Assembly (NCBI GenBank): GCA_025462945.1
Contig: JAOAPO010000494.1
Coordinates: forward strand, 1 to 50,771
DNA length: 50,771 nucleotides
Direction of reading: 5' to 3'
Source: Bryobacterales bacterium
GTDB taxonomy: Bacteria > Acidobacteriota > Terriglobia > Bryobacterales > Bryobacteraceae
This document shows positions 1-50,771 of this stretch, piece after piece. The notes under the pieces are model-generated. The model searched no databases. It saw only the letters and a program-made list of their open reading frames with translations, and had not been told where the DNA came from. Positions within the stretch are counted from its first letter, which is position 1. Every line of letters begins with the position of its first letter. The translations under genes and the position numbers were made by a program.

Positions 1-2883
1 GGTCATCAGGATGGGGCGGAAGCGGAGAAGACAGGCCTGATAAATGGCGTCACGGGGACTGAGTCCCTCGTTACGCTCAGCTGCCAGCGCGAAGTCGATC
101 ATCAGAATGGCGTTCTTCTTCACGATCCCGATCAACAGGATAATCGCAATCATCGCGATGATCGACAGCTCCGTGCGGAAGAGAACGAGGCCGATGAGAG
201 CTCCGACGCCGGCGGAGGGCAAGGTCGAGAGAATCGTCAGCGGGTGAATGAGGCTTTCGTACAGGATGCCGAGAACCACGTAGACGGCGATCAGCGCTGT
301 AAGAATCAGCGTTGGCTGGCTCTTCAGCGAATTCTGGTATGCCTGAGCCGTTCCGGCGAACTGGCCGGTGATTGCAGCGGGCATGCCCATCTCGATCTCG
401 GCTCGGTGGATAGCTTCTGTGGCGTCGCTGAGAGCGATGCCTTCCGCGAGATTGAACGAAATGGTGGTCGCCGGGAACTGGCCCTGGTGCGGCAGCGAAA
501 GCGGCGTCGTGCCCTCCGCGAAGGTCGCGAAGGTAGAGAGCGGGATACTGACACCGCGTGGCGTCTGCACGTAAATGCGATCGAGGACCTCAGGGCTGGC
601 CCACCACTCCTGCTGCAGTGCGAGAACCACGTGGTACTGGTTGATCGCCTTGTACATGGTGGAGACCTGGCGCTGGCCGAAGTTACTGTACAGCGCGCTG
701 TCCACAGCCTGAGCAGTGAGGCCGAGGCGAGAAGCCGTGTCGCGATCGATGGTGACGTTCGACGATAAGCCGGAACTCTGCTGATCCGAACTGACGTCCG
801 CGATTTCGGGCAACTGCATGAGCCGGCGCGTCACTTTGGGCGCCCACTCCTGGAGCATCGAAAGCTCCTGCGTCTGCATCGTGTACTGATACTGGGCGTC
901 CGACTGACGTCCGCCGATACGGATATCCTGAGCCGCCTGAAGGAAGAGCTGAGCGCCAGGCATACCGGCAGTCTTGCGCCGGATACGCGCAATGACTTCG
1001 TCCACTGTCGCTTTTCGCTGCTCGATGGGCTTCAACTGCAGGAACATCATCGCGCTGTTGCCGCCACCGCCGCGACCGCCGCCGCCACCGATCGAAACGT
1101 CGATAGTGTCAACGGCCGGATCACTGCGGACCTGCTGTTCGAAGTAGCGCGTTTTTTCAGAAAGGGCGGCGAAGGAAATATGCTGCTGACCGCGCACGTT
1201 GCCCTGAAGACGACCCGTATCCTGCTGCGGGAAGAAACCTTTCGGGATCTTGACGTAAAGGTAGACGTTGACGCCGATCGTCATGGCCATCAGCACCATG
1301 GTGAGCGCCGGATGCTTCAGGACAACGTGAAGGGCCGACGCATAGGTGGAGATGATCCATTGGTAGAACCGCTCAGTGATGTTGTAGAGCCTGCCGTGCT
1401 TCGTTTCGGTCTTCAGCATCCGCGCGCACATCATCGGGGTCGCCGTGAGCGAAACGACCATGGAAATCAGGATGGCGGTAGAGAGGACGACGGCGAATTC
1501 GCGGAACAGGCGTCCGACGATACCGCCCATCATCAGGATGGGGATGAAGACGGCAATCAGCGAGATGCTGATGGAGAGAACAGTGAAACCGATCTCCTGC
1601 GCGCCTTTGAGCGACGCCTGCATCGGCGAGTAGCCCAGTTCGATGTAGCGGGTAATGTTCTCGATGACGACGATGGCATCGTCCACCACGAAGCCGGTGG
1701 CAATGGTTAGTGCCATGACCGAAAGGTTGTCGAGGGTGTACCCGCAAAGATACATGACGGCGAAAGTGCCGATCAGTGAAATCGGTACAGAGATGGTAGG
1801 AATGAGGGTGGCGCGCCAGTTCCGGAGGAACACGAACACAACGACGATGACAAGGCTGATGGAAATCAGCATGTTGCGCTCGGCATCGGCGACGGAGGCG
1901 CGGATGGTGTTGGTGCGGTCGTTATCGACGCTAAGCCGGATGGTGGGCGGCAAGGCGGCCTGGAACTGCGGCAGAATGGCGCGAACACGGTCGACGGTCG
2001 CAATGATGTTCGCGTTCGGCTGGCGACTGATCATCAGCAGGACGGCTGGCTTTCCGTTCGCAAGACCCATGTTGCGGACGTCTTCGACCGAATCAATCAC
2101 GTTGCCGAGTTCAGACAGGCGGATCGGCGAACCGTTGCGATAAAGGACGACGAGGTTGCGGTAGTCTTTCGCCTCCATCAGCTGATCGCTGGTGGACAGC
2201 GGATAGCGGAATTCGTCGCTCGAGATCTCACCTTTGGGAGCATTGGCGTTGGCGGAGCGCAGGAAGTTGGCGACCTGGTCCATGCCGACGTTATAGCGAG
2301 ATACGGGCTGCGGGTTCATCTCCACGCGGACGGCGGGAAGAGAGCTGCCACCCACCTGCACCTGGCCGACGCCTTCGATCTGCGCGAGTTTCTGGGCGAA
2401 GACGGAGGAGGCGATGTCATACATTTGCGGCGTGGGAACCACGTCGGACTGCATGGAAAGAATCAGAATCGGCTGGTCGGAAGGGTTGACCTTGCGATAG
2501 CGGGGGTTCGTGGGCAGGTTGGCCGGGAGGTAAGCCTTGGCCGCTTGAACGGCTGCGGAAACGTCACGCGCTGCGGAGTTGATGTCGCGGCTGAGATCGA
2601 ACTGGAGAATGACGCTGGCCGAGCCGAGAGAGCTGTTCGACGTCATCTCGGTGACGCCTGCAATGTGCGAGAGTTGCTTTTCGAGAGGCGTCGCAACCGA
2701 CGCAGCCATCACTTCAGGGCTGCCACCCGGAAGGCTGGCACTGACGAAGATAGTGGGGTAATCGACCTGGGGCAGAGGTGAAACGGGCAGCAATGTAAAG
2801 GCAAGCGACCCGGCGATCGCAATCCCGATCATCAGAAGGGTGGTGGCTACCGGTCGCTTAATAAACGGCGATGAAACGCTCAC
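1..2883 (-). CDS. mdtC: RND (HAE1) efflux permease, second tandem pump subunit (MdtC-like); C-terminal end lies beyond the left window edge
   Basis: Absent from the ORF track because it is open at the window edge. Reverse-strand reading from GTG (2883..2881) gives [77 protein letters not shown]..., a canonical AcrB/MdtC N-terminus. The last in-window codons read ..[10 protein letters not shown], matching [10 protein letters not shown] near the C-terminus of the upstream paralogue. The GTG overlaps the upstream TGA (GTGA). Confidence 0.85.
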
Positions 2884-5800
2884 AGGGCCTCCGGGATCAC
2901 GGTCAGGTTTTCCTGCCGGTCAGCTTTCGGTGCCCGGTGCAGCAGGGCTTGCAGGCGAGCGAAGAACAGGTAGACCACGGGAGTGGTGAACAGGGTCAAA
3001 ACCTGACTGACCACCAGCCCGCCGATGATGGTGATGCCGAGAGGTCTGCGAAGTTCCGAACCCACGCCTGTGCCGAAGGCGAGAGGTACGGCACCAAGAA
3101 GGGCTGCCATTGTCGTCATCATGATGGGACGGAAGCGGAGCAGACAGGCCTGGTAGATTGCCTCCTGCGGCTTCTTGCCCTCTGTGCGCTCGGCTTCCAG
3201 CGCGAAGTCGATCATCTTGATGGCGTTCTTCTGAACGATGCCGATCAGCAGGATGATGCCAATGAGAGCGATGATGTCCAGATCCTCTTTGAAGAGGATG
3301 CGGGCGAGCAGCGCTCCCATACCGGCTGAGGGCAGCGAGGAAAGAATCGTAATCGGGTGGATGTAGCTCTCATAGAGGACGCCCAACACGATGTACACGG
3401 TGACGATGGCCGCCAGGATCAGCAGGCCCTGATTGGCCAGAGAGTTCTGGAACGCCCGGGCGGTACCCTGGAAAGCCGTTTCGATGCTGCCCGGCATGCC
3501 GATCTCGGACGGAACCTTCTTGATCTCTTCCACGGCGGCTCCGAGCGAGGCGCCGGGAGCGAGGTTGAAGGAGATGGTTGCTGCGGGGAACTGACTCTGG
3601 TGATTGATCGTCAGTGCTGCCGGGACTTCGTGGACCGAGGTGAAGGCCTCGAGAGGAACCTGAGCAAGACGTGCCGCGCCGGTGAGTGCGGTATTCGTAC
3701 CGGCGAGGGCGACCGTGGATGCCAGGTTCTGGGATGCCGAGCCGACACCCACATACAGGTGCTTCAGGGCTTCTTTGCTGCCCTGCCATTCCGGGCCCGC
3801 TTCGAGAACGACGTGATACTGATTTGATTGCGTAAAGATCGTGGAGACCTGACGCTGGCCGAAGGCGGAGTAAAGGGTATCGTCCACCATCTGGGGCGTG
3901 ATGCCGAAACGTCCGGCAGTGTCGCGGTCGATCTCGACGTGCAGGCCAACGCCGCCGTTGAGAAGATCGCTGGAGACGTCGCGAAGCGCGGGAATCTGGC
4001 TCATGCGCTCGACCATCTTTGGAACCCATTCATCGAGTGTCTTCTTCTCAGGGGCGTCCAGAGCGTATTGATACTGAGTACGGCTGATGCGGTCTTCGAC
4101 GGTGAGATCCTGAACGGGCTGCAGGAAGAGCTTGATCCCCTGCACCTGAGCCAGCTTCGGCTGCAGACGCCGGATGACTTCGACCGCGTTGATCTTGCGT
4201 TCTTCGAGCGGCTTCAGGGTGATCTGGATACGGCCGCTGTTGATGGTCGTGTTGAAGCCATCGACGCCGATGAAGGAGGTCAGATTTAGGACGGCCTCGT
4301 CTTCAAGAACGACCTTCGCCAGTGCCTGCTGCTTGATGGCCATCGCCGGGAACGAGATGGTTTCGGCGGCCGCGGAGATGCCCAGGATAACGCCGGTATC
4401 CTGCACCGGGAAGAAGCCTTTGGGAACGATGACGTAGAGGTAAGCCGTCACGCCGAGGGTGGCGATGGCGACCAGCAGCGTTACCGTCTGGAAACGCAGA
4501 ACCACTCGAAGAATCGCGCCGTAGATTTCAATGCTCTTTACGAAGCCCCACTCGGAGGCGCGATAGAACCAGCCCTGCTCGGAGGAGACGTGGTGTCTCA
4601 GGATGCGCGCCGACATCATCGGGGTGAGCGTCAGTGAAACGAACGCGGAAATGATGATCGTGACCGCAAGCGTAACGGCAAACTCGCGGAACAGGCGCCC
4701 GACGATATCCGCCATGAACAGCAGCGGAATCAGCACGGCAATCAACGATACGGTGAGCGAAACGATGGTGAAGCCGATTTCCGCTGACCCTTTGAGAGCG
4801 GCCGCCATGGGAGTCTCGCCCATCTCGATGTAGCGCGAAATGTTCTCGATCATGACGATCGCATCATCGACAACGAAACCTGTCGAGATGGTCAGGGCCA
4901 TGAGCGAAAGGTTATCGAGACTGTAGTCGAGAAGGTACATCACGGCAAAGGTGCCGATGAGTGACAGAGGTACCGCGACGCTGGGAATGATGGTCGCCGA
5001 GAAACTGCGCAGGAACAGGAAGATGACCATCACGACGAGTCCGATAGTCAGGACGAGAGTGAACTCCACGTCTTCCACTGATGCGCGGATGGTGGTCGTA
5101 CGGTCAGTGATCACGCTGATTTTGACGGACTCGGGCAGCGACGCCTGAATCTGCGGGATCAGAGCCTGGATGTTGTCGACGACGCCGATGATATTGGTGC
5201 CGGGCTGACGCTGGATGTTAACGATGATCGCCGGGGTTGTGTTCACCCAGGCCGCCTGATGACGATTCTCGGCGCCGTCGATGATCACGGCAACATCCCG
5301 CAGCCGAACCGGCGCGCCGTTACGGTAAGCAATTACGATGGGCGCGTACTGTTCACCGGACTGGAGCTGGTCGTTATTGTTGATGGTCCACGCCTGCGTA
5401 GGGCCGTCGAAATTCCCTTTGGCCGCATTGACGTTCGCGCTGGCAAGGGCCTGCCGGAGTGTTTCGAGGCTGAGACCGTAGGAGGCGAGCGCAACAGGGT
5501 TGGCCTGAACGCGAACTGCCGGGCGCTGACCGCCGCTGATGGTCACGAGGCCCACGCCCCTGAGCTGCGAAATGCGCTGCGCCATGCGGGTTTCGGCGAG
5601 TTCCTGGACCTTCGTCAGAGGCACGACATCGGACGTAATAGCCAGCGTGAGGATTGGCGAATCGGCCGGATTCGTCTTCGAGTAAATAGGAGGGGTGGGA
5701 AGTTCGCGCGGGAGGAAGGTACCGGCACCGTTGATCGCGGCCTGCACTTCCTGCTCCGCAATGTCGATATCGAGATCGAGACCGAACTGCAGCGTGATGA

Positions 5801-6068
5801 CAGAGCTGCCGAAAGAACTGATCGATGTCATCTGCGTCAGGCCGGGGACCTGACCGAACTGCTTTTCAAGAGGTGCAGTAACGGACGACGTCATTACCTC
5901 GGGGCTGGCCCCGGGATAGAACGTCTGGATCTGAATAGTGGGGTAGTCAACCTGCGGCAGCGCCGAAACCGGCAGCTGCATAAACGCGACAATTCCAACC
6001 AGCACCAACCCCACCATCATCAGTGAGGTTGCAACCGGACGCTCGATGAAAATGCGCGACGGGTTCAC
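2880..6068 (-). CDS. mdtB: RND (HAE1) multidrug efflux permease, first tandem pump subunit (MdtB-like), 1062 aa
   Basis: Full-length [84 protein letters not shown] and [27 protein letters not shown] are colinear with E. coli MdtB as I recall it. The MFP-RND-RND order equals mdtABC. Confidence 0.9.
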
Positions 6069-7505
6069 TTACCGGTCCCCGCCCTTTTTGCCCCGACCGC
6101 CACGACGGCCTTCGCCATTCGGAGCAGCAGCGGCACCGGACTCCATAGCTGCCTGCCCCGCCGGACCGCCGCCAGGAGCAGCGCCCGCTTCAGCGCCCCG
6201 ACCCGCGCGACCGCCTCGGCCACGACCACCACCGCCGGCACCAGAGGCATCTTCGCCCGGCTTGCGTACACGGACCGGACTCCCATTCTGGAGGCGATCG
6301 ATGCCGTCGACAACAACCGCGTCTTCCAGAGTCAGACCCTTCCTGATGACAGTGTTCTCTCCGTCAGCCTGGCCCGGATCTACCTGACGCATCTGTACCT
6401 TCGCGTCTGCATTTGAACCAGTCACGACGTAAACGAACGGACCCTGCTGGCCGCGCTGCACCGCGGCTGTCGGAACGACGATCTGGTCACGCAGCACATC
6501 GACCAGCAAACGGACATTGATGAACTGGTTCGGGAACAGGCTGTGATCGGTGTTTTCAAAAACGGCTTTCAGGCGGGAGGTACCCGTAGTGGTGTCGATC
6601 TGGTTGTCGACGGTGAGCAGGTATCCGCTGGCGAGCTTCTGCGAGTTGTCGCGATTGAAGGCATCTACTGTGAGGCGGGCACCTGTACGGATACGAGCCA
6701 TCACCTGGGGCAGCGCGTCTTCCGGGATCGTGAAGAAGGCAGAAATCGGCTGCAACTGTGTGAGGACGAGAAGTCCGCTGGCATCGGCCGCCCGGACGAT
6801 GTTACCCGGATCGACCAAACGAATACCGACGGTGCCCGAGATTGGCGCCGTGACATTGGCGTAGGTCAACTGCAGACGGGCATTATTCACGTTGGCTTCG
6901 TCGGTCTTGATGTTGCCTTCCAGTTGGGCCACGGTGGCGCGCTGAGTATCGAGAACCTGCCGCGGCACCGCGTCCTGCTCAAGAAGGGTCGTGTAGCGGG
7001 TCAAATCCAGCTTGGCATTCGTAAGCAGCGCGTTATCGCGAGCCAGCGCACCTTGCGCCTGCTGGAGTTGAACTTCGAAGGGACGAGGATCGATCTCGGC
7101 AAGAAGCTGACCTTCCTTAACCGTCTCGCCTTCTTTGAAATGAATCTTCATCAGCTGGCCGTCGACACGGCTTTTCACGGTGACGATGTAGAACGCGATC
7201 ACGTTGCCAAGGCCGTTCAGGTAGACCGGCACGTTCGCTTTTTTCGCCTTTGCGACCGAAACGGGAGTGGGACCGAAAGCGCCCCTGCCCCGACCGCCGG
7301 CGCGACCGCCGCCACCACCGCCAGGGGTCGCGACCAGGCCGGGCTGTCCGGCGCGCCAGACCGCGTACCCGGCAACTCCGCCGATGAGCAGCAGCACGAC
7401 GACCCAGATCAGGCCGCGCTTCTTCGGCTTGTCGTGATGTGAGGGGCCTCCGATTACCGGTGCGGCGTGTTCTGTGGAAAGGTTAGTTGGAGTGTTCGTC
7501 GTCAT
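6069..7505 (-). CDS. mdtA: Efflux RND periplasmic adaptor (membrane fusion protein, MdtA-like) with Gly/Arg-rich low-complexity insert and tail
   Basis: 478-aa ORF directly abutting mdtB. It has an N-terminal TM anchor (LIWVVVLLLIGGVAGYAVW), an HlyD/MFP core (VKSRVDGQLMKIHFKEGETVKEGQLLAEIDPRPF; LTYANVTAPISGTVG) and an RGG-rich C-terminal tail. Confidence 0.85.
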   Translation of the reverse strand: MTTNTPTNLSTEHAAPVIGGPSHHDKPKKRGLIWVVVLLLIGGVAGYAVWRAGQPGLVATPGGGGGGRAGGRGRGAFGPTPVSVAKAKKANVPVYLNGLGNVIAFYIVTVKSRVDGQLMKIHFKEGETVKEGQLLAEIDPRPFEVQLQQAQGALARDNALLTNAKLDLTRYTTLLEQDAVPRQVLDTQRATVAQLEGNIKTDEANVNNARLQLTYANVTAPISGTVGIRLVDPGNIVRAADASGLLVLTQLQPISAFFTIPEDALPQVMARIRTGARLTVDAFNRDNSQKLASGYLLTVDNQIDTTTGTSRLKAVFENTDHSLFPNQFINVRLLVDVLRDQIVVPTAAVQRGQQGPFVYVVTGSNADAKVQMRQVDPGQADGENTVIRKGLTLEDAVVVDGIDRLQNGSPVRVRKPGEDASGAGGGGRGRGGRAGRGAEAGAAPGGGPAGQAAMESGAAAAPNGEGRRGGRGKKGGDR

Positions 7506-7816
7506 TCAGCCCGCGTTTGCAAATACCTGATATATCTAATGGACTACAGTCCTGACCCCGAGGTAACGTGGGACAAAGGTCAGATCATAATCATAACCGC
7601 CACCGGCTCAAGCTCGACAGGGTCTTGCGCTGCGGCTGGGAGCGCGGTTGGATCTCACTTCGGAGTGCGTCCTTACGATTGTACTTCCAGGATCAATGGT
7701 TTGGCACGCCCCGACCCCGGCCCGCGCAGAGGCAGCGTCTGCAGCGCGCCTTGCTGGCTTGGCGTTTTCGGCCATTGTAAATACTGGTAAAAGGGTTCTC
7801 GAATGAACAAAAGAAG

Positions 7817-8710
7817 TCAGTGCGCCGCAAACCATGCCAGCGTCCGCGATTCGAACTCGACACCGAGGGTCGCCCAAAGGTTCGCGTGCTTCCCGCTCTC
7901 GACCAGCCACAGGGTCGCGACGGCGGGGTTGGCGGCGGCCAAACGGCGCGAGTTCTCCGGCGACGTCAGGTTGTCCTGCAGTCCATGGGCAAGAAGGACC
8001 GGAGTTCGCGTTTTCCGCACACCGTCCAGCGCGGACGCACGGCTCAGGGGGACGCCGTACCGGAGGTCGGACCAAAGCATTCCGGCGGCAACCACTGGCG
8101 TTGCGATCCAATGGAGTCCGGCCGGTGCCTGGCGAGCGATCCGTTCGTTGGCGATGGACGGGAAATCGACGAAGGCGCTTTCTGCAACCACCGCCCGGAA
8201 GCGCTGCTCCTGTTTGAGTGATTCCAGCATGACCGAGGCCCCCAGTGAAACTCCGAAACCGTACAGTCGCTGGACGCCCGGTTGCCGCTGGAGCCAGTCA
8301 AGCCACGCGCGGACGTCCGCTTCGTCCTGGATCCCGTAGCTGACTAGTCCGCCGGATTCACCGTGTCCGCGGATGTCTGGCGTCAGAACGGCGTAGCCGG
8401 CCTTCTCATAGACCACGCCGAGACCAACGACGTCGGCGCGATTACCACCCACGCCGTGCAGCATCAGCAAAGCCCCGCCATTTGAGGTTTCCGGTTCGTA
8501 GTACCAGCCTTTTAGCAGGGTTCCGTCGGCCGACCGCGTTTCTACCGACCGGCAGTGGACTCGCGCAACACAGGGACACACAGAGGCGACCGGCAGGCGA
8601 GCTGGCTGAAGTGCGTCGGTCGCGGCAACGGCCCCTGCGACGATGATCGCCGTGCAACCCGCAACCAAAGACAGCGCCGTGATTCGGAGGCTGCGGGACA
8701 CGTGCGACAT
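7817..8710 (-). CDS. Exported alpha/beta-fold hydrolase (probable lipoprotein)
   Basis: 297-aa ORF. Lipobox-like LVAGC near the N-terminus. HG motif (LMLHGVGGN), nucleophile elbow GVSLG, and a C-terminal H in GKHANLW. Confidence 0.7.
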   Translation of the reverse strand: MSHVSRSLRITALSLVAGCTAIIVAGAVAATDALQPARLPVASVCPCVARVHCRSVETRSADGTLLKGWYYEPETSNGGALLMLHGVGGNRADVVGLGVVYEKAGYAVLTPDIRGHGESGGLVSYGIQDEADVRAWLDWLQRQPGVQRLYGFGVSLGASVMLESLKQEQRFRAVVAESAFVDFPSIANERIARQAPAGLHWIATPVVAAGMLWSDLRYGVPLSRASALDGVRKTRTPVLLAHGLQDNLTSPENSRRLAAANPAVATLWLVESGKHANLWATLGVEFESRTLAWFAAH

Positions 8711-8755
8711 CTACCCTGTGAGGATAACTTGAACTCCAGGATAATCTGGGGCAGC

Positions 8756-9697
8756 ATGCGGGTAGCCATCATCGCGGACGATTTGACGGGTGCGTGCGAC
8801 GCCGCAGTGCATTTCCAGTGTGTGGGGCTGGCGACGGAGGTCAGGCTGGGGCAGGCGATTCCGGAGTCTGCCGTTGTGGCGTTCAGTACCGACAGCCGAG
8901 ATCTGCCCGGGGAAGAGATTCGGCGACGGATTCGGGCGGTCGCGAACGTGGTGCGGCCGGAGGTCGCCTTCAAGAAGATCGATTCCGTTCTGCGTGGTCG
9001 GCCCGGGTTCGAAATTTCGGTGGCTTTGGATGCCTTCGGGTGTGAGCTCGCGGTGATTACTCCGGCCTACCCGGAGCTCGGGCGGGTGGTATGCGGCGGC
9101 CTGCTGCAACTGCCGGAACCTCTGGATGTGGCGGCGAAGTTGGCCGCAGATGGCCTGGACCTCGGCAAGTGCCTGATTCTCGACGCCGCGACCAACGAGG
9201 ATCTGGATGCGATCGTTCGACGGGACCACGCCGCAAAGGTGCTTTGGTGCGGTTCCGGCGGTCTGGCACTGGCTTTGGCACGGCAGATGGGCATTTCGTC
9301 CAGGGCAGCTCCGAACCCTCCTCGGGGTCCCGTTACGTTTTGTATCGGGTCGACGCATCCTGTGACGCTTGCCCAGTTGGAATCCTTGGCTGCTCGTTGC
9401 GGCGGCAATCGATTGGTCGAGATTGATCGCAACAGGACTACCGCGGCGGAGATTCGGGAGTTGCTGGCTGGACCCCGCCCAGCCGCCTTATTCATCTGCG
9501 GCGGGGACACCGCGACCATGGTCCTGTCCGCCCTGGGCACCGAATCGATCTCGCTTCAGGGCGAGGTTGTACGTGGAGTTCCGTGGGGAATACTGCGCCA
9601 CGGGATAATGGACTCCGTGGCGGTGGTTACAAAATCCGGTGGCTTCGGCGCACCGGATACGTTGCTTCGCGTCGCCGCAATGTTCAATGAAACGTGA
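8756..9697 (+). CDS. Four-carbon acid sugar kinase family protein (DUF1537; OtnK/DtnK-like), short form of 313 aa
   Basis: The track ORF begins at 8555, but that part overlaps the divergent hydrolase. The family N-terminus MRVAIIADDLTGACDAA starts at ATG 8756. C-terminal motifs FICGGDTATMVL and VTKSGGFG are present. The stop overlaps the pdxA start (ATGA). Confidence 0.7.
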   Translation: MRVAIIADDLTGACDAAVHFQCVGLATEVRLGQAIPESAVVAFSTDSRDLPGEEIRRRIRAVANVVRPEVAFKKIDSVLRGRPGFEISVALDAFGCELAVITPAYPELGRVVCGGLLQLPEPLDVAAKLAADGLDLGKCLILDAATNEDLDAIVRRDHAAKVLWCGSGGLALALARQMGISSRAAPNPPRGPVTFCIGSTHPVTLAQLESLAARCGGNRLVEIDRNRTTAAEIRELLAGPRPAALFICGGDTATMVLSALGTESISLQGEVVRGVPWGILRHGIMDSVAVVTKSGGFGAPDTLLRVAAMFNET

Positions 9698-10668
9698 ATC
9701 GCATGAGCCAACCACTACCTCGCATTGCCCTTACGATGGGCGACCCTTCCGGGATCGGTCCCGAAATCATCGCCAAAGCCGTTGCTGATCCGGAAATGCG
9801 GGAGCTTGCGCGATGGGTGGTGGTAGGGGACGCCGATGTCTTGGCGCGCGCCTCCGCCGTCACCGGTTGCGAGATCCCGGCCGAGCAGATCCACGCAGCC
9901 ACGTCGGGGTTCGAGGGGTTCGAGTTCGGCAAGCTGGAGGGGCGTTACGGGAGCGCTGCCGTGGAGTACGTTCGAGTGGGCACGGAGATGTGCCGTGCCG
10001 GCGAAGCGCAGGCGATGGTGACGGCTCCTCTTAATAAGGAGGCGGTGACCTTATCCGGTCGGCCTTTTACCGGGCACACGGAATACATCGCCGGGCTCTG
10101 CCAGGCCACGGAATCGCGTATGTTGCTGGCATGCGAGAAGCTTTGCACGGTGCATGTCACCACGCATATGGCGCTTAGAAAAGCGTGCGAAGCCACGAAA
10201 GAGCGCATTGTGCGAACGATTCAGTTGGGCGACGAAGCGATGAAGCTGATGGGCTTCACCAACCCCCGGATCGCGGTGTGCGGCCTGAATCCACACGCGG
10301 GCGAGCACGGCCTGTTCGGAACTGAGGACGGGGCGAACATCCTGCCGGCAGTGGAGGAAGCGAAGGCGCTGGGGATCAACTGTTCGGGTCCGCATGCGGG
10401 AGATACCGTCTTCCTGCAGGGTTACCGAGGCGCTTACGACCTGATTGTTGCGATGTATCACGATCAGGGTCACATTCCGATGAAGCTGATCGACTTCGAG
10501 GGAACCGTCAATATCTCGATCGGCATACCGATCATCCGGACTTCGGTGGATCACGGGACCGCTTTCGATATCGCGGGTAAGAATCAGGCGGACCCGCGCA
10601 GCATGAAGCAGGCGATGAAGATGGCGGTCCGGATGGCACGGACCAAGATGAGTCTCGCAGCGGTCTGA
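9694..10668 (+). CDS. pdxA: PdxA-family NAD-dependent 4-hydroxythreonine-4-phosphate (or 4-phospho-tetronate) dehydrogenase
   Basis: Motifs MGDPSGIGPEII, FTGHTEY, GLNPHAGEHG, MYHDQGHIPMK, RTSVDHGTAFDIAG. Confidence 0.85.
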   Translation: MNRMSQPLPRIALTMGDPSGIGPEIIAKAVADPEMRELARWVVVGDADVLARASAVTGCEIPAEQIHAATSGFEGFEFGKLEGRYGSAAVEYVRVGTEMCRAGEAQAMVTAPLNKEAVTLSGRPFTGHTEYIAGLCQATESRMLLACEKLCTVHVTTHMALRKACEATKERIVRTIQLGDEAMKLMGFTNPRIAVCGLNPHAGEHGLFGTEDGANILPAVEEAKALGINCSGPHAGDTVFLQGYRGAYDLIVAMYHDQGHIPMKLIDFEGTVNISIGIPIIRTSVDHGTAFDIAGKNQADPRSMKQAMKMAVRMARTKMSLAAV

Positions 10669-10692
10669 CCTCGCGATAACCTGTTCATAGCT

Positions 10693-11709
10693 ATGAAGCT
10701 AAGCGAACTTGCAGACGCGTTGGGTTGCCGGGCTGAAGGCGACGGGCAGATCGACATCACGGGTGTGATGGGGATGGAGAAGGCCGAGGCTGGCCATCTC
10801 ACGTTCCTGGCCAACATGAAGTATGCCCCCCGGCTGAAGAACACCGCGGCCAGCGCGGTGATTGCGGCGCGGCCGGTGGACGGCCTGCCTACACTGATTT
10901 CGACCAATCCTTATCTGGATTTTGCTCGCGCACTGGAGTTTTTCTATCAACCGCCCCGCCCTGCTGCGGGAATCCACCCTTCCGCTGCGATCGCCGCGAC
11001 GGCAAAGATTGGCGCGGGCGTATCGATCGGCGCGTTCGTCTCGGTGGGCGAGCGGGCCGAGATTGGTGACGCGGCGATTCTGCACCCGCATTCGGTGGTC
11101 TACGAAGGCGCTGTCATCGGGAGTCGCGCGATTCTGCACTCGCACTCCGTAGTCCGGGAATTCTGCTGTGTCGGTGCCCGGGTCATCCTGCAAAACGGGG
11201 TGGTGGTGGGCGGAGATGGGTTCGGTTTTGCAAAACGCGCTGACGGGTCGCACCATAAGATCGTGCAGTCGGGCGTGACTGTCATTGAGGATGATGTCGA
11301 AATCCAGTCGCTGACTTCCGTGGACCGGGCGACGGTGGGCGAGACGCGCGTGAAGCGGGGCGCGAAGATCGACAGTCTGGTGCAGATTGGGCATGCCTGC
11401 GTGGTGGGCGAGGACAACATCATTTGCGCCCAGACGGGTCTGGCGGGCAGTTCGATTCTGGAGCGCAACGTGCTTCTGGCTGGACAAGTGGGGATCTCAG
11501 GGCATTTGACCATTCATGAAGGCGCAACAGTGTATGCGCAGAGCGGTATCGGGGGAGACGTGGCGCCCAATTCGCGCGTTTCGGGATCACCGGCCTTTGA
11601 GGCGGGTGACTGGCTCCGCGCAATTACCACTTTTCAGAAGCTGCCGGAAATGATGCGTAGCATTCGGGAGCTGAAGAAACGAGTGGAAGAGCTGGAGTCC
11701 GCCAAGTGA
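10693..11709 (+). CDS. lpxD: UDP-3-O-acylglucosamine N-acyltransferase
   Basis: 338 aa. N-terminal LpxD domain (MKLSELADALG..ITGV), then long left-handed beta-helix hexapeptide repeats and GHACVVGEDNIICAQTGLAGS. Confidence 0.85.
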   Translation: MKLSELADALGCRAEGDGQIDITGVMGMEKAEAGHLTFLANMKYAPRLKNTAASAVIAARPVDGLPTLISTNPYLDFARALEFFYQPPRPAAGIHPSAAIAATAKIGAGVSIGAFVSVGERAEIGDAAILHPHSVVYEGAVIGSRAILHSHSVVREFCCVGARVILQNGVVVGGDGFGFAKRADGSHHKIVQSGVTVIEDDVEIQSLTSVDRATVGETRVKRGAKIDSLVQIGHACVVGEDNIICAQTGLAGSSILERNVLLAGQVGISGHLTIHEGATVYAQSGIGGDVAPNSRVSGSPAFEAGDWLRAITTFQKLPEMMRSIRELKKRVEELESAK

Positions 11710-12509
11710 GCGCGCCCAATGACGTGGAGAAGAGACCGCCTCTCGCGTACCTGAACGAGGAGTTTCTCAAGCGAGCCGATGCCCGACCCCTGCGGATACT
11801 TTCTGAGTATCTGGAACCGTTGGCCCACTTCCGTAAGGAACGGATTTCGGACACGATCGTTTTCTTCGGTTCAGCCAGGATACGAGAGGAAGGTCCGCTG
11901 AGCCGCTATTATCACGATGCCCGCAAGCTGGCAGGTATGGTCACTGAGTGGTCCCATGCCCTGCCCTCTTCGGCGGAGCGGTTTGTGATCTGCTCTGGCG
12001 GCGGACCGGGCATTATGGAAGCGGCGAATCGCGGGGCTACAGAGGCCGGGGGGAAAACCATCGGGCTGAATATCGGCCTGCCTTTCGAGCAGTTTCCGAA
12101 CCCGTGGATCACGCCGGAGCTGAACTTCGAGTTCCATTACTTCTTCATGCGGAAGTACTGGTTTGCGTACCTGGCGAAAGCGCTGGTGGTGTTCCCTGGC
12201 GGTTTCGGTACGATGGATGAGCTGTTCGAGATCCTGACGCTTGTGCAGACGCTGAAACTCAAGAAGAAGATTGCGATTGTGCTCTACGGCAGCGAATTCT
12301 GGAGGGAAACAATCAACTTCGATGCGCTGGTTCGTCATGGCACGATTTCGGCGGGGGACCTGGAGCTGTTTGAGTTCGCCGACACCCCGGAGGTCGCGTT
12401 CAGGATGCTGACGAATAAACTGCAGGCGAGCAGCAAGCTGCCGGCACCGGAAGCCCCGGAAATAGCGAGTAGCGCCAAGCCGACGAGCACACATACGGGG
12501 TCGAAATGA
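11706..12509 (+). CDS. LOG / TIGR00730-family nucleotide N-ribohydrolase-like protein
   Basis: GTG start overlapping the lpxD stop (GTGA). Motifs SGGGPGIMEAANRGA and PGGFGTMDELFE are diagnostic for the family. Confidence 0.75.
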   Translation: MSAPNDVEKRPPLAYLNEEFLKRADARPLRILSEYLEPLAHFRKERISDTIVFFGSARIREEGPLSRYYHDARKLAGMVTEWSHALPSSAERFVICSGGGPGIMEAANRGATEAGGKTIGLNIGLPFEQFPNPWITPELNFEFHYFFMRKYWFAYLAKALVVFPGGFGTMDELFEILTLVQTLKLKKKIAIVLYGSEFWRETINFDALVRHGTISAGDLELFEFADTPEVAFRMLTNKLQASSKLPAPEAPEIASSAKPTSTHTGSK

Positions 12510-13237
12510 CGGCCCGGCTGATTGCGGGCCTCTGTCTGCTTGTCTCGGGTGCGTATGCACAGGGTGACACGGAAATCTACTACGTGGGGCTGCTACGGCC
12601 CGCGGCTGAGCGGAAGCTGTTGTCGCGCGAGGACGGCGAACGACTCCAGGCAGCGCACATGGCGCATATCCGCAAGATGGCAGAAGACGGGTATCTCGTG
12701 GCGGCAGGGCCGTTCGAAGACACGCCGATTACGATCAGCGGAATTTTCATCCTCAAGGCTGCATCGCTCGAAGAAGCTCGGCGGATTGCGCGGCAGGATC
12801 CGACCATTGTGGAAAAGCGGAATACGATTGATGTGCACCCGTGGCGAGGACCGGCCGGGATCGGCGAGGAGTACCGGCGGCTGCATCAGGCTGATCCGAA
12901 GACTCCGGAGGGCATGGGGTTGCACCCGATTGTCTTCATTCGGCCTGGGCCGAAGTGGAATAGTCAAGGACCGGGAAACGCTTCCGATCTCGTGAACGGC
13001 ATGACCACCAGTTCGCAGATACTCGGTCGGGCAATCAATGGGATGAGGCGGACCGGGAAGCTGGTTGCGGGAGGTCCGGTTGAGGGTGAGGATGACCTTA
13101 AGGGCATCCTGATTTTTGACCGAATTTCGCTGAAAGTGGCAATGCAGGCGGTCAGCGAGCAACTTGAGCTGCAGAATGGCATGATGAAGGCCGAGTACCA
13201 CGAATTCTACTCGGCTGCGCACGTGTTCCCGTGGTGA
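12506..13237 (+). CDS. Secreted protein with two tandem YciI-like domains
   Basis: Signal peptide MTARLIAGLCLLVSGAYAQ. Two repeats of the YciI-like pattern (..HMAHIRKMAEDGYLVAAGPFED..GIFILKA.. and ..GKLVAGGPVEGEDDLKGILIFD..). ATGA overlap with the upstream gene. Confidence 0.55.
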   Translation: MTARLIAGLCLLVSGAYAQGDTEIYYVGLLRPAAERKLLSREDGERLQAAHMAHIRKMAEDGYLVAAGPFEDTPITISGIFILKAASLEEARRIARQDPTIVEKRNTIDVHPWRGPAGIGEEYRRLHQADPKTPEGMGLHPIVFIRPGPKWNSQGPGNASDLVNGMTTSSQILGRAINGMRRTGKLVAGGPVEGEDDLKGILIFDRISLKVAMQAVSEQLELQNGMMKAEYHEFYSAAHVFPW

Positions 13238-13256
13238 GTTGGCAAAATCGAAATGA

Positions 13257-13265
13257 TGGTATATT
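13257..13265 (+). promoter_or_regulatory. Extended -10 promoter element TGgTATATT (candidate antisense-RNA promoter, copy 1)
   Basis: TGG TATATT at 13257..13265, with a possible -35 TTGGCA at 13239..13244 (15-nt spacer). The same TGG-TAATTT element sits at the equivalent place in copy 2 (38132..38140, minus strand). Confidence 0.45.
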
Positions 13266-13317
13266 GTGTTACTGAGAGGGCCAGTGGGAGGCACCACAAG
13301 CCCTCTTCGGAAGAAGA

Positions 13318-13401
13318 CTACAGTTCAAGTTCGAACTTAATCTTCGTCCGTCGTTTCCGCCGTAAAAGCAGAAGAACGATCAGTAAAGTAAGAAAGATCA
13401 T
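13318..13401 (-). CDS. 27-aa mini-protein MIFLTLLIVLLLLRRKRRTKIKFELEL (hydrophobic N-terminus, Arg/Lys cluster, amphipathic tail); type I toxin-like
   Basis: Below the ORF-track size cutoff. ATG at 13401 is preceded by AAGGAGGG with a 5-nt spacer. A paralogous 26-aa ORF in copy 2 has the same architecture and a conserved KIK tripeptide encoded by different synonymous codons. Confidence 0.5.
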   Translation of the reverse strand: MIFLTLLIVLLLLRRKRRTKIKFELEL

Positions 13402-13413
13402 CTAGACCCTCCT

Positions 13414-13520
13414 TTCTACTCCGGTAGATTTGCGGACCCCGCCCTACACGGCGGGGTTTTGCATTTTCGGAGTCCGAAGCTCCTGATGCAAACCGCCTCT
13501 CCTCAAATCGCGGAGTAGAA
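13414..13520 (-). promoter_or_regulatory. Conserved multi-helix 5' leader RNA of the mini-ORF, copy 1
   Basis: Closing helix ttctactccg/cggagtagaa ends directly at the SD. Internal hairpins are tttgcat..ggagC(UUCG)Gactcc..atgcaaa and ccccgcc-gtgtag-ggcgggg. The same helices can be drawn in copy 2. Confidence 0.5.
13436..13467 (+). terminator. Rho-independent terminator (plus strand), candidate end of the antisense RNA
   Basis: The 7-bp GC-rich stem ccccgcc/ggcgggg has a 6-nt loop and is followed by TTTTgcaTTTT. Confidence 0.55.
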
Positions 13521-13684
13521 CAATCAGAATAGCCATTGCAGGGAGAAATGAAAATACCTCTCTCCCGAGGTGGTAGTACATCTCCCAGCACCGGCTCTTC
13601 GTCTGATATCCTTGTTCTTTCAGGAGCTTAAAGCACCCTCGACGGGGTGCGCCTAAGCTCAAACCTCCGGAGCCACTTCTCAAC

Positions 13685-14434
13685 ATGTCAGGCCACTCTA
13701 AATGGGCGACGATCAAGCACAAAAAAGCCGCAACAGACGCTAAGCGCGGCAAGGTCTTCACCCGACTCATCAAGGAAATTCAGATCGCAGCTCGCTCCGG
13801 CGGCGGCGACCCGGACGGTAACCCCCGTCTGCGTACGGCGATCACTGCCGCAAAAGCGGTGTCCATGCCGGCGGACAACATCAAGAAGGCCGTTATGCGC
13901 GGCACTGGCGAACTGGAAGGCGGCCAGATCGACGAAATCATGTTCGAAGGCTACGGTCCCGGTGGCGCGGCAGTCCTCGTGATGACGGCTACCGACAATC
14001 GCAACCGTACGGTGAGCGAGATTCGCCACGCGTTTGGCAAGCAGGGCGGCAACCTGGGTGAACAGGGCAGCGTGGCCTGGATGTTCGAGCGGCGCAGCCA
14101 GATTGTCATCGACAAAGAGCACGCGGAAGAAGACGCGCTGATGACTCTCGCGCTGGAAGCGGGCGCTGAAGACCTGAAAGACTCCGGTGACACGTGGGAA
14201 ATCCTCTCCGATCCGTCGAATCACGATGCGGTGCTCGAAGCCATCAAGAAAGCCGGAATCGAAGTTGTCTCCGCGGAAGCAGTCGCGATGGTGCCTAAAA
14301 ACCTGATGCAGGTGGAAGGGAAACATGCGGCAGCGATGATGCGGCTCACGGACTTCCTGGAAGAACACGAGGACGTGCAGAACGTCTACTCGAACTTCGA
14401 TATCTCCGAGGAAGAGCTCGCGAAACTCGCCTGA
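13685..14434 (+). CDS. yebC: YebC/PmpR-family DNA-binding transcriptional regulator
   Basis: [32 protein letters not shown]... is the hallmark N-terminus. 249 aa. Confidence 0.9.
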
Positions 14435-14457
14435 TCAGAGCACTGGAGGTCGCCCCA

Positions 14458-14982
14458 ATGCGGGTGCTTGGAATCGATTGCGGCACGGAGCGGACCGGGT
14501 ACGGGGTCATCGACAGCGATGGCCGCGATCACCGACTCGTAACGGCTGGCTGCATTCGGTCCTCCGCGAAAGATCCTCTGGAGAAGCGGCTGCTGAATAT
14601 CGCCTGTGAACTCCGACTGATCCTCACGGAGCACCGCCCGACTTTTGCCGCCGTCGAAGAGGTATTCTTCGCTGCCAATGCCCGGAGTGCTCTGAAGTTG
14701 GCGCATGTTCGGGGCATCGCCCTGCTGTTGATAGCGGAGGCCTCAGTGACGTTTTCGGAGTACTCGGCCACCGAGGTCAAGTTGAGCGTCGTCGGGTATG
14801 GGCGGGCTGAAAAGGTTCAGGTCCAGCAGATGGTGGCTTCGATTTTGCGTTTGCCGGAAATCATCAAATCGGAAGATGCCAGTGACGCTCTCGCCATTGC
14901 AATCTGTCATGCGAACAGCCAGATTATGAAGGATCTTACGACGAGAATCCCAGCCGGGCGGGCTGTGCAGGGGGCGCTTTGA
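14458..14982 (+). CDS. ruvC: Crossover junction endodeoxyribonuclease RuvC
   Basis: [19 protein letters not shown].., ..[22 protein letters not shown].., ..[13 protein letters not shown]. 174 aa. Confidence 0.9.
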
Positions 14983-15590
14983 GAGCCCTCGCGCTGTTCC
15001 TGATTGCCGGTCTGCCGCTGCTGGCCGAGGGTCCGCGGATCGTCTACACGAAGACGTTTCCGGGTAGTTCGCCCGCCTACATCCAGATCAGCCTGGAGCG
15101 GTCGGGCGATTCGATCTACAAGGAAGACCCGAAGGATGAAAATCCTGTGGCCTTCAAACTCAATGACGCTGATACGAAGGCGATTTTTGACCTCGCCGAT
15201 CGCCTGGATCATTTCGGGAAGCGTTTGGAATCAGGTCTGAAGGTTGCGTTCATGGGCGCGAAGACTTTCCGGTACGAAGGGGATGGTGCTCCCAAAGAAG
15301 CAAACTTCAACTACTCCGAGGACCTGGAAGCCAAGACGCTGGTCGACTGGTTCGAAAGGATCGCGGAATCGGAGCGCGCGTACATCGATCTGGAGCGCGC
15401 GGTTCGCTTCGACAAGCTCGGCGTGAATGACTCCATTCTGCGGATCGAAATGTCGCGGAACCAGAAGCGACTGGTGGCGGAAGAGCAGTTCCTGCCCTTT
15501 CTCGATCGCGTTGTGAAGAGCGAGGCCTTCATGCACATGGCGCGGACAAGGGCTGCTGCGCTCGCGGAGAGTATTCGGGCGCCGAAATGA
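14979..15590 (+). CDS. Hypothetical exported protein
   Basis: TTG start overlapping the ruvC stop. Signal peptide-like [19 protein letters not shown] recognise no family. Confidence 0.5.
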
Positions 15591-16870
15591 GGTGGCTGGT
15601 TCTGATTGCCGCGGGCTCGGTTCTTCTGGCGCAACAGCCGGCGGCCCCCCCGGCCACTGGAGCTACGGAAGAGAGTGACCTGAACCGGGCCGTGTCAGAG
15701 TCGGGCGGCAGCCAGATCGACTTCATCAAGGCTCTGGAGCGGCACCTGGCTAAGTATCCGGATTCAAAGCAACGGGCGGCCATCGATAAGGCCATCGCGA
15801 AGGCGGCGATGGAGCAGAATGACAACGAGCGAACGCTGATCTACGGTGAGCGCGTGCTGGCTGCCGAACCAGCCAGTTCGGATCTTCCGCTGCTCGACCG
15901 GGTGATTCGGCTACTTCTCGATTCCGATAAGCCAGAACCCGCGACGAAAGCGATCGCCCTCACCAAACGCTACCAGCGCGAAGTGGAAGCGATGCGTTCG
16001 GGCGCGGCGAAGAGCCACATGTCCGAAGGCCAGTGGGGTGAGGAAGTCAGCAAGGCACTGGCGCGGACGCTCGTGCTGGAGGCTCGCGCCACCGGCAACC
16101 TGGGACACGTGGACGATGCCGTCGCTCTCGCCTCCAAGGCGTGGAATGTATACCCTGGCTCTGAAGCCGCCCGGGAGAGGGCCCGCTGGCTGGTGAAGCA
16201 GGGCAAAGATGCGGAAGCCTTGCAGTGTTACGCGGATGCTTTCACCATCGCGGACACGCGAACGACGTCAATGGAACGCATCGCGGACCGGACTCACATG
16301 GGCGAACTGCGGCGGAAGCTCAATGACTCCGAGGCTGGACTCGGAGATGTGATCTTAGCTGCCTTCGATCGGAATACGTCGCTCAAACTGGCGCGCGCAG
16401 AGGCCATTCGTAAGAAAGACCCCAATGCGGGGGCCACTGAGCTGGTGGAATTTGTTCTGCCGCGAACGGATGGTAGCGAATCGCTGGCTGTCGCGTCTCT
16501 TAAAGGTAAGACCGTAGTCATGGACTTCTGGGCCACGTGGTGCGCTCCATGCAGAATCCAACATCCGATGATTGAAAACGTAAAGAAGAAGTTCGAGAAG
16601 AACCCGGATGTAGTATTCCTCTCGGTTGACTCCGATGAGGACCACTCGCTCGTGCCCGCGTTCCTGAACGAGATGAAGTGGGAGGGACCCAGCTACTTCG
16701 ATGCCGGACTGAGCAATCTGCTCAACATTGCGTCCATCCCCACTGTTCTGATCCTCGGACCGGACGGCAAGGTCTCCTCCCGCATGGTCGGCTTCATCCC
16801 CGAGCGGTTTGAAGCGATGCTGGGCGATCGAATCACGGAAGCAGTGTCTGCTGGAGCGGCCAGCAACTAA
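15587..16870 (+). CDS. Exported TPR-like / TlpA-type thioredoxin-fold thiol:disulfide oxidoreductase
   Basis: ATGA overlap with the upstream gene. N-terminal signal, helical-repeat middle part, and a C-terminal redoxin domain with VVMDFWATWCAPC (CxxC). Confidence 0.7.
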   Translation: MRWLVLIAAGSVLLAQQPAAPPATGATEESDLNRAVSESGGSQIDFIKALERHLAKYPDSKQRAAIDKAIAKAAMEQNDNERTLIYGERVLAAEPASSDLPLLDRVIRLLLDSDKPEPATKAIALTKRYQREVEAMRSGAAKSHMSEGQWGEEVSKALARTLVLEARATGNLGHVDDAVALASKAWNVYPGSEAARERARWLVKQGKDAEALQCYADAFTIADTRTTSMERIADRTHMGELRRKLNDSEAGLGDVILAAFDRNTSLKLARAEAIRKKDPNAGATELVEFVLPRTDGSESLAVASLKGKTVVMDFWATWCAPCRIQHPMIENVKKKFEKNPDVVFLSVDSDEDHSLVPAFLNEMKWEGPSYFDAGLSNLLNIASIPTVLILGPDGKVSSRMVGFIPERFEAMLGDRITEAVSAGAASN

Positions 16871-16874
16871 GCCG

Positions 16875-17699
16875 ATGCACCGCCGCTACGCCACCTTCGC
16901 AGCACTTTTCTGCCTTGTCGCCCTCGGCACAGCCCTGGCGTGGCAGAAGCCATTTCGGCAGTACGCCGGTCTGGAGTACGAAGACTTCCCGCTGCCGCCT
17001 GACTATCAGGAGAAGACGGAGTGGGTCTTTGCGCGACTCATGTACCCCGCCAATGAGACTTACGGGTTCCGCGGTTCCGATGACTGGAAGCAGGGCGCCT
17101 CCAACTGGACGATCGATTATCCTCGTTCCGACCGTCATTTGACGATGGCCGTGCGCCGACTAACCAGACTGCATGTCCGGTCCGTCGAGCAGGTTGTGGA
17201 TCTTGACGATGTGGATGACGTGTTCAACTATCCCTGGCTCTACGCTGTGGAACTGGGGTACTGGAATCTGAGTCCTTCGCAGATTGTAAAATTCCGCGAG
17301 TACCTGCTGCGCGGCGGCTTCTTCATGTGCGACGACTTCCACGGGACGCAGGAGTGGGCTGGCTTCATGCGCATCCTTAGCCAGGTTTTCCCAGATCGCA
17401 AAGTGGTCGACATCCCCGAAGAGGACCCAATCTTCCATGTGCTTTATGACCTGAAAGACCGCTACCAGGTGCCCGGCGCGCAGTTTCTCTACTCAGGACG
17501 CAAGGCCGAGAAGGACGGAACGCAGGCCCACTGGCGCGGTGTTTACGACGACAACGGCCGGTTGATGATGGCCATCTGTCACAACATGGATCTGGGCGAC
17601 TCCTGGGAGTGGGCCGACGTCCCGCAGTACCCTGAAGCTTTCTCGTCACTCGGCATTAAGATCGCAACGAACTACATCATCTACTCGATGACTCACTAA
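16875..17699 (+). CDS. DUF4159 domain-containing exported protein
   Basis: Start chosen at ATG 16875 (MHRRYATFAALFCLVALGTALA), just after the upstream stop. WTIDYPRSDRHL.., YPWLYAVELGYWNLS.., LRGGFFMCDDFHG match my memory of DUF4159. Confidence 0.6.
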   Translation: MHRRYATFAALFCLVALGTALAWQKPFRQYAGLEYEDFPLPPDYQEKTEWVFARLMYPANETYGFRGSDDWKQGASNWTIDYPRSDRHLTMAVRRLTRLHVRSVEQVVDLDDVDDVFNYPWLYAVELGYWNLSPSQIVKFREYLLRGGFFMCDDFHGTQEWAGFMRILSQVFPDRKVVDIPEEDPIFHVLYDLKDRYQVPGAQFLYSGRKAEKDGTQAHWRGVYDDNGRLMMAICHNMDLGDSWEWADVPQYPEAFSSLGIKIATNYIIYSMTH

Positions 17700-19076
17700 A
17701 TGAGCCCTGAAACTACTACACTTCCCTCCGACTCCCCTTACCTGATTGACGCTTCCGGCTACACCGGCGAGGCGGAGCAGGTCTTCACGCCCATTGATGC
17801 CTACGAGGTCTCGTCGGTGATGCGCGAGGCGAACGCACTGAATCAGCCGATCACGGTTTCCGGTGCCGGTACAGGCGTGACGGGTGGACGCGTGCCACAT
17901 GGCGGGTGGATTCTGTCTGTCGAGAAGCTCACCTTTACCGATGTAGGGTCGGGATTTGCCACCTGCGGCGCCGGCGTTCTGCTGCGCGACCTGCAGACCG
18001 CGGCGACGCCGTCCAGGCAGTACTACGCGCCCGATCCGACCGAGTGGGGCGCTTCTTTAGGCGGGACCATCTCGACCAATGCCAGCGGGTCACGAAGCTT
18101 CATGTATGGCGACACACGCCGCCACGTGCGGGCGCTGCAGGTTATTTTGGCTTCTGGCGAAAAGCTAAGGCTGCGCCGTGGGGACAAGCCTCCCTTCGAC
18201 CTGCCGGTCATTTCGGCACCGAAGTCCACCAAAAACACTGCCGGATATTTCCTGCGGCCGGATATGGACTACCTCGACCTGTTCATCGGCTCGGAAGGGA
18301 CATTGGGCATCATTGTGGAAGCCGAAGTGACGCTGATGCGGATGCCGCGCGAGCTCTTCACGGGCGTGGTCTTCTTCAGTTCCGACGAACTCGCGCTCGA
18401 CGCTGTGGAGGAATGGCGCGGCGTGCGCGGTCTGCGCATGCTGGAGTACCTCGATGCCGCCTCACTTGATCTGCTGCGTCCGCGCGTCAAAGAGATCCCG
18501 AAAGATGCCAGAGCCGCGATTCTGATTGAGCAGGAAGTAAACGACGGCGAGGACGCGGAAAACGCCTGGCTGACGCGCCTCGAAAAGGGCAAGGCGCTGG
18601 AATCGTCATGGTTTGCAACGTCGGCAGCCGACCGGGAGAAGTTCCGGAAGTTCCGCCATGCCGTGCCGGAAGCGGTGAATGATTTGGTGCGACGTAAGGG
18701 CCTGACCAAAATGGGCTCCGATTTCGCGGTGCCGATCAAGCGCAACGCCGACATGCTGCGGGTCTATCGTGAGGCGCTCGACAAGGAATTTCCGGGCCAA
18801 TACGTGATCTTCGGGCACATCGGCGACGCGCACCTGCATGCCAACATTCTGCCTGCGACACCGGAAGAGTGGGTCCGGGCGAAGGCTCTGATGGTGGAGT
18901 TCGCGAAGCAGGCGGTCGCGATGGGCGGAACGGTTTCAGCCGAGCACGGCCTAGGCAAACGCAAGAAGGATCTGCTGGCGCTTCAGTTCAGCCAGGCAGA
19001 GATCGACATGATGTTGGCCGTGAAGAAGCGTCTCGACCCGAAGAACCTGCTGGGCCGCGGCACGCTATTCAGCTGA
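17700..19076 (+). CDS. FAD-binding (PCMH-type) oxidoreductase, GlcD/D-lactate dehydrogenase family
   Basis: 458 aa. ITVSGAGTGVTGG in the FAD-binding domain. C-terminal GGTVSAEHGLGKRKK and KKRLDPKNLL are typical of the FAD-linked oxidase C-terminal domain. Confidence 0.75.
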   Translation: MSPETTTLPSDSPYLIDASGYTGEAEQVFTPIDAYEVSSVMREANALNQPITVSGAGTGVTGGRVPHGGWILSVEKLTFTDVGSGFATCGAGVLLRDLQTAATPSRQYYAPDPTEWGASLGGTISTNASGSRSFMYGDTRRHVRALQVILASGEKLRLRRGDKPPFDLPVISAPKSTKNTAGYFLRPDMDYLDLFIGSEGTLGIIVEAEVTLMRMPRELFTGVVFFSSDELALDAVEEWRGVRGLRMLEYLDAASLDLLRPRVKEIPKDARAAILIEQEVNDGEDAENAWLTRLEKGKALESSWFATSAADREKFRKFRHAVPEAVNDLVRRKGLTKMGSDFAVPIKRNADMLRVYREALDKEFPGQYVIFGHIGDAHLHANILPATPEEWVRAKALMVEFAKQAVAMGGTVSAEHGLGKRKKDLLALQFSQAEIDMMLAVKKRLDPKNLLGRGTLFS

Positions 19077-19257
19077 CGCGACTACATGCTGCTGACCTAT
19101 GGCCAGGCGCTCCCCGAATTGCATCGGTCCAGCTCCCTCACGGTCCCATCTCAGTAACTCGTTGCGTTCCTTTAAGAGCTGTGACCGTGAGGGAGCGGGA
19201 CCAGTGAAAACTTTGGGACGCGGCATTTGGATCGCGCCTTGCTATTCAGCTGACGCG
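19064..19257. repeat. Perfect 17-bp direct repeat (gctattcagctgacgcg at 19064..19080 and 19241..19257) flanking a 160-bp insert with a long inverted repeat
   Basis: Read directly from the sequence. The left copy carries the stop of the FAD oxidase and the right copy carries the stop (reverse strand) of pgl. Inverted-repeat arms are 19126..19145 and 19183..19202. Confidence 0.9.
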
Positions 19258-19937
19258 GTATCCAGAAACCAGATCATCTCCTGCGACGAAAGCATGGCGG
19301 GGCGCGCTGAATAGTCAATGGGTCCGTGAAGGACGTCGCGGAGAGCATCACGCTTGTCAGCACCGGTGACCAGGTTCAGAGTGAGCCTGGCACGTTCCAG
19401 AACTCCCGGTAGAAGCGTCACCCGGTACTGCCCGAACTTCTTCACCCACACCGCGGCCGCGATACCTGAGCGGTCTTCAATCAACGGTTCGCCCGGGAAC
19501 AGACTCGCCGTGTGGGAATCGGGTCCCATGCCACGCTGGATGACATCGAAAACAGGCGTGTCGCCCAGCACCGCGCGGATCTCATCCGCATAAGCTGCGG
19601 CGGCTTCGGCAGGTGGCAGTTCGGTCCGCACCCGGTGGATCTGGGCTGGCGCGAGCTGCAAAAAATCCAGCAGGGATTCGCGCATCATCCGGTAGTTGCT
19701 TTGCGAATCGGTGATGGGCACACAGCGCTCGTCCACCCAGAAGAGCTCAATGTCCTGCCAGTCGAAGGGCTGGCGCGCCATCCACTCGAACATGATGCGG
19801 GGCGTGCTGCCGCCAGACACAGCGAGGGTGGCACGCCGCCTGGCCTTCCGGGCAGCTTCCAGCGAGCTTAGAATTTCGCCACCGCAGGCTTCTGCGGCGG
19901 CACGGGCATCGGGCGAGACAACAATTTGGACGCTCAC
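19242..19937 (-). CDS. pgl: 6-phosphogluconolactonase
   Basis: LAVSGGSTP, FWVDERCVP, DSHTASLFPG motifs. 231 aa. 4-nt overlap with opcA. Confidence 0.85.
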   Translation of the reverse strand: MSVQIVVSPDARAAAEACGGEILSSLEAARKARRRATLAVSGGSTPRIMFEWMARQPFDWQDIELFWVDERCVPITDSQSNYRMMRESLLDFLQLAPAQIHRVRTELPPAEAAAAYADEIRAVLGDTPVFDVIQRGMGPDSHTASLFPGEPLIEDRSGIAAAVWVKKFGQYRVTLLPGVLERARLTLNLVTGADKRDALRDVLHGPIDYSARPAMLSSQEMIWFLDTASAE

Positions 19938-20872
19938 GCTGTGATCCGATTCAAAACGCGTTCGAAGATTTCGTCGTGCACAACAATTTTCAGTTCAGCA
20001 TTGAGCAACTCGTCTGCCGAGCCCACTGCCAGCGGCGCGTGCTGTTTCAGTTGCCCGATCTCAATTTCAGCGCACTCCGGCGTCAGGCAAATGGTAATCT
20101 CATCGTCCACGCGGACGACTGCCGGCACACCGGTTCCCTGCCCTCCGCTGCCCTTCAGCCTGACGACCGTATCCGGAAGCCCACTGGCGAGCCACGCTTC
20201 CAGATACCGTGTTTCGGCTCCGGCTTCGCGGCCCTCGTACTCAATGATGATGTTTTTAGGAACGCGGTCGCCGATCACCTGGGCGATCAGTGCACGCAGT
20301 TCAGTGATGCGGGTCCACGCGAGGTCGCCGGCAATGTGACCGGATTCGAGGAGCGCACCGAGTTCTCCGAAGCCCGGTGCGCCGGGCAGCGACGAATCGA
20401 CGATGATCTTATCCCCCAACCGGAGGATCTTACGGAGCGCACCCGCCCGCACAATGCGCGCGGAGCGAAGCAGGATCAGGCGCGGCAGATCCGGCACCGC
20501 CAGTGGGCCCACCACGGCAGCGACATCCTGCAGGTGGTTCATGGTGGCGCTGATTTCCACCTGCTCACAGCAAATCTGCTGGCGATGGCCGAAGGGTTTC
20601 CAGCACTGCGCGAAAACACGGGATTCGAGGAAGTCTTCGCCCTCGCGGAGCCTGACTACGATGGACCGGCTGGGGTGTTCGCGCATGAGCAGTGCCAGCG
20701 TTTCGCCCAGTGCCATAGCATCTTCCTCGTCGTCGACAAAGCTCACGAGGGTCATGGCGCAGGCGCGCAGGAGCCCGTCGCCATCGGCATCGGCTTCCGG
20801 CCTCGCGGTGTCTTTCCAGAGTTCAGCCAGTTGCTGCAGAATTCTGTCGGGTTTGATGACTTCGCACGACAT
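19934..20872 (-). CDS. opcA: Glucose-6-phosphate dehydrogenase assembly/allosteric protein OpcA
   Basis: 312-aa ORF between zwf and pgl. Length, position and general sequence character fit OpcA. Identification rests mainly on synteny. Confidence 0.6.
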   Translation of the reverse strand: MSCEVIKPDRILQQLAELWKDTARPEADADGDGLLRACAMTLVSFVDDEEDAMALGETLALLMREHPSRSIVVRLREGEDFLESRVFAQCWKPFGHRQQICCEQVEISATMNHLQDVAAVVGPLAVPDLPRLILLRSARIVRAGALRKILRLGDKIIVDSSLPGAPGFGELGALLESGHIAGDLAWTRITELRALIAQVIGDRVPKNIIIEYEGREAGAETRYLEAWLASGLPDTVVRLKGSGGQGTGVPAVVRVDDEITICLTPECAEIEIGQLKQHAPLAVGSADELLNAELKIVVHDEIFERVLNRITA

Positions 20873-22420
20873 TTACGGACGCCTCCATTCATGGCCCCAG
20901 CGGGCCAGCATCTCATCTGAAGCAGCCGGCCCCCAGCTGCCTGCCGCGTAGTTCGGGAAATCAAATTTCTGCGTGGACCAGTAGTCGAGAATCGGCTGCA
21001 CCGCGGTCCAACTCGCTTCCACCATGTCCTGCCGGGTGTAAAGCGTGGCATCACCGGTGATGGCGTCGAGCAGCAGGGTTTCGTAGGCGGACGGGGAACG
21101 TTCGCCGAAGCTGGAGCCGTAGTTGAAGTCCATTGAGACCGGACGAATCTGCATCCCGGAGCCCGGGCGTTTCGAGGCGAAGCGCAGCGAGATTCCTTCC
21201 TCTGGCTGAATGCGGAGGATCAGAACGTTGGGTAAGGCTTCCGCGCCGGCGGTGGCTTTGCGGAACATCGCGAGAGGCGCGGTACGGAACTGAATGGCGA
21301 TCTCGGTCACGCGCTTCGGGAGCGCTTTGCCCGTTCGGATATAAAACGGCACGCCGGACCAGCGCCAGTTATCTACCAGGAAGGTGACGGCTGCGTAAGT
21401 GTCGGTATGCGATTGCGGGTCGACACCGGTCTCCTGGCGAAAACCGGGAACCTGCTCGCTGCCCGAGCGGCCCGGACCGTACTGCCCTGCTACCGAATTT
21501 GCGGCAACCTGATCGGGCCGCATGATACGAATCGCACGGAGGAGCTTGGCGCGCTCGTCACGGACGGCGTCAGAGGTGAATGACGAAGCCGGTTCCATCG
21601 ATACCGTCGCCATCACCTGGAGCAGATGGTTCTGGATCATGTCGCGCAGCGCGCCAGCTTCCTGATAGTAAGCGCCGCGGCCTTCCACACCGATGGACTC
21701 GGCCGCAGTGATCTGCACGTGGTCTACATAGGTGCGGTTCCAGAGCGGTTCGAAGATGCCGTTGCCGAAGCGGAACGCCATGATGTTCTGGACCGTCTCT
21801 TTGCCAAGGTAATGGTCGATACGGTAGATATCACTCTCGCGGAAGACGGCCTGCAGCCTCGTATTCAGTTCACCGGCACTCTTCAGATCGTGGCCGAAGG
21901 GCTTTTCGATGACGATTCTGCGCCATGCGTCGGAATTGCCTTCAGGTGGGGTATTCAGATCCACTGACCCGAGGCCCTCCGCAATTTGCGCGTACTGGCT
22001 GGGCTGCGTCGAGAGATAGAAGAGCACGTTGCCGCCGGTTTGACGTTCCGCAGCGACGCCTTCCAGATGCTTCGCCAACTCACCATAAGAGGAGGGCTGC
22101 CCCACGTCACCGGCGATGTAGGTCAGGCCCTTCGCGAACGACAGCCACAGGTTTTCGTCGAATGGCGAGTCTTCGAGGTACTTCTTAACCGAGTGTTTCA
22201 TGCGGTCGCGGAAATCGTCGTCAGACATTGCGGTTCTGGAAACGCCGATCACGGCAAAGCCCGGAGCTAATCGGCCCTCGAACGCCAGCCGGTACAGTGC
22301 GGGCATCAGCTTGCGCTTCGTGAGATCGCCATTGGCGCCGTAAATGACGACAGCGCACGGCGGGGCTTTTCGGCTGAAGCGCAACGGGTCTTGCAGTCCT
22401 TCAAGGGGCATCAAGTCCAC
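20873..22420 (-). CDS. zwf: Glucose-6-phosphate 1-dehydrogenase
   Basis: VIYGANGDLTKRKLMPALY (NADP site), RIDHYLGKE (active site), EKPFGHDL. 515 aa. Confidence 0.92.
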   Translation of the reverse strand: MDLMPLEGLQDPLRFSRKAPPCAVVIYGANGDLTKRKLMPALYRLAFEGRLAPGFAVIGVSRTAMSDDDFRDRMKHSVKKYLEDSPFDENLWLSFAKGLTYIAGDVGQPSSYGELAKHLEGVAAERQTGGNVLFYLSTQPSQYAQIAEGLGSVDLNTPPEGNSDAWRRIVIEKPFGHDLKSAGELNTRLQAVFRESDIYRIDHYLGKETVQNIMAFRFGNGIFEPLWNRTYVDHVQITAAESIGVEGRGAYYQEAGALRDMIQNHLLQVMATVSMEPASSFTSDAVRDERAKLLRAIRIMRPDQVAANSVAGQYGPGRSGSEQVPGFRQETGVDPQSHTDTYAAVTFLVDNWRWSGVPFYIRTGKALPKRVTEIAIQFRTAPLAMFRKATAGAEALPNVLILRIQPEEGISLRFASKRPGSGMQIRPVSMDFNYGSSFGERSPSAYETLLLDAITGDATLYTRQDMVEASWTAVQPILDYWSTQKFDFPNYAAGSWGPAASDEMLARWGHEWRRP

Positions 22421-22449
22421 GTTAGCAAACGGAGCCGGCGTGGAATGCT

Positions 22450-22884
22450 CTACGTGTTTGGGGGGCGGGAGACTTCGATCTCGCGTGAGTCGTCATCGAG
22501 CGCGCGGAGACGGATTTCGATGCGATCGCGAGGCAGCAGCGAGGGGAACCGCTCAGCCCATTCGAGCAGTACCAGGTGGCCGGAGGCGAAGAGTTCATCG
22601 AGGCCAAGAGTTTCCACTTCGCGGACCTCATCGAGCCGATACAGATCGATGTGAAAGACAGGCTTTGCGGCAGCACCGTACTGGTGAATCAGGGTGAACG
22701 TGGGGCTTGAGACATCGTCGATTGCAGCCACGCCGCGCCCTTCCACAATGCCTTTGGTCAGGGTGGTCTTGCCTGCGCCCAGGTTCCCGATCAGGAGGAC
22801 GACACCGGAGAGTTCGCCCGCCAGTTCGCGGCCCAAAGCGATGGTGTCGTCTTCAGTGAGCGTTCGGTAGTTTCGTGATTCCAC
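22450..22884 (-). CDS. tsaE: tRNA t6A37 biosynthesis ATPase TsaE (YjeE)
   Basis: Walker A GNLGAGKTTLTKGI, SPTFTLIHQY, HIDLYRL. The track ORF (to 23061) overlaps nnr. There is no in-frame ATG after the nnr stop, so I place the start at GTG 22884 (VESRNYRTL..). The start is uncertain. Confidence 0.75.
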   Translation of the reverse strand: MESRNYRTLTEDDTIALGRELAGELSGVVLLIGNLGAGKTTLTKGIVEGRGVAAIDDVSSPTFTLIHQYGAAAKPVFHIDLYRLDEVREVETLGLDELFASGHLVLLEWAERFPSLLPRDRIEIRLRALDDDSREIEVSRPPNT

Positions 22885-24415
22885 GTATGCCTTCGGGAAA
22901 GTAGCGGAGCAGGTCAGTGGCGATAACGGGCTGTTCGCCGAGGTCGCTCGCGGCGAGTTCTCCGGCGCTGCCATGCAGGTAGACTGCGCCCGCGATGGCG
23001 TAATCCACGTCCGACGGGAACTGGCCAAGCAAGCCTGCCACCATGCCGGTGAGGATGTCACCGGTGCCCCCTGTAGCCATGGCGGGAGTGCCCGTCGGGT
23101 TCACCCAGACACGGCCATCAGGGAAACCGAGCAGCGTGCGTTCGCCTTTCAGGACAATGGTGGCCTGGCGCTCGGTGGACAGCTTCCGTGCGGCGGCAAT
23201 ACGATCCTGCTGGACGGTCGCAATCGTATCACCGGTGAGGCGGCTCATCTCGCCGGGATGCGGCGTGAGAACTCTGGGGTGTTCCAGCGGTGCATGCCAG
23301 TCGGACCCGGCGAGAGCATTGAGTGCGTCGGCGTCAACGACCAGCGGCCGGTCGAGTGCAGTGAACAGCCGGGCCACCAGTTCCGTGAGTCCCGCGGACT
23401 GGCCCAGGCCCGGGCCGACGGCGACCACGTTCCGCGCGCGGGACAGCTCGATGATTCGGTCGTATGCGGAGGCATCGATCAGGCCGTCATCCGTCTCTGG
23501 AAGTGCCTCCGTCATCAACTCAGGCGCGAAGGCGGCGATGGAGGCGAGCGCTGAAGCGGGGCAGGCGACAGTAACCAGACCGGCTCCGGATCGCAGTGCC
23601 GCCAGCGCACACATGGCCGCCGCGCCACTTTTGCCGCGTGAACCCGCAATGATCAGGACATGCCCGTAGCGTCCCTTGTTCCCGTCCCGAGGGCGGGGAG
23701 CGAAGAGGTGGCGGATGCTTTCGGGTGTCACAAGAGCAAGATCTATGGCCGGATCGTCCTCGAACAGAGCAGGGTTCGAACCGATCGGCGATATACGAAG
23801 ATCGCCCATCAGATTCGCGGCCGGTGCGAGAGCATGGCAAAGCTTCGGTGCGGTGAAAGTGACCGTCGCATGGGCGTGAACGTACTCTCCGGGGACGGCG
23901 CCGCTACTGCCCGAAAGACCCGAGGGGATGTCGACGGAAACCACCCTCGCCGCCGGGAATTTGGCGTTGATGAGCCGAATGGCATCGAGCGCCGGACCGC
24001 CAGCGGGACCGTTCAAACCCGTGCCGAGAACCGCGTCAACCACGAGCGTTGCGAGCCCCATTTCCGCCGTGATGGCAGGGGAGAGCTGAAGCCCGGCCGC
24101 AGTGAGCATCCGGAGATTTGCCGCTGCGTCGCCCGTCAATTCGGCCGTCTCGCAAGCCAGCAGAATCCAGAGCTTTTCGGGCCTGAAGCGAACGTGCAGA
24201 ATGCGCGCGACCGCCAGACCATCGCCCCCATTGCCGCCTTTGCCGCAGACCACGACGATCCGCTGCCGGGACACGGGCACGTACTTTTCCGCGATGTAAT
24301 CCACCACCGCATGCGCAGCATTTTCCATCAGAATCAGCCCCGGAATGCCCGCCGCGATGGTGGCCTGATCGACTGCCTTCATCTGAGCCGGTGTCAGCAC
24401 TTTGCAGGGTTTCAC
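22853..24415 (-). CDS. nnr: Bifunctional NAD(P)H-hydrate repair enzyme (epimerase + ADP-dependent dehydratase)
   Basis: 520 aa. N-terminal YjeF_N (VVCGKGGNGGDGLAVAR) and C-terminal carbohydrate-kinase domain (GHVLIIAGSRGKSGAA.., GGTGDILTG). The nnr-tsaE adjacency matches E. coli. Confidence 0.88.
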   Translation of the reverse strand: MKPCKVLTPAQMKAVDQATIAAGIPGLILMENAAHAVVDYIAEKYVPVSRQRIVVVCGKGGNGGDGLAVARILHVRFRPEKLWILLACETAELTGDAAANLRMLTAAGLQLSPAITAEMGLATLVVDAVLGTGLNGPAGGPALDAIRLINAKFPAARVVSVDIPSGLSGSSGAVPGEYVHAHATVTFTAPKLCHALAPAANLMGDLRISPIGSNPALFEDDPAIDLALVTPESIRHLFAPRPRDGNKGRYGHVLIIAGSRGKSGAAAMCALAALRSGAGLVTVACPASALASIAAFAPELMTEALPETDDGLIDASAYDRIIELSRARNVVAVGPGLGQSAGLTELVARLFTALDRPLVVDADALNALAGSDWHAPLEHPRVLTPHPGEMSRLTGDTIATVQQDRIAAARKLSTERQATIVLKGERTLLGFPDGRVWVNPTGTPAMATGGTGDILTGMVAGLLGQFPSDVDYAIAGAVYLHGSAGELAASDLGEQPVIATDLLRYFPEGIRGITKLPNAH

Positions 24416-26409
24416 GCCAGGCCTCTGGCAATCAGAACCGTCATGTCATCGGGAAGTTCCGGTGCGCCGCTCCAGAGCCGAACACTCTCGCGAACCCTGG
24501 CAACCATCTCCGGCAACTCGCACTTTTGGTTCTTCAGGACGATGTCAGCGAGACGCTCGATGCCAAACTCCTCACCGTAGGAGTTTTCCGGCTCGGTGAT
24601 GCCATCGGTGTAGGCGATGAGAAGATCACCGGCGGCAATACCGACCGTCCTCTCTTCGTATGAAACGGACGGAAACATGCCAATCACAGTGCCGGTGACC
24701 TCAAGCGGCGAGATATTGCCGGACGAGATCAGGAGGGGCGACAGATGCCCCGCGTTCGTGTAACGGAGAATGCGAGAGGTGTCGTCATACACGCCGAAGA
24801 AGAACGTCGCGTATTTCTCTGACGACGTATTTGCGTAGAGCTGACGGCTCAGTTGCTCCACAATGGTAGCGGTGGAGAAATGGCCGTCGACAGCGCCTTC
24901 ACGGATCAGACCAGCTACCAGCTGCGTCCGCATGATGGACTGGATGGAGGCCATCAGCAGCGCGGCAGAGATGCCTTTGCCTGCCACGTCGCCGATCGCC
25001 AGAGCGAGGTTGCCGCTGGGCAGGCGCAGGTAGTCGTAGTAATCGCCGGAGACGGACCGGGCCGGTTCGCAGGTACCGAGCAGTTGGATGGTCTGCATCA
25101 GCGGAGCAGAGAGCGGGAACAGGCGCGACTGGACCTCGGTCGCGATCGAAACCTCTGACTGCAGGCGCTCTTTTTCTTTGGCAACTTCCACTAGCCCGCT
25201 CAGTTGCTGCGTCATCTTGTTGAATGAATCGCCGAGGTCCGCGAGTTGATCGGTACCCTTGACGGGAACGCGCGCTGTGAAGTCCCCCAGACCGATCCGA
25301 ACGGTGCCCTGATACAGGTTGTGGACTGCGCCGGTGATGGTGCGTGTCATCGAGATCCCGATGACTACGGAGATCAGTTCCACGAAGGCAAGAAGCCCTA
25401 CGACGCCGATGAACGCATAGAGCGTTTTTTCCGCAAACTCAAAATGCCCGCTGAACACCGTCGCCAGCACCGCGGAAGTGCGGGTCGTGACCTCGATTCC
25501 GATCTGACGACGGACGTTCGGCTGCGTCCATTCGGCCACTTCAATTTCATTCACCCACCAGAAAGGGCGGTCGAGAATCCCATATTGCGCAGGAACCGCG
25601 CCGGCGACGCTCGGGGTGAAATCGACATCGCGGTCCCCAAACCGGACGGCTTTGGATGTCCGGGATTGAACGCGGATACCTTTGTCCGGAGCCGGATCTT
25701 CCAGCGTACCGGCTACGCCTTCCGGGAAGTTATAGATGCTGATTTCACCGATTCCCGGGATCAGGTTGGATAGGGCGGGCCCACCCAGTGGCGCCAGCAG
25801 CAGCGCCTCGGTTTCGCCATTTCTCGCGAATCCCATCAGGTAGTACCTGCCATTGCGGCGGACGACTCCGGTGTAGTCCGTCCACTCTTTCGGCGGAGGT
25901 TCCAGTTTCGTGCCTTCGGGGAAGTTCAAGCCTCCCGCTCCGGTTACAACAATCTCGACCCCGGGAACTTTGTCGCGCAGCAGCGGCACCAGCCCGGCAG
26001 CTACAGCGGCGCGTTCAGAAGGCCGTGCGCGCGCCAGAAATCGCGCCGGATTCTCGAGCATGCCCGCCCGGCGCGTAAGTTCCGATGTAACGAGGTAGGT
26101 TGCCACCTGGCCGACCACAATCCATGCCCCCAGAAACGAGAGAACAAGGATCAACAGGATGGGCACCCCGCCGATGAAGACATACGTCACCATGAGCCGG
26201 TTGCGGAGGCGCCAGATGATCGTGGACTTCCGGAACAGAGCTTTCAGGCCGCTCACCAGGCCGTAGAAAATCAGACCGAATGCGAGCAGAACAGCCAGGC
26301 CGCCAATGCCCTTCCAGGCAAACAAAATTACATCGAGCGCAATCAGCGCAAGCAGGACGCGTTTTCGGGTGAACTTGCCAGGTGCCTTCGCGGGAGGCGG
26401 CTCAGGCAA
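24412..26409 (-). CDS. Membrane sensor with HAMP domain and PP2C/SpoIIE-type serine phosphatase (RsbU-like)
   Basis: 665 aa. N-terminal TM helices, an extracytoplasmic segment, a second TM, a HAMP-like linker (..[40 protein letters not shown]), and PPM motifs [22 protein letters not shown]. Confidence 0.8.
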
Positions 26410-27745
26410 TCAGTGCCCCGAGCTTCTTCGTCGCGGTCGGAAAACGTCCGACGTTGGCGCCGAGAATGTCGTCGGCAACCGTGGAATACAGATCCCCGAT
26501 GGTGCCCATGACTTTCGTGTGAGTACCGGTTACCAGTTTGCCCGCGTGGCCCGCAACGATCATCGCCATCCCAGACGCCTTGTGCGGGTTCGCTTCCGCA
26601 TGCTCGTGCGTGTAGACGAGACAGGTGCGGTCCAGAACATTGCCCGCGCCTTCCGGCGTGGATTTGAGCTTCGCCAGCAGATAGGCAAACTCCTCCGCGT
26701 GCCATCTGGTGATGTCGCGCAGAATGCGCTGGCCGTTCGGACCGTCGCTCCCGGGAGCCTTGCCGTCGGCGTGAGTGTAATCGTGGTGGCGTGCGGCAGT
26801 GAGTCCAAGCCAGGGGAATCGGGCCAGGCCCTGACCACGGGTCAACATGTACGAAGCGACGCGGGTCTGGCGAGTCACCAAAGCGCTGGCCAGCAGATCG
26901 CTTTGCAGACGGGCAATCTTCGGCCAGTCTTTCATGTCGCCGTCGTATTGCGGCGGGTCGATGCGGCGATAGTTGGCCGGGAGTCCGGTGATGGCGCGTT
27001 CCATATCGCGAACGGCGGAAAGGTGCTCGTCAACGCGGTGTGCGTCGTCTTTCGATAAAGTCTTCCGAAGGTGAACAGAGTCTTCTCGTACTGTGTCGAG
27101 AATGCTGCGGCGGCGGTTCACCCAGCCCTCTTCATGCGTGCCGAAGAGTCGATCAAAAAGCCGGTTCGGCAGCATCTCCGACGGCAGCGGTCGGTCGAAA
27201 CCAGCCCAGCTCATATTGCGCTGGATACTCTCGCCGAACGACTCCTGAGACACGCCGATCTGAAGCGAACGGAACCGCGACTCGCCGCCGATCTTGTTGG
27301 CCACGATCTGGTCGAAAGACGGTCCTCCGGCACCATGGCCGGTGAATGGGGTGCAGCTGACCACTCCGCTGATCGCCTTGTGGTGCCCGTTGCCCGGTCC
27401 GGGGTTGGTGGCTGTCGAGTTGTCCAGACCGGTCACCACATGGATGTCATTGCGGAACGGAGCGAGGGGTGCGAGGCAGGGGGTGAGGGCGAAATCGGGG
27501 CCGGTCTCAGCAGGAATCCAGTACCGCTCCGGGATGCCGTTGCCGTTGAACCAGAACACCAGCCGTGATTCGATTGGCTTTTCGGTGCTGGCAGTCGCCC
27601 CGTCCGCTGCCCACGCGGTGCCGTGAGAGTTCAGCATCCCCACCAGCGGAGGCAGGCCGATGCGGACCGCGGCACCCGCCATGGTGGCGCCGCTGAGGAA
27701 CCGTCGGCGCGAAACTCGGACTCGTTCAGTTATTAGGTTCGGCAT
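26402..27745 (-). CDS. DUF1552 domain protein with twin-arginine signal
   Basis: [15 protein letters not shown] Tat motif. 447 aa. It pairs with the upstream DUF1592-type protein, as is usual for this family. 20-nt overlap upstream and 8-nt overlap downstream. Confidence 0.65.
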
Positions 27746-29666
27746 TGGCCACCATCATCGACATTATAAGGTTTTGGAAGCGAAATCCGGAGGTACGGAA
27801 ATCCTCAAAGACGCGGCGGATGAGCGGGCGGTCGGCCACGGTCTCCATACGGCCCGAAACGTAGCGAAAGTATTGCAGGACGACGCACTGCTGGCAGACC
27901 TCGTTGCCGGCGAGAATCTTGCCCAATTCAACGGGCGAAGTGAAGTTGCCGTTGGGAATGCCTTCCACTTTCGCTGAGGTGTCGAGGTCAATCTGAATCT
28001 TCTTCGCGGAGGGCTTGCGCTTCTCCCCCTCACCTTCGATGAAGTTCAGTTCCAGCTTTTCGCGGCGCTGCCCGATGGCATCGAACTTTTCAAAACCGAA
28101 CCCAATCGGGTCGATCAGTGAATGGCAGCGTGCGCAGGTCTCGTTCCGTGTGTGTTCGCCCAGACGGTCCCGGTTCGTCATCGGGCGCTCGGGAGTAGCT
28201 TCCGGCAGGTTCGTATTGACGCCGGGCGGCGGGTCGGGAACGTGCTGGCAGAGGAACTGTTCACGAACAAAGAGTCCGCGTGCCGTGGGCGCTGTCTCGT
28301 CGGGCTTCGAGGTGAGCGAGAGGAACAGAGCCTGGCCGAGCAGGCCGGAACGCTCGGATGTCGGCGGGAAAGCCACGCGGTCGTAGTCGTTAGGAGGCGC
28401 AGGGATGCCATAGATTTTCGCCAGCCCGCCATTCGGATAGCTGTACTCGCCGGTGAAAATCTCCATGAAGTTCCGGTTATTCCAGACGAGGTCGGAGATG
28501 AAGTGGCGAGCTTCCTGGGTCATGGCGAACAGGGTGTCTGCCGAAAACTCGCGGAAGCGGTTGCGATCTTTGGTGGCGGAGAGATTGCGGTCGAAGCGCA
28601 GCCATTGGGACACGAAATCATCGAGGGCTTCGTGGGCCTTCGGGTCTCGCAGCATCCGCTGGACCTGCTTTTGAACTCCTGCCGGCGCGTTTAGTTCGCC
28701 GTTCGCCGCGGCCGAGAAAAGCTCCGCATCGGGCATAGAGTCCCACAGCGCGTAAGACAGACGGCTGGCCGTTGCCCAGGATTTCAGACCGGGTTCGGGA
28801 GCCGCATCGAGCCGAAACAGGAACGCCGGCGACTGGAGCATCGCTTCCAGAACGATCCGCACGCCGTCAGAGAAGTTCGGCTGACGGGCGGCGAGTTTCG
28901 AGTATCGCGCGAATTCGACAGCATCGAGCGGTCTGCGGAAGGCGCGTTGACCGAACGTGCGAACGAATGTGTCGCGGCAGGCAACCGACGGCTTGCACGA
29001 CACCAGATGTTGGGGCAGACCATTGCGAAACGCAGCCGCCGTCAGTCTGGCAGCAGCCCCGGCGTAGGCATCGAGCAGGATCGGCGAGAGGTTCTGCGAT
29101 TCGTACTGGTTGCGGAAGCCGTTCACGAAATCTTCCTGCGGGAATTGAGTGGCCGGCATGCTCCGCTCATTCAGCAGGTCGCGAACGGTGTTGTTGTACT
29201 GGCTGTTCGTGAGGCGGCGCAGGGCCACGGACGGGCGTTTCGACAAACCCGCAGGCGCATCGGAGCTAAATTGTTTGGCTTTGGCGACCTCGGCGGGCGT
29301 GAGTGTGGAAAGTTGCGTTATCCATGCGCGAAGGTTGGCTTCCTCGGGGCTGTCCGGCTTGATCCGCTGCCCGCCAGCGTGGCGCACCCGATTCGTCGGC
29401 TTTTGTAAGAGCAGCGATTGCGCGGGGCTCGCCGGGTCAACCAGCGACACCAGCGACTGGCCGAAAGCGTTAATCCGATCCGGAGCGGCACCGGTCTCGG
29501 GAAAGCGAAGTCGAGTGGTCGAGGCGACACCTTCCTGCGTATGGCAGCCTCGGCAGCCGGCAGCTTCGAACACTGGATACAGGTCGCGCGCGAAGTCGGC
29601 GGCGCTGGCGGACAGGGCAAGCGCGCTCAGAATCAAGCTGGCCCGCAAGATCGCTCGGTCAGGCAT
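27726..29666 (-). CDS. DUF1592/DUF1588/DUF1585-type multi-domain exported protein with two CxxCH haem-binding motifs
   Basis: Start placed at ATG 29666 ([22 protein letters not shown]). The longer track ORF would overlap the divergent gene at 29701. CRGCH lies near the N-terminus and CARCH in the C-terminal third. Domain assignment is from memory of the planctomycete-type families. Confidence 0.65.
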
Positions 29667-29700
29667 CACTCGATCATAACGGGTTGAGATTATAGGAGCC

Positions 29701-30006
29701 ATGGTCATTTTGAAGGTAGATATCAAGATCAAGCCTGAGTGCGTTGACGCATTCAAAGCCGCAACGATCGAAAACGCGCGAAACAGCGCCCTGGAAGCCG
29801 GCGTGGCGCGGTTCGACTTTGTTCAAGACAATGCGGATCCGAGCCACTTTGTCCTGTGGGAGGTGTATCGCGACGAGGCTGCCATGCCGTTGCACAAGGA
29901 GACGGCGCACTTCAATACCTGGGCAGCGACGGTGGCCGATATGTTCCAGGAGCCCCGCACCCGCGGCCTGTTCACCAACGTCTTCCCCGGCGACGAGAAG
30001 TGGTAG
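29701..30006 (+). CDS. Antibiotic-biosynthesis-monooxygenase (ABM) superfamily protein (YgiN-like)
   Basis: 101 aa. [44 protein letters not shown] is the typical ABM pattern. Confidence 0.75.
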
Positions 30007-30012
30007 ATTCCG

Positions 30013-31170
30013 TTGCGATTTGAATTCGCTACAGCGGGCCGGATTGTGTTCGGCCCTGGCGTGGTTGCTGAACTCCCGAAGATGGCGCTGGCTTATGGGC
30101 GGCGTGCGTTCGTTGTCACGGGGAAAGATCGCATCCGTCGTGCCGGGATTATCGCGGAACTGGAGGGCGCGGGGTTCCACTGCACCCTTTATGGCGTTGC
30201 AGGCGAGCCGACCGTTACCGTCGCCGTGGATGGCGGCGCCGCGGCCCGTCTGGCTGGCTCAAATGTGGTGATTGCGATCGGAGGCGGCAGCGTGATCGAT
30301 GCAGGCAAGGCCATCGCCGCGTTCGCCACGAACGAGGGCGATCCGCTGGAATTTCTCGAAGTCATCGGGCGTGGACGTCCGCTGCGGGCGGCGCCATTGC
30401 CGTTTATTGCGGTTCCGACCACCGCAGGCACCGGCTCCGAGGTCACCCGCAATGCGGTGCTCGGGTCACCGGAGCACGGGGTGAAGGTCAGTCTCCGCAG
30501 CGCTTCGATGCTGCCGGCTATCGCCTTGATCGACCCGGTACTGACCCTCACCCTGCCTCCGGACCTGAGTGCTTCCACCGGGCTCGATACGCTGACCCAA
30601 CTGATCGAGCCGTTTGTCTCCATCCGCGCCAATCCCTTGACCGATGCGATCTGCCGCGAAGGTATCCCGATCGCCGCCCGTTGTCTGCCGGCGGTGTGCC
30701 GAAACGGACGCGATGCGGAGTCGCGCGCCGGAATGTCGTACGCAAGCGTACTGGGAGGCATGGCGCTGGCGAATGCGGGTCTGGGCGTGGTTCATGGTTT
30801 CGCAGCGCCGATTGGCGGCATGTTCGATGCTCCGCATGGTGCGGTCTGTGCCGCGATCCTCCCCCACGGGGTTGCCGCAAACGTGGCGGCGCTGCGGGAG
30901 CGGGATCCCGAAAGTGAAGCGCTGGTCCGTTATGCCGAGGTCGCCCGAATCCTCACTGGCGATACTACGGCCGAGGCGGAAGCCTGCGCTGCATGGCTGA
31001 AGGCACTGGTGAAGGATCTCCAGGTACCCGGTCTGAGCAGGTACGGTATCTCACTGGCGGACTCTGACGCGGTTGTTAGCAAGGCATCGAAAGCCAGCAG
31101 CATGAAGGCGAATCCGCTCCCGTTGACAGACGACGAACTGGCCAGTGTCTTCGCGGCATCGCTAGAGTAG
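30013..31170 (+). CDS. Iron-containing (group III) alcohol dehydrogenase
   Basis: TTG start. AIGGGSVIDAGKAIA, AVPTTAGTGSEVT, and histidine-rich HG..A metal site (VVHGFAAPIGGMFDAPHG). Confidence 0.82.
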   Translation: MRFEFATAGRIVFGPGVVAELPKMALAYGRRAFVVTGKDRIRRAGIIAELEGAGFHCTLYGVAGEPTVTVAVDGGAAARLAGSNVVIAIGGGSVIDAGKAIAAFATNEGDPLEFLEVIGRGRPLRAAPLPFIAVPTTAGTGSEVTRNAVLGSPEHGVKVSLRSASMLPAIALIDPVLTLTLPPDLSASTGLDTLTQLIEPFVSIRANPLTDAICREGIPIAARCLPAVCRNGRDAESRAGMSYASVLGGMALANAGLGVVHGFAAPIGGMFDAPHGAVCAAILPHGVAANVAALRERDPESEALVRYAEVARILTGDTTAEAEACAAWLKALVKDLQVPGLSRYGISLADSDAVVSKASKASSMKANPLPLTDDELASVFAASLE

Positions 31171-31174
31171 AACC

Positions 31175-33073
31175 TTGGGAAGAATTCGCGTACTGTCGGA
31201 CAATGTCGCGAACAAGATCGCGGCAGGTGAAGTGGTTGAACGGCCCGCGTCGGTCGTCAAAGAACTGCTGGAAAACTCGATCGATGCGGGGTTGCAGTCT
31301 GTCCGCGTGGAGATCGAGAGCGGCGGACGTCGCCTGATTCGTATCGCCGACGACGGCTCCGGCATGCTTCGGGACGACGCTTTGCTGGCCTTCGAGCGCC
31401 ATGCCACCAGCAAACTGCACGATGTGCACGACCTGCTCTCGATCGCAACGCTCGGCTTCCGGGGCGAAGCGCTGCCGTCCATCGCGTCTGTGTCGCGACT
31501 GCTGCTGGAGACGCGGTCTCCGGACGAAGAGACCGGGACCCGCGTGGAAATCGCGGGCGGCAAGATCGTGGTCTGCGACGAGATAGCGCGTGGGCCCGGC
31601 ACCACGATTTCCGTCCGGGATCTGTTCTACAATGTGCCGGCGCGCAAGAAGTTCCTGCGCAGCGATCAAACCGAACTGGCGCACATCGCGTCCCTCGTCA
31701 CGCATTACAGCCTGGCGCATCCGGACAAGACATTCGAGCTTTGGCATGGCGGGGCCAATCTGCTGCACGTGACGCCGGTGGATTCCCTGCGGGAACGCGT
31801 TTTTCAGGTCTTCGGCAGCCGAATTCTGGAAGAACTGATCGATTTGGGTGGCAAGTCCGCCAGTTTGCCGCCCCAGGAACCCGACGATCCCCCAACCACT
31901 TACACGCTCCGCGGTTTCATCTCGCGGCCGCAGGTGCAAAAGAACAACCGGAATTCGATCTTCATCTTTGTGAACGGACGGCTGATCCGCGACCGCCTCG
32001 TGCTGCATGCGATCTCCGGGGCGTATCACAACTTGATGCCGTCGGCCTGCTTCCCGTTTGCTTTGTTATTTTTGGAGTGCGATGCCGGCGAGGTGGACGT
32101 GAATGTCCATCCGTCGAAGACTGAAGTGCGCTTCCGGCACGGTTCGTGGCTTCACGACTTCGTGCGCGATTCCATCCGCGACCAGTTGATGCAGTCGCGA
32201 CCCGCACCGGCCTTTAGCCTCAATCCGCAGCCCGCTCCAGGCCTTCCTTACTCCGATTTTTCGCAGATGATGCAGGAAACCGAGGGTTCGGGCGCTGGAG
32301 AACCGGCGACCATGCCGGAGTTCGTGATGCAGCCGCTCGTGCCTCCCGCCGGGAGGTTCGACTTCGGCGGCGTGGGAATTCCGGTCAATGAACCCGTGCC
32401 TGCGCGCCAGACGGAAGGTATTCGGCTGCGCGTGCCCGATACGCACTCCGGTTTCCCGCTGGATTCCATTCCCGCCGACTCCTCGATGCTGCGGATCGGC
32501 GAACTCCGCCCAATGGGGCAGCTGCACAACAGCTTCATCATTGCTGCTGGTCCGGACGGACTTTGGATCATCGACCAGCATGTGGCTCACGAGCGAATCC
32601 TGTTCGAACAGGTGCTCTCGCAGCAGGCTTCGGGCCGCGTCGAGGTGCAGCAGCTGCTGATCCCCGTGATCCTGCAGCTCACCCCGGGGCAGCAGCTTGA
32701 ATACGCACGGATCGAAGAAGAACTGCGCAATTCCGGCTTCGATTCCGAACCCTTCGGCAACCGCACGCTTGCTGTGAAGGCGGCTCCGGCGGCAATCGGC
32801 ATGGGCGATCTGGAACGGGTGATGCTCGAGATTCTGGAGGTTTCGGAAAACGAGCTGCGTGCCGGCTCCGTCGCGGACCTGCGCCGCGGCATTGCGGCCT
32901 CCATCGCATGCCGCGCCGCCATTAAGATCAACACGCCTCTCGACCGGCAGAAGATGGACTGGATGATTCGCACGCTCGCCGCTACCGAATATCCGATGGC
33001 CTGCCCGCACGGGCGTCCCGTTGCATTGCAGTACGGAATGCGCGAGATCCTGCGTGCGTTCCACCGCATATAA
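31175..33073 (+). CDS. mutL: DNA mismatch repair endonuclease MutL
   Basis: IRVLSDNVANKIAAGEVVERPASVVKELLENSIDAG, DDGSGM, GFRGEALPSIASVS. C-terminal ..ACPHGRP.. motif. 632 aa. Confidence 0.92.
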   Translation: MGRIRVLSDNVANKIAAGEVVERPASVVKELLENSIDAGLQSVRVEIESGGRRLIRIADDGSGMLRDDALLAFERHATSKLHDVHDLLSIATLGFRGEALPSIASVSRLLLETRSPDEETGTRVEIAGGKIVVCDEIARGPGTTISVRDLFYNVPARKKFLRSDQTELAHIASLVTHYSLAHPDKTFELWHGGANLLHVTPVDSLRERVFQVFGSRILEELIDLGGKSASLPPQEPDDPPTTYTLRGFISRPQVQKNNRNSIFIFVNGRLIRDRLVLHAISGAYHNLMPSACFPFALLFLECDAGEVDVNVHPSKTEVRFRHGSWLHDFVRDSIRDQLMQSRPAPAFSLNPQPAPGLPYSDFSQMMQETEGSGAGEPATMPEFVMQPLVPPAGRFDFGGVGIPVNEPVPARQTEGIRLRVPDTHSGFPLDSIPADSSMLRIGELRPMGQLHNSFIIAAGPDGLWIIDQHVAHERILFEQVLSQQASGRVEVQQLLIPVILQLTPGQQLEYARIEEELRNSGFDSEPFGNRTLAVKAAPAAIGMGDLERVMLEILEVSENELRAGSVADLRRGIAASIACRAAIKINTPLDRQKMDWMIRTLAATEYPMACPHGRPVALQYGMREILRAFHRI

Positions 33074-33107
33074 AGCCTCGTGCGGCCTTCATATATAATT
33101 CCACCGG

Positions 33108-34124
33108 ATGAAATACATCGCCGTTTGCGCACCCCTGCTGATGCTTGTCAGTTGTTCTCCCAAGACCGAGGCACCCGCCGCAGCACCTGCTGCGAAGGGC
33201 GTCGGCTCCATTCTCCGGCTCGATCCAGCCATGGATGCGATCGTTCCGAAGGACGCCATCATCGAGAAGATCGGCGGCGGCTTCAGCTTCACGGAAGGAC
33301 CGCTTTGGCGGCCGGCTGGTCAGCTGTGGTTCAGCGACGTGGTCGGCAATGTGGTCCGCTCCATTACACCCACGGGTGAGGTGAAAGTCCTGATCGAGAA
33401 GGCAGGGGGCGAGACGACTGCCCCGGCCGGATCGTTCGCCGGCCCGAACGGCATGATTGCCGACAAAGATGGCTTCGTTTTGTTGTGCCAGCACTCGAAC
33501 CGGCAGATTGTCCGCCTGGATAAGGATCTGAAGCAGGCCGTATTTCTCGCTAAGTTTGAAGGCAAACGGTTCAACAGCCCCAACGATCTGGTCTACAAGT
33601 CCGACGGCGCGCTGTACTTCACCGATCCGCCGTATGGCCTCCTGAAGCAGGACGAAGATGCTCAGAAGGAACTCAAGTTTAACGGCGTTTTCCGTTACAA
33701 AGACGGGAAGCTGACCGTCCTTACCAAAGAGCTGAGTCGGCCGAACGGTATCGCGTTTTCGCCGGACGAGAAGGTTCTCTACGTCTCCAACTCTGATGAA
33801 AAGAAGAAGATCTGGATGCGCTACGACGTGAAGGCCGACGGCACTCTGGCAAACGGCAAAGTCTTCGCGGACGTCACCTCCGAGACCGTACCGGGCCTGC
33901 CCGACGGCATGAAAGTGGACTCGAAGGGTAACGTTTACGGCACCGGACCCGGCGGCGTCTGGGTGTTCTCGGCCGAGGGGAAGCATCTCGGCACGATCAA
34001 GCCTGGCGAAACTCCGGCTAATTGTGGTTGGGGCGATGACGGAAAGAGCCTGTACATCACGGCAGAAACCGGCGTTTATCGCATCAAGTTAGCTGTCGAT
34101 GGTGAGAAGGCGCTGTACCAATAG
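33108..34124 (+). CDS. SMP-30/gluconolactonase/LRE-family lipoprotein
   Basis: Lipobox LMLVSCS. FTEGPLW, FNSPNDLV, LYFTDPPYG, RPNGIAFSPDEK, PDGMKVD motifs of the six-bladed propeller lactonases. Confidence 0.82.
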   Translation: MKYIAVCAPLLMLVSCSPKTEAPAAAPAAKGVGSILRLDPAMDAIVPKDAIIEKIGGGFSFTEGPLWRPAGQLWFSDVVGNVVRSITPTGEVKVLIEKAGGETTAPAGSFAGPNGMIADKDGFVLLCQHSNRQIVRLDKDLKQAVFLAKFEGKRFNSPNDLVYKSDGALYFTDPPYGLLKQDEDAQKELKFNGVFRYKDGKLTVLTKELSRPNGIAFSPDEKVLYVSNSDEKKKIWMRYDVKADGTLANGKVFADVTSETVPGLPDGMKVDSKGNVYGTGPGGVWVFSAEGKHLGTIKPGETPANCGWGDDGKSLYITAETGVYRIKLAVDGEKALYQ

Positions 34125-34131
34125 GAGAATC

Positions 34132-34530
34132 ATGAAACGTCGGTCTTATCTCAAAGCTATGTTGGCTGCCTCGGCAGCGCTGCCCGTTGTCGCGCAGAAG
34201 AAGGGCGCTGCGAACCCGATCGTGCTCTACGTCGACATGCAGGTTGCTCCCGGAAAGGAAAAGGATCTTGTCCGCCTGTTCCATGAGGACTTCCTGCCCA
34301 CGGCAAAGAAGCACGAAGGCTTTATCGACCTAAAAATAGTGAAGCTGCGCCAGGAGGTCCAGGGCAAGGCGCCGGCGGGCATGAACTACCGATTTCAGCT
34401 GACGTGCTCTAGTGAGGAGTCTCGGCAGAAGTGGATCAAATCGGCAGACCATGCGCGCGTCTGGCCCCCGATTGAGGCAACGATGGTCGACACGAAGAAC
34501 TACACAGTGCTGCTCTGTGACGCAATCTAG
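34132..34530 (+). CDS. Small exported protein, possibly ABM/ferredoxin-like fold
   Basis: Start taken at ATG 34132 ([22 protein letters not shown]), which avoids overlap with the upstream gene. The fold guess rests on a weak pattern only. Confidence 0.45.
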
Positions 34531-34538
34531 GTGAATTC

Positions 34539-35630
34539 ATGAAGAAGACGACACTGTTGTTCACGACGATGGCCCTCGCTGGAGCTGCGATGATCGCGCT
34601 CGCGCAGGCGCCTGCTGCACCGGCCGCTGGAGCACCGGCTGCCGTTGCGCCCGGCGCTGGCAGGGGCCCTGGTGGTCGTGGCGGGCGTGGTCCGCAGCCG
34701 ATGCCGCCCGGTCCGCCGCCCAACTCGCAGTACCGGCTTGGTCCGGACTCGATGCCGCAGGAAGGCGTACCGAAGGGAGAGATCCGCGGGCCGTACACTC
34801 TGCCGAGCAAGGTCTATCCCGGAACGCGGCATACTTACTGGGTTTACGTCCCGGCGCAGTACGATCCGGCAGTTCCCGCTGCGCTGATGGTCTACCAGGA
34901 TGGACAGGCGTTCAAGGACGAAAACGGTGACCTCCGCGCGCAGAACGTGATGGACAACCTCATCTATCGTCGCGAAATCCCGATCATGATCGGCGTTTTC
35001 ATCAACCCCGGGCGCACGCCGGAACAGCCTGAGCCAACACCCGCCGAATGGGGTGACCGCACCACGAATCGGCCCACCGAGTACAACACGCCAGACGACA
35101 AGTACGCACGGGTGATCACTGAAGAACTGATGCCGGCGCTCAACAAGGAATACAACATCTCGAAAGACCCTGAGATGCGCGGCATCGGCGGCTCCAGTTC
35201 CGGCGCGATCGCGGCTTTCTCAGTCGCCTGGGAACGTCCCAACGAGTTCCGCAAGGTGCTGAGCAACGTGGGCAGCTTCACCAATATCCGGGGCGGCTTT
35301 GTGTATCCGGAGCGGGTCAAAGAGAGCCCGAAAAAGCCCATTCGTGTGTTCTTCTGCGACGGTCGGAACGACAACCGCGCACTCTCGGCCGATGGGACTT
35401 ACGACGAGAAGCGCGACTGGTTCTACCAAAACGTCCGTTTGAAGGACGCGATGGTCGCCAAGGGATACGACGTCAATTTCGCCTGGGGCATCAATCTGCA
35501 CGGCCAGAAGTTCGGCGGCCACATCATGCCCGAAATGATGCGCTGGCTCTGGCGCGACGCCACACCCGTCACCACGGACCCCAAGGCACTGGACCAGCGC
35601 GGCTTCGTGGAACCGAAAGCGAAGAAGTAG
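34539..35630 (+). CDS. Exported esterase (enterochelin-esterase / esterase D-like alpha/beta hydrolase) with Gly/Pro/Arg-rich linker
   Basis: Signal peptide, then [38 protein letters not shown]. The catalytic domain has nucleophile elbow GGSSSG and a C-terminal ..[13 protein letters not shown]. Confidence 0.65.
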
Positions 35631-37793
35631 CTAAATCAGATCGACAGCTACCGCTTCGTGTAGCTCAAAGGGCGGGACATCGACCTCGATGCTCCCGCCC
35701 TTTTCTGTGTAGCGGGGCCGGGTGCCGGCGACCAGCAGTTGGACTGACCGCACGCGCTTACCTTTCGGGATCGCGATGCGTGCGTGCTGGGGCGGCGAAG
35801 GCAGCAGTTCGCGAACCGGCCCCTTCATCATCATCGGGTTGTTCAGGTTGACGAAGTGCGCGGTCACGGAATCCTTCTGGCTCCAGAGCGAAACGTCGAG
35901 CATACCTTTGCCAGTGACCTGCAGCGGCTGCGGTTTGCGATGCGCCCACTCGACGGCATTACGCAGCAGCTTCGCGTGATCGGCAGCGAGAACCTCCCAG
36001 AACGTGCGGTCGAGATCGAACGGAAAGTAGACGACGCGGCCCTTCCCTGCGTCGCGCACGAACACGCCCGGCGTCTCGGTCTTCGGCTGCCGCATGTAGA
36101 CCGACTCCATCGGCAGGTCGGGATAGGAAGGTACTAGTGTCAGCGGGTTTGCCGCGAGTGGCGAGGTGGATTTCACATGAATCCAGTTCACCCCGTTGAT
36201 GACGCGGGTGGCGTCTTCGAGCCCCCTTGTAATGGGGTGCGGCTTGCCGATATCGAGATAGGAGTTGTGGAGTTGCGTGTCGATTTTGCCGTCGAACGAG
36301 GCACCGAAGAGAGCAGCCAAACCGAAGTCGGGGCGACGCACTCCCCACTCGTCGTAAAGCGATGTTTCGTAAGTTGCGACCAGGCCCCCGCCCCGTTCGA
36401 CAAACGCCGTCAGCTGGCGGCACTGGCGGTCTGAGAGTGCGGCGATGTTGGGCAGGATCAGTGTGTCGTACCGCTCCAGGTGCTCCTCATCCAGCAGTTG
36501 ATCATGCACCATATCGAAGGGGATCCGCGCTTCCACCAGCGCCTGGTAATAACCGAGGGCATGGTCTTCGACCTTCGCCTGGTCGCGATCGCCGCCGTAG
36601 AAAGTCGCTGTCTGCTGGGAGTAGACCATCGCCACCTGCGCCAGCGAGCCCTCGTTCCGCAGATACTTTTCGTTCCGGTGATGCCAGTTGTAGAAGGTTT
36701 CCACCGCCGGAAGCCAGCGCTTGTCGATGGGCTTCGCGTTAAACTTCGTAATCCACGGGCGCAGATTGTGGGCCACACCGTCGGCCATCCACAGGCGGAT
36801 TTCGTCGTTCGTTTGAACGGAATCCTTCCAGCGGTACGCCTCCTCCACACCGACGCTGACGATTCCGCCGACGGCCTTGTTCCCCATCGTCGCGCCGTAC
36901 TCTTTCCCGTTCTTGCCGTTGGCCCACGGCGGCATAACGCCATGGCGCGCCTGACGGTCTGCGAACAGGGTCGGCGCAAGCGTGCCGATGGTCTTCATGT
37001 CCAGGTCGCTGAGCGCTCCGCCACCGGCGTTCGCGAGGAAGGCCGCGTTCGGGTTGACCTTGCGAATCTCGGTATCCCACAGACGCCAGAGGTCGAAGAG
37101 ACGCCCCTCCTTCCACAGGATGTACTGCCGGCGGGCGGGGTCCTGCGGGTTCGTAGTGCGGGGCAGATCCTTGCCGGAATATTCGTGGAAGAGGTATTTG
37201 CAGCTCTCGCAGTAGCACATGCCCGACCCAGCCCAGCGGTTACTGAACACGCCGTCCACCTTGTAATTCCGGACAATCTCGATGGTCACGTCCGTCATAA
37301 ACCCGAAGTTGTATGGCCCAAGTGCGCACGTAACCCAAAGCTCCGGATCAGCCCAGTGCCGCCGCTTTTTGCCTTCGGCGTCCACCGCGATCCACTCCGG
37401 ATGAGCGTCATATGCATCCTGATGGCAGGCGTGAGGGTCGGTACGCGCGATGACGTTCATGCCGAGCTTGCGGCAGCTGTCGACCATCTCGCCGAAGGGG
37501 TCGGCGTTCCCGAGAAACTTGCTTCGGTAATGGAACGGAACCTTGGTCGGATAGAACGCGACCACCCCGCCCGCCGAGAGACAAGCCGCATCGGCATGAA
37601 TCCGCTTGAAGTAGTCCAGCCAAAACTTTGGGTCGTAATGGCCCGGATCGTCTTCCACGAACGCCAACTGGAACCAGCGCATCGGACGGGAGTACCAGTC
37701 TCCCGCGGGTGGGGTCTGACTGAATGCCTCGGGTGCTGCGGCGAGGGCCGCGAGCGCGGCGGACTGCTGGATAAACTCCCGGCGTGAACTCAT
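35631..37793 (-). CDS. Tat-exported glycoside-hydrolase-like protein (GHL6 / GH42-type TIM barrel plus trimerisation-like domain)
   Basis: MSSRREFIQQSAALAALAAA Tat signal. 720 aa. The family call is from general resemblance (..YFKRIHADAACLSAGGVVAFYPTKVPFH.., ..MNVIARTDPH..) and needs a profile search. Confidence 0.5.
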   Translation of the reverse strand: MSSRREFIQQSAALAALAAAPEAFSQTPPAGDWYSRPMRWFQLAFVEDDPGHYDPKFWLDYFKRIHADAACLSAGGVVAFYPTKVPFHYRSKFLGNADPFGEMVDSCRKLGMNVIARTDPHACHQDAYDAHPEWIAVDAEGKKRRHWADPELWVTCALGPYNFGFMTDVTIEIVRNYKVDGVFSNRWAGSGMCYCESCKYLFHEYSGKDLPRTTNPQDPARRQYILWKEGRLFDLWRLWDTEIRKVNPNAAFLANAGGGALSDLDMKTIGTLAPTLFADRQARHGVMPPWANGKNGKEYGATMGNKAVGGIVSVGVEEAYRWKDSVQTNDEIRLWMADGVAHNLRPWITKFNAKPIDKRWLPAVETFYNWHHRNEKYLRNEGSLAQVAMVYSQQTATFYGGDRDQAKVEDHALGYYQALVEARIPFDMVHDQLLDEEHLERYDTLILPNIAALSDRQCRQLTAFVERGGGLVATYETSLYDEWGVRRPDFGLAALFGASFDGKIDTQLHNSYLDIGKPHPITRGLEDATRVINGVNWIHVKSTSPLAANPLTLVPSYPDLPMESVYMRQPKTETPGVFVRDAGKGRVVYFPFDLDRTFWEVLAADHAKLLRNAVEWAHRKPQPLQVTGKGMLDVSLWSQKDSVTAHFVNLNNPMMMKGPVRELLPSPPQHARIAIPKGKRVRSVQLLVAGTRPRYTEKGGSIEVDVPPFELHEAVAVDLI

Positions 37794-37884
37794 TGTTTAC
37801 AACTCTATCGCGCGTTGAAGTAGTACTACTTTTCTTTTCAGCAGGGGTATGGTGATCCTGCTCCGGACCCGCTACGATGCTTAG

Positions 37885-37987
37885 TTTCTACTCCGGTCTT
37901 GCAGAGGTGAAGTTTGCAGGAGCATCCGGACTCCAAATGCAAAACCCCGCCTCACGAGCGGGGTCTGCAAATCTACTGGAGTAGAAA
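37885..37987 (+). promoter_or_regulatory. Conserved multi-helix 5' leader RNA of the mini-ORF, copy 2
   Basis: The 10-bp perfect closing helix tttctactcc(37885-94)/ggagtagaaa(37978-87) can extend by G.U and G-C pairs. Inner helices are ttgcaga/tctgcaa, tttgca..ggag..ctcc..tgcaaa and accccgc/gcggggt. The SD AAGAGG follows immediately. Confidence 0.5.
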
Positions 37988-38125
37988 GAGGTGACTGCTT
38001 ATGTTGCTCTCGATGTTGTTCGTCGGTCTGTTAATACTCAGGCTGCGGCGGCTCAAAATCAAAATCGACTTCCGATTCTGATGCCTGACCGTAAGAGGGT
38101 CAGTGTTCACCGCACTGGCCCTCTC
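37937..38125 (-). ncRNA. Predicted cis-antisense RNA of about 190 nt, fully overlapping the mini-ORF (antitoxin-like), copy 2
   Basis: Extended -10 TGGTAATTT on the minus strand (38140..38132), only 5 nt past the MBOAT stop. 5' hairpin 38124..38094. Minus-strand terminator gaccccgc-loop-gcggggTTTTgcaTTT ends near 37935. Confidence 0.35.
38001..38081 (+). CDS. 26-aa mini-protein MLLSMLFVGLLILRLRRLKIKIDFRF; type I toxin-like, paralogue of 13318..13401
   Basis: ATG 38001 is preceded by AAGAGG with a 9-nt spacer. Layout is a 13-residue hydrophobic N-terminus, an Arg cluster, then KIK plus an alternating hydrophobic/charged tail, as in copy 1. Confidence 0.5.
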   Translation: MLLSMLFVGLLILRLRRLKIKIDFRF

Positions 38126-38142
38126 AACATCAAATTACCATA

Positions 38143-39525
38143 CTAAAACTGAAAATACACGAACGGAATTGCAAGATCTGACGCCGTGAACAGCTCCAGT
38201 GCGAGCAAGGCCAGGACGGCTGCCGTTGTACGCACCCAGACCGGTCCGTTCGCCAGCCTGCCGAGAGCCTGACCGTACTCCTCCGCCAGTGCAACACCCA
38301 GCGCCGCAAGCGCAAGCCAAAGATTCGCCCCGGTGAGCAGGCTGGTCCCGGCAACGCCGGCGAACATCTCACGAAGCACAAACAGCGCCGCAGGCAGACC
38401 CTTGGCCCGGAAGAAAACCCAGCCGACATTCACGATCAGGAACGTGACCACCGTCAACGGGATCCGGGCAAGCCCGCGCTGCGCTCCCCTGCCCCAAACG
38501 ACGCGCTCGACCGCCAGGACGGCCCCGTGAAAGCCCCCCCAGATCACGAAGTTCCAGCTTGCGCCGTGCCACAGACCGCCCAGCAGCATAGTCGCCATCA
38601 GGTTCGCCCAGGTCCGAATACTGCCGCGCCGGTTGCCACCCAGCGAAATGTAAATGTAGTCTCGGAGCCAACTCGACAGCGTGATGTGCCAGCGCCGCCA
38701 GAACTCCGTGACCGACGCCGCGAGATAAGGCCGCCGGAAGTTCTCCGGGAAGTGGTACCCGAACAACAGCGCCACACCGATCGCGATGTCCGTGTAGCCC
38801 GAAAAATCGAAGAAGATCTGCAGCCCAAACGCGATCGTCCCCGACCATGCCTGCAGCAGCCCCGGCATCGCCTGAGGGTTCGCGAAATACGCATCAGCCA
38901 CCATGGCAAACCGGTCGGCGAAGACCATCTTCTTGACGAGGCCTGTCAGGATGAAGTAGACACCCTGATGCCATTCCTGAGCCGTCGGAGCACTCCAGTT
39001 GAAGTAGTCGTGGAAGAACTCCTTCGCCCGCACAATGGGCCCGGCTACCAACTGAGGAAAGAACGCCACGAAGAGCGAGTAGTCCACGTAGCTCTCGATC
39101 ACGGCCTGTTCGCCCCGATAAACGTCGATGACATACGAGATGCTCTGGAACGTGTGGAAGCTGATCCCGAGCGGCAGAATGATATCCATCGGCACCACCG
39201 GCGCCCCAGGATGCGCCACATTCAGCCACGTTTCGCGGAAGAAGTTGGCGTACTTAAACCACCCCAGCAGCCCGATATTCGCCGCCAGACTCAGCATCAG
39301 CGCCATGCGACGCGCCGGTCCTGCACGGCTCACAATCCACTTTGCCGCGAAGAAATCGATGGTGATCAGCAACAGGATGAGCACCACGAACTTCGGGTTC
39401 CAGGCCATATAGAAATAGAGGCTGGCCGCAAGCAGCAGATACCGGCGCGCGGGCTTCGGCAGCGCGTAATGCAGCCCCAGCACAACCGCCAGGAAGATCG
39501 CGAACTGAAGAGTAGTGAACAGCAT
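38143..39525 (-). CDS. MBOAT-family membrane O-acyltransferase (AlgI/DltB-like)
   Basis: 460 aa, polytopic. GISFHTFQSISYVIDVY, FFPQLVAGPIVRA, and the conserved His region RRWHITLSSWLRDYIYISLGGNR. Confidence 0.88.
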   Translation of the reverse strand: MLFTTLQFAIFLAVVLGLHYALPKPARRYLLLAASLYFYMAWNPKFVVLILLLITIDFFAAKWIVSRAGPARRMALMLSLAANIGLLGWFKYANFFRETWLNVAHPGAPVVPMDIILPLGISFHTFQSISYVIDVYRGEQAVIESYVDYSLFVAFFPQLVAGPIVRAKEFFHDYFNWSAPTAQEWHQGVYFILTGLVKKMVFADRFAMVADAYFANPQAMPGLLQAWSGTIAFGLQIFFDFSGYTDIAIGVALLFGYHFPENFRRPYLAASVTEFWRRWHITLSSWLRDYIYISLGGNRRGSIRTWANLMATMLLGGLWHGASWNFVIWGGFHGAVLAVERVVWGRGAQRGLARIPLTVVTFLIVNVGWVFFRAKGLPAALFVLREMFAGVAGTSLLTGANLWLALAALGVALAEEYGQALGRLANGPVWVRTTAAVLALLALELFTASDLAIPFVYFQF

Positions 39526-40742
39526 TACCGCGCGCCAGCCCCCGTAGTCAGGGCTCGCGCCAGCTTTTCAGAAAACAGCGGCCTGCCTGCATGATTCAGA
39601 TGCAGACCATCGGCAAACAAGTCGGGCCGTTCCAGTTCATGAAAGGTCTCGGCGGGCAGCACCACCACGTTGGGACGCCGCCTCAACTCATTCATCACAT
39701 AAGCCGGAACACCCGATTCCATGGGCGGCAGCGGACCGCGGGGCAACTCCAGAAACACCACCCGAGTCTTCGACCCCGCATAAAAATCAGCGATCTTGCC
39801 CAACCACTTCCGACGATAATCCCGCAGTATGCCAAGCTGCGGAACTGGATCGGGCAGCAGCGTCCCGCGAACGGTATCGCGTTGCCAATCCTTCAGGCCC
39901 GGCGGGTAGCTGATCTTGCGAGCGGCGTAATCGACCGTAAGACCTGCGACATCCTCCGGCTTGCCGCTATAGCCATCCAGATAGCCATGGCCTTTGTTCC
40001 GCCAGTCCTTCGCAGCGGAGAACCGGAGCGACGGCTTCTCCAGCAGTGCATGCAGGTCATCACGAAGCGGAATCCCTCGAAGAATGCACCCGGCCAGCAC
40101 CCGACTGCGAAACTCGCTGTGGAACGAAAGCGCGAACTCAGGGCAATCGGAGAGCCGCAAACGCCCCACCACATAATTCAGATCGCCGATCCGGTTCGCC
40201 TGATCCTCACCATCCACATCCGCGTAGTGATCGATCCCAAACACGACCGTCGAAAACCGCTTGCGCTCAGGGTCCGCATCGCGAAGCAGGTAGTACCAGA
40301 CGCGAGGCGTAGACCCGGCCACGCCCATATTGCGGAACTCAACGGTGTCGCCGGTTGCCGCCCGGGCCGCTCGCGCCGAGAAACCCTCGCCGATGCGCGA
40401 ATCGCCGAACACAGCGGTCTCGGTTTTCTCAGGCTCGTGCCGCAGCCAGAAGATCTGTGATTCCAGCTGACCGGCGGACGAATTCGGCTCGAGGTAGCTC
40501 ATGTACCAGCCGGAATGAAACACGAGGCCATCCACCGCGAAGAACAACAGTAAAGTGGCGAGAGACCAGATGACAGCGTCCCTGAGCGTCCACGCACGCG
40601 CTGCAGGGAACTGACGAACACGGCCGCGCTCACCGGCCACGCCGAAACCCTTACGTCGCACGCCAATCAGCGCCTGCAGATCATCGAGCTCCGCGGGCTC
40701 CATCGCCTCCACGGCGCGCCGCAGTTCGGGATCGACCGCCAT
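39525..40742 (-). CDS. Membrane-anchored partner protein of the MBOAT acyltransferase (possible SGNH/AlgJ-like)
   Basis: Its stop TAA shares one base with the MBOAT ATG (TAATG). One TM (VIWSLATLLLFFAV). VFGDSRIGEGF resembles SGNH block I. The function is inferred from context. Confidence 0.4.
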   Translation of the reverse strand: MAVDPELRRAVEAMEPAELDDLQALIGVRRKGFGVAGERGRVRQFPAARAWTLRDAVIWSLATLLLFFAVDGLVFHSGWYMSYLEPNSSAGQLESQIFWLRHEPEKTETAVFGDSRIGEGFSARAARAATGDTVEFRNMGVAGSTPRVWYYLLRDADPERKRFSTVVFGIDHYADVDGEDQANRIGDLNYVVGRLRLSDCPEFALSFHSEFRSRVLAGCILRGIPLRDDLHALLEKPSLRFSAAKDWRNKGHGYLDGYSGKPEDVAGLTVDYAARKISYPPGLKDWQRDTVRGTLLPDPVPQLGILRDYRRKWLGKIADFYAGSKTRVVFLELPRGPLPPMESGVPAYVMNELRRRPNVVVLPAETFHELERPDLFADGLHLNHAGRPLFSEKLARALTTGAGAR

Positions 40743-40750
40743 GCCCCTGG

Positions 40751-42418
40751 TCAGATCTCCAGGATAACCGGCATGATGAGCGGGCGGCGCTGCGTCTCGC
40801 GGTTGATGAAGCGCTTGAGATCGGCGCGGATCTTTTCCTTGATCATGCCGGGATCTGTCTTCTCTTCCGAACTGGATGCTTCCAGCGTCTTCGAGATACA
40901 GTCCCGCGCCGAGGCCATGAAAGCCGGATCGTCTTCCAGCGCGAAGCCTCTGCTCACCAGTGATGGCGGAGCCTCGATCTTGCCCGTGTGCTTATTGATC
41001 GCCAGAATTGCCAGAACGATGCCGTCCTCGGCGATCACGCGGCGATCCTTGATCACCATGTCCCCGACGATTTCACCCACCGCGCCCGAGTCGATGCAAA
41101 TGCGACCCACTGTTACCCGGCCAGCCCGCTTCGCGCCGTTCTTATCGAATTCCAGCACGTCGCCGGTCTCCATAATGAACGTCTCTTCCAGACCGATGCC
41201 GCGAAGGTGCGATGCCAGCCGAACGTGTTTGGCCAACTGCCTGTACTCGCCATGGACGGGCACAAAGTAGCGAGGCCGAACGAGGTTCAGAACCAGCCGC
41301 AACTCTTCCTGCGAGCCGTGTCCCGAGACGTGCAGCGGAGGATTCATGGTCCCGTACATCACGTCCGCGCCGCGCTTCGAGAGGTGATCGATCATCCGGA
41401 AAATGGTCTTCTCGTTGCCCGGAATAATCCGCGAACTGAGCACAACGGTATCGCCGCGCCCGATCGTCACATGCTTGTGGCTGTTCACCGCCGCACGAGA
41501 CAGCGCTGACATGGGCTCGCCCTGTGTACCCGAGATCAAAATCGCGACCTTCGACGCTTTCGCCTCGTTCAAATCCTGGGGCCGAATCAGCACGCCATCC
41601 GGAATATTCAGCAGACCATGCCGGTGCGCGATCTCCGTCACCTGGATCATGCTGCGTCCCACGATCGCCACCTTCCGATTGAAGTCGCGCGACAGATCCA
41701 GAATCTGCTGCAGCCGGTGGATCGACGAACTAAAGCAGCTGACGACCAGCCGCCCTTCCGCCCGATTGAAGACGTCCTCAAGCCGGGGCCGGATGGCGCG
41801 TTCGGATTCCGAATACCCTGGGCGGTCCGCGTTCGTGGAATCCGACAGCAGCAGCAGCACGCCGCGCTTGCCGTAATCGGCCAGCGTATGCAGATCGAAC
41901 AGCTCGTTGTCGGTCGGCGTCGGGTCGACCTTGAAGTCGCCGGTGTGAATGATCACGCCGAGCGGGGTCGTGATGGCCAGTGCCACACAACTCACGATCG
42001 AGTGGGTGACGTGGATGAACTCCACGGAAAACGGACCGATGGTGACGACATCTTTGGGCTTGACCGGCTTTAGCTGGTTGCTCGTCGTGTCGTATTCATC
42101 GAGGCGACGCTCGACAAGAGACAGCGTGAACGGCGTGCCGTACACCGGAACGTCGAACTCTTCGAGGAAAAACGCTACCGCACCGATATGGTCTTCATGA
42201 CCATGTGTCAGCAGCAGCGCGCGAACCTGGTGTCGGTTCTCTTTCAGGAAGGTCAGGTCCGGGACGACAATGTCCACGCCGAGCAGGTCGTCTTCCGGGA
42301 ACATCATCCCGGAATCGATCACAATGATGTCTTCGCCGTAGCGAATCGCCATTGTGTGCATTCCGAACTCGCCGAGCCCGCCGAGCGGAATGACTTGTAG
42401 TTTCTTATCTGGCAGCAA
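40751..42418 (-). CDS. rnj: Ribonuclease J (metallo-beta-lactamase / beta-CASP RNase)
   Basis: VIPLGGLGEFGMHTMAIRYGEDIIVIDSG, LLTHGHEDHIGAV, SDSTNA, HVSGHGSQEEL, FVPVHGEYR. 555 aa. Confidence 0.9.
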   Translation of the reverse strand: MLPDKKLQVIPLGGLGEFGMHTMAIRYGEDIIVIDSGMMFPEDDLLGVDIVVPDLTFLKENRHQVRALLLTHGHEDHIGAVAFFLEEFDVPVYGTPFTLSLVERRLDEYDTTSNQLKPVKPKDVVTIGPFSVEFIHVTHSIVSCVALAITTPLGVIIHTGDFKVDPTPTDNELFDLHTLADYGKRGVLLLLSDSTNADRPGYSESERAIRPRLEDVFNRAEGRLVVSCFSSSIHRLQQILDLSRDFNRKVAIVGRSMIQVTEIAHRHGLLNIPDGVLIRPQDLNEAKASKVAILISGTQGEPMSALSRAAVNSHKHVTIGRGDTVVLSSRIIPGNEKTIFRMIDHLSKRGADVMYGTMNPPLHVSGHGSQEELRLVLNLVRPRYFVPVHGEYRQLAKHVRLASHLRGIGLEETFIMETGDVLEFDKNGAKRAGRVTVGRICIDSGAVGEIVGDMVIKDRRVIAEDGIVLAILAINKHTGKIEAPPSLVSRGFALEDDPAFMASARDCISKTLEASSSEEKTDPGMIKEKIRADLKRFINRETQRRPLIMPVILEI

Positions 42419-42473
42419 ATTGAATTTTAGCTTGTCGCGTCGCGTCGTGTGTTCGGTGCATCAATAAAAAGGT

Positions 42474-43034
42474 ATGCAAGAGGCACAACCGCTGAACGAC
42501 CTGCTGACCCGCCGCTGGAGTCCCCGTGAGTACGACCCAAAGCCGATCGAACCAGCCATTCTGCACAGTTTGTTCGACGCCGCTCACTCCGCGTTCTCGT
42601 GCTTCAATGAGCAGCCGTGGCACTTCATCGTGGCGACGAAAGAGCAGCCCGAGCACTACGCACGCATCCTCGATGCTTTGGTGCCGCAGAATCAGGCGTG
42701 GGCGAAAGACGCCTGGCTCCTCGGCTTCAGCACCGGCAAGAAGGCGTTCGCGCACAACGGCAACCCCAACCGCTACAACCTGCACGACGCCGGTGCGGCC
42801 CTGTTCGCCATGGCAATCCAGGCCACCGAGCACAATCTCTACCTCCACGGTATGGGCGGCTACGACCCGAACAAAGCCCGCGCCCTCGGTGTTCCCGACG
42901 AATACGAAGTCGGCGCGGCGTTCGCCGTGGGCCATCTCAAAGCCGGCGCGGTAATGCCGCCCCGTAAGCGCAATCCTCTGGCCGCCCAATTCCTGCAGCC
43001 GGGCTGGACTACCTCGCCGCTGGTGAGTCAGTGA
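42474..43034 (+). CDS. Nitroreductase-family protein
   Basis: LLTRRWSPREYDPKPIE, CFNEQPWHFIVA. 186 aa. Confidence 0.75.
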   Translation: MQEAQPLNDLLTRRWSPREYDPKPIEPAILHSLFDAAHSAFSCFNEQPWHFIVATKEQPEHYARILDALVPQNQAWAKDAWLLGFSTGKKAFAHNGNPNRYNLHDAGAALFAMAIQATEHNLYLHGMGGYDPNKARALGVPDEYEVGAAFAVGHLKAGAVMPPRKRNPLAAQFLQPGWTTSPLVSQ

Positions 43035-43050
43035 CTGGCGGGTCAGTAGA

Positions 43051-43317
43051 ATGATCGCTCGACGTTGGATTATTTCCGGTCGCGTTCAGGGGGTTGGCTT
43101 CCGCTGGTTCGTGGTGAAATGCGCTAATGACCTCGGCCTGAAAGGCTGGGTCCGGAACGAAGCCAACGGCGATGTCCAGGCCTACGCCATCGGGAGCGAG
43201 GCAGATTTGGACCGTCTTGCCGGCCACCTCCACAAAGGATCACCGCATTCGGAAGTTCGCACCGTCGACCAGCAGGAGGGCGCCGTGGAACGCGTTCACT
43301 CGTTCGAAATTCGCTGA
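43051..43317 (+). CDS. acyP: Acylphosphatase
   Basis: 88 aa. ISGRVQGVGFRWF and GWVRNEANGDV signatures. Confidence 0.85.
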   Translation: MIARRWIISGRVQGVGFRWFVVKCANDLGLKGWVRNEANGDVQAYAIGSEADLDRLAGHLHKGSPHSEVRTVDQQEGAVERVHSFEIR

Positions 43318-43349
43318 CGGGCCGATAGCGGTACCCTATTGAAACAAAC

Positions 43350-45032
43350 ATGAAAAAGACCGCTGTCGCTTTTTCCCTGCTGCTCACCGCCGCGTGTACG
43401 CAGAAGCCTGCCTCGCTTGAGCCCGCGTTCACCGCCATTCGTGCGGATAACCTGCTCAACTCGATTAAGACCCTCTCCTCTGACGAGTTCGAAGGCCGCA
43501 AACCGGGCAGCGTCGGCGAAGACAAAACCGTAGCCTTTCTCGAAGAGAACTTCAAAACCATCGGCCTGAAGCCCGGCAATCCCGACGGCACTTTCGTTCA
43601 GAAGGTACCGCTCGCAGGCACCGCGTCGAAGCAGCACGGCGAGTTCACTGTCAACGGCAAAAAGCTTCCCGCTGAGGTTGGTAAGGACTTCGTCGCCGTC
43701 TCCACGCGCTTCGTGGAACAGACCGACGTGAAAGATTCCGACGTCGTCTTCGTGGGCTACGGCGTCGTCGCCCCCGAATACGGCTGGGACGACTATAAGA
43801 ATGTCGACGTGAAGGGCAAGACCATCGTCATGCTCGTTAACGACCCGCAGATACCCGACCCGGCGGATCCCGCCAAACTCGACGCCAACATGTTCAGGGG
43901 CAAGGCCATGACCTACTATGGCCGCTGGACCTACAAGTACGAAATCGCGTCCGAAAAAGGGGCCGCAGCCGCCATCATCGTTCACGAAACACCACTCGCA
44001 GGCTACGGCTTCGAAGTCGTCGTGTCGGGTAAGGCAGGCGAGATGTTCAACATCCAGCGCCCCAACAATAACCTTGCCCGCGTGCCGGTCGAAGGCTGGA
44101 TGACCTACGACAAGACCGCTGAGCTCTTCAAATCGGCTGGCCTCGATCTGGCCTCGATGAAGAAAGACGCGCTGAAGAAGGAGTTCAAGCCTGTTTCCCT
44201 GAAGGGCGCGAAGGCCAGCTTTCACATCACCAACACACTTCGCAAGATCGAGTCCCGAAATATGGTGGCGAAGCTGGAAGGCAGCGACTCTAAACTCAAA
44301 GACGAATACGTCGTTTACACCGCTCACTGGGACCACTTCGGGCGCAACACAGAGTTGCAGGGCGATCAGATTATGCACGGTGCTGTCGACAACGCTTCGG
44401 GCACCGCCGGTCTTCTTGAAATGGCGCGCGGCTTCAGCAGACTGACTCCGGCTCCGAAGCGCTCGATTCTGTTCCTCGCGGTGACCGGCGAAGAGCAAGG
44501 CCTGCTCGGCGCCGAATACTATGCGGCCAACCCCCTCTACCCGCTCAGTAAAACCGTGGCCAACATCAATATGGATGGCCTGAACGTGTGGGGCAAAACG
44601 AAAGATATGATCATCGTCGGGCTCGGCAACTCAGACCTGGACGACACCGTGACCGATGTCCTCAAAGCCCGCCAGCGCACTCCAGTGGGCGATGCGGAGC
44701 CTGAAAAAGGCTTCTATTATCGCTCCGACCACTTCCAGTTCGCCAAGGTCGGAGTGCCCGCGCTCGACCCCGAAGCGGGCATTGAGTACATCGGCCAGCC
44801 CGCAGGCTGGGGCCGCCAGAAGCGCGATGAATATACCGAAAAGCTCTATCACAAGCCGACCGACAAGGTAGATCCGGCCTGGAATCTGTCCGGTGCCGTG
44901 GATGACCTGCAGGTTCTCCTCGAGACCGGCTACCGTGTCGCGCAGACTGACAAGTTGCCCGAGTGGAAGCCCGGCAACGAGTTCAAAGGCCGCCGCGACC
45001 AGATGCTGTCCAGCGCTGGCGCGGTAAAGTAG
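43350..45032 (+). CDS. M28-family Zn aminopeptidase lipoprotein with PA domain
   Basis: Lipobox LLLTAACT. PA-domain insert. HWDHFG, GAVDNASGTAGLLEMAR, FLAVTGEEQGLLGAEYY, YHKPTD. Confidence 0.82.
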   Translation: MKKTAVAFSLLLTAACTQKPASLEPAFTAIRADNLLNSIKTLSSDEFEGRKPGSVGEDKTVAFLEENFKTIGLKPGNPDGTFVQKVPLAGTASKQHGEFTVNGKKLPAEVGKDFVAVSTRFVEQTDVKDSDVVFVGYGVVAPEYGWDDYKNVDVKGKTIVMLVNDPQIPDPADPAKLDANMFRGKAMTYYGRWTYKYEIASEKGAAAAIIVHETPLAGYGFEVVVSGKAGEMFNIQRPNNNLARVPVEGWMTYDKTAELFKSAGLDLASMKKDALKKEFKPVSLKGAKASFHITNTLRKIESRNMVAKLEGSDSKLKDEYVVYTAHWDHFGRNTELQGDQIMHGAVDNASGTAGLLEMARGFSRLTPAPKRSILFLAVTGEEQGLLGAEYYAANPLYPLSKTVANINMDGLNVWGKTKDMIIVGLGNSDLDDTVTDVLKARQRTPVGDAEPEKGFYYRSDHFQFAKVGVPALDPEAGIEYIGQPAGWGRQKRDEYTEKLYHKPTDKVDPAWNLSGAVDDLQVLLETGYRVAQTDKLPEWKPGNEFKGRRDQMLSSAGAVK

Positions 45033-45037
45033 AGCAA

Positions 45038-45913
45038 ATGGGAATCCATCGCTACGTTCTGCACAACGGCAGCATCGAGAGTTCTGCGAACCCCGTTTTC
45101 CGGTCTGGTCAGATCGGGATCCTCGCCGGCTGGGGTGTTTTTTCAACGCTGCGCGTTCGCCATGGTTCGCTCTTCGCCTGGGAACGCCACTGGGCCCGCA
45201 TGAATCGCGACGCGCGTCTGCTGAACCTCACCCTGCCGCCGAATGCGGACGCCCTTCAGACTGACCTGCTCCGCCTTGTGGAGGCCAACGATCAGTCCGA
45301 CTGCACACTGCGCGTCGCCATCATTCGCAACAGCGGAGGCATGTGGGAAGACCCGATCTCCTCACAGGTTCCGGTCGACATCGCGGCCATGACGGCCACT
45401 TCCAAACAGTGGGGCGAGAGCGTCAAACTCGGTATCCAGCCCAACGCGCGCCACGCCGCCTGCGAATTCGTTGGCGCGAAGGTTCTTTCGTGGGCCCAGA
45501 ACCTGACCTGGGCCGAACGCGCCGTCCAGGCCGGTAATGATGAGGTAGTCCTTCTAAACGAACACGGCCGCGTTGCCGAGTGCACCTCGGCCAACATTTT
45601 CGCCGTATTCGGACGCGACGTTTTTACTCCTCCTCTCTCCGAAGGCTGCCTCTCGGGCATCACGCGCGAAATCCTGCTCGAACTCTCCGGACCCGATGCC
45701 CGCGTAGCCGAGAAGCCGCTCAGCGTGGACGACCTGTACGCCGCAGACGCCGTCTACATCACGTCCACGACACGCAATCTGCTGCCGGTCCGCGAAATCG
45801 CCGGTCGCGCTCTCTCCAGATACTCCGAAGTCATTCAAGCGCTTTCCGCATCCTTCGATCGCTTCGTGGAACGAGACCTTGAGACGCGGCCGCGCGCGGC
45901 AGTGCACGCCTGA
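45038..45913 (+). CDS. Class IV (fold type IV) aminotransferase - branched-chain aminotransferase / aminodeoxychorismate lyase family
   Basis: Start at ATG 45038, after the upstream stop. GWGVFSTLRV, ..ECTSANIFAV.., LSGITRE.., ITSTTRNLLPV. Confidence 0.75.
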   Translation: MGIHRYVLHNGSIESSANPVFRSGQIGILAGWGVFSTLRVRHGSLFAWERHWARMNRDARLLNLTLPPNADALQTDLLRLVEANDQSDCTLRVAIIRNSGGMWEDPISSQVPVDIAAMTATSKQWGESVKLGIQPNARHAACEFVGAKVLSWAQNLTWAERAVQAGNDEVVLLNEHGRVAECTSANIFAVFGRDVFTPPLSEGCLSGITREILLELSGPDARVAEKPLSVDDLYAADAVYITSTTRNLLPVREIAGRALSRYSEVIQALSASFDRFVERDLETRPRAAVHA

Positions 45914-45916
45914 GCC

Positions 45917-46402
45917 ATGCCGGTACAATGCCCGAAGTGCGGCAGTCGCTATCTGCGCGAGTCCAGGCTCAAAGACACCACCATCAGAGCTCGAAAGCTG
46001 CACTTCGAAGCGGTGCTCCGCTGCGAAGACTGTAAGCTCCGCTTTGTAGGGAGCACCCTGGTACTGGAGGACTTCCTCTTCGCCCACTGCCCCACCTGTC
46101 GTCGCATGGACCTCAATTGCTGGTCCGGCAAAACCCACATTCCATCCGCCTGGGCATCCGTAAAACTGGCGCTCGGGGCCAAACGCTGGCGCTGCGAATA
46201 CTGTAGAATCAACTTCGCCAGCTTTCGCCCGCGCAGCGAGGTCTTCACCTTCAGCCGCTGGCAAAAGCTGAAGGTCGGCGATGCCGTGGCGGAAGGACGC
46301 GCTCGCCTGGCTGAGATCGAAACGAAATCGCTAATGGCGCGGGAAGCGCAGAAGTCGCGGGCCCGAACTGCGGAAGCACCAGAGAACGACGAGGACGAGT
46401 GA
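45917..46402 (+). CDS. Hypothetical double zinc-ribbon protein with acidic/charged tail
   Basis: 161 aa. Four CxxC pairs (CPKC, CEDC, CPTC, CEYC). I recognise no family. Confidence 0.5.
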   Translation: MPVQCPKCGSRYLRESRLKDTTIRARKLHFEAVLRCEDCKLRFVGSTLVLEDFLFAHCPTCRRMDLNCWSGKTHIPSAWASVKLALGAKRWRCEYCRINFASFRPRSEVFTFSRWQKLKVGDAVAEGRARLAEIETKSLMAREAQKSRARTAEAPENDEDE

Positions 46403-46436
46403 GCAGGTCAAACAACTTGGGTCAAGGAGACTGTAG

Positions 46437-47615
46437 ATGGCACCACTGACGAACCGGCGCGAGGCCCTTCGCGCTGCCATGAAGGCCGTGGCTTTGACGG
46501 CGGCAATCCCCTCATGGGCGGTACCTGCCCCCGCTCAGGGCGAGACCGACGTCGAATTCCTCGACTACCCGAAGACGTTCGGTGCGGCGAATCCGAACTC
46601 CACCACCAAAGTCTTCGACATCCGCAAGATCGATGGCCTCATCACGCCCGCCGACCAGTTCTTCGCGATCACCCACCTCAACCAGCCAGAGATCGATGCC
46701 GCAAAATATCGCCTCAAGTTCACCGGTTGGGTCCGCAAGCCCGCAGACCTCACGCTTGACGACCTGAAGAAGATGAAGCCCGTGGACCTCGTCGCCGGTT
46801 ATGAATGCTCGGGCAACAGCTCACGAGGTATGCAGGGACTGTCCTCCTGCGGGAAATTCACCGGTGTCCCCCTCAACGCCGTCCTGAAGCACGTCGGTGT
46901 GATGCCACGTGCCCACGAAGTGGTTTTCTTCGGAACCGATAAAGGCGCGCAGGACGTTGTGTTCCGCCAACAGACCTTCAAGCTCGATCAGCAGTACGGC
47001 CGCAGCATGACGCTCGAGAACGCAATGAGCCCGGAGCCCATCCTCGCCTACGCATTGAACGGCGAACCGCTCACCCGCCGTGCCGGCTTCCCCGTCCGAC
47101 TGATCATGCCGGGATGGTACGGCGTTACCAACGTCAAATGGCTGTCAGAGATTCACCTTCAGCAAGATCGCTACCTCGGCAACTATCAGGCGCGTTGGTA
47201 CCGTTCGGTCAGGGGCGTCGGCGGCACCGGTGAAGACACCGATCCGGACACTCAGTGGGTCGAAACCGAGATTACCCGGCTGCAGCTCAAGTCGGTCGTC
47301 GCACGCATCCGTAAATCGGGCGGTTCACATCAGGTAATCGGCTTCGTTCTCAACGACGGTACGCCGCTGAAGGCGGTCGAGGTGAAGGTCGACGACGGCC
47401 CCTGGCACAAGGCGACCCTCGACCCGAAGAACACCAGGTACTCCTGGAAGCTCTTCACCTGGAAGTGGGATGGAGCCACACCCGGCGAACACACCGTCGT
47501 CTCTCGCGTTACCGATGTCGAGGGTACCGTACAGCCCGAAGTCGCCGAACTGAAGCGGAAAAAAACGTTCCTTCAGGACAACGCACAGCACCCTCGCAAG
47601 GTAAAGATTACTTAG
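46437..47615 (+). CDS. Tat-exported molybdopterin oxidoreductase of the sulfite-oxidase family (catalytic + dimerisation/Ig-like domain)
   Basis: NRREALRAAMKAVALTAA Tat-like signal. The GYECSGNSSRG motif contains the Mo-ligand Cys. FPVRLIMPGWYGVTNVKWL. Confidence 0.8.
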   Translation: MAPLTNRREALRAAMKAVALTAAIPSWAVPAPAQGETDVEFLDYPKTFGAANPNSTTKVFDIRKIDGLITPADQFFAITHLNQPEIDAAKYRLKFTGWVRKPADLTLDDLKKMKPVDLVAGYECSGNSSRGMQGLSSCGKFTGVPLNAVLKHVGVMPRAHEVVFFGTDKGAQDVVFRQQTFKLDQQYGRSMTLENAMSPEPILAYALNGEPLTRRAGFPVRLIMPGWYGVTNVKWLSEIHLQQDRYLGNYQARWYRSVRGVGGTGEDTDPDTQWVETEITRLQLKSVVARIRKSGGSHQVIGFVLNDGTPLKAVEVKVDDGPWHKATLDPKNTRYSWKLFTWKWDGATPGEHTVVSRVTDVEGTVQPEVAELKRKKTFLQDNAQHPRKVKIT

Positions 47616-49381
47616 TAGATGTCATTCCACTGCGGAGCGGCGGCAAACGCGGCGTGAATCAGCCCCACGTGCGAGTATGTCTGCGGGAAATTCCCCCACA
47701 TCCTTGAACGACCCACATCGTAATCCTCTGAGAGCAGGCCCAGCGGTGATATCGCGCCGTGGATCCGGGCAAACCACTCCTGCGCCTCTTCCCGGCGGCC
47801 CACCGCTGCCAGTGCGTCGATCAGCCAAAAAGTACAGATAACAAACGCGACGGTCGGGGTTCCAAACCCGTCATTGAGGCTGTAGCGCAGCAGCCAGCCA
47901 TCCCGTCCCAGATCCTTCGCGATCGCGTCGATGGTACTCCCCAAACGCGGGTCCGACTTCGGAAGGAAGCGCAGCCTTGCCATCTGCAGCAGCGACGCAT
48001 CCAGGTCCTCGCCTCCGTAATGGCCCACGAAACTGCCTTTTGCCGGGTTCCAGGCATGCTCAATCATGTCCGCATGAATCCGGTCCGCCGCCGACCGGAA
48101 CTCCGCCGCTTTGGCGGGCAGGTGCAGTTCGGCGATGCGCGCCATCCTGTCCGCGCCCGCCCAGCACATCAGGCTCGAAAAGGTCTGCGGCTTCCACTCG
48201 GTCCGGTACTCCCAGATCCCTGCATCCGGTACGCCGGCCAGCGCCACGGCTCGTCGCGTCAGGTCTTCCATCAGCTTTAAAGCCGCCGGCGAACGCTCCG
48301 CACTCATGCGCTCATCCAGAAAAATCGGCGTCAGCGCCAGCACCAGTTCTCCGTAAATATCGTGCTGAAGATGCGTTGCGGCCCCGTTGCCAATACGCAC
48401 AGGACCCTCGCCCTCATACCCCGGCCACTCGTCCAGAATAGACTCTTCAAGATTCTTCGACCCGTCGATCCGGTACAGCGGCGCCAGATCCATCCCGGTC
48501 GAACCGCCTGCCACGTTCAGCAGATATTGCACAAACTGCTCACGCTCCTCGAACTGCCCCAACAACGCCAACGCATTCAGCACATAAGAGGAATCCCGAA
48601 GCCAGCAGTACCGGTAATCCCACGTCCGCCCGCTCCCAGGCGATTCCGGGATGGAGGTCGTCATCGCCGCAATGATCGCGCCCGTATCTTCAAAACAGTG
48701 CAGCTTCAGCGTCAGCGCCGACCGAATCACTTCCTGCTGGAACATGGGAGGGATGTCGCACTGCTTTACCCACCGCTTCCAGTAGCGCGACGTCTCCATC
48801 AGGAAGCGCTCGCACAACTGCGCCAAAGGCTCCTCCACCGGCGCGCCCCAGCTCAGGATGAAGTTCTGGCGCCCCGTGAGCGTGAACGGCTGCCCCTCCA
48901 GATACGACAGCGGAATGTCCGTAGTTAGCCGCAACTGCGTGGAAAACCCGTCGAACCGCACGTGGTGAGAGCCGTGCGTCACCTGTGGCGAAACCTTCGA
49001 CCAGCCCAGTTTCGGTTCACAGGTGACCGCAATTCTGGGAGCCCCCTCAATCGGCTCCACAATCCGAATCAACTGCGTCGGCCGAAAAGCGCGATCGAAT
49101 TGCATGAAACGAGGCGCAAAATCGATCACACGGAATGTTCCCGTGGACGTGTGGAAAATCGTCTCCAGGATGTTCGTGTTCGGTTGATACCGCTGCCGTC
49201 CACTCTCACCGCCAGCCGGACGGATGCAGAAACGGCCACCATCCTGCTCGTCTAACAGCGTGGAAAACAACGGTTCCGAGTCAAATCGCGGCAGGCAACA
49301 CCAGACAATCTCGCCACTGTTGTGCACCAGGGCCGAAAACTGGCAATTTCCAATCAGTCCAATATCTTCGAGGCGCATCAT
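47612..49381 (-). CDS. Glycoside hydrolase family 15 (glucoamylase/trehalase-like)
   Basis: 589 aa. IGLIGNCQFSALV N-terminal domain. (alpha/alpha)6 domain with YRYCWLRDSS and WEYR.. motifs. Good SD (GGAAGGAG) 4 nt upstream of ATG 49381. Confidence 0.85.
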   Translation of the reverse strand: MMRLEDIGLIGNCQFSALVHNSGEIVWCCLPRFDSEPLFSTLLDEQDGGRFCIRPAGGESGRQRYQPNTNILETIFHTSTGTFRVIDFAPRFMQFDRAFRPTQLIRIVEPIEGAPRIAVTCEPKLGWSKVSPQVTHGSHHVRFDGFSTQLRLTTDIPLSYLEGQPFTLTGRQNFILSWGAPVEEPLAQLCERFLMETSRYWKRWVKQCDIPPMFQQEVIRSALTLKLHCFEDTGAIIAAMTTSIPESPGSGRTWDYRYCWLRDSSYVLNALALLGQFEEREQFVQYLLNVAGGSTGMDLAPLYRIDGSKNLEESILDEWPGYEGEGPVRIGNGAATHLQHDIYGELVLALTPIFLDERMSAERSPAALKLMEDLTRRAVALAGVPDAGIWEYRTEWKPQTFSSLMCWAGADRMARIAELHLPAKAAEFRSAADRIHADMIEHAWNPAKGSFVGHYGGEDLDASLLQMARLRFLPKSDPRLGSTIDAIAKDLGRDGWLLRYSLNDGFGTPTVAFVICTFWLIDALAAVGRREEAQEWFARIHGAISPLGLLSEDYDVGRSRMWGNFPQTYSHVGLIHAAFAAAPQWNDIY

Positions 49382-49427
49382 GCAGCTCCTTCCAACGGAT
49401 TAAGAGTCATTAATTTATAATATCTTT

Positions 49428-50771
49428 ATGCCAAGAATGGCTCAGTTTGTTTTAGCCCTGCTCGTGGGCCTCGCCCTGCTAACGTGGGCGGCCTCCGGCG
49501 TGGTGCAGACCACGGCCCGGGAGTGGTTCGAGCGCGACGTGAGTTCCCGTGCGCAGCTGGCGATGGTTGGGCTCCGGCAATCTCTTGCCAATGGTTGGTA
49601 TGGCGACAACGAAGATCTGACCAAGCAACTCACGGACCTTACTCGCGACGACCGCGTCATGGGCGCAGCCGCCTGTGACAGCGACCTGACTCCTCGCGCG
49701 AGCACCCCCGGATTTCCCGAAGAATTCGGCTGCTGGGCGGTTGGGAGCCGGCTTCGGACCGGAGCCGACGGCCAGTTCCATGAATGGAGTAATGTCGCCA
49801 CCCTCCCCACCGGAAGGGTTCATGTCAGCGTGATGCCGGTCACAAGCTACGGAGGGCAGCTTGGTTTCGCCATTCTGCTCCACGACATGAGCTACATCGA
49901 GCGACGTGAAGCAACTGCTCGAAGGTACCTTCTGATCGGTTTCGGGGTGCTTGCGATCCTGGCTTTCGGCGTGCCTATGTTCGTCGCGAAACAGGCTCGC
50001 TACAGCCTGCGCTCGGAACTGCGCCGAGTCCTGCAGGGGACTGGCAAGCAGAAAGATGAATTCCAGCCAATCCTGAGCGACGTGCGCGACCTGGTGGGGC
50101 GCATGGCGAACGAACGCGAGGATTCGCCAGGCGTCTGGACCGCCGAACGGCTCCGCCAGGCACTCAATCGCCACCTTCATGGCGAGCGCATTATCATCCT
50201 CGCCAATCGCGAACCCTACGTCCACCAGTTCGGACCGGATGGCCAGATCGAGGTTCAGCACCCTGCCAGCGGCCTCGTCACGGCGCTGGAACCGGTGATG
50301 CGGGCCTGCTCCGGTATCTGGGTCGCCCACGGCAGCGGCAGCGCTGACCGTGTCACGGTGGACCGCAATGACCGAGTCCGCGTCCCTCCCGGCGAAGAGT
50401 CATATCAGATCCGGCGTGTGTGGCTTTCTGAAGAAGAGCAGAACGGCTACTACTTCGGCTTCTCGAACGAGGGTCTCTGGCCGCTCTGCCACGTGGCCCA
50501 CGCACGTCCGATTTTCCGCACCGAAGACTGGCGCCAGTACAAGGCCGTAAACCAGCGGTTTGCCGACCAGGTCTGCGCGGAAGCGGACTCCAAAGACCCG
50601 ATCGTTCTCGTTCAGGACTATCATTTCGCCCTCGCGCCGGCCATGATCCGAAAACGCCTGCCCGCCGCCACCGTGATTGCCTTCTGGCACATCCCATGGC
50701 CAAATGCAGAGCGCATGGGCATCTGTCCGTGGCGCGACGAGATCCTCAAGGGTCTTCTGGGCAGCAGCTTT
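49428..50771 (+). CDS. otsA: Alpha,alpha-trehalose-phosphate synthase (GT20, OtsA) with a roughly 250-aa two-TM N-terminal extension; 3' end beyond the right window edge
   Basis: Open to the window edge, so not in the track. I translated it by hand without meeting a stop. The GT20 core starts at ..RIIILANREPY.., followed by SGLVTALEP, YYFGFSNEGLWPLCH, VQDYHFAL, FWHIPWPN. Upstream lie TM1 (FVLALLVGLALLTWAA) and TM2 (YLLIGFGVLAILAFGVPMFVA). Confidence 0.85.
   Translation, partial: MPRMAQFVLALLVGLALLTWAASGVVQTTAREWFERDVSSRAQLAMVGLRQSLANGWYGDNEDLTKQLTDLTRDDRVMGAAACDSDLTPRASTPGFPEEFGCWAVGSRLRTGADGQFHEWSNVATLPTGRVHVSVMPVTSYGGQLGFAILLHDMSYIERREATARRYLLIGFGVLAILAFGVPMFVAKQARYSLRSELRRVLQGTGKQKDEFQPILSDVRDLVGRMANEREDSPGVWTAERLRQALNRHLHGERIIILANREPYVHQFGPDGQIEVQHPASGLVTALEPVMRACSGIWVAHGSGSADRVTVDRNDRVRVPPGEESYQIRRVWLSEEEQNGYYFGFSNEGLWPLCHVAHARPIFRTEDWRQYKAVNQRFADQVCAEADSKDPIVLVQDYHFALAPAMIRKRLPAATVIAFWHIPWPNAERMGICPWRDEILKGLLGSSF

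Follow-up and report, generated by a model that had tools for sequence, protein, structure and literature searches.

The window, the whole stretch of 50,771 nucleotides analysed here, contains a 447-bp intergenic gap between a YciI-like ORF ending at 13237 and yebC, which starts at 13685. A sequence-only reading had placed in this gap a mini-ORF, a structured leader and a convergent promoter and terminator for a full-length antisense RNA, and had likened the arrangement to type I toxin-antitoxin (TA) loci. All the elements it listed are present where it had put them (Table 1).

Two copies of an intergenic module

On the minus strand, a Shine-Dalgarno sequence (SD; AAGGAGGG, 13414..13407) with a spacer of 5 nt precedes the mini-ORF, as had been described. 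The 5′ end of its mRNA is predicted to be the first base of helix H1, and a candidate -10 lies 5 nt upstream of that helix. On the plus strand, the antisense promoter begins 2 bases past the stop codon of the YciI-like gene. From this promoter and the intrinsic terminator we infer both ends of an antisense RNA, which would be the full complement of the mRNA 3′ stem-loop, the entire ORF, the SD and the 3′ arms of H1 and H2. A consensus scan also called the terminator (10 pairs, 7 of them G-C) and the TTGGCA -35 at 13239. On the minus strand, the bases of the terminator stem make up leader hairpin H4 of the mRNA.

A nucleotide profile search found exactly two copies of the module in the window. 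The second, at 37872..38140 on the opposite strand to the first, had been taken for a diverged copy and is a true homologue, with a 79-nt core that is 85% identical (E = 5e-16). An ortholog of copy 2 (MVFSMLIVCLILLRLRRLRIKIDFKF) was found in the same gene context on L061, where the flanking proteins are approximately 85% identical to the neighbours of copy 2. In this orthologous pair the sense -10 and the antisense -10 mark the exact limits of the conserved stretch.

Table 1. Features of the two module copies in the window
Feature	Position	Strand	Remarks
Copy 1 mini-ORF	13318..13401	-	27 codons + stop, MIFLTLLIVLLLLRRKRRTKIKFELEL; candidate toxin
Copy 1 antisense RNA promoter	13239..13265	+	-35 TTGGCA 13239-13244; extended -10 TGgTATATT 13257-13265
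Copy 1 predicted antisense RNA	13272..13467	+	~196 nt; placed by promoter and terminator
Copy 1 intrinsic terminator	13437..13467	+	stem CCCCGCC/GGCGGGG 13437-13456, then TTTTGCATTTT 13457-13467
Copy 1 mRNA 3′ stem-loop	13272..13307	-	complement is the 5′ hairpin of the antisense RNA
Copy 1 SD-sequestering hairpin	13390..13414	-	AAGGAGGGUC with codons 2-4 GAUCUUUCUU; from MFE structure
Copy 1 structured 5′ leader of mRNA	13414..13520	-	H1-H4 and inner hairpin
Copy 1 leader H1	13511-13520 with 13414-13423	-	
Copy 1 leader H2	13500-13507 with 13429-13436	-	
Copy 1 leader H3	13486-13494 with 13455-13464	-	
Copy 1 leader inner hairpin	13468-13485	-	
Copy 1 leader H4	13437-13456	-	
Copy 1 candidate mRNA promoter	13526..13554	-	-35 TTTTCA 13549-13554; 17-nt spacer; -10 TATTCT 13526-13531
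Copy 1 imperfect palindrome	13555..13578	.	upstream of sense -35; family consensus TACCTCC-N8-12-GGAGGTA
Copy 2 sense -10 and structured leader	37873..38000	+	-10 TACGAT 37873-37878
Copy 2 H1	37885-37896 with 37976-37987	+	
Copy 2 hairpin H4	37945-37963	+	
Copy 2 SD	~37987-37994	+	SD pairing probability 0.99
Copy 2 mini-ORF	38001..38081	+	26 codons + stop, MLLSMLFVGLLILRLRRLKIKIDFRF
Copy 2 mRNA 3′ stem-loop	38095..38123	+	several compensatory changes relative to the L061 ortholog
Copy 2 antisense RNA gene	37935..38140	-	extended -10 TGgTAATTT 38140..38132; predicted RNA from ~38125 to ~37935; terminator GGCGGGG... and TTTTGCATTT

The sequence elements are conserved, covary and show strand bias

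Homologues were collected with exact-match anchors. A pattern derived from the core (21 specified bases) found 12 more copies in 9 Bryobacterales/Terriglobia genome assemblies, and an independent anchor derived from the leader found at least 120 loci in metagenome contigs. The related loci, more than 120 from Bryobacterales (Acidobacteriota) genomes and metagenome contigs, recur far above chance. Two patterns gave no match in viral contigs and the module had no match in plasmids, and a phage or plasmid origin was rejected for this reason. The comparative set consisted of 99 unique complete modules, among the matches listed. As the anchors are exact matches, conservation of the anchored stretches is partly ascertainment, and the sampled modules are phylogenetically related rather than independent.

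Among the matches listed, the modules occupy unrelated intergenic regions with neighbours in random orientation, 15 of 129 loci carry at least two copies, mostly head-to-tail and 290-590 nt apart, and flanking genes are common with the window at one locus only. Approximately 16% of the copies among the 99 are decayed. These data bear on the reading of the plus-strand elements as the 5′ leader or attenuator of the next gene (yebC for copy 1, a 720-aa gene for copy 2), at which the antisense transcript does point, on the same strand, in both window copies. Yet of 85 neighbours on that side across the family, 37 are on the strand of the peptide, a near random orientation on which we rejected this reading; in addition, the members of tandem arrays cannot all be leaders, and the single locus with shared flanking genes also argues against it. 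We regard such a leader as scarcely credible.

Routine interruption of the mini-ORF in other genomes, named by the sequence-only reading as evidence that would count against it, was not seen, and 83 of the 99 modules have an ORF of full length with the same stop position. The 83 intact ORFs encode 67 distinct peptides of 24-29 aa. Their length differences are whole codons, 74 of them start with ATG, and in most intact modules the SD lies 4-9 nt upstream. Of the three codon positions in the mini-ORF, the second is the most conserved. The median dN/dS was 0.46, the lowest among the six frames and only moderately low, and for the latter reason we counted it against the reading that we prefer. The peptides are built of approximately 13 hydrophobic residues followed by an RKRR-type basic cluster and an alternating KIEIDL-type tail. 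The GRAVY of the N-terminal segment is +3.06, the peptides carry a median net charge of +4, and the hydrophobic segment, with a median of 13 residues, is short for a membrane-spanning helix. Judged by its sequence conservation, the mini-ORF is a real peptide gene.

The extended -10 of the antisense promoter had been called conserved; it is conserved exactly at the promoter-critical positions, while other positions vary. TGnTAnnnT is found 43-53 nt past the stop codon in 73 of the 83 modules, the TA is shared by all of 51 diverse sequences, and TTG stands at the -35 though it was not selected for. The terminator is conserved in all the core-anchored homologues, including a compensatory change from CCCCGC/GCGGGG to CCTCGC/GCGAGG (C-G to U-A) in the L003/L105/L112 group. 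The antisense RNA of copy 1 has an MFE of -69.3 kcal/mol (z = -4.1). An ORF on the antisense strand (copy 1: 50 aa, 13253..13405) was also considered and rejected, since its ATG precedes the -10 and there is no in-frame start downstream of the predicted transcription start. The in-register antisense frame is free of stops in 75 of the 83 modules, but such openness is expected from the codon composition, opposite xTy codons, and this was a further reason for the rejection.

The sense mRNA is strongly folded (MFE -117 kcal/mol, z = -8.15), and its leader, previously described as structured, forms a covarying multi-helix fold. In 52 sequences, 92.3% of the leader cells were paired compared with 35-56% in slid controls, and 8 leader pairs have changes on both sides; the pair types in H1 include UA (42) with CG (8) and AU (28) with GU (24). 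By tally, the leader helices contain 63 G·U cells versus 24 A·C cells, and this excess indicates that the structure sits on the sense strand. The default RNAalifold consensus of the leader, ACUCC/GGAGU with UGCA/UGCA, was rejected because it joins invariant columns with almost no covariation, whereas the H1-H4 model covaries; this pairing may be an alternative conformer, albeit one without support.

A similar strand bias was found at the 3′ stem-loop. RNAalifold on 51 sequences gave 12 pairs, 11 of which have compensatory changes, and reading on the sense strand gave approximately 100 G·U cells versus approximately 14 A·C cells, indicating that the hairpin is primarily an mRNA stem-loop. The mean dG was -24.4 kcal/mol for the sense and -21.7 kcal/mol for the antisense fold, the sense fold being more stable in 60 of 78. 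The claim that the antisense RNA has stable hairpins at both ends is refined by this: the terminator hairpin is conserved, and the 5′ hairpin is selected mainly on the mRNA strand. In copy 1 no U-tract that would define the 3′ end of the mRNA follows the 3′ hairpin on the sense strand, which we counted against the reading that we prefer.

The SD is predicted to be paired in all 59 mRNAs, with a mean probability of 0.93 and a partner that is almost always within nt 0-20 of the ORF. Native codons pair with the SD better than synonymous recodings do (0.89 versus 0.71; higher in 58 of 66), and CTT accounts for 40% of the Leu codons at positions 2-5, compared with 8% in the remainder of the ORF and 12% in the genes of the window. 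Sequestration of the SD by codons 2-5, which was absent from the sequence-only reading, is predicted to be the strongest feature of translational control. A sequestered ribosome-binding site is a common, not universal, trait of type I systems, and the models place one here.

The sense promoter is less well supported than its antisense counterpart. Of 68 unique leaders, only 47 have a TAnnnT at 5-6 nt upstream of H1, 43 of these 47 together with a G at -14, and the putative -35 is poorly conserved. The motif GGAGRTAT(A/T)T farther upstream was considered as the sense -10 and rejected, since its final T varies and a better TAnnnT is found 17-18 nt downstream; it would fit a -35 (TTTACA-like) instead.

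These patterns also bear on the possibility that the plus-strand small RNA is itself the functional product, acting in trans or as a dual-function RNA, with the opposite ORF being secondary. The antisense gene does have the best-defined promoter and terminator, and its RNA folds well (z = -4.1). This possibility nevertheless appears quite improbable to us, because the start, stop, length and amino-acid pattern of the ORF are kept despite nucleotide divergence, the covarying G·U pairs of the leader helices and the 3′ hairpin exist only on the sense strand, and the 5′ arms of the leader helices lie beyond the antisense terminator in a region conserved as well as the rest. The module might also be a repeat dispersed between genes, or a miniature mobile element, that is conserved through recent spread and not through function. 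This would agree with the multiple copies, the filling of intergenic regions and the hairpins at both ends. Against it, the copies are old and have drifted apart, with 85% identity in the core and far less in the ORF, compensatory changes preserve base-pairing, the reading frame and promoter-critical bases are kept, and the copy 2 ortholog stayed at the same site in a species with approximately 85% identical flanking proteins. No terminal repeats or target duplications were noticed, without a systematic search. We consider such a repeat very improbable.

Proposed working of the module

Each sequence-level prediction behind the TA-like reading holds across approximately 100 homologous modules. 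We consider it probable that each copy is a self-contained pair of genes of the type I toxin-antitoxin kind and represents a new family. The ORF of 24-29 aa with its SD agrees with a small hydrophobic protein that has a charged or bulky C-terminus and its own mRNA, and in silico an antisense RNA gene with its own promoter would give an RNA of approximately 195 nt complementary to the full ORF and SD. "TA-like" is supported as the right strength of the claim, with transcription, toxicity and antitoxin activity as predictions.

In the mechanism that we propose, a sigma-70-type promoter would drive an mRNA of approximately 250 nt for a 24-29 aa peptide, whose N-terminal part is hydrophobic over approximately 13 residues and is followed by a polybasic cluster of the RKRR type and an amphipathic C-terminal tail. 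By design, the mRNA would be stable and translationally silent: in H1 its first nucleotides would pair directly 5′ of the ribosome-binding site and close a four-helix leader domain, codons 2-5 would lock the ribosome-binding site in a local hairpin, and a strong stem-loop would cap the 3′ end. A convergent extended -10 promoter just outside the 3′ stem-loop would produce the antisense RNA of approximately 195 nt, which would stop at the intrinsic terminator; the stem of this terminator is complementary to a leader hairpin. By pairing with the ORF, with the ribosome-binding site and with the 3′ arms in H1 and H2, the antisense RNA would keep ribosomes from loading, and the long duplex would be a substrate of RNase III. 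We infer that both RNAs are made, that over-produced peptide would harm membranes and that the antisense RNA would repress the peptide.

The peptide gene, the antisense gene and the leader structure would also suit a conserved, non-toxic small membrane protein, a modulator or structural subunit of some membrane process, tuned by the cis-antisense RNA and the structured leader without addiction or growth arrest. The shortness of the hydrophobic segment (median 13 residues) speaks for it, and many small membrane proteins are non-toxic. Housekeeping small proteins, however, usually keep to one genomic partner or setting, whereas the neighbours of the modules are unrelated and randomly oriented and the copies are multiple, diverged, often tandem and in approximately 16% of cases decayed. 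In addition, the extreme two-layer translational silencing predicted here is typical of toxins. We consider a non-toxic protein unlikely.

Taken jointly, the claim that this is the first type I family of Acidobacteriota, lineage-wide and multi-copy in Bryobacterales, common in the sampled metagenome contigs and invisible to gene callers, with a toxin of too-short hydrophobic segment, polybasic cluster and beta-strand-like tail and an mRNA silenced by a 5′-end-to-SD clamp and an SD/early-codon hairpin, seems to us slightly favoured. If true, many Bryobacterales genomes would gain one gene for a small protein, unannotated so far, and another for a small RNA. The locus would serve as a compact and testable model of how RNA controls toxin expression, in a phylum for which hardly any RNA biology is known, and approximately 100 natural variants mark the bases that matter, namely promoter positions, paired positions and anti-SD codons.

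Comparison with known families

The sequence-only reading had called for an Rfam scan in case a named family explained the element, and no family accounts for it. The whole window had 0 matches at gathering thresholds to the 4227 families of Rfam 15, any acidobacterial motifs such as Acido-1 included, and a permissive scan of 13100-13750 gave chance hits far below threshold, the best one (28 bits versus a gathering score of 55 bits) being driven by the terminator. For six diverse peptides, Pfam contained no family at E <= 10, and NCBIfam gave only sub-threshold matches to generic C-terminal sorting domains. These collections are expected to include Hok/Gef, Ldr, Fst, Ibs, TisB and ShoB. PADLOC gave no match and the PDB nothing significant. 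When ten peptides were looked up exactly in a collection of 15 billion proteins, one was present, under the name "hypothetical protein".

The T1TAdb paper (PMC8594479) puts the number of type I families in Rfam at 13 and names Ibs/Sib as the known family with an antisense RNA over the whole ORF. The ibs/Sib loci of E. coli and its relatives resemble the module in that a cis-antisense RNA of approximately 110-200 nt runs across the entire ORF of a very short hydrophobic peptide, and in being chromosomal, intergenic, tandemly repeated and overlooked by gene callers. Unlike them, the module is found in a different phylum and has no sequence or profile similarity to them in Pfam, NCBIfam or Rfam, and Ibs lacks the polybasic cluster and the amphipathic C-tail of its peptide. 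The antisense RNA of the module is not nested in the mRNA, starting a few nt outside the 3′ stem-loop and ending inside the leader.

With aapA/IsoA of Helicobacter and with hok/Sok, the module shares a structured toxin mRNA, an occluded ribosome-binding site and a 5′ end held in a long-range helix. These shared traits are reportedly reviewed by Masachis and Darfeuille (2018) and are reported to be the subject of PMC6733600. In contrast to these systems, the anti-SD of the module is the start of the ORF (codons 2-5), and its long-range helix ties the 5′ end to bases immediately 5′ of the SD and not to the 3′ end. The module has no mok-like leader ORF and no sequence homology to either system.

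The main text of Fozo et al. 2010 (PMC2887945), which makes no mention of Acidobacteria, used as search criteria the repetition of loci in tandem and a short peptide of transmembrane type whose C-terminal residues are charged or bulky. The predicted features of the peptide match those of type I toxins given there. In the literature consulted, type I systems are reported from Proteobacteria, Firmicutes and Tenericutes only, plus one cyanobacterial case of 2025 (PMC12390103), and not from Acidobacteria; a well-supported type I family in Acidobacteriota, if true, would speak for bias. The cyanobacterial case, msoT1/msoA1 of Microcystis aeruginosa, is a candidate type I system that was assayed for toxicity in E. 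coli and for which comparative support is slight (PMC12390103). Like the module, it is a candidate from outside these three phyla and was found by its layout, a small transmembrane-type peptide with a predicted antisense promoter and terminator, rather than by homology. It differs in phylum and is unrelated in sequence, and the module, known from sequence alone, has the comparative support of approximately 100 modules.

Two module copies in the window and their relatives

The 447-bp gap between the end of a YciI-like ORF (13237) and the start of yebC (13685) holds copy 1 of the module, and the ORF, Shine-Dalgarno sequence (SD), extended -10 and terminator that the sequence-only reading had named at 13254-13581 were all found in place. 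The terminator was also picked up independently by a consensus scan (10 pairs, 7 G-C). The diverged second copy claimed about 24 kb away is homologous, with a 79-nt core at 85% identity (E = 5e-16), and a nucleotide profile search of the window returned these two copies as the only ones.

Coordinates of module features in the window
Feature	Position	Strand	Remarks
Copy 1 mini-ORF	13401..13318	minus	product MIFLTLLIVLLLLRRKRRTKIKFELEL
Copy 1 SD	13414..13407	minus	AAGGAGGG, upstream of mini-ORF
Copy 1 candidate sense promoter	13554..13526	minus	TTTTCA, 17-nt spacer, TATTCT
Copy 1 antisense -35	13239-13244	plus	TTGGCA, consensus scan
Copy 1 antisense extended -10	13257-13265	plus	TGgTATATT
Copy 1 terminator hairpin	13437-13456	plus	CCCCGCC/GGCGGGG, then TTTTGCATTTT at 13457-13467
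Copy 2	about 37872-38140		homologous to copy 1, opposite orientation
Copy 2 mini-ORF	38001..38081	plus	product MLLSMLFVGLLILRLRRLKIKIDFRF

Relatives were collected with two anchors. The first, a 21-specified-base pattern directly 5′ of the SD (GCAAATCTACNGGAGTAGAAAG), was scanned in species-representative genomes and gave 12 copies on 10 contigs, all from Bryobacteraceae, Bryobacterales or Terriglobia metagenome-assembled genomes (phylum Acidobacteriota). The second, independent anchor lies in the leader (GGACTCC N1-6 ATGCAAAACCYCGC) and matched at least 120 loci in metagenome contigs. Searches of viral contigs and of plasmids gave no match. Once duplicates and incomplete copies had been removed, together with one false positive (L130), the matches listed comprised 99 unique complete modules.

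The mini-ORF and the predicted antisense RNA gene

Interruption of the mini-ORF is not routine among homologs: 83 of the 99 modules carry a full-length, stop-free homolog with the same stop position, and about 16 copies have decayed, through a frameshift, an insertion, loss of the stop codon or truncation. The start codon is ATG in 74 of the intact modules, and TTG is apparently used by several of the other nine. They encode 67 distinct peptides of 24-29 aa with the pattern M-x-L-L-[MV]-L-(hydrophobic)-R-[KLT]-R-R-x-[KGR]-[LI]-K-[IF]-[EDQ]-[IF]-x-[LF], and intact copies differ in length by whole codons (e.g., a 6-nt indel between the tandem copies of locus L005). Entropy by codon position was 1.12, 0.55 and 1.15, and median pairwise dN/dS was 0.46 in the mini-ORF frame, the lowest among all six frames. 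The mini-ORF is a gene. Exact look-up in a 15-billion-protein collection found one of 10 peptides, named 'hypothetical protein'; these peptides are overlooked by gene callers. The hydrophobic segment has a median of 13 residues, which is short for a membrane-spanning toxin. The antisense frame in register with the mini-ORF is likewise open in 75 of the 83 modules, as expected opposite xTy codons, and copy 1 has no in-frame start codon downstream of the predicted antisense transcription start. The copy at L007:7619-7834 has kept leader, core and SD, but past the SD its sequence is unrelated and lacks a peptide ORF; this module seems to have been truncated or rearranged.

Of the 83 modules, 73 have TGnTAnnnT on the other strand, 43-53 nt past the stop codon, with TG, TA and the final T fixed and the remaining positions free to vary. 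The TA was invariant in all 51 diverse sequences of an alignment made independently of it, and TTG occurs at -35 with canonical 17-nt spacing, in positions not selected for. Judged from the alignment, conservation follows the pattern expected for an extended -10 promoter. The terminator is kept in all core-anchored homologs, with a compensatory change from C-G to U-A in one subgroup, and the claim of a conserved extended -10 and a strong intrinsic terminator is borne out. A transcript begun at this promoter would include the complement of both ORF and SD and end at the terminator. The predicted antisense RNA of copy 1 (13272-13467) folds with -69.3 kcal/mol (z = -4.1).

In both window copies the antisense promoters adjoin or overlap neighbouring gene ends: the copy 1 -35 begins 2 nt past the YciI-like stop codon, and the copy 2 -10 (38132-38145 region) ends 3 nt ahead of the stop codon of a convergent 460-aa gene.

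Predicted structure of the mRNA and its SD

A candidate sense promoter, TAnnnT 5-6 nt upstream of leader helix H1, was found in 47 of 68 leaders, with G at -14 in 43 of these 47, and many leaders have a TTTACA-like -35. The predicted sense RNA of copy 1, from 13520 to the 3′ hairpin, folds with -117.1 kcal/mol (z = -8.15). When 52 diverse leaders were aligned blind to structure, a four-helix model was 92.3% paired, compared with 35-56% in slid controls, and eight pairs were altered on both sides. H1 pairs the first mRNA bases, UUCUACU, with AGUAGAA immediately 5′ of the SD; at one pair of this helix 42 sequences have U-A and 8 have C-G, and at another 28 have A-U and 24 have G·U. By our own tally, G·U cells outnumber A·C cells in the leader (63 versus 24), and therefore its structure is selected on the sense strand; the leader 5′ arms are situated past the antisense terminator. 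Compensatory changes were found in 11 of the 12 pairs of the 3′ stem-loop, and its excess of G·U cells (about 100 versus about 14 A·C) makes it primarily an mRNA feature. This stem-loop folds on the antisense strand too (mean -24.4 kcal/mol sense, -21.7 antisense). Thus, the proposal that the antisense RNA begins and ends in hairpins holds as to folding, but the 5′ hairpin is primarily that of the mRNA.

In the copy 1 fold, the SD is paired with codons 2-5. Across all 59 family mRNAs, its predicted pairing probability averaged 0.93, and the partner was almost exclusively inside nt 0-20 of the ORF. When codons 2-7 were synonymously recoded, the probability decreased from 0.89 to 0.71, and the native sequence exceeded the recoded one in 58 of 66 cases. 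Leucine at positions 2-5 is encoded by CTT, here a minor codon, 40% of the time; the share of CTT is 8% elsewhere in the ORF and 12% in the window genes.

The RNAalifold default consensus gave an alternative pairing of GACUCC (inner hairpin) with GGAGU (H1 3′ arm) at window 13414-13485 (alignment A2 columns 80-84 and 134-138); these columns are all invariant or nearly so, which gives no covariation for or against this possible second conformer.

Known systems and genomic setting

An Rfam scan, proposed earlier for excluding a named RNA family, matched no family. Pfam, NCBIfam and PADLOC gave no family for the peptide and PDB nothing significant, and therefore the module lies outside every described toxin or antitoxin family. 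Closest by layout is ibs/Sib, in which the antisense RNA covers the whole ORF (PMC8594479), as is predicted for the module; loci are tandemly repeated in both. SD sequestration and the 5′-end clamp recall aapA/IsoA and hok. Published accounts restrict the known type I systems to Proteobacteria, Firmicutes and Tenericutes, plus a first cyanobacterial candidate in 2025 (PMC5367252, PMC12390103), and our literature search turned up no acidobacterial type I system, in agreement with the sequence-only reading. By analogy of layout, the module would work like a type I system. A small-protein gene with a convergent antisense RNA gene is very probable, and toxin-antitoxin function, judged from sequence, is favored with moderate confidence. 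The module is best read as a new, well-supported candidate family that belongs to a known kind; none has been described in this phylum.

Among the loci listed, only L061 has neighbours in common with the window; it forms with copy 2 the one orthologous pair, with flanking proteins about 85% identical and conservation from the sense -10 to just past the antisense -10. Neighbours are oriented almost at random (upstream, 48 opposite and 37 same; downstream, 44 and 38), and therefore the antisense transcript is ruled out as a leader of the following gene. The modules occupy almost all of their intergenic regions, and 15 of 129 loci have at least two copies, mostly head-to-tail (290-590 nt), among the matches listed.

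The sense -35 is overlapped or closely preceded by a palindrome, (G)TA(A)TACCTCC-N8-12-GGAGGTAT (13555-13578 in copy 1; equivalent position in many loci), which co-varies (TAC/GTA versus TAT/ATA). Its possible roles include an operator and an insulating hairpin; some subfamilies lack it, and it is not preserved between copy 2 and the L061 ortholog. In most modules (e.g., L006, L038, L103), the sense -35 to -10 spacer usually contains a short G+C-rich hairpin whose sequence varies by module. Several modules contain a ~70-nt insertion that resembles a miniature mobile element of the genomes concerned: its ends are inverted repeats (TTGACC...GGTCAA) and its centre is palindromic (TTATCCGGATAAG). 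In L041, L064 and L102 it sits in the leader, separating the 5′ arm of H3 from the inner hairpin, and in L013 it lies inside the mini-ORF. A second recurrent insertion of ~60 nt, starting with GGTGGATACCACTGTYCG, occurs in the L093 leader and between core and SD in L020 and L062, where it parts H1 from the SD and the ORF is intact.

Follow-up and report, generated by a model that had tools for sequence, protein, structure and literature searches.

A covarying leader RNA in Bryobacteraceae-type genomes, predicted to belong to a multi-copy type I toxin-antitoxin-like module

The window analysed here, i.e., the whole 50,771-nt stretch of DNA from a Bryobacterales bacterium, carries two mini-ORFs, each preceded by a leader that comparative analysis indicates is a real, conserved sense-strand RNA structure. 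This leader is a genuine new RNA structure family. On the evidence of sequence, the interval 13414-13520 is probably the 5′ leader of a ~300-nt mRNA that encodes a 25-29-residue hydrophobic/basic peptide and forms part of a multi-copy type I toxin-antitoxin-like module. The two promoters, both RNA ends and the function of the peptide as a toxin are predicted. The features of the two copies are collected in Table 1.

Architecture, covariation and coding strand of the leader

A preliminary description of the locus had proposed four helices common to both copies. The same fold was recovered with RNAfold, which returned for each copy a closing helix, an inner helix, the UUUGCA/GGAG...CUCC/UGCAAA hairpin (hereafter hairpin 1) and the GC hairpin. 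The predicted energies are -53.2 kcal/mol for the leader of copy 1 (z -3.74) and -47.2 kcal/mol for that of copy 2 (z -3.59), and the stability of the native leaders was matched by none of 200 shuffles in copies 1 and 2. The closing helix abuts the Shine-Dalgarno sequence (SD) as had been described, its 3′ strand GGAGUAGAA leading directly into AGGAGG. Across the family, the aligned homologues show a leader of ~105 nt made of a 9-10-bp closing helix, a 7-bp inner helix and a three-way junction, from which hairpin 1, variable in length but conserved in its UCCGGA-CUCC apex, and an 8-bp GC hairpin are deduced to extend.

Two points of the earlier description stood in part. Only copy 1 has the C(UUCG)G apex on hairpin 1, the family consensus loop being UCCGGA followed by CUCC. 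The statement that loops differ while stems are kept applies to the stems, the GC-hairpin loop and the junction strand, but not to the hairpin-1 loop, which is highly conserved across the family; free sequence variation between copies is limited to the GC-hairpin loop and the junction strand.

Table 1. Coordinates of the module features in the two window copies (basis of the assignment in the last column where given).
Feature	Position in the window	Strand	Sequence details and basis
Copy 1 leader, three-way-junction domain	13414..13520	-	Fold, covariation, independent compensatory events per pair
Copy 1 closing helix	13520-13511 with 13423-13414	-	
Copy 1 inner helix	13509-13501 with 13435-13427	-	
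Copy 1 unpaired junction strand J	13500-13493	-	J GAGGC (13499-13495) / 3′ loop GCCUC
Copy 1 hairpin 1	13492-13458	-	
Copy 1 GC hairpin	13457-13436	-	
Copy 1 SD/start hairpin	13390..13414	-	AAGGAGGGUC (13414-13405) pairs GAUCUUUCUU (13399-13390); SD 13413-13407; AUG 13401-13399 at loop edge; full-length folds, partner swap, covariation
Copy 1 mini-ORF, 27 aa	13318..13401	-	Hydrophobic N-terminus, RRKRR cluster, alternating KIKFELEL tail; AGGAGG SD
Copy 1 3′ hairpin after stop codon	13275..13306	-	Loop UGCCUC (13293-13288); fold
Copy 1 predicted sense promoter	13526..13554	-	-35-like TTTTCA (13554-13549), 17-nt spacer, -10 TATTCT (13531-13526)
Copy 1 predicted sense start	~13521-13519	-	First closing-helix bases
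Copy 1 predicted antisense RNA, ~190 nt	13257..13468	+	Extended -10 TGgTATATT (13257-13265), start near 13272; promoter and terminator scan
Copy 1 predicted antisense terminator	13434-13459 (stem)	+	T-rich tail to ~13468
Copy 2 leader	37885..37987	+	Fold, covariation
Copy 2 closing helix	37885-37897 with 37975-37987	+	
Copy 2 inner helix	37899-37904 with 37965-37970	+	
Copy 2 junction strand J	37905-37912	+	J GGUGAA (37906-37911) / 3′ loop UUCACC
Copy 2 hairpin 1	37913-37942	+	
Copy 2 GC hairpin	37944-37964	+	
Copy 2 SD/start hairpin	37988..38011	+	GAGGUGAC pairs GUUGC.UCU; AUG at 38001; full-length folds, partner swap
Copy 2 mini-ORF, 26 aa	38001..38081	+	
Copy 2 3′ hairpin	38094..38124	+	Loop UUCACC (38106-38111)
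Copy 2 predicted sense promoter	37850..37878	+	TGGTGA, 17-nt spacer, TACGAT (37873-37878); start near 37885
Copy 2 predicted antisense RNA	37935..38140	-	Extended -10 TGGTAATTT (38140-38132), start near 38125
Copy 2 predicted antisense terminator	end near 37938	-	GC hairpin followed by UUUUGCAUUUGG
J / 3′ loop in other genomes			GUCGCA / UGCGAC; GUUGCA / UGCAAC; GCCGCA / UGUGGC; GUCGUGG / UCACGAC; GGCCCG / UGGGCC

Homologues from soil and peat Acidobacteria added more than 100 copies to the comparison. A pattern for the 3′ half of the leader gave 28 matches in 26 DNA stretches (Bryobacteraceae, Bryobacterales and Terriglobia assemblies) and matched 84 metagenome contigs; most homologues were retrieved by such a pattern, and apparent conservation in the 3′ half is thereby inflated. 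With these homologues, the covariation on which the proposed fold depended is seen in every helix. When 112 sequences are aligned by fitting to the model, 94.5% of the cells are paired, as against 36-54% with slid partners, and changes on both sides occur in 30 of the 38 pairs, exceeding all shuffle controls. An alignment of 40 sequences made by MAFFT only, with no structure fitting, gives much the same figures (92.6% paired versus 38-54% slid). On a tree of 86 modules, most pairs underwent 1-6 independent Watson-Crick state switches, and the three most variable pairs counted underwent 13-16. Because these switches are repeated independently on the tree, the covariation signal is not a single inherited change.

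The strand on which the fold operates is indicated by its G-U pairs and by its energy. The closing helix holds 140 G-U cells versus 8 A-C cells, with G-U as the commonest pair at one position, and the sense strand is more stable than its reverse complement by 4.6 kcal/mol (85% of copies), which places the fold on the sense (mRNA) strand. In the inner pairs of the GC hairpin, nearly every change replaces one Watson-Crick pair by a different one (1 G-U and 8 A-C cells), a pattern that fits use on both strands and that plain conservation could also account for.

The UCCGGA-CUCC apex of hairpin 1 (13458-13492, minus strand, and its homologues) ranks with the best-conserved segments of the leader; the antisense overlap does not reach it, and no covarying partner was found for it. 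Some copies carry apex insertions of 10-60 nt (L127, L091, L126, L047, L044 and L058), with the base stem and the CUCC 3′ arm unmoved. As long-range partners of this apex, neither the 3′ UTR nor the ORF gave a significant result, and pairing of the junction strand with the ORF is, if anything, worse than with swapped partners. Two further pairings were considered and rejected. The inverted repeat UCUAC-CGGA-GUAGA, taken as an alternative partner for the 3′ strand of the closing helix, has all four U/C and A/G combinations close to independence, i.e., no covariation, and a pseudoknot between the hairpin-1 loop and the linker CCGG shows no apparent covariation, as judged by eye only and uncounted.

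Both leaders were scanned against Rfam 15 at permissive thresholds, and no family reached its gathering threshold. The best matches are at chance level, namely a 28.4-bit match to rnk_pseudo on the terminator strand (cut-off 55) and a 20.2-bit match to OrzO-P (cut-off 60).

Translation start, predicted RNA ends and predicted antisense transcript

The closing helix, by its position beside the SD, had been thought suited to keeping the mRNA translationally inert. Occlusion of the SD is not its role, as the SD lies outside the closing helix and is occluded by a separate covarying hairpin, which adjoins the closing helix with a gap of one or two bases. In most of ten full-length homologue folds, the SD and three or four spacer bases pair with the G of the AUG and with codons 2-4. 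A partner-swap test gave -11.8 kcal/mol with the own coding part versus -9.3 kcal/mol with a foreign one, the own pairing being more stable in 89% (p 7e-14). Double changes occur in 7 of the 9 pairs in the 112-sequence alignment, two of the pairs have 13 independent events each on the tree of 86 modules, and the hairpin is rich in G-U. The non-coding spacer covaries with codon 2, as in the combinations GUC/GAU, AAC/GUU, UGC/GCA and GUGG/CCAC. Tuning of codon choice for this hairpin found no evidence: synonymous recoding of codons 2-9 gives -11.3 versus -11.8 kcal/mol (z -0.25). Since recoded codons fold nearly as well, part of the pairing between the SD and the codons follows from encoding a hydrophobic N-terminus, and it is in the spacer that the adaptive signal, as read from these comparisons, is located.

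The mean unpaired probability predicted for the SD is 0.08, and the SD is predicted to be paired to at least 89% in full-length, 5′-truncated and 3′-truncated RNA. An mRNA fold that hides the ribosome-binding site, one of the features by which type I toxins are recognized, is thus predicted in silico. Simple truncation was considered as the activating step and is unsupported, the SD still being paired in silico after 5′ and 3′ truncations. The earlier suggestion that the mRNA is inert until processed gains no support from thermodynamics alone in these models; it is something that we infer.

The predicted start of the mRNA coincides with the first base of the fold. Of 108 distinct upstream regions, 82 have a TAnnnT box that begins 13 or 12 nt ahead of the first base of the helix; within -20 to -10, such a box is present in 89 of the 108 versus 7 in a control window. 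A -35-like box is located 17 nt upstream of the TAnnnT box. This fixed distance between promoter and helix implies that transcription would start at the first closing-helix base and that the mRNA would lack any free 5′ tail. Many copies have GGAGGTAT upstream of the sense -35 box (13556-13581 on the minus strand and 37818-37849 on the plus strand of the window), and a matching (G)TAyTACCTCC or GTACTAC block ~10-14 nt above it makes an inverted repeat centred near -50. This repeat is clear in only about one third of copies and could be an operator or an insulating hairpin.

The mini-ORFs encode a peptide whose pattern recurs in ~70 intact relatives of 25-29 aa with AGGAGG-type SDs. Entropy at the three codon positions (1.02, 0.51 and 1.16) reveals the period-3 variation of a coding signal. 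The hydrophobic stretch spans only 11-13 residues and is immediately followed by the basic cluster. The sequence therefore predicts an SD-preceded ORF for a small (<60 aa) hydrophobic peptide, as is characteristic of type I toxins. Searches of Pfam and NCBIfam with the peptide gave nothing above cut-off. The copy 1 peptide (13318-13401, minus strand) has weak, sub-threshold matches to the C-terminal sorting-signal models Loki-CTERM and MYXO-CTERM, which are attributable to its short hydrophobic helix with an arginine/lysine cluster behind it.

About one tenth of copies have a frameshifted or truncated mini-ORF behind an intact leader, and one copy has a decayed GC hairpin in which an A-run replaces CCCC; these copies (L067, L076, L081:1735-1872, L085, L097, L062, L063, and L018, which is the second copy of G188) look like decaying paralogues. 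More distant matches of the leader model precede unrelated mini-peptides, e.g., MVLLLVRFRSLLGRLTVLLTWRKR and MILIVRFVMRYITIKVKISRSRKRR (L023:1506-1700, L024, L025:1506-1700 and L028), and the leader architecture may be common to several peptide families.

The GC hairpin had also been read as an intrinsic terminator of the opposite strand, and the larger collection bears this out. A conserved UUUUGCAUUUU comes after the hairpin on that strand, and 102 of 113 copies have 4 or more T in the 8 bases that follow it. The putative terminator comprises a stem of 8-10 bp, a loop of 4-9 nt and then U-UUUGCAUUUU, and would be fed by a promoter ~190 nt upstream on the same strand: an extended -10 element, TGnTAnnnT, lies 44-52 nt beyond the stop codon in 84 of 98 copies, adjoining the covarying 3′ hairpin. 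The opposite-strand GC hairpin is accordingly built as predicted intrinsic terminators are, with stem, loop and U-tract. Although one A-run stays unpaired in the sense fold, it is conserved, and its complement is part of the antisense U-tail; the terminator reading accounts for this conservation. Two RNAs thus appear to share one DNA hairpin, which forms a structural helix on one strand and a putative terminator on the other. No U-tract accompanies the sense 3′ hairpin. In copy 1, this hairpin read on the plus strand is the 5′ hairpin of the predicted antisense RNA, and the GC and 3′ hairpins each fold well whichever strand is read.

The apical loop of the 3′ hairpin that follows the ORF has a complement in the unpaired junction strand J, with which it covaries (Table 1). 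The duplex of J with its own loop has an energy of -6.7 kcal/mol, compared with -4.8 kcal/mol for the reverse-complemented loop (p 2e-5) and -3.9 kcal/mol for shuffled J (p 2e-13). A Watson-Crick run of at least 5 is found in 38% of own J-loop pairs versus 10.7% of foreign pairs, and in 16 of 31 distinct junction types; the match is weak or absent in about one third of copies, including copy 4 of the window's genome. This pairing suggests a long-range contact between the 5′ and 3′ parts of the mRNA, a candidate that we rate as likely. J also has the sequence of the loop in the 5′ hairpin of the antisense RNA, and both are able to pair with the 3′ loop of the mRNA. It is conceivable, if rather doubtful, that the leader acts as a built-in antitoxin decoy, in which J would occupy the antitoxin landing loop and lock the 5′ and 3′ domains together, leaving the message untranslatable and antitoxin-blind until processed. 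If so, tuning would be specific to each copy, through the covarying junction-loop pair that it carries.

Proposed mechanism, distribution and alternative readings

Altogether, these features lead to a model in which the compact fold would bury both the 5′ end and the SD and would leave no single-stranded landing site for the ribosome, so that the toxin mRNA would be stable but silent. A ~190-nt antisense RNA would start from a promoter beyond the 3′ hairpin, run across the ORF and the SD into the leader, of which it would cover the 3′ half, and end at the GC hairpin; its pairing over the SD and the ORF would block translation or lead to decay. Translation would require processing or unfolding that exposes the strand upstream of the SD hairpin. 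In a standby-site version of the model, as for tisB and dinQ, loss of the 5′ strand of the closing helix would expose the strand just upstream of the SD hairpin.

The spread of the module is narrow, patchy and multi-copy, and among the genomes searched it is seen only in those of Bryobacteraceae type. The window's genome has four dispersed copies, and a first structure model located the module in 6 of 151 genomes of the same family, with seven copies in one of them. A second structure model gave no hit in the 79 genomes of two sister families and found none in 150 genomes from ~60 other families of the phylum. BLAST searches of plasmid and phage collections returned no match, and no terminal repeats were found. 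Several metagenome and MAG contigs carry tandem arrays of two or three copies ~340-400 nt apart (three copies in L138:974-1887; also L041, L058, L072, L081, L045, L050, L142 and L084).

The same data can be read in other ways. The product could be a harmless small membrane protein, whose leader and cis-antisense RNA tune its level or stabilize its mRNA, with no toxin-antitoxin pair involved. The 11-13-residue hydrophobic stretch and following basic cluster do resemble a membrane anchor, the sub-threshold CTERM matches point the same way, a paired 5′ end is a general mRNA-stabilizing feature, and the toxin role is itself predicted from sequence. We nevertheless regard this reading as unlikely, since it sits poorly with a module that is dispersed, multi-copy and sometimes tandem, that is patchily distributed within the family and missing from the two sister families searched (6/151 and 0/79), that is frequently frameshifted, and that is silenced in layers by an SD hairpin and a fully overlapping antisense RNA. 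Dispersed, multi-copy and patchy loci with layered silencing are characteristic of type I toxin loci and less so of housekeeping small proteins.

The leader might instead be a sensor, riboswitch-like or protein-binding, in which a ligand or factor held at the three-way junction and the conserved unpaired bases opens the SD hairpin. Conservation of the UCCGGA-CUCC apex and of parts of the junction without a pairing partner, outside the antisense overlap, would suit such a function, as would the lack of a covarying partner for the apex in the ORF or 3′ region. A ligand pocket, however, would be invariant, whereas the junction strand varies freely and tracks the 3′ loop; hairpin 1 tolerates insertions of 10-60 nt and no Rfam family matches, which together make a sensor improbable. 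Still less credible, and in our view very improbable, is the proposal that the helices serve the antisense transcript or a DNA repeat element and that the sense fold is a by-product. The module is repeated and its GC and 3′ hairpins fold well on both strands, which speaks for it, but the closing helix (140 G-U versus 8 A-C cells) has at one position a commonest pair, G-U, that is a mismatch on the other strand, the SD hairpin is likewise rich in G-U, the two halves of the leader covary although the 5′ one lies beyond the antisense terminator, and neither terminal repeats nor plasmid or phage matches came to light. A silenced toxin mRNA with a cis-antisense antitoxin stays the preferred reading.

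Relation to known type I systems

The module fits the type I toxin-antitoxin mould, as far as its predicted parts can be compared. It resembles hok/Sok of plasmid R1 and enterobacterial chromosomes in its small membrane-type peptide, in a highly folded, stable toxin mRNA, in a 5′-3′ contact within the mRNA (tac/fbi in hok, the candidate contact of junction strand and 3′ loop here) and in a cis-antisense RNA, predicted here, across the translation start region. The two differ in that there is no sequence, Pfam or Rfam relation to the Hok peptide, hok mRNA or Sok RNA (Rfam at any threshold), and in that the antisense RNA predicted here spans the whole ORF and ends within the toxin leader. The candidate long-range contact here is a 5-7-bp junction-loop match and not an end-to-end helix. 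hok/Sok has an overlapping leader ORF, mok, whereas none was noted here, and hok/Sok occurs in Enterobacteria while the present module is found in Acidobacteriota.

The J-loop contact recalls the 5′-3′ folding of both the hok and the aapA1 mRNAs (PMC5416894). In the aapA/IsoA system of Helicobacter pylori, SD-sequestering hairpins are combined with 5′-3′ folding (PMC5416894, PMC6733600). Shared features are a ~30-aa peptide, a full-length mRNA fold that impedes translation (predicted here) and sequestration of the SD in short hairpins, of which one draws on the beginning of the ORF; antisense recognition via hairpin loops is a plausible further likeness. IsoA covers the 5′ region only, whereas the predicted antisense RNA here overlaps the ORF fully, and aapA/IsoA is activated by 3′ processing, whereas removal of the 3′ hairpin here leaves the SD paired in silico. 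The ibs/Sib systems of Escherichia coli likewise have a very small hydrophobic ORF inside a longer cis-antisense RNA and several copies per genome, but scans of either copy gave no Rfam match to Sib, and a basic cluster and an alternating tail set the present peptide apart.

The primary transcripts of dinQ and tisB are inert (PMC5066626, PMC7708055). In tisB/IstR-1, dinQ/AgrB and zorO/OrzO, it is a structured 5′ UTR that makes the primary transcript inert, the ribosome-binding site remains structured, and translation proceeds via a single-stranded standby region exposed by 5′ processing (PMC7708055, PMC5066626, PMC11228461). By analogy, standby logic would fit a leader that has no free strand beside its SD hairpin. 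The antitoxins of these three systems are divergent trans-type RNAs of short complementarity, in contrast to the cis-antisense RNA predicted here.

Type I toxin-antitoxin families have been studied in a narrow range of bacteria. None was reported from Acidobacteria in a survey of their distribution (PMC5367252). The present comparison yields a well-supported RNA architecture, with five covarying helices and a candidate long-range contact, from abundant yet poorly studied soil and peat bacteria. The alignment is ready for a new RNA family model, and the more than 100 natural variants constitute a test series for the silencing of toxin mRNAs and for the avoidance of cross-talk between paralogues.

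What the first reader, a model, noticed from the sequence alone, without database searches (positions are those of the whole stretch)
37820..38140. Copy 2 of the module; comparing the copies shows protein-level selection on the mini-ORF
Between the GHL6-like gene and the MBOAT gene, the same ordered elements recur in the opposite orientation:
- leader closing helix, 37885-94 paired with 37978-87
- SD AAGAGG
- 26-codon ORF 38001..38081 (MLLSMLFVGLLILRLRRLKIKIDFRF)
- 3' hairpin, 38094..38124
- minus-strand extended -10 TGGTAATTT, 38140..38132
- minus-strand terminator, about 37965..37935

The two peptides share the same architecture: 13 hydrophobic residues, then an Arg/Lys cluster, then KIK plus a strictly alternating hydrophobic/charged tail (KIKFELEL versus KIKIDFRF). 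The shared K-I-K is encoded aag-att-aag in copy 1 and aaa-atc-aaa in copy 2. That is three consecutive synonymous third-position changes, as expected for a translated sequence under purifying selection.

By contrast, the non-coding leader and the hairpins are more conserved at the nucleotide level than the ORF. In both copies the antisense promoter sits immediately after the stop codon of a co-directional upstream gene, 5 nt after the MBOAT stop here.
Basis: seen in the sequence. Interest (0 to 1): 0.85.

Follow-up and report, generated by a model that had tools for sequence, protein, structure and literature searches.

The report
Antisense-controlled mini-peptide gene, toxin-antitoxin-like
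This is a roughly 300-bp gene module found in soil and peat Acidobacteria (Bryobacterales): a tightly folded mRNA for a 26-residue greasy, positively charged peptide, overlapped by a predicted antisense RNA, which looks like a new family of type I toxin-antitoxin systems in a phylum where none has been described.

Summary
The module has a second copy in the window (13250-13560, minus strand). I found 45 distinct copies in Bryobacterales/Terriglobia MAGs and peat, soil and lake metagenomes, and none in plasmids, phages or viral contigs.

- **The ORF looks translated.** It keeps an ATG, a Shine-Dalgarno and 24-28 codons in 36 of 45 copies. It has the lowest dN/dS of the six frames (0.37), and codon position 2 is the most conserved.
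- **The sense RNA (about 250 nt) is highly structured, with covariation.**
  - a 5' three-way junction;
  - a hairpin that sequesters the Shine-Dalgarno;
  - a long-range helix pairing codons 4-6 with the 7 nt after the 3' hairpin;
- a junction-to-loop kissing contact between leader and 3' hairpin.
- **An antisense RNA of about 190 nt is predicted.** The opposite strand has a conserved TGnTAnnnT promoter element and an intrinsic terminator.

No Rfam, Pfam or NCBIfam family matches.

Best reading: a new, non-homologous type I toxin-antitoxin-like family with a hok-like closed mRNA. Toxicity and transcription are untested. Two caveats apply. The alternating C-terminal tail is also an RNA hairpin. 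The position right after a neighbour's stop codon is common but not universal.

The parts
37873..37878 (+). Copy 2: predicted sense -10 hexamer TACGAT. The transcription start is predicted at about 37884-37886, the first bases of P1.
   Evidence: A TAnnnT hexamer lies 5-7 nt before P1 in nearly all copies, with a TTGACA-like element 17-18 nt upstream (listing). This is a motif-level prediction only; the strict sigma-70 scan finds nothing here.
37885..37987 (+). Copy 2: 5' leader three-way junction. P1 37885-97 with 37975-87; P2 37899-905 with 37964-70; J2/3 37906-12; P3a 37913-18 with 37938-43; P3b 37919-22 with 37931-34; P4 37945-51 with 37956-63.
   Evidence: MFE fold z = -7.3. On 36 copies, 91.2% of cells pair, against 39-58% when the partners are slid. 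Twelve pairs show compensatory changes, and G.U pairs valid only on this strand occur in P1 and P3b.
37988..38011 (+). Copy 2: hairpin that sequesters the Shine-Dalgarno. Shine-Dalgarno GAGG 37988-91 pairs with codons 2-4 (38003-11); the AUG (38001-03) sits in or at the loop.
   Evidence: Helix 6: 84.6% paired, 3 pairs with compensatory change, many G.U. The probability that the Shine-Dalgarno is unpaired averages 0.04 over 27 copies.
38001..38081 (+). Copy 2: 26-codon ORF, MLLSMLFVGLLILRLRRLKIKIDFRF.
   Evidence: The ORF has 24-28 codons in 36 of 45 copies; 30 unique coding sequences were aligned. Median dN/dS is 0.37, the lowest of six frames. Differences at codon positions 1/2/3 are 0.41/0.19/0.44. 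Length variants among intact copies differ by whole codons.
38012..38018 (+). Copy 2: 5' strand of the long-range helix (GATGTTG, codons 4-6), pairing with 38125-38131.
   Evidence: Found independently by RNAalifold. Pair types at one position are AU 15, GC 8, CG 2, UA 2, GU 1.
38063..38077 (+). Copy 2: hairpin inside the C-terminal codons (AATCG-ACTTC-CGATT).
   Evidence: Read directly from the sequences. Equivalent hairpins with different sequences occur in other copies, for example AGATCG-AAAT-CGATCT, AAGTTCG-AAAT-CGAACTT and GTTCA-CAAT-TGAAC.
38094..38124 (+). Copy 2: 3' hairpin. The loop TTCACC (38106-11) is complementary to leader junction J2/3, GGTGAA (37906-11).
   Evidence: Hairpin covariation is. 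U.G and G.U are the commonest pairs at two positions, so the helix is better on the sense strand. Loop-junction complementarity: own copy -7.56 against other copies -4.48 kcal/mol, with 0 of 20000 permutations as good.
38125..38131 (+). Copy 2: 3' strand of the long-range helix (CAACATC). The sense RNA must reach at least this point, giving a length of 247 nt or more.
38132..38140 (-). Copy 2: predicted antisense extended -10, TGGTAATTT. The antisense transcription start is predicted at about 38126-38124.
   Evidence: Over 30 copies, T, G, T, A and T at the defining positions occur in 28, 28, 30, 24 and 25 copies, while the n positions vary. Nothing is conserved further upstream.
37935..37963 (-). 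Copy 2: antisense intrinsic terminator. The stem is the complement of P4 and is followed by TTTTGCATTT. The predicted antisense RNA is about 190 nt (38125 to 37936).
   Evidence: Terminator scan. P4 is almost purely Watson-Crick, so it folds on both strands. Antisense fold: 5' hairpin, an unpaired stretch complementary to the Shine-Dalgarno and first codons, a small hairpin, then the terminator; z = -4.1.
13257..13560 (-). Copy 1 of the same module, sense on the minus strand. GGTATTTT motif 13559-52; -10 TATTCT 13531-26; P1 13520-11 with 13423-14; J2/3 GAGGCG 13499-94; P4 13456-50 with 13443-37; Shine-Dalgarno 13412-07; ORF 13401-13318; long-range helix 13386-81 with 13274-69; 3' hairpin 13305-13276 with loop TGCCTC 13293-88.
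   Evidence: z = -7.5; 124.8 bits; kissing duplex -9.8 kcal/mol.
13257..13469 (+). Copy 1: predicted antisense RNA gene. Extended -10 TGGTATATT at 13257-65; terminator stem-loop 13434-59 plus a T-run.

Best explanation

**Sense RNA.** A sense promoter makes an mRNA of about 250 nt. It encodes a 24-28 residue peptide: about 13 hydrophobic residues, an Arg/Lys cluster, then a short alternating tail. The mRNA folds into a closed, translationally silent form:
- the 5' end is locked in a three-way junction;
- the Shine-Dalgarno pairs with codons 2-4;
- codons 4-6 pair with the 7 nt that follow the 3' hairpin;
- the 3' hairpin loop docks on junction J2/3 of the leader.

**Antisense RNA.** From the other strand, an extended -10 promoter just beyond the 3' hairpin drives an RNA of about 190 nt. 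It is complementary to the 3' hairpin, the whole ORF, the Shine-Dalgarno and the 3' half of the leader, and it ends at a terminator that is the mirror image of P4. Its central region is predicted to be unpaired and covers the ribosome-binding site.

**Shown here:**
- conservation of the ORF, with a coding signature;
- the sense-RNA helices and the kissing contact, by covariation;
- conservation of the antisense promoter and terminator motifs.

**Inferred, not shown:**
- both RNAs are actually made;
- antisense pairing blocks translation or triggers cleavage;
- the peptide inserts into the membrane and is harmful when made;
- J2/3, which has the same sequence as the antisense RNA's 5' loop, shields the mRNA's 3' loop from the antisense RNA in the closed form. 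This would parallel the full-length hok mRNA, which is neither translated nor bound by Sok.
For: **Family.** There are 45 distinct copies in Bryobacterales/Terriglobia MAGs and environmental contigs. Covariance-model scores are 111-161 bits. Tandem pairs occur in L007 and L010, and the window holds two copies within 50 kb. Such multiplicity is typical of chromosomal type I loci (my own knowledge).

**Coding.**
- ATG plus GGAGG/GGGGG, and 24-28 codons, in 36 of 45 copies.
- dN/dS 0.37 in frame, against 0.57-2.7 in the other five frames.
- Codon position 2 is the most conserved.
- Length variants among intact copies differ by whole codons.

**Sense RNA.**
- Leader helices: 91% paired, against 39-58% when slid, with 12 compensatory pairs.
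- Long-range helix and 3' hairpin: 89% paired, against 31-57% when slid, with 13 compensatory pairs. RNAalifold predicts both independently.
- Kissing contact: 0 of 20000 permutations as good.
- Shine-Dalgarno unpaired probability 0.04.
- G.U pairs make P1, P3b, the Shine-Dalgarno hairpin and the 3' hairpin specific to the sense strand. P4 is Watson-Crick and usable on both strands.

**Antisense.**
- TGnTAnnnT is conserved exactly at the promoter-defining positions, and conservation stops upstream of it.
- A canonical terminator is present in both window copies.
- The predicted antisense RNA has an open central region opposite the ribosome-binding site.

**Decay.** About 20% of copies are disrupted. 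Frequent inactivation would fit a harmful gene, which is my inference.

**Precedent.** The closed hok mRNA has a 5'-3' long-distance interaction and a sequestered Shine-Dalgarno (PMC9841398).
Against: - There is no experimental or transcriptomic evidence that either RNA is made or that the peptide is toxic.
- The peptide's hydrophobic run of 13 residues is short for a membrane span.
- No canonical terminator follows the sense RNA, so its 3' end is undefined.
- Removing the 3' domain in silico barely frees the Shine-Dalgarno (0.04 to 0.12). A hok-style activation by 3' trimming is therefore not supported by thermodynamics alone.
- dN/dS of 0.37 is only moderately low. Nearly every codon also lies in an RNA helix, so RNA and protein constraints are entangled.
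- The module is absent from plasmids and phages, so there is no sign of an addiction role.
- My searches were anchored on one invariant 20-22-mer. The sample is therefore biased towards one branch of the family.
Confidence: 0.6

Rival explanations
1. The peptide is an ordinary, non-toxic small membrane protein, for example a regulator of a transporter or sensor kinase. Its synthesis is merely tightly controlled by mRNA structure and a cis-antisense RNA. On this view the module is a regulated small-protein gene, not a toxin-antitoxin pair.
For: Every structural and coding observation fits this reading equally well. Loci are chromosomal only. The peptide is conserved across many lineages. From my own knowledge, many bacterial peptides of 20-50 residues with this shape are benign regulators.
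Against: The neighbouring genes differ from locus to locus, and none of six window flank proteins has a tblastn match in any other locus. A dedicated partner protein would usually be linked. Tandem duplications, several paralogs per genome and about 20% disrupted copies are more typical of selfish or harmful loci. The several layers of translational silencing seem excessive for a harmless peptide, though this is inference.
Confidence: 0.22
2. The functional product is the structured RNA itself: a 250-nt non-coding or dual-function RNA, or the 190-nt antisense RNA acting in trans. On this view the mini-ORF is secondary or tolerated.
For: The leader is better conserved than the ORF. The 20-mer AAATCTACYGGAGTAGAAAG is more conserved than pairing requires: its NNNN positions were always CCGG or CTGG in the metagenome hits, while the 5' partner strand varies. 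There is extensive covariation, including a tertiary contact. The C-terminal codons double as a hairpin.
Against: RNA constraints alone would not keep an ATG at the correct distance from a Shine-Dalgarno. They would not keep U at the second position of about 12 consecutive codons, whole-codon length variants, or a fixed stop position. No Rfam family matches on either strand.
Confidence: 0.1
3. The leader three-way junction is a riboswitch-like or thermosensor-like sensor that controls translation of the mini-ORF. The opposite-strand motifs would then be incidental, or would serve the neighbouring gene as its terminator.
For: The junction nucleotides of the three-way junction are conserved, the variable-length P3b stem resembles aptamer architecture, and the Shine-Dalgarno lies immediately 3' of P1. 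Four TGCA-core strands, and a local hairpin UCUAC-YGGA-GUAGA that is an alternative to P1, permit alternative folds. In both window copies a convergent gene ends just before the antisense promoter.
Against: J2/3 is not an invariant ligand pocket: it covaries with the 3' loop. The antisense promoter positions are conserved even where the neighbouring gene is not convergent, which is 8 of 20 scorable loci. No known riboswitch family matches.
Confidence: 0.05
4. The module is a miniature mobile or repetitive element, of the MITE or REP type, that happens to carry hairpins.
For: There are several copies in unrelated contexts. In copy 2 a 22-nt imperfect inverted repeat (73% complementary) flanks the module.
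Against: The copy number per genome is low. No equivalent terminal repeat was reported around copy 1. No tRNA lies within any of 28 loci or in the window. Internal conservation follows coding and RNA-pairing rules rather than terminal repeats.
Confidence: 0.03

Closest known systems
hok/Sok (plasmid R1 and enterobacterial chromosomes), type I toxin-antitoxin
   Same: A small hydrophobic peptide is encoded on a highly structured mRNA. The full-length form is closed by a 5'-3' long-distance interaction and has a sequestered Shine-Dalgarno, and a cis-antisense RNA is present (PMC9841398). Here, the long-range helix, the J2/3-loop kissing contact and the Shine-Dalgarno hairpin would play the analogous roles.
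   Different: There is no sequence or family match. Hok is about 50 residues and is translated through the overlapping mok frame; this module has a single 24-28 codon ORF. Sok covers only the 5' region, whereas the predicted antisense RNA here spans the whole ORF and ends inside the leader. The closure here is a loop-junction kiss plus a helix from the coding region to the 3' tail, not a pairing of the two ends. Activation by 3' trimming is not supported in silico.
ibs/Sib (E. coli), type I toxin-antitoxin
   Same: A very short hydrophobic peptide, an antisense RNA fully overlapping the ORF, and multiple and tandem chromosomal copies. These features of ibs/Sib are from my own knowledge (Fozo et al. 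2008, 2010).
   Different: Ibs has 18-19 residues and no basic cluster or tail. It has no long structured 5' leader or 5'-3' contact. It occurs in Enterobacteria, and there is no homology.
aapA/IsoA (Helicobacter pylori), type I toxin-antitoxin
   Same: A roughly 30-residue peptide whose mRNA folding controls translation (abstract of PMC6733600, listed). From my own knowledge, its primary transcript is kept inactive by a 5'-3' long-distance interaction and by Shine-Dalgarno-sequestering hairpins.
   Different: From my own knowledge, IsoA overlaps the 5' part only and the active mRNA arises by 3' processing. The phylum is different and there is no homology.
msoT1/msoA1 (Microcystis aeruginosa), candidate type I toxin-antitoxin
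   Same: A candidate type I locus found outside Proteobacteria, Firmicutes and Tenericutes, the only phyla with known type I systems (PMC12390103).
   Different: It is cyanobacterial and unrelated in sequence, and it comes from a single genome. The present family rests on comparative evidence from 45 copies but has no experiments.

Membership tests
Type I toxin-antitoxin system (class) | A small protein (under 60 residues), usually hydrophobic, encoded by its own ORF with a ribosome-binding site | tested here: met
   A 24-28 codon ORF with ATG and GGAGG/GGGGG, encoding about 13 hydrophobic residues followed by an Arg/Lys cluster.
Type I toxin-antitoxin system (class) | The protein is toxic or growth-arresting when expressed | not testable with these tools
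   The only hint is indirect: about 20% of copies are disrupted.
Type I toxin-antitoxin system (class) | An antisense RNA gene that overlaps, or is complementary to, the toxin mRNA | tested here: met
   Met at the level of sequence signals only. TGnTAnnnT is conserved at the defining positions in 24-30 of 30 copies. An intrinsic terminator is found on the antisense strand in both window copies. The predicted 190-nt RNA is fully complementary to the ORF and Shine-Dalgarno. Transcription itself could not be tested.
Type I toxin-antitoxin system (class) | The antitoxin RNA represses toxin synthesis by base pairing | not testable with these tools
   Complementarity follows from the cis arrangement. 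Any effect on translation or stability is inferred.
Type I toxin-antitoxin system (class) | The toxin mRNA is folded so that translation is intrinsically restrained (sequestered Shine-Dalgarno, long-range closure). This is common but not universal. | tested here: met
   Shine-Dalgarno hairpin, long-range helix and J2/3-loop contact.
Any described type I toxin or antitoxin family (Hok, Ldr, Ibs, Fst, TisB, ShoB, ZorO, AapA and others; Sok, Sib, OrzO and others) | A sequence or profile match to the family model | tested here: not met
   Pfam gives no hit at E up to 10. NCBIfam gives only noise. Rfam gives nothing at the gathering threshold; the best sub-threshold match is OrzO-P at 20 bits against a cutoff of 60.
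Riboswitch or cis-regulatory leader | A conserved aptamer whose junction nucleotides are invariant and which is coupled to an expression platform | tested here: inconclusive
   A three-way junction next to the Shine-Dalgarno exists. However, J2/3 covaries with the 3' loop rather than being invariant. No Rfam match.
MITE or REP-type repeat | Terminal inverted repeats or target-site duplications, with high copy number | tested here: not met
   Only copy 2 shows a weak 22-nt inverted repeat. One to three copies were found per genome with the search pattern. Internal conservation follows coding and pairing rules.

The most novel reading that the evidence does not exclude
The 5' three-way junction may be a switch. 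By docking its J2/3 strand on the 3' hairpin loop, it would hide that loop from the antisense RNA, because J2/3 has the same sequence as the antisense RNA's 5' loop. A signal such as temperature, a ligand, a ribosome or RNA processing would release it. That release would decide between antisense capture and translation of a membrane-active peptide. On this reading the module is both the first type I toxin-antitoxin family of Acidobacteriota and a new kind of 'antitoxin-mimic' RNA lock.
Probability: 0.12. Interest if true: 0.8.

Novelty: new variant of a known kind. Interest (0 to 1): 0.62.

Why it matters
Type I toxin-antitoxin systems are reported from only three phyla plus one cyanobacterial candidate. 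That narrowness is suspected to be a search artefact (PMC12390103; PMC5367252).

A non-homologous family in Bryobacterales, an order with many MAGs and contigs from peat and soil, would extend the class to Acidobacteriota. It would also show that hok-like closed-mRNA logic arose again with different parts.

The comparative data give precise predictions that can be tested by mutation:
- compensatory changes in the long-range helix;
- compensatory changes in the J2/3-loop contact;
- mutation of the antisense -10 element.

The family is also a compact natural RNA device that could be reused for post-transcriptional control.

Tried and rejected
- **Rfam.** Nothing at the gathering threshold over the whole window. 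At E up to 10 on the locus there was only noise.
- **Pfam and NCBIfam on four peptides.** No real hit.
- **The look-up of encoding contigs with the MBOAT protein.** Not on record.
- **The search for homologous proteins with the peptide.** I could not check whether any database annotates the peptide.
- **Plasmids, phages and viral contigs.** No match.
- **Synteny.** tblastn of six window flank proteins against all loci found nothing, so no orthologous site was available for an empty-site comparison.
- **tRNA adjacency.** None.
- **RNAalifold on the raw leader alignment.** It returned a different, weaker consensus. The P1 5' strand was misaligned, and four strands share a palindromic TGCA core. 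I therefore scored an explicit structure instead.
- **First extraction of J2/3 by regular expression.** It picked the wrong segments. I discarded that result and redid the extraction from alignment columns.
- **Crude GC3-based neighbour calls.** They picked shadow ORFs. I replaced them with a codon log-odds model.
- **In-silico 3' truncation.** It did not open the Shine-Dalgarno, so I do not claim hok-style activation by processing.
- **Antisense-strand ORF.** One antisense frame is stop-free in all 30 copies. I attribute this to the peptide's composition, which almost completely lacks Tyr, His and Gln. Its dN/dS (0.57) is higher than that of the sense frame.
Full report
**1. The observation**

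- P1 helix 37885-97 with 37975-87;
- Shine-Dalgarno AAGAGG 37986-91;
- a 26-codon ORF 38001-38081;
- a 3' hairpin 38094-38124;
- TGGTAATTT on the minus strand at 38140-38132;
- a minus-strand terminator, stem 37963-37945 followed by TTTTGCATTT.

A second copy lies at window 13250-13560 in the opposite orientation. It has the same order of parts and a terminator on its antisense strand. Both copies fold far better than shuffled controls, with z-scores of -7.3 and -7.5.

Between the two copies the leader is 72% identical, the 3' hairpin 72% and the ORF only 46%. Identical bases at codon positions 1/2/3 number 13/19/7 of 27.

**2. A family, not a coincidence**

I scanned one genome per species with AAATCTACNGGAGTAGAAAG. 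This gave 12 loci in Bryobacteraceae, Bryobacterales or Terriglobia MAGs and one chance hit in a methanogen.

A metagenome scan with the inner four P1 positions left free gave about 34 further copies, apparently from peat, soil and lake samples. In all of them the free positions read CCGG or CTGG.

After removing identical sequences there are 45 copies. A covariance model built from 36 of them scores 50 sites at 111-161 bits. Nothing else in 542 kb scores above 24 bits. The model also recovered one degraded copy that lacks the search pattern.

Other features of the family:
- Tandem pairs occur in L007 and L010.
- Two MAGs carry copies on two contigs.
- No copy was found in plasmids, phages or viral contigs.
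- No tRNA lies nearby.
- The window's flanking genes are not found next to any other copy.

**3. The ORF**

Thirty-six of the 45 copies keep an ATG 6-9 nt after GGAGG/GGGGG and an ORF of 24-28 codons. There are two peptide subtypes...R(K/T)RRTKLKIEIDL and ...RLRRL(R/K)IKIDF(K/R/W)F.

Evidence for coding, over 30 unique coding sequences:
- Mean pairwise differences at codon positions 1/2/3 are 0.41/0.19/0.44.
- Median Nei-Gojobori dN/dS is 0.37 in the proposed frame, against 0.57-2.7 in the other five frames.
- Length variants among intact copies differ by whole codons.

Nine copies are disrupted:
- L005, L026 and L050 have a frameshift. The L005 sequence is identical in three contigs.
- L017 and L057 have lost the stop codon.
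- L072 has a premature stop.
- L032 is truncated.
- L081 carries an insertion.
- L009 has a leader but no ORF.

One caveat applies. The last six codons are also a hairpin, for example AGAUCG-AAAU-CGAUCU, AAGUUCG-AAAU-CGAACUU or GUUCA-CAAU-UGAAC (sequences). Hydrophobic codons (nUn) pair naturally with charged codons (nAn). The alternating tail is therefore not independent evidence of selection on the protein.

The peptide matches no Pfam or NCBIfam model.

**4. The sense RNA**

I scored an explicit structure on the 36-sequence leader alignment: P1, P2, P3a, P3b, P4 and a hairpin pairing the Shine-Dalgarno with codons 2-4. Results:
- 91.2% of cells pair, against 39-58% when the partners are slid.
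- Twelve pairs show compensatory changes.
- P1, P3b and the Shine-Dalgarno hairpin contain many G.U pairs, which would be A.C mismatches on the other strand.
- P4 is almost purely Watson-Crick.

*Long-range helix.* Codons 4-6 pair with the 7 nt directly after the 3' hairpin. The sequences change together across copies:
- GATGCTG/CAGCATC
- GATGTTG/CAACATC (window copy 2)
- GGTGCTG/CAGCACC
- CTGCTG/CAGCAG
- GATACTG/CAGTATC
- GTTGCT/AGCAAC
- TTACTG/CAGTAA (window copy 1)

One of its pairs reads AU 15, GC 8, CG 2, UA 2, GU 1. RNAalifold finds the helix independently.

*Kissing contact.* The loop of the 3' hairpin is complementary to leader junction J2/3, with at least eight different sequence pairs. 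Examples are GGTGAA/TTCACC in copy 2, GAGGCG/TGCCTC in copy 1, GGTCGTA/TACGACC, GTCGTG/CACGAC and GGTTGCG/CGCAACC. The own-copy duplex averages -7.56 kcal/mol, against -4.48 for mismatched copies, and 0 of 20000 permutations do as well.

The sense RNA therefore runs at least from P1 to the end of the long-range helix, about 245-253 nt, and folds as one closed unit. The predicted probability that the Shine-Dalgarno is unpaired is 0.04.

**5. The antisense side**

I read the region beyond the 3' hairpin on the opposite strand. It shows T-G-n-T-A-n-n-n-T, with the five defining positions conserved in 28, 28, 30, 24 and 25 of 30 copies. The n positions vary, and all conservation ends upstream of it. 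That pattern is what a promoter leaves, rather than an RNA motif.

The hexamer ends 0-3 nt before the reverse complement of the long-range helix strand. The antisense start therefore falls at the base of the hairpin, and the long-range helix is a feature of the sense RNA only.

The mirror image of P4 followed by UUUUGCAUUU is a canonical intrinsic terminator. The predicted antisense RNA of about 190 nt has a 5' hairpin with internal mismatches, an open central stretch opposite the Shine-Dalgarno and first codons, a small hairpin and the terminator. Its z-score of -4.1 is much weaker than that of the sense RNA.

**6. Context**

With a codon-usage model, the gene beyond the 3' end is convergent in 12 scorable loci and co-directional with the mini-ORF in 8. 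Several of those 8 appear to be the same locus in related genomes.

**7. Mechanism**

The anatomy matches the logic of type I toxin-antitoxin systems. It is closest to hok/Sok, whose full-length mRNA is closed by a 5'-3' interaction, has a sequestered Shine-Dalgarno, and is neither translated nor bound by the antisense RNA until it is remodelled (PMC9841398).

In this module J2/3 has the same sequence as the antisense RNA's 5' loop. Docking of J2/3 on the mRNA's 3' loop would therefore compete with the first antisense contact. This is inference.

In-silico removal of the 3' domain raises Shine-Dalgarno accessibility only from 0.04 to 0.12. I do not claim activation by 3' trimming.

Toxicity, transcription of both RNAs and repression by the antisense RNA were not tested.

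**8. Comparison and novelty**

No Rfam, Pfam or NCBIfam family matches. Literature searches found no type I system described in Acidobacteria or Bryobacter.

Reviews state that type I systems are known only from Proteobacteria, Firmicutes and Tenericutes, with one cyanobacterial candidate from 2025 (PMC5367252; PMC12390103).

I classify the module as a new, non-homologous variant of a known kind. [quoted passage not shown]

**9. Limits**

All copies were found through one invariant motif, so the apparent invariance of that motif says nothing. Related sequences are not independent, although the many distinct compensatory states argue against simple inheritance. The 3' end of the sense RNA is undefined. 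There are no expression data.

Noticed in passing
window 37899-37970; alignment A2 columns 18-38, 65-71 and 95-115: Four leader strands share a palindromic TGCA core (TTGCAG, TTTGCA, ATGCAAA, CTGCAAA). The invariant 20-mer can also form a local hairpin, UCUAC-YGGA-GUAGA, instead of P1. CUCC of P3b could pair with the Shine-Dalgarno. RNAalifold chose this alternative set of pairings, so alternative or metastable folds are possible.
   Followed up: partly
L081:5206-5300: The ORF of this copy is interrupted by an insertion of about 50 nt, flanked by a 13-nt near-perfect direct repeat (cttcttatgctgt / cttctgatgctgt). It looks like a duplication or a footprint.
   Followed up: no
L043:1228-1397, L064:13-174, L081:5069-5238, L072:1149-1348: In L043, L064 and L081 the P3b stem is extended by 10-20 nt of extra paired sequence. 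L072 has a whole extra hairpin of about 45 nt between P3 and P4. This variable-length stem is tolerated by the covariance model, which scores these copies at 111-120 bits.
   Followed up: partly
L009:7532-7685: This copy has the leader and Shine-Dalgarno only. Unrelated sequence follows directly and there is no ORF, so it looks like a truncated remnant.
   Followed up: no
window 13552-13559 and 37846-37856; 33-36 nt upstream of the sense -10 in many loci: A conserved motif lies upstream of the predicted sense promoter: GA(G/T)GTAT(T/A)TAC in one subgroup and G(G)nAATAGC(G/C) in another. It overlaps the -35 position. It may be the -35 with an upstream extension, or a regulator binding site.
   Followed up: partly
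window 37835-37856 and 38134-38155: A 22-nt imperfect inverted repeat (73% complementary) brackets copy 2, and both arms contain TATGGTrAT. No equivalent terminal repeat was reported around copy 1. It is probably two promoter-like AT-rich ends rather than transposon termini.
   Followed up: partly
L050:855-1011 (-) and L050:2218-2370 (+): Two divergently oriented, degraded copies lie about 1.2 kb apart on one short contig, both with frameshifts. They may be decaying paralogs or come from an error-prone assembly.
   Followed up: no
window 38143-40742 (-): The MBOAT gene's start codon overlaps the stop codon of the preceding 405-residue ORF by one base, at 39525. That ORF has no Pfam hit. The arrangement looks like an operon, perhaps a polysaccharide O-acylation pair.
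   Followed up: no
window 13205-13215: TTCTACTCGGC inside the 3' end of the YCII gene (plus strand) is 91% complementary to GCGGAGTAGAA at 13510-13520, the plus-strand complement of copy 1's P1 5' strand. It is probably chance.
   Followed up: no
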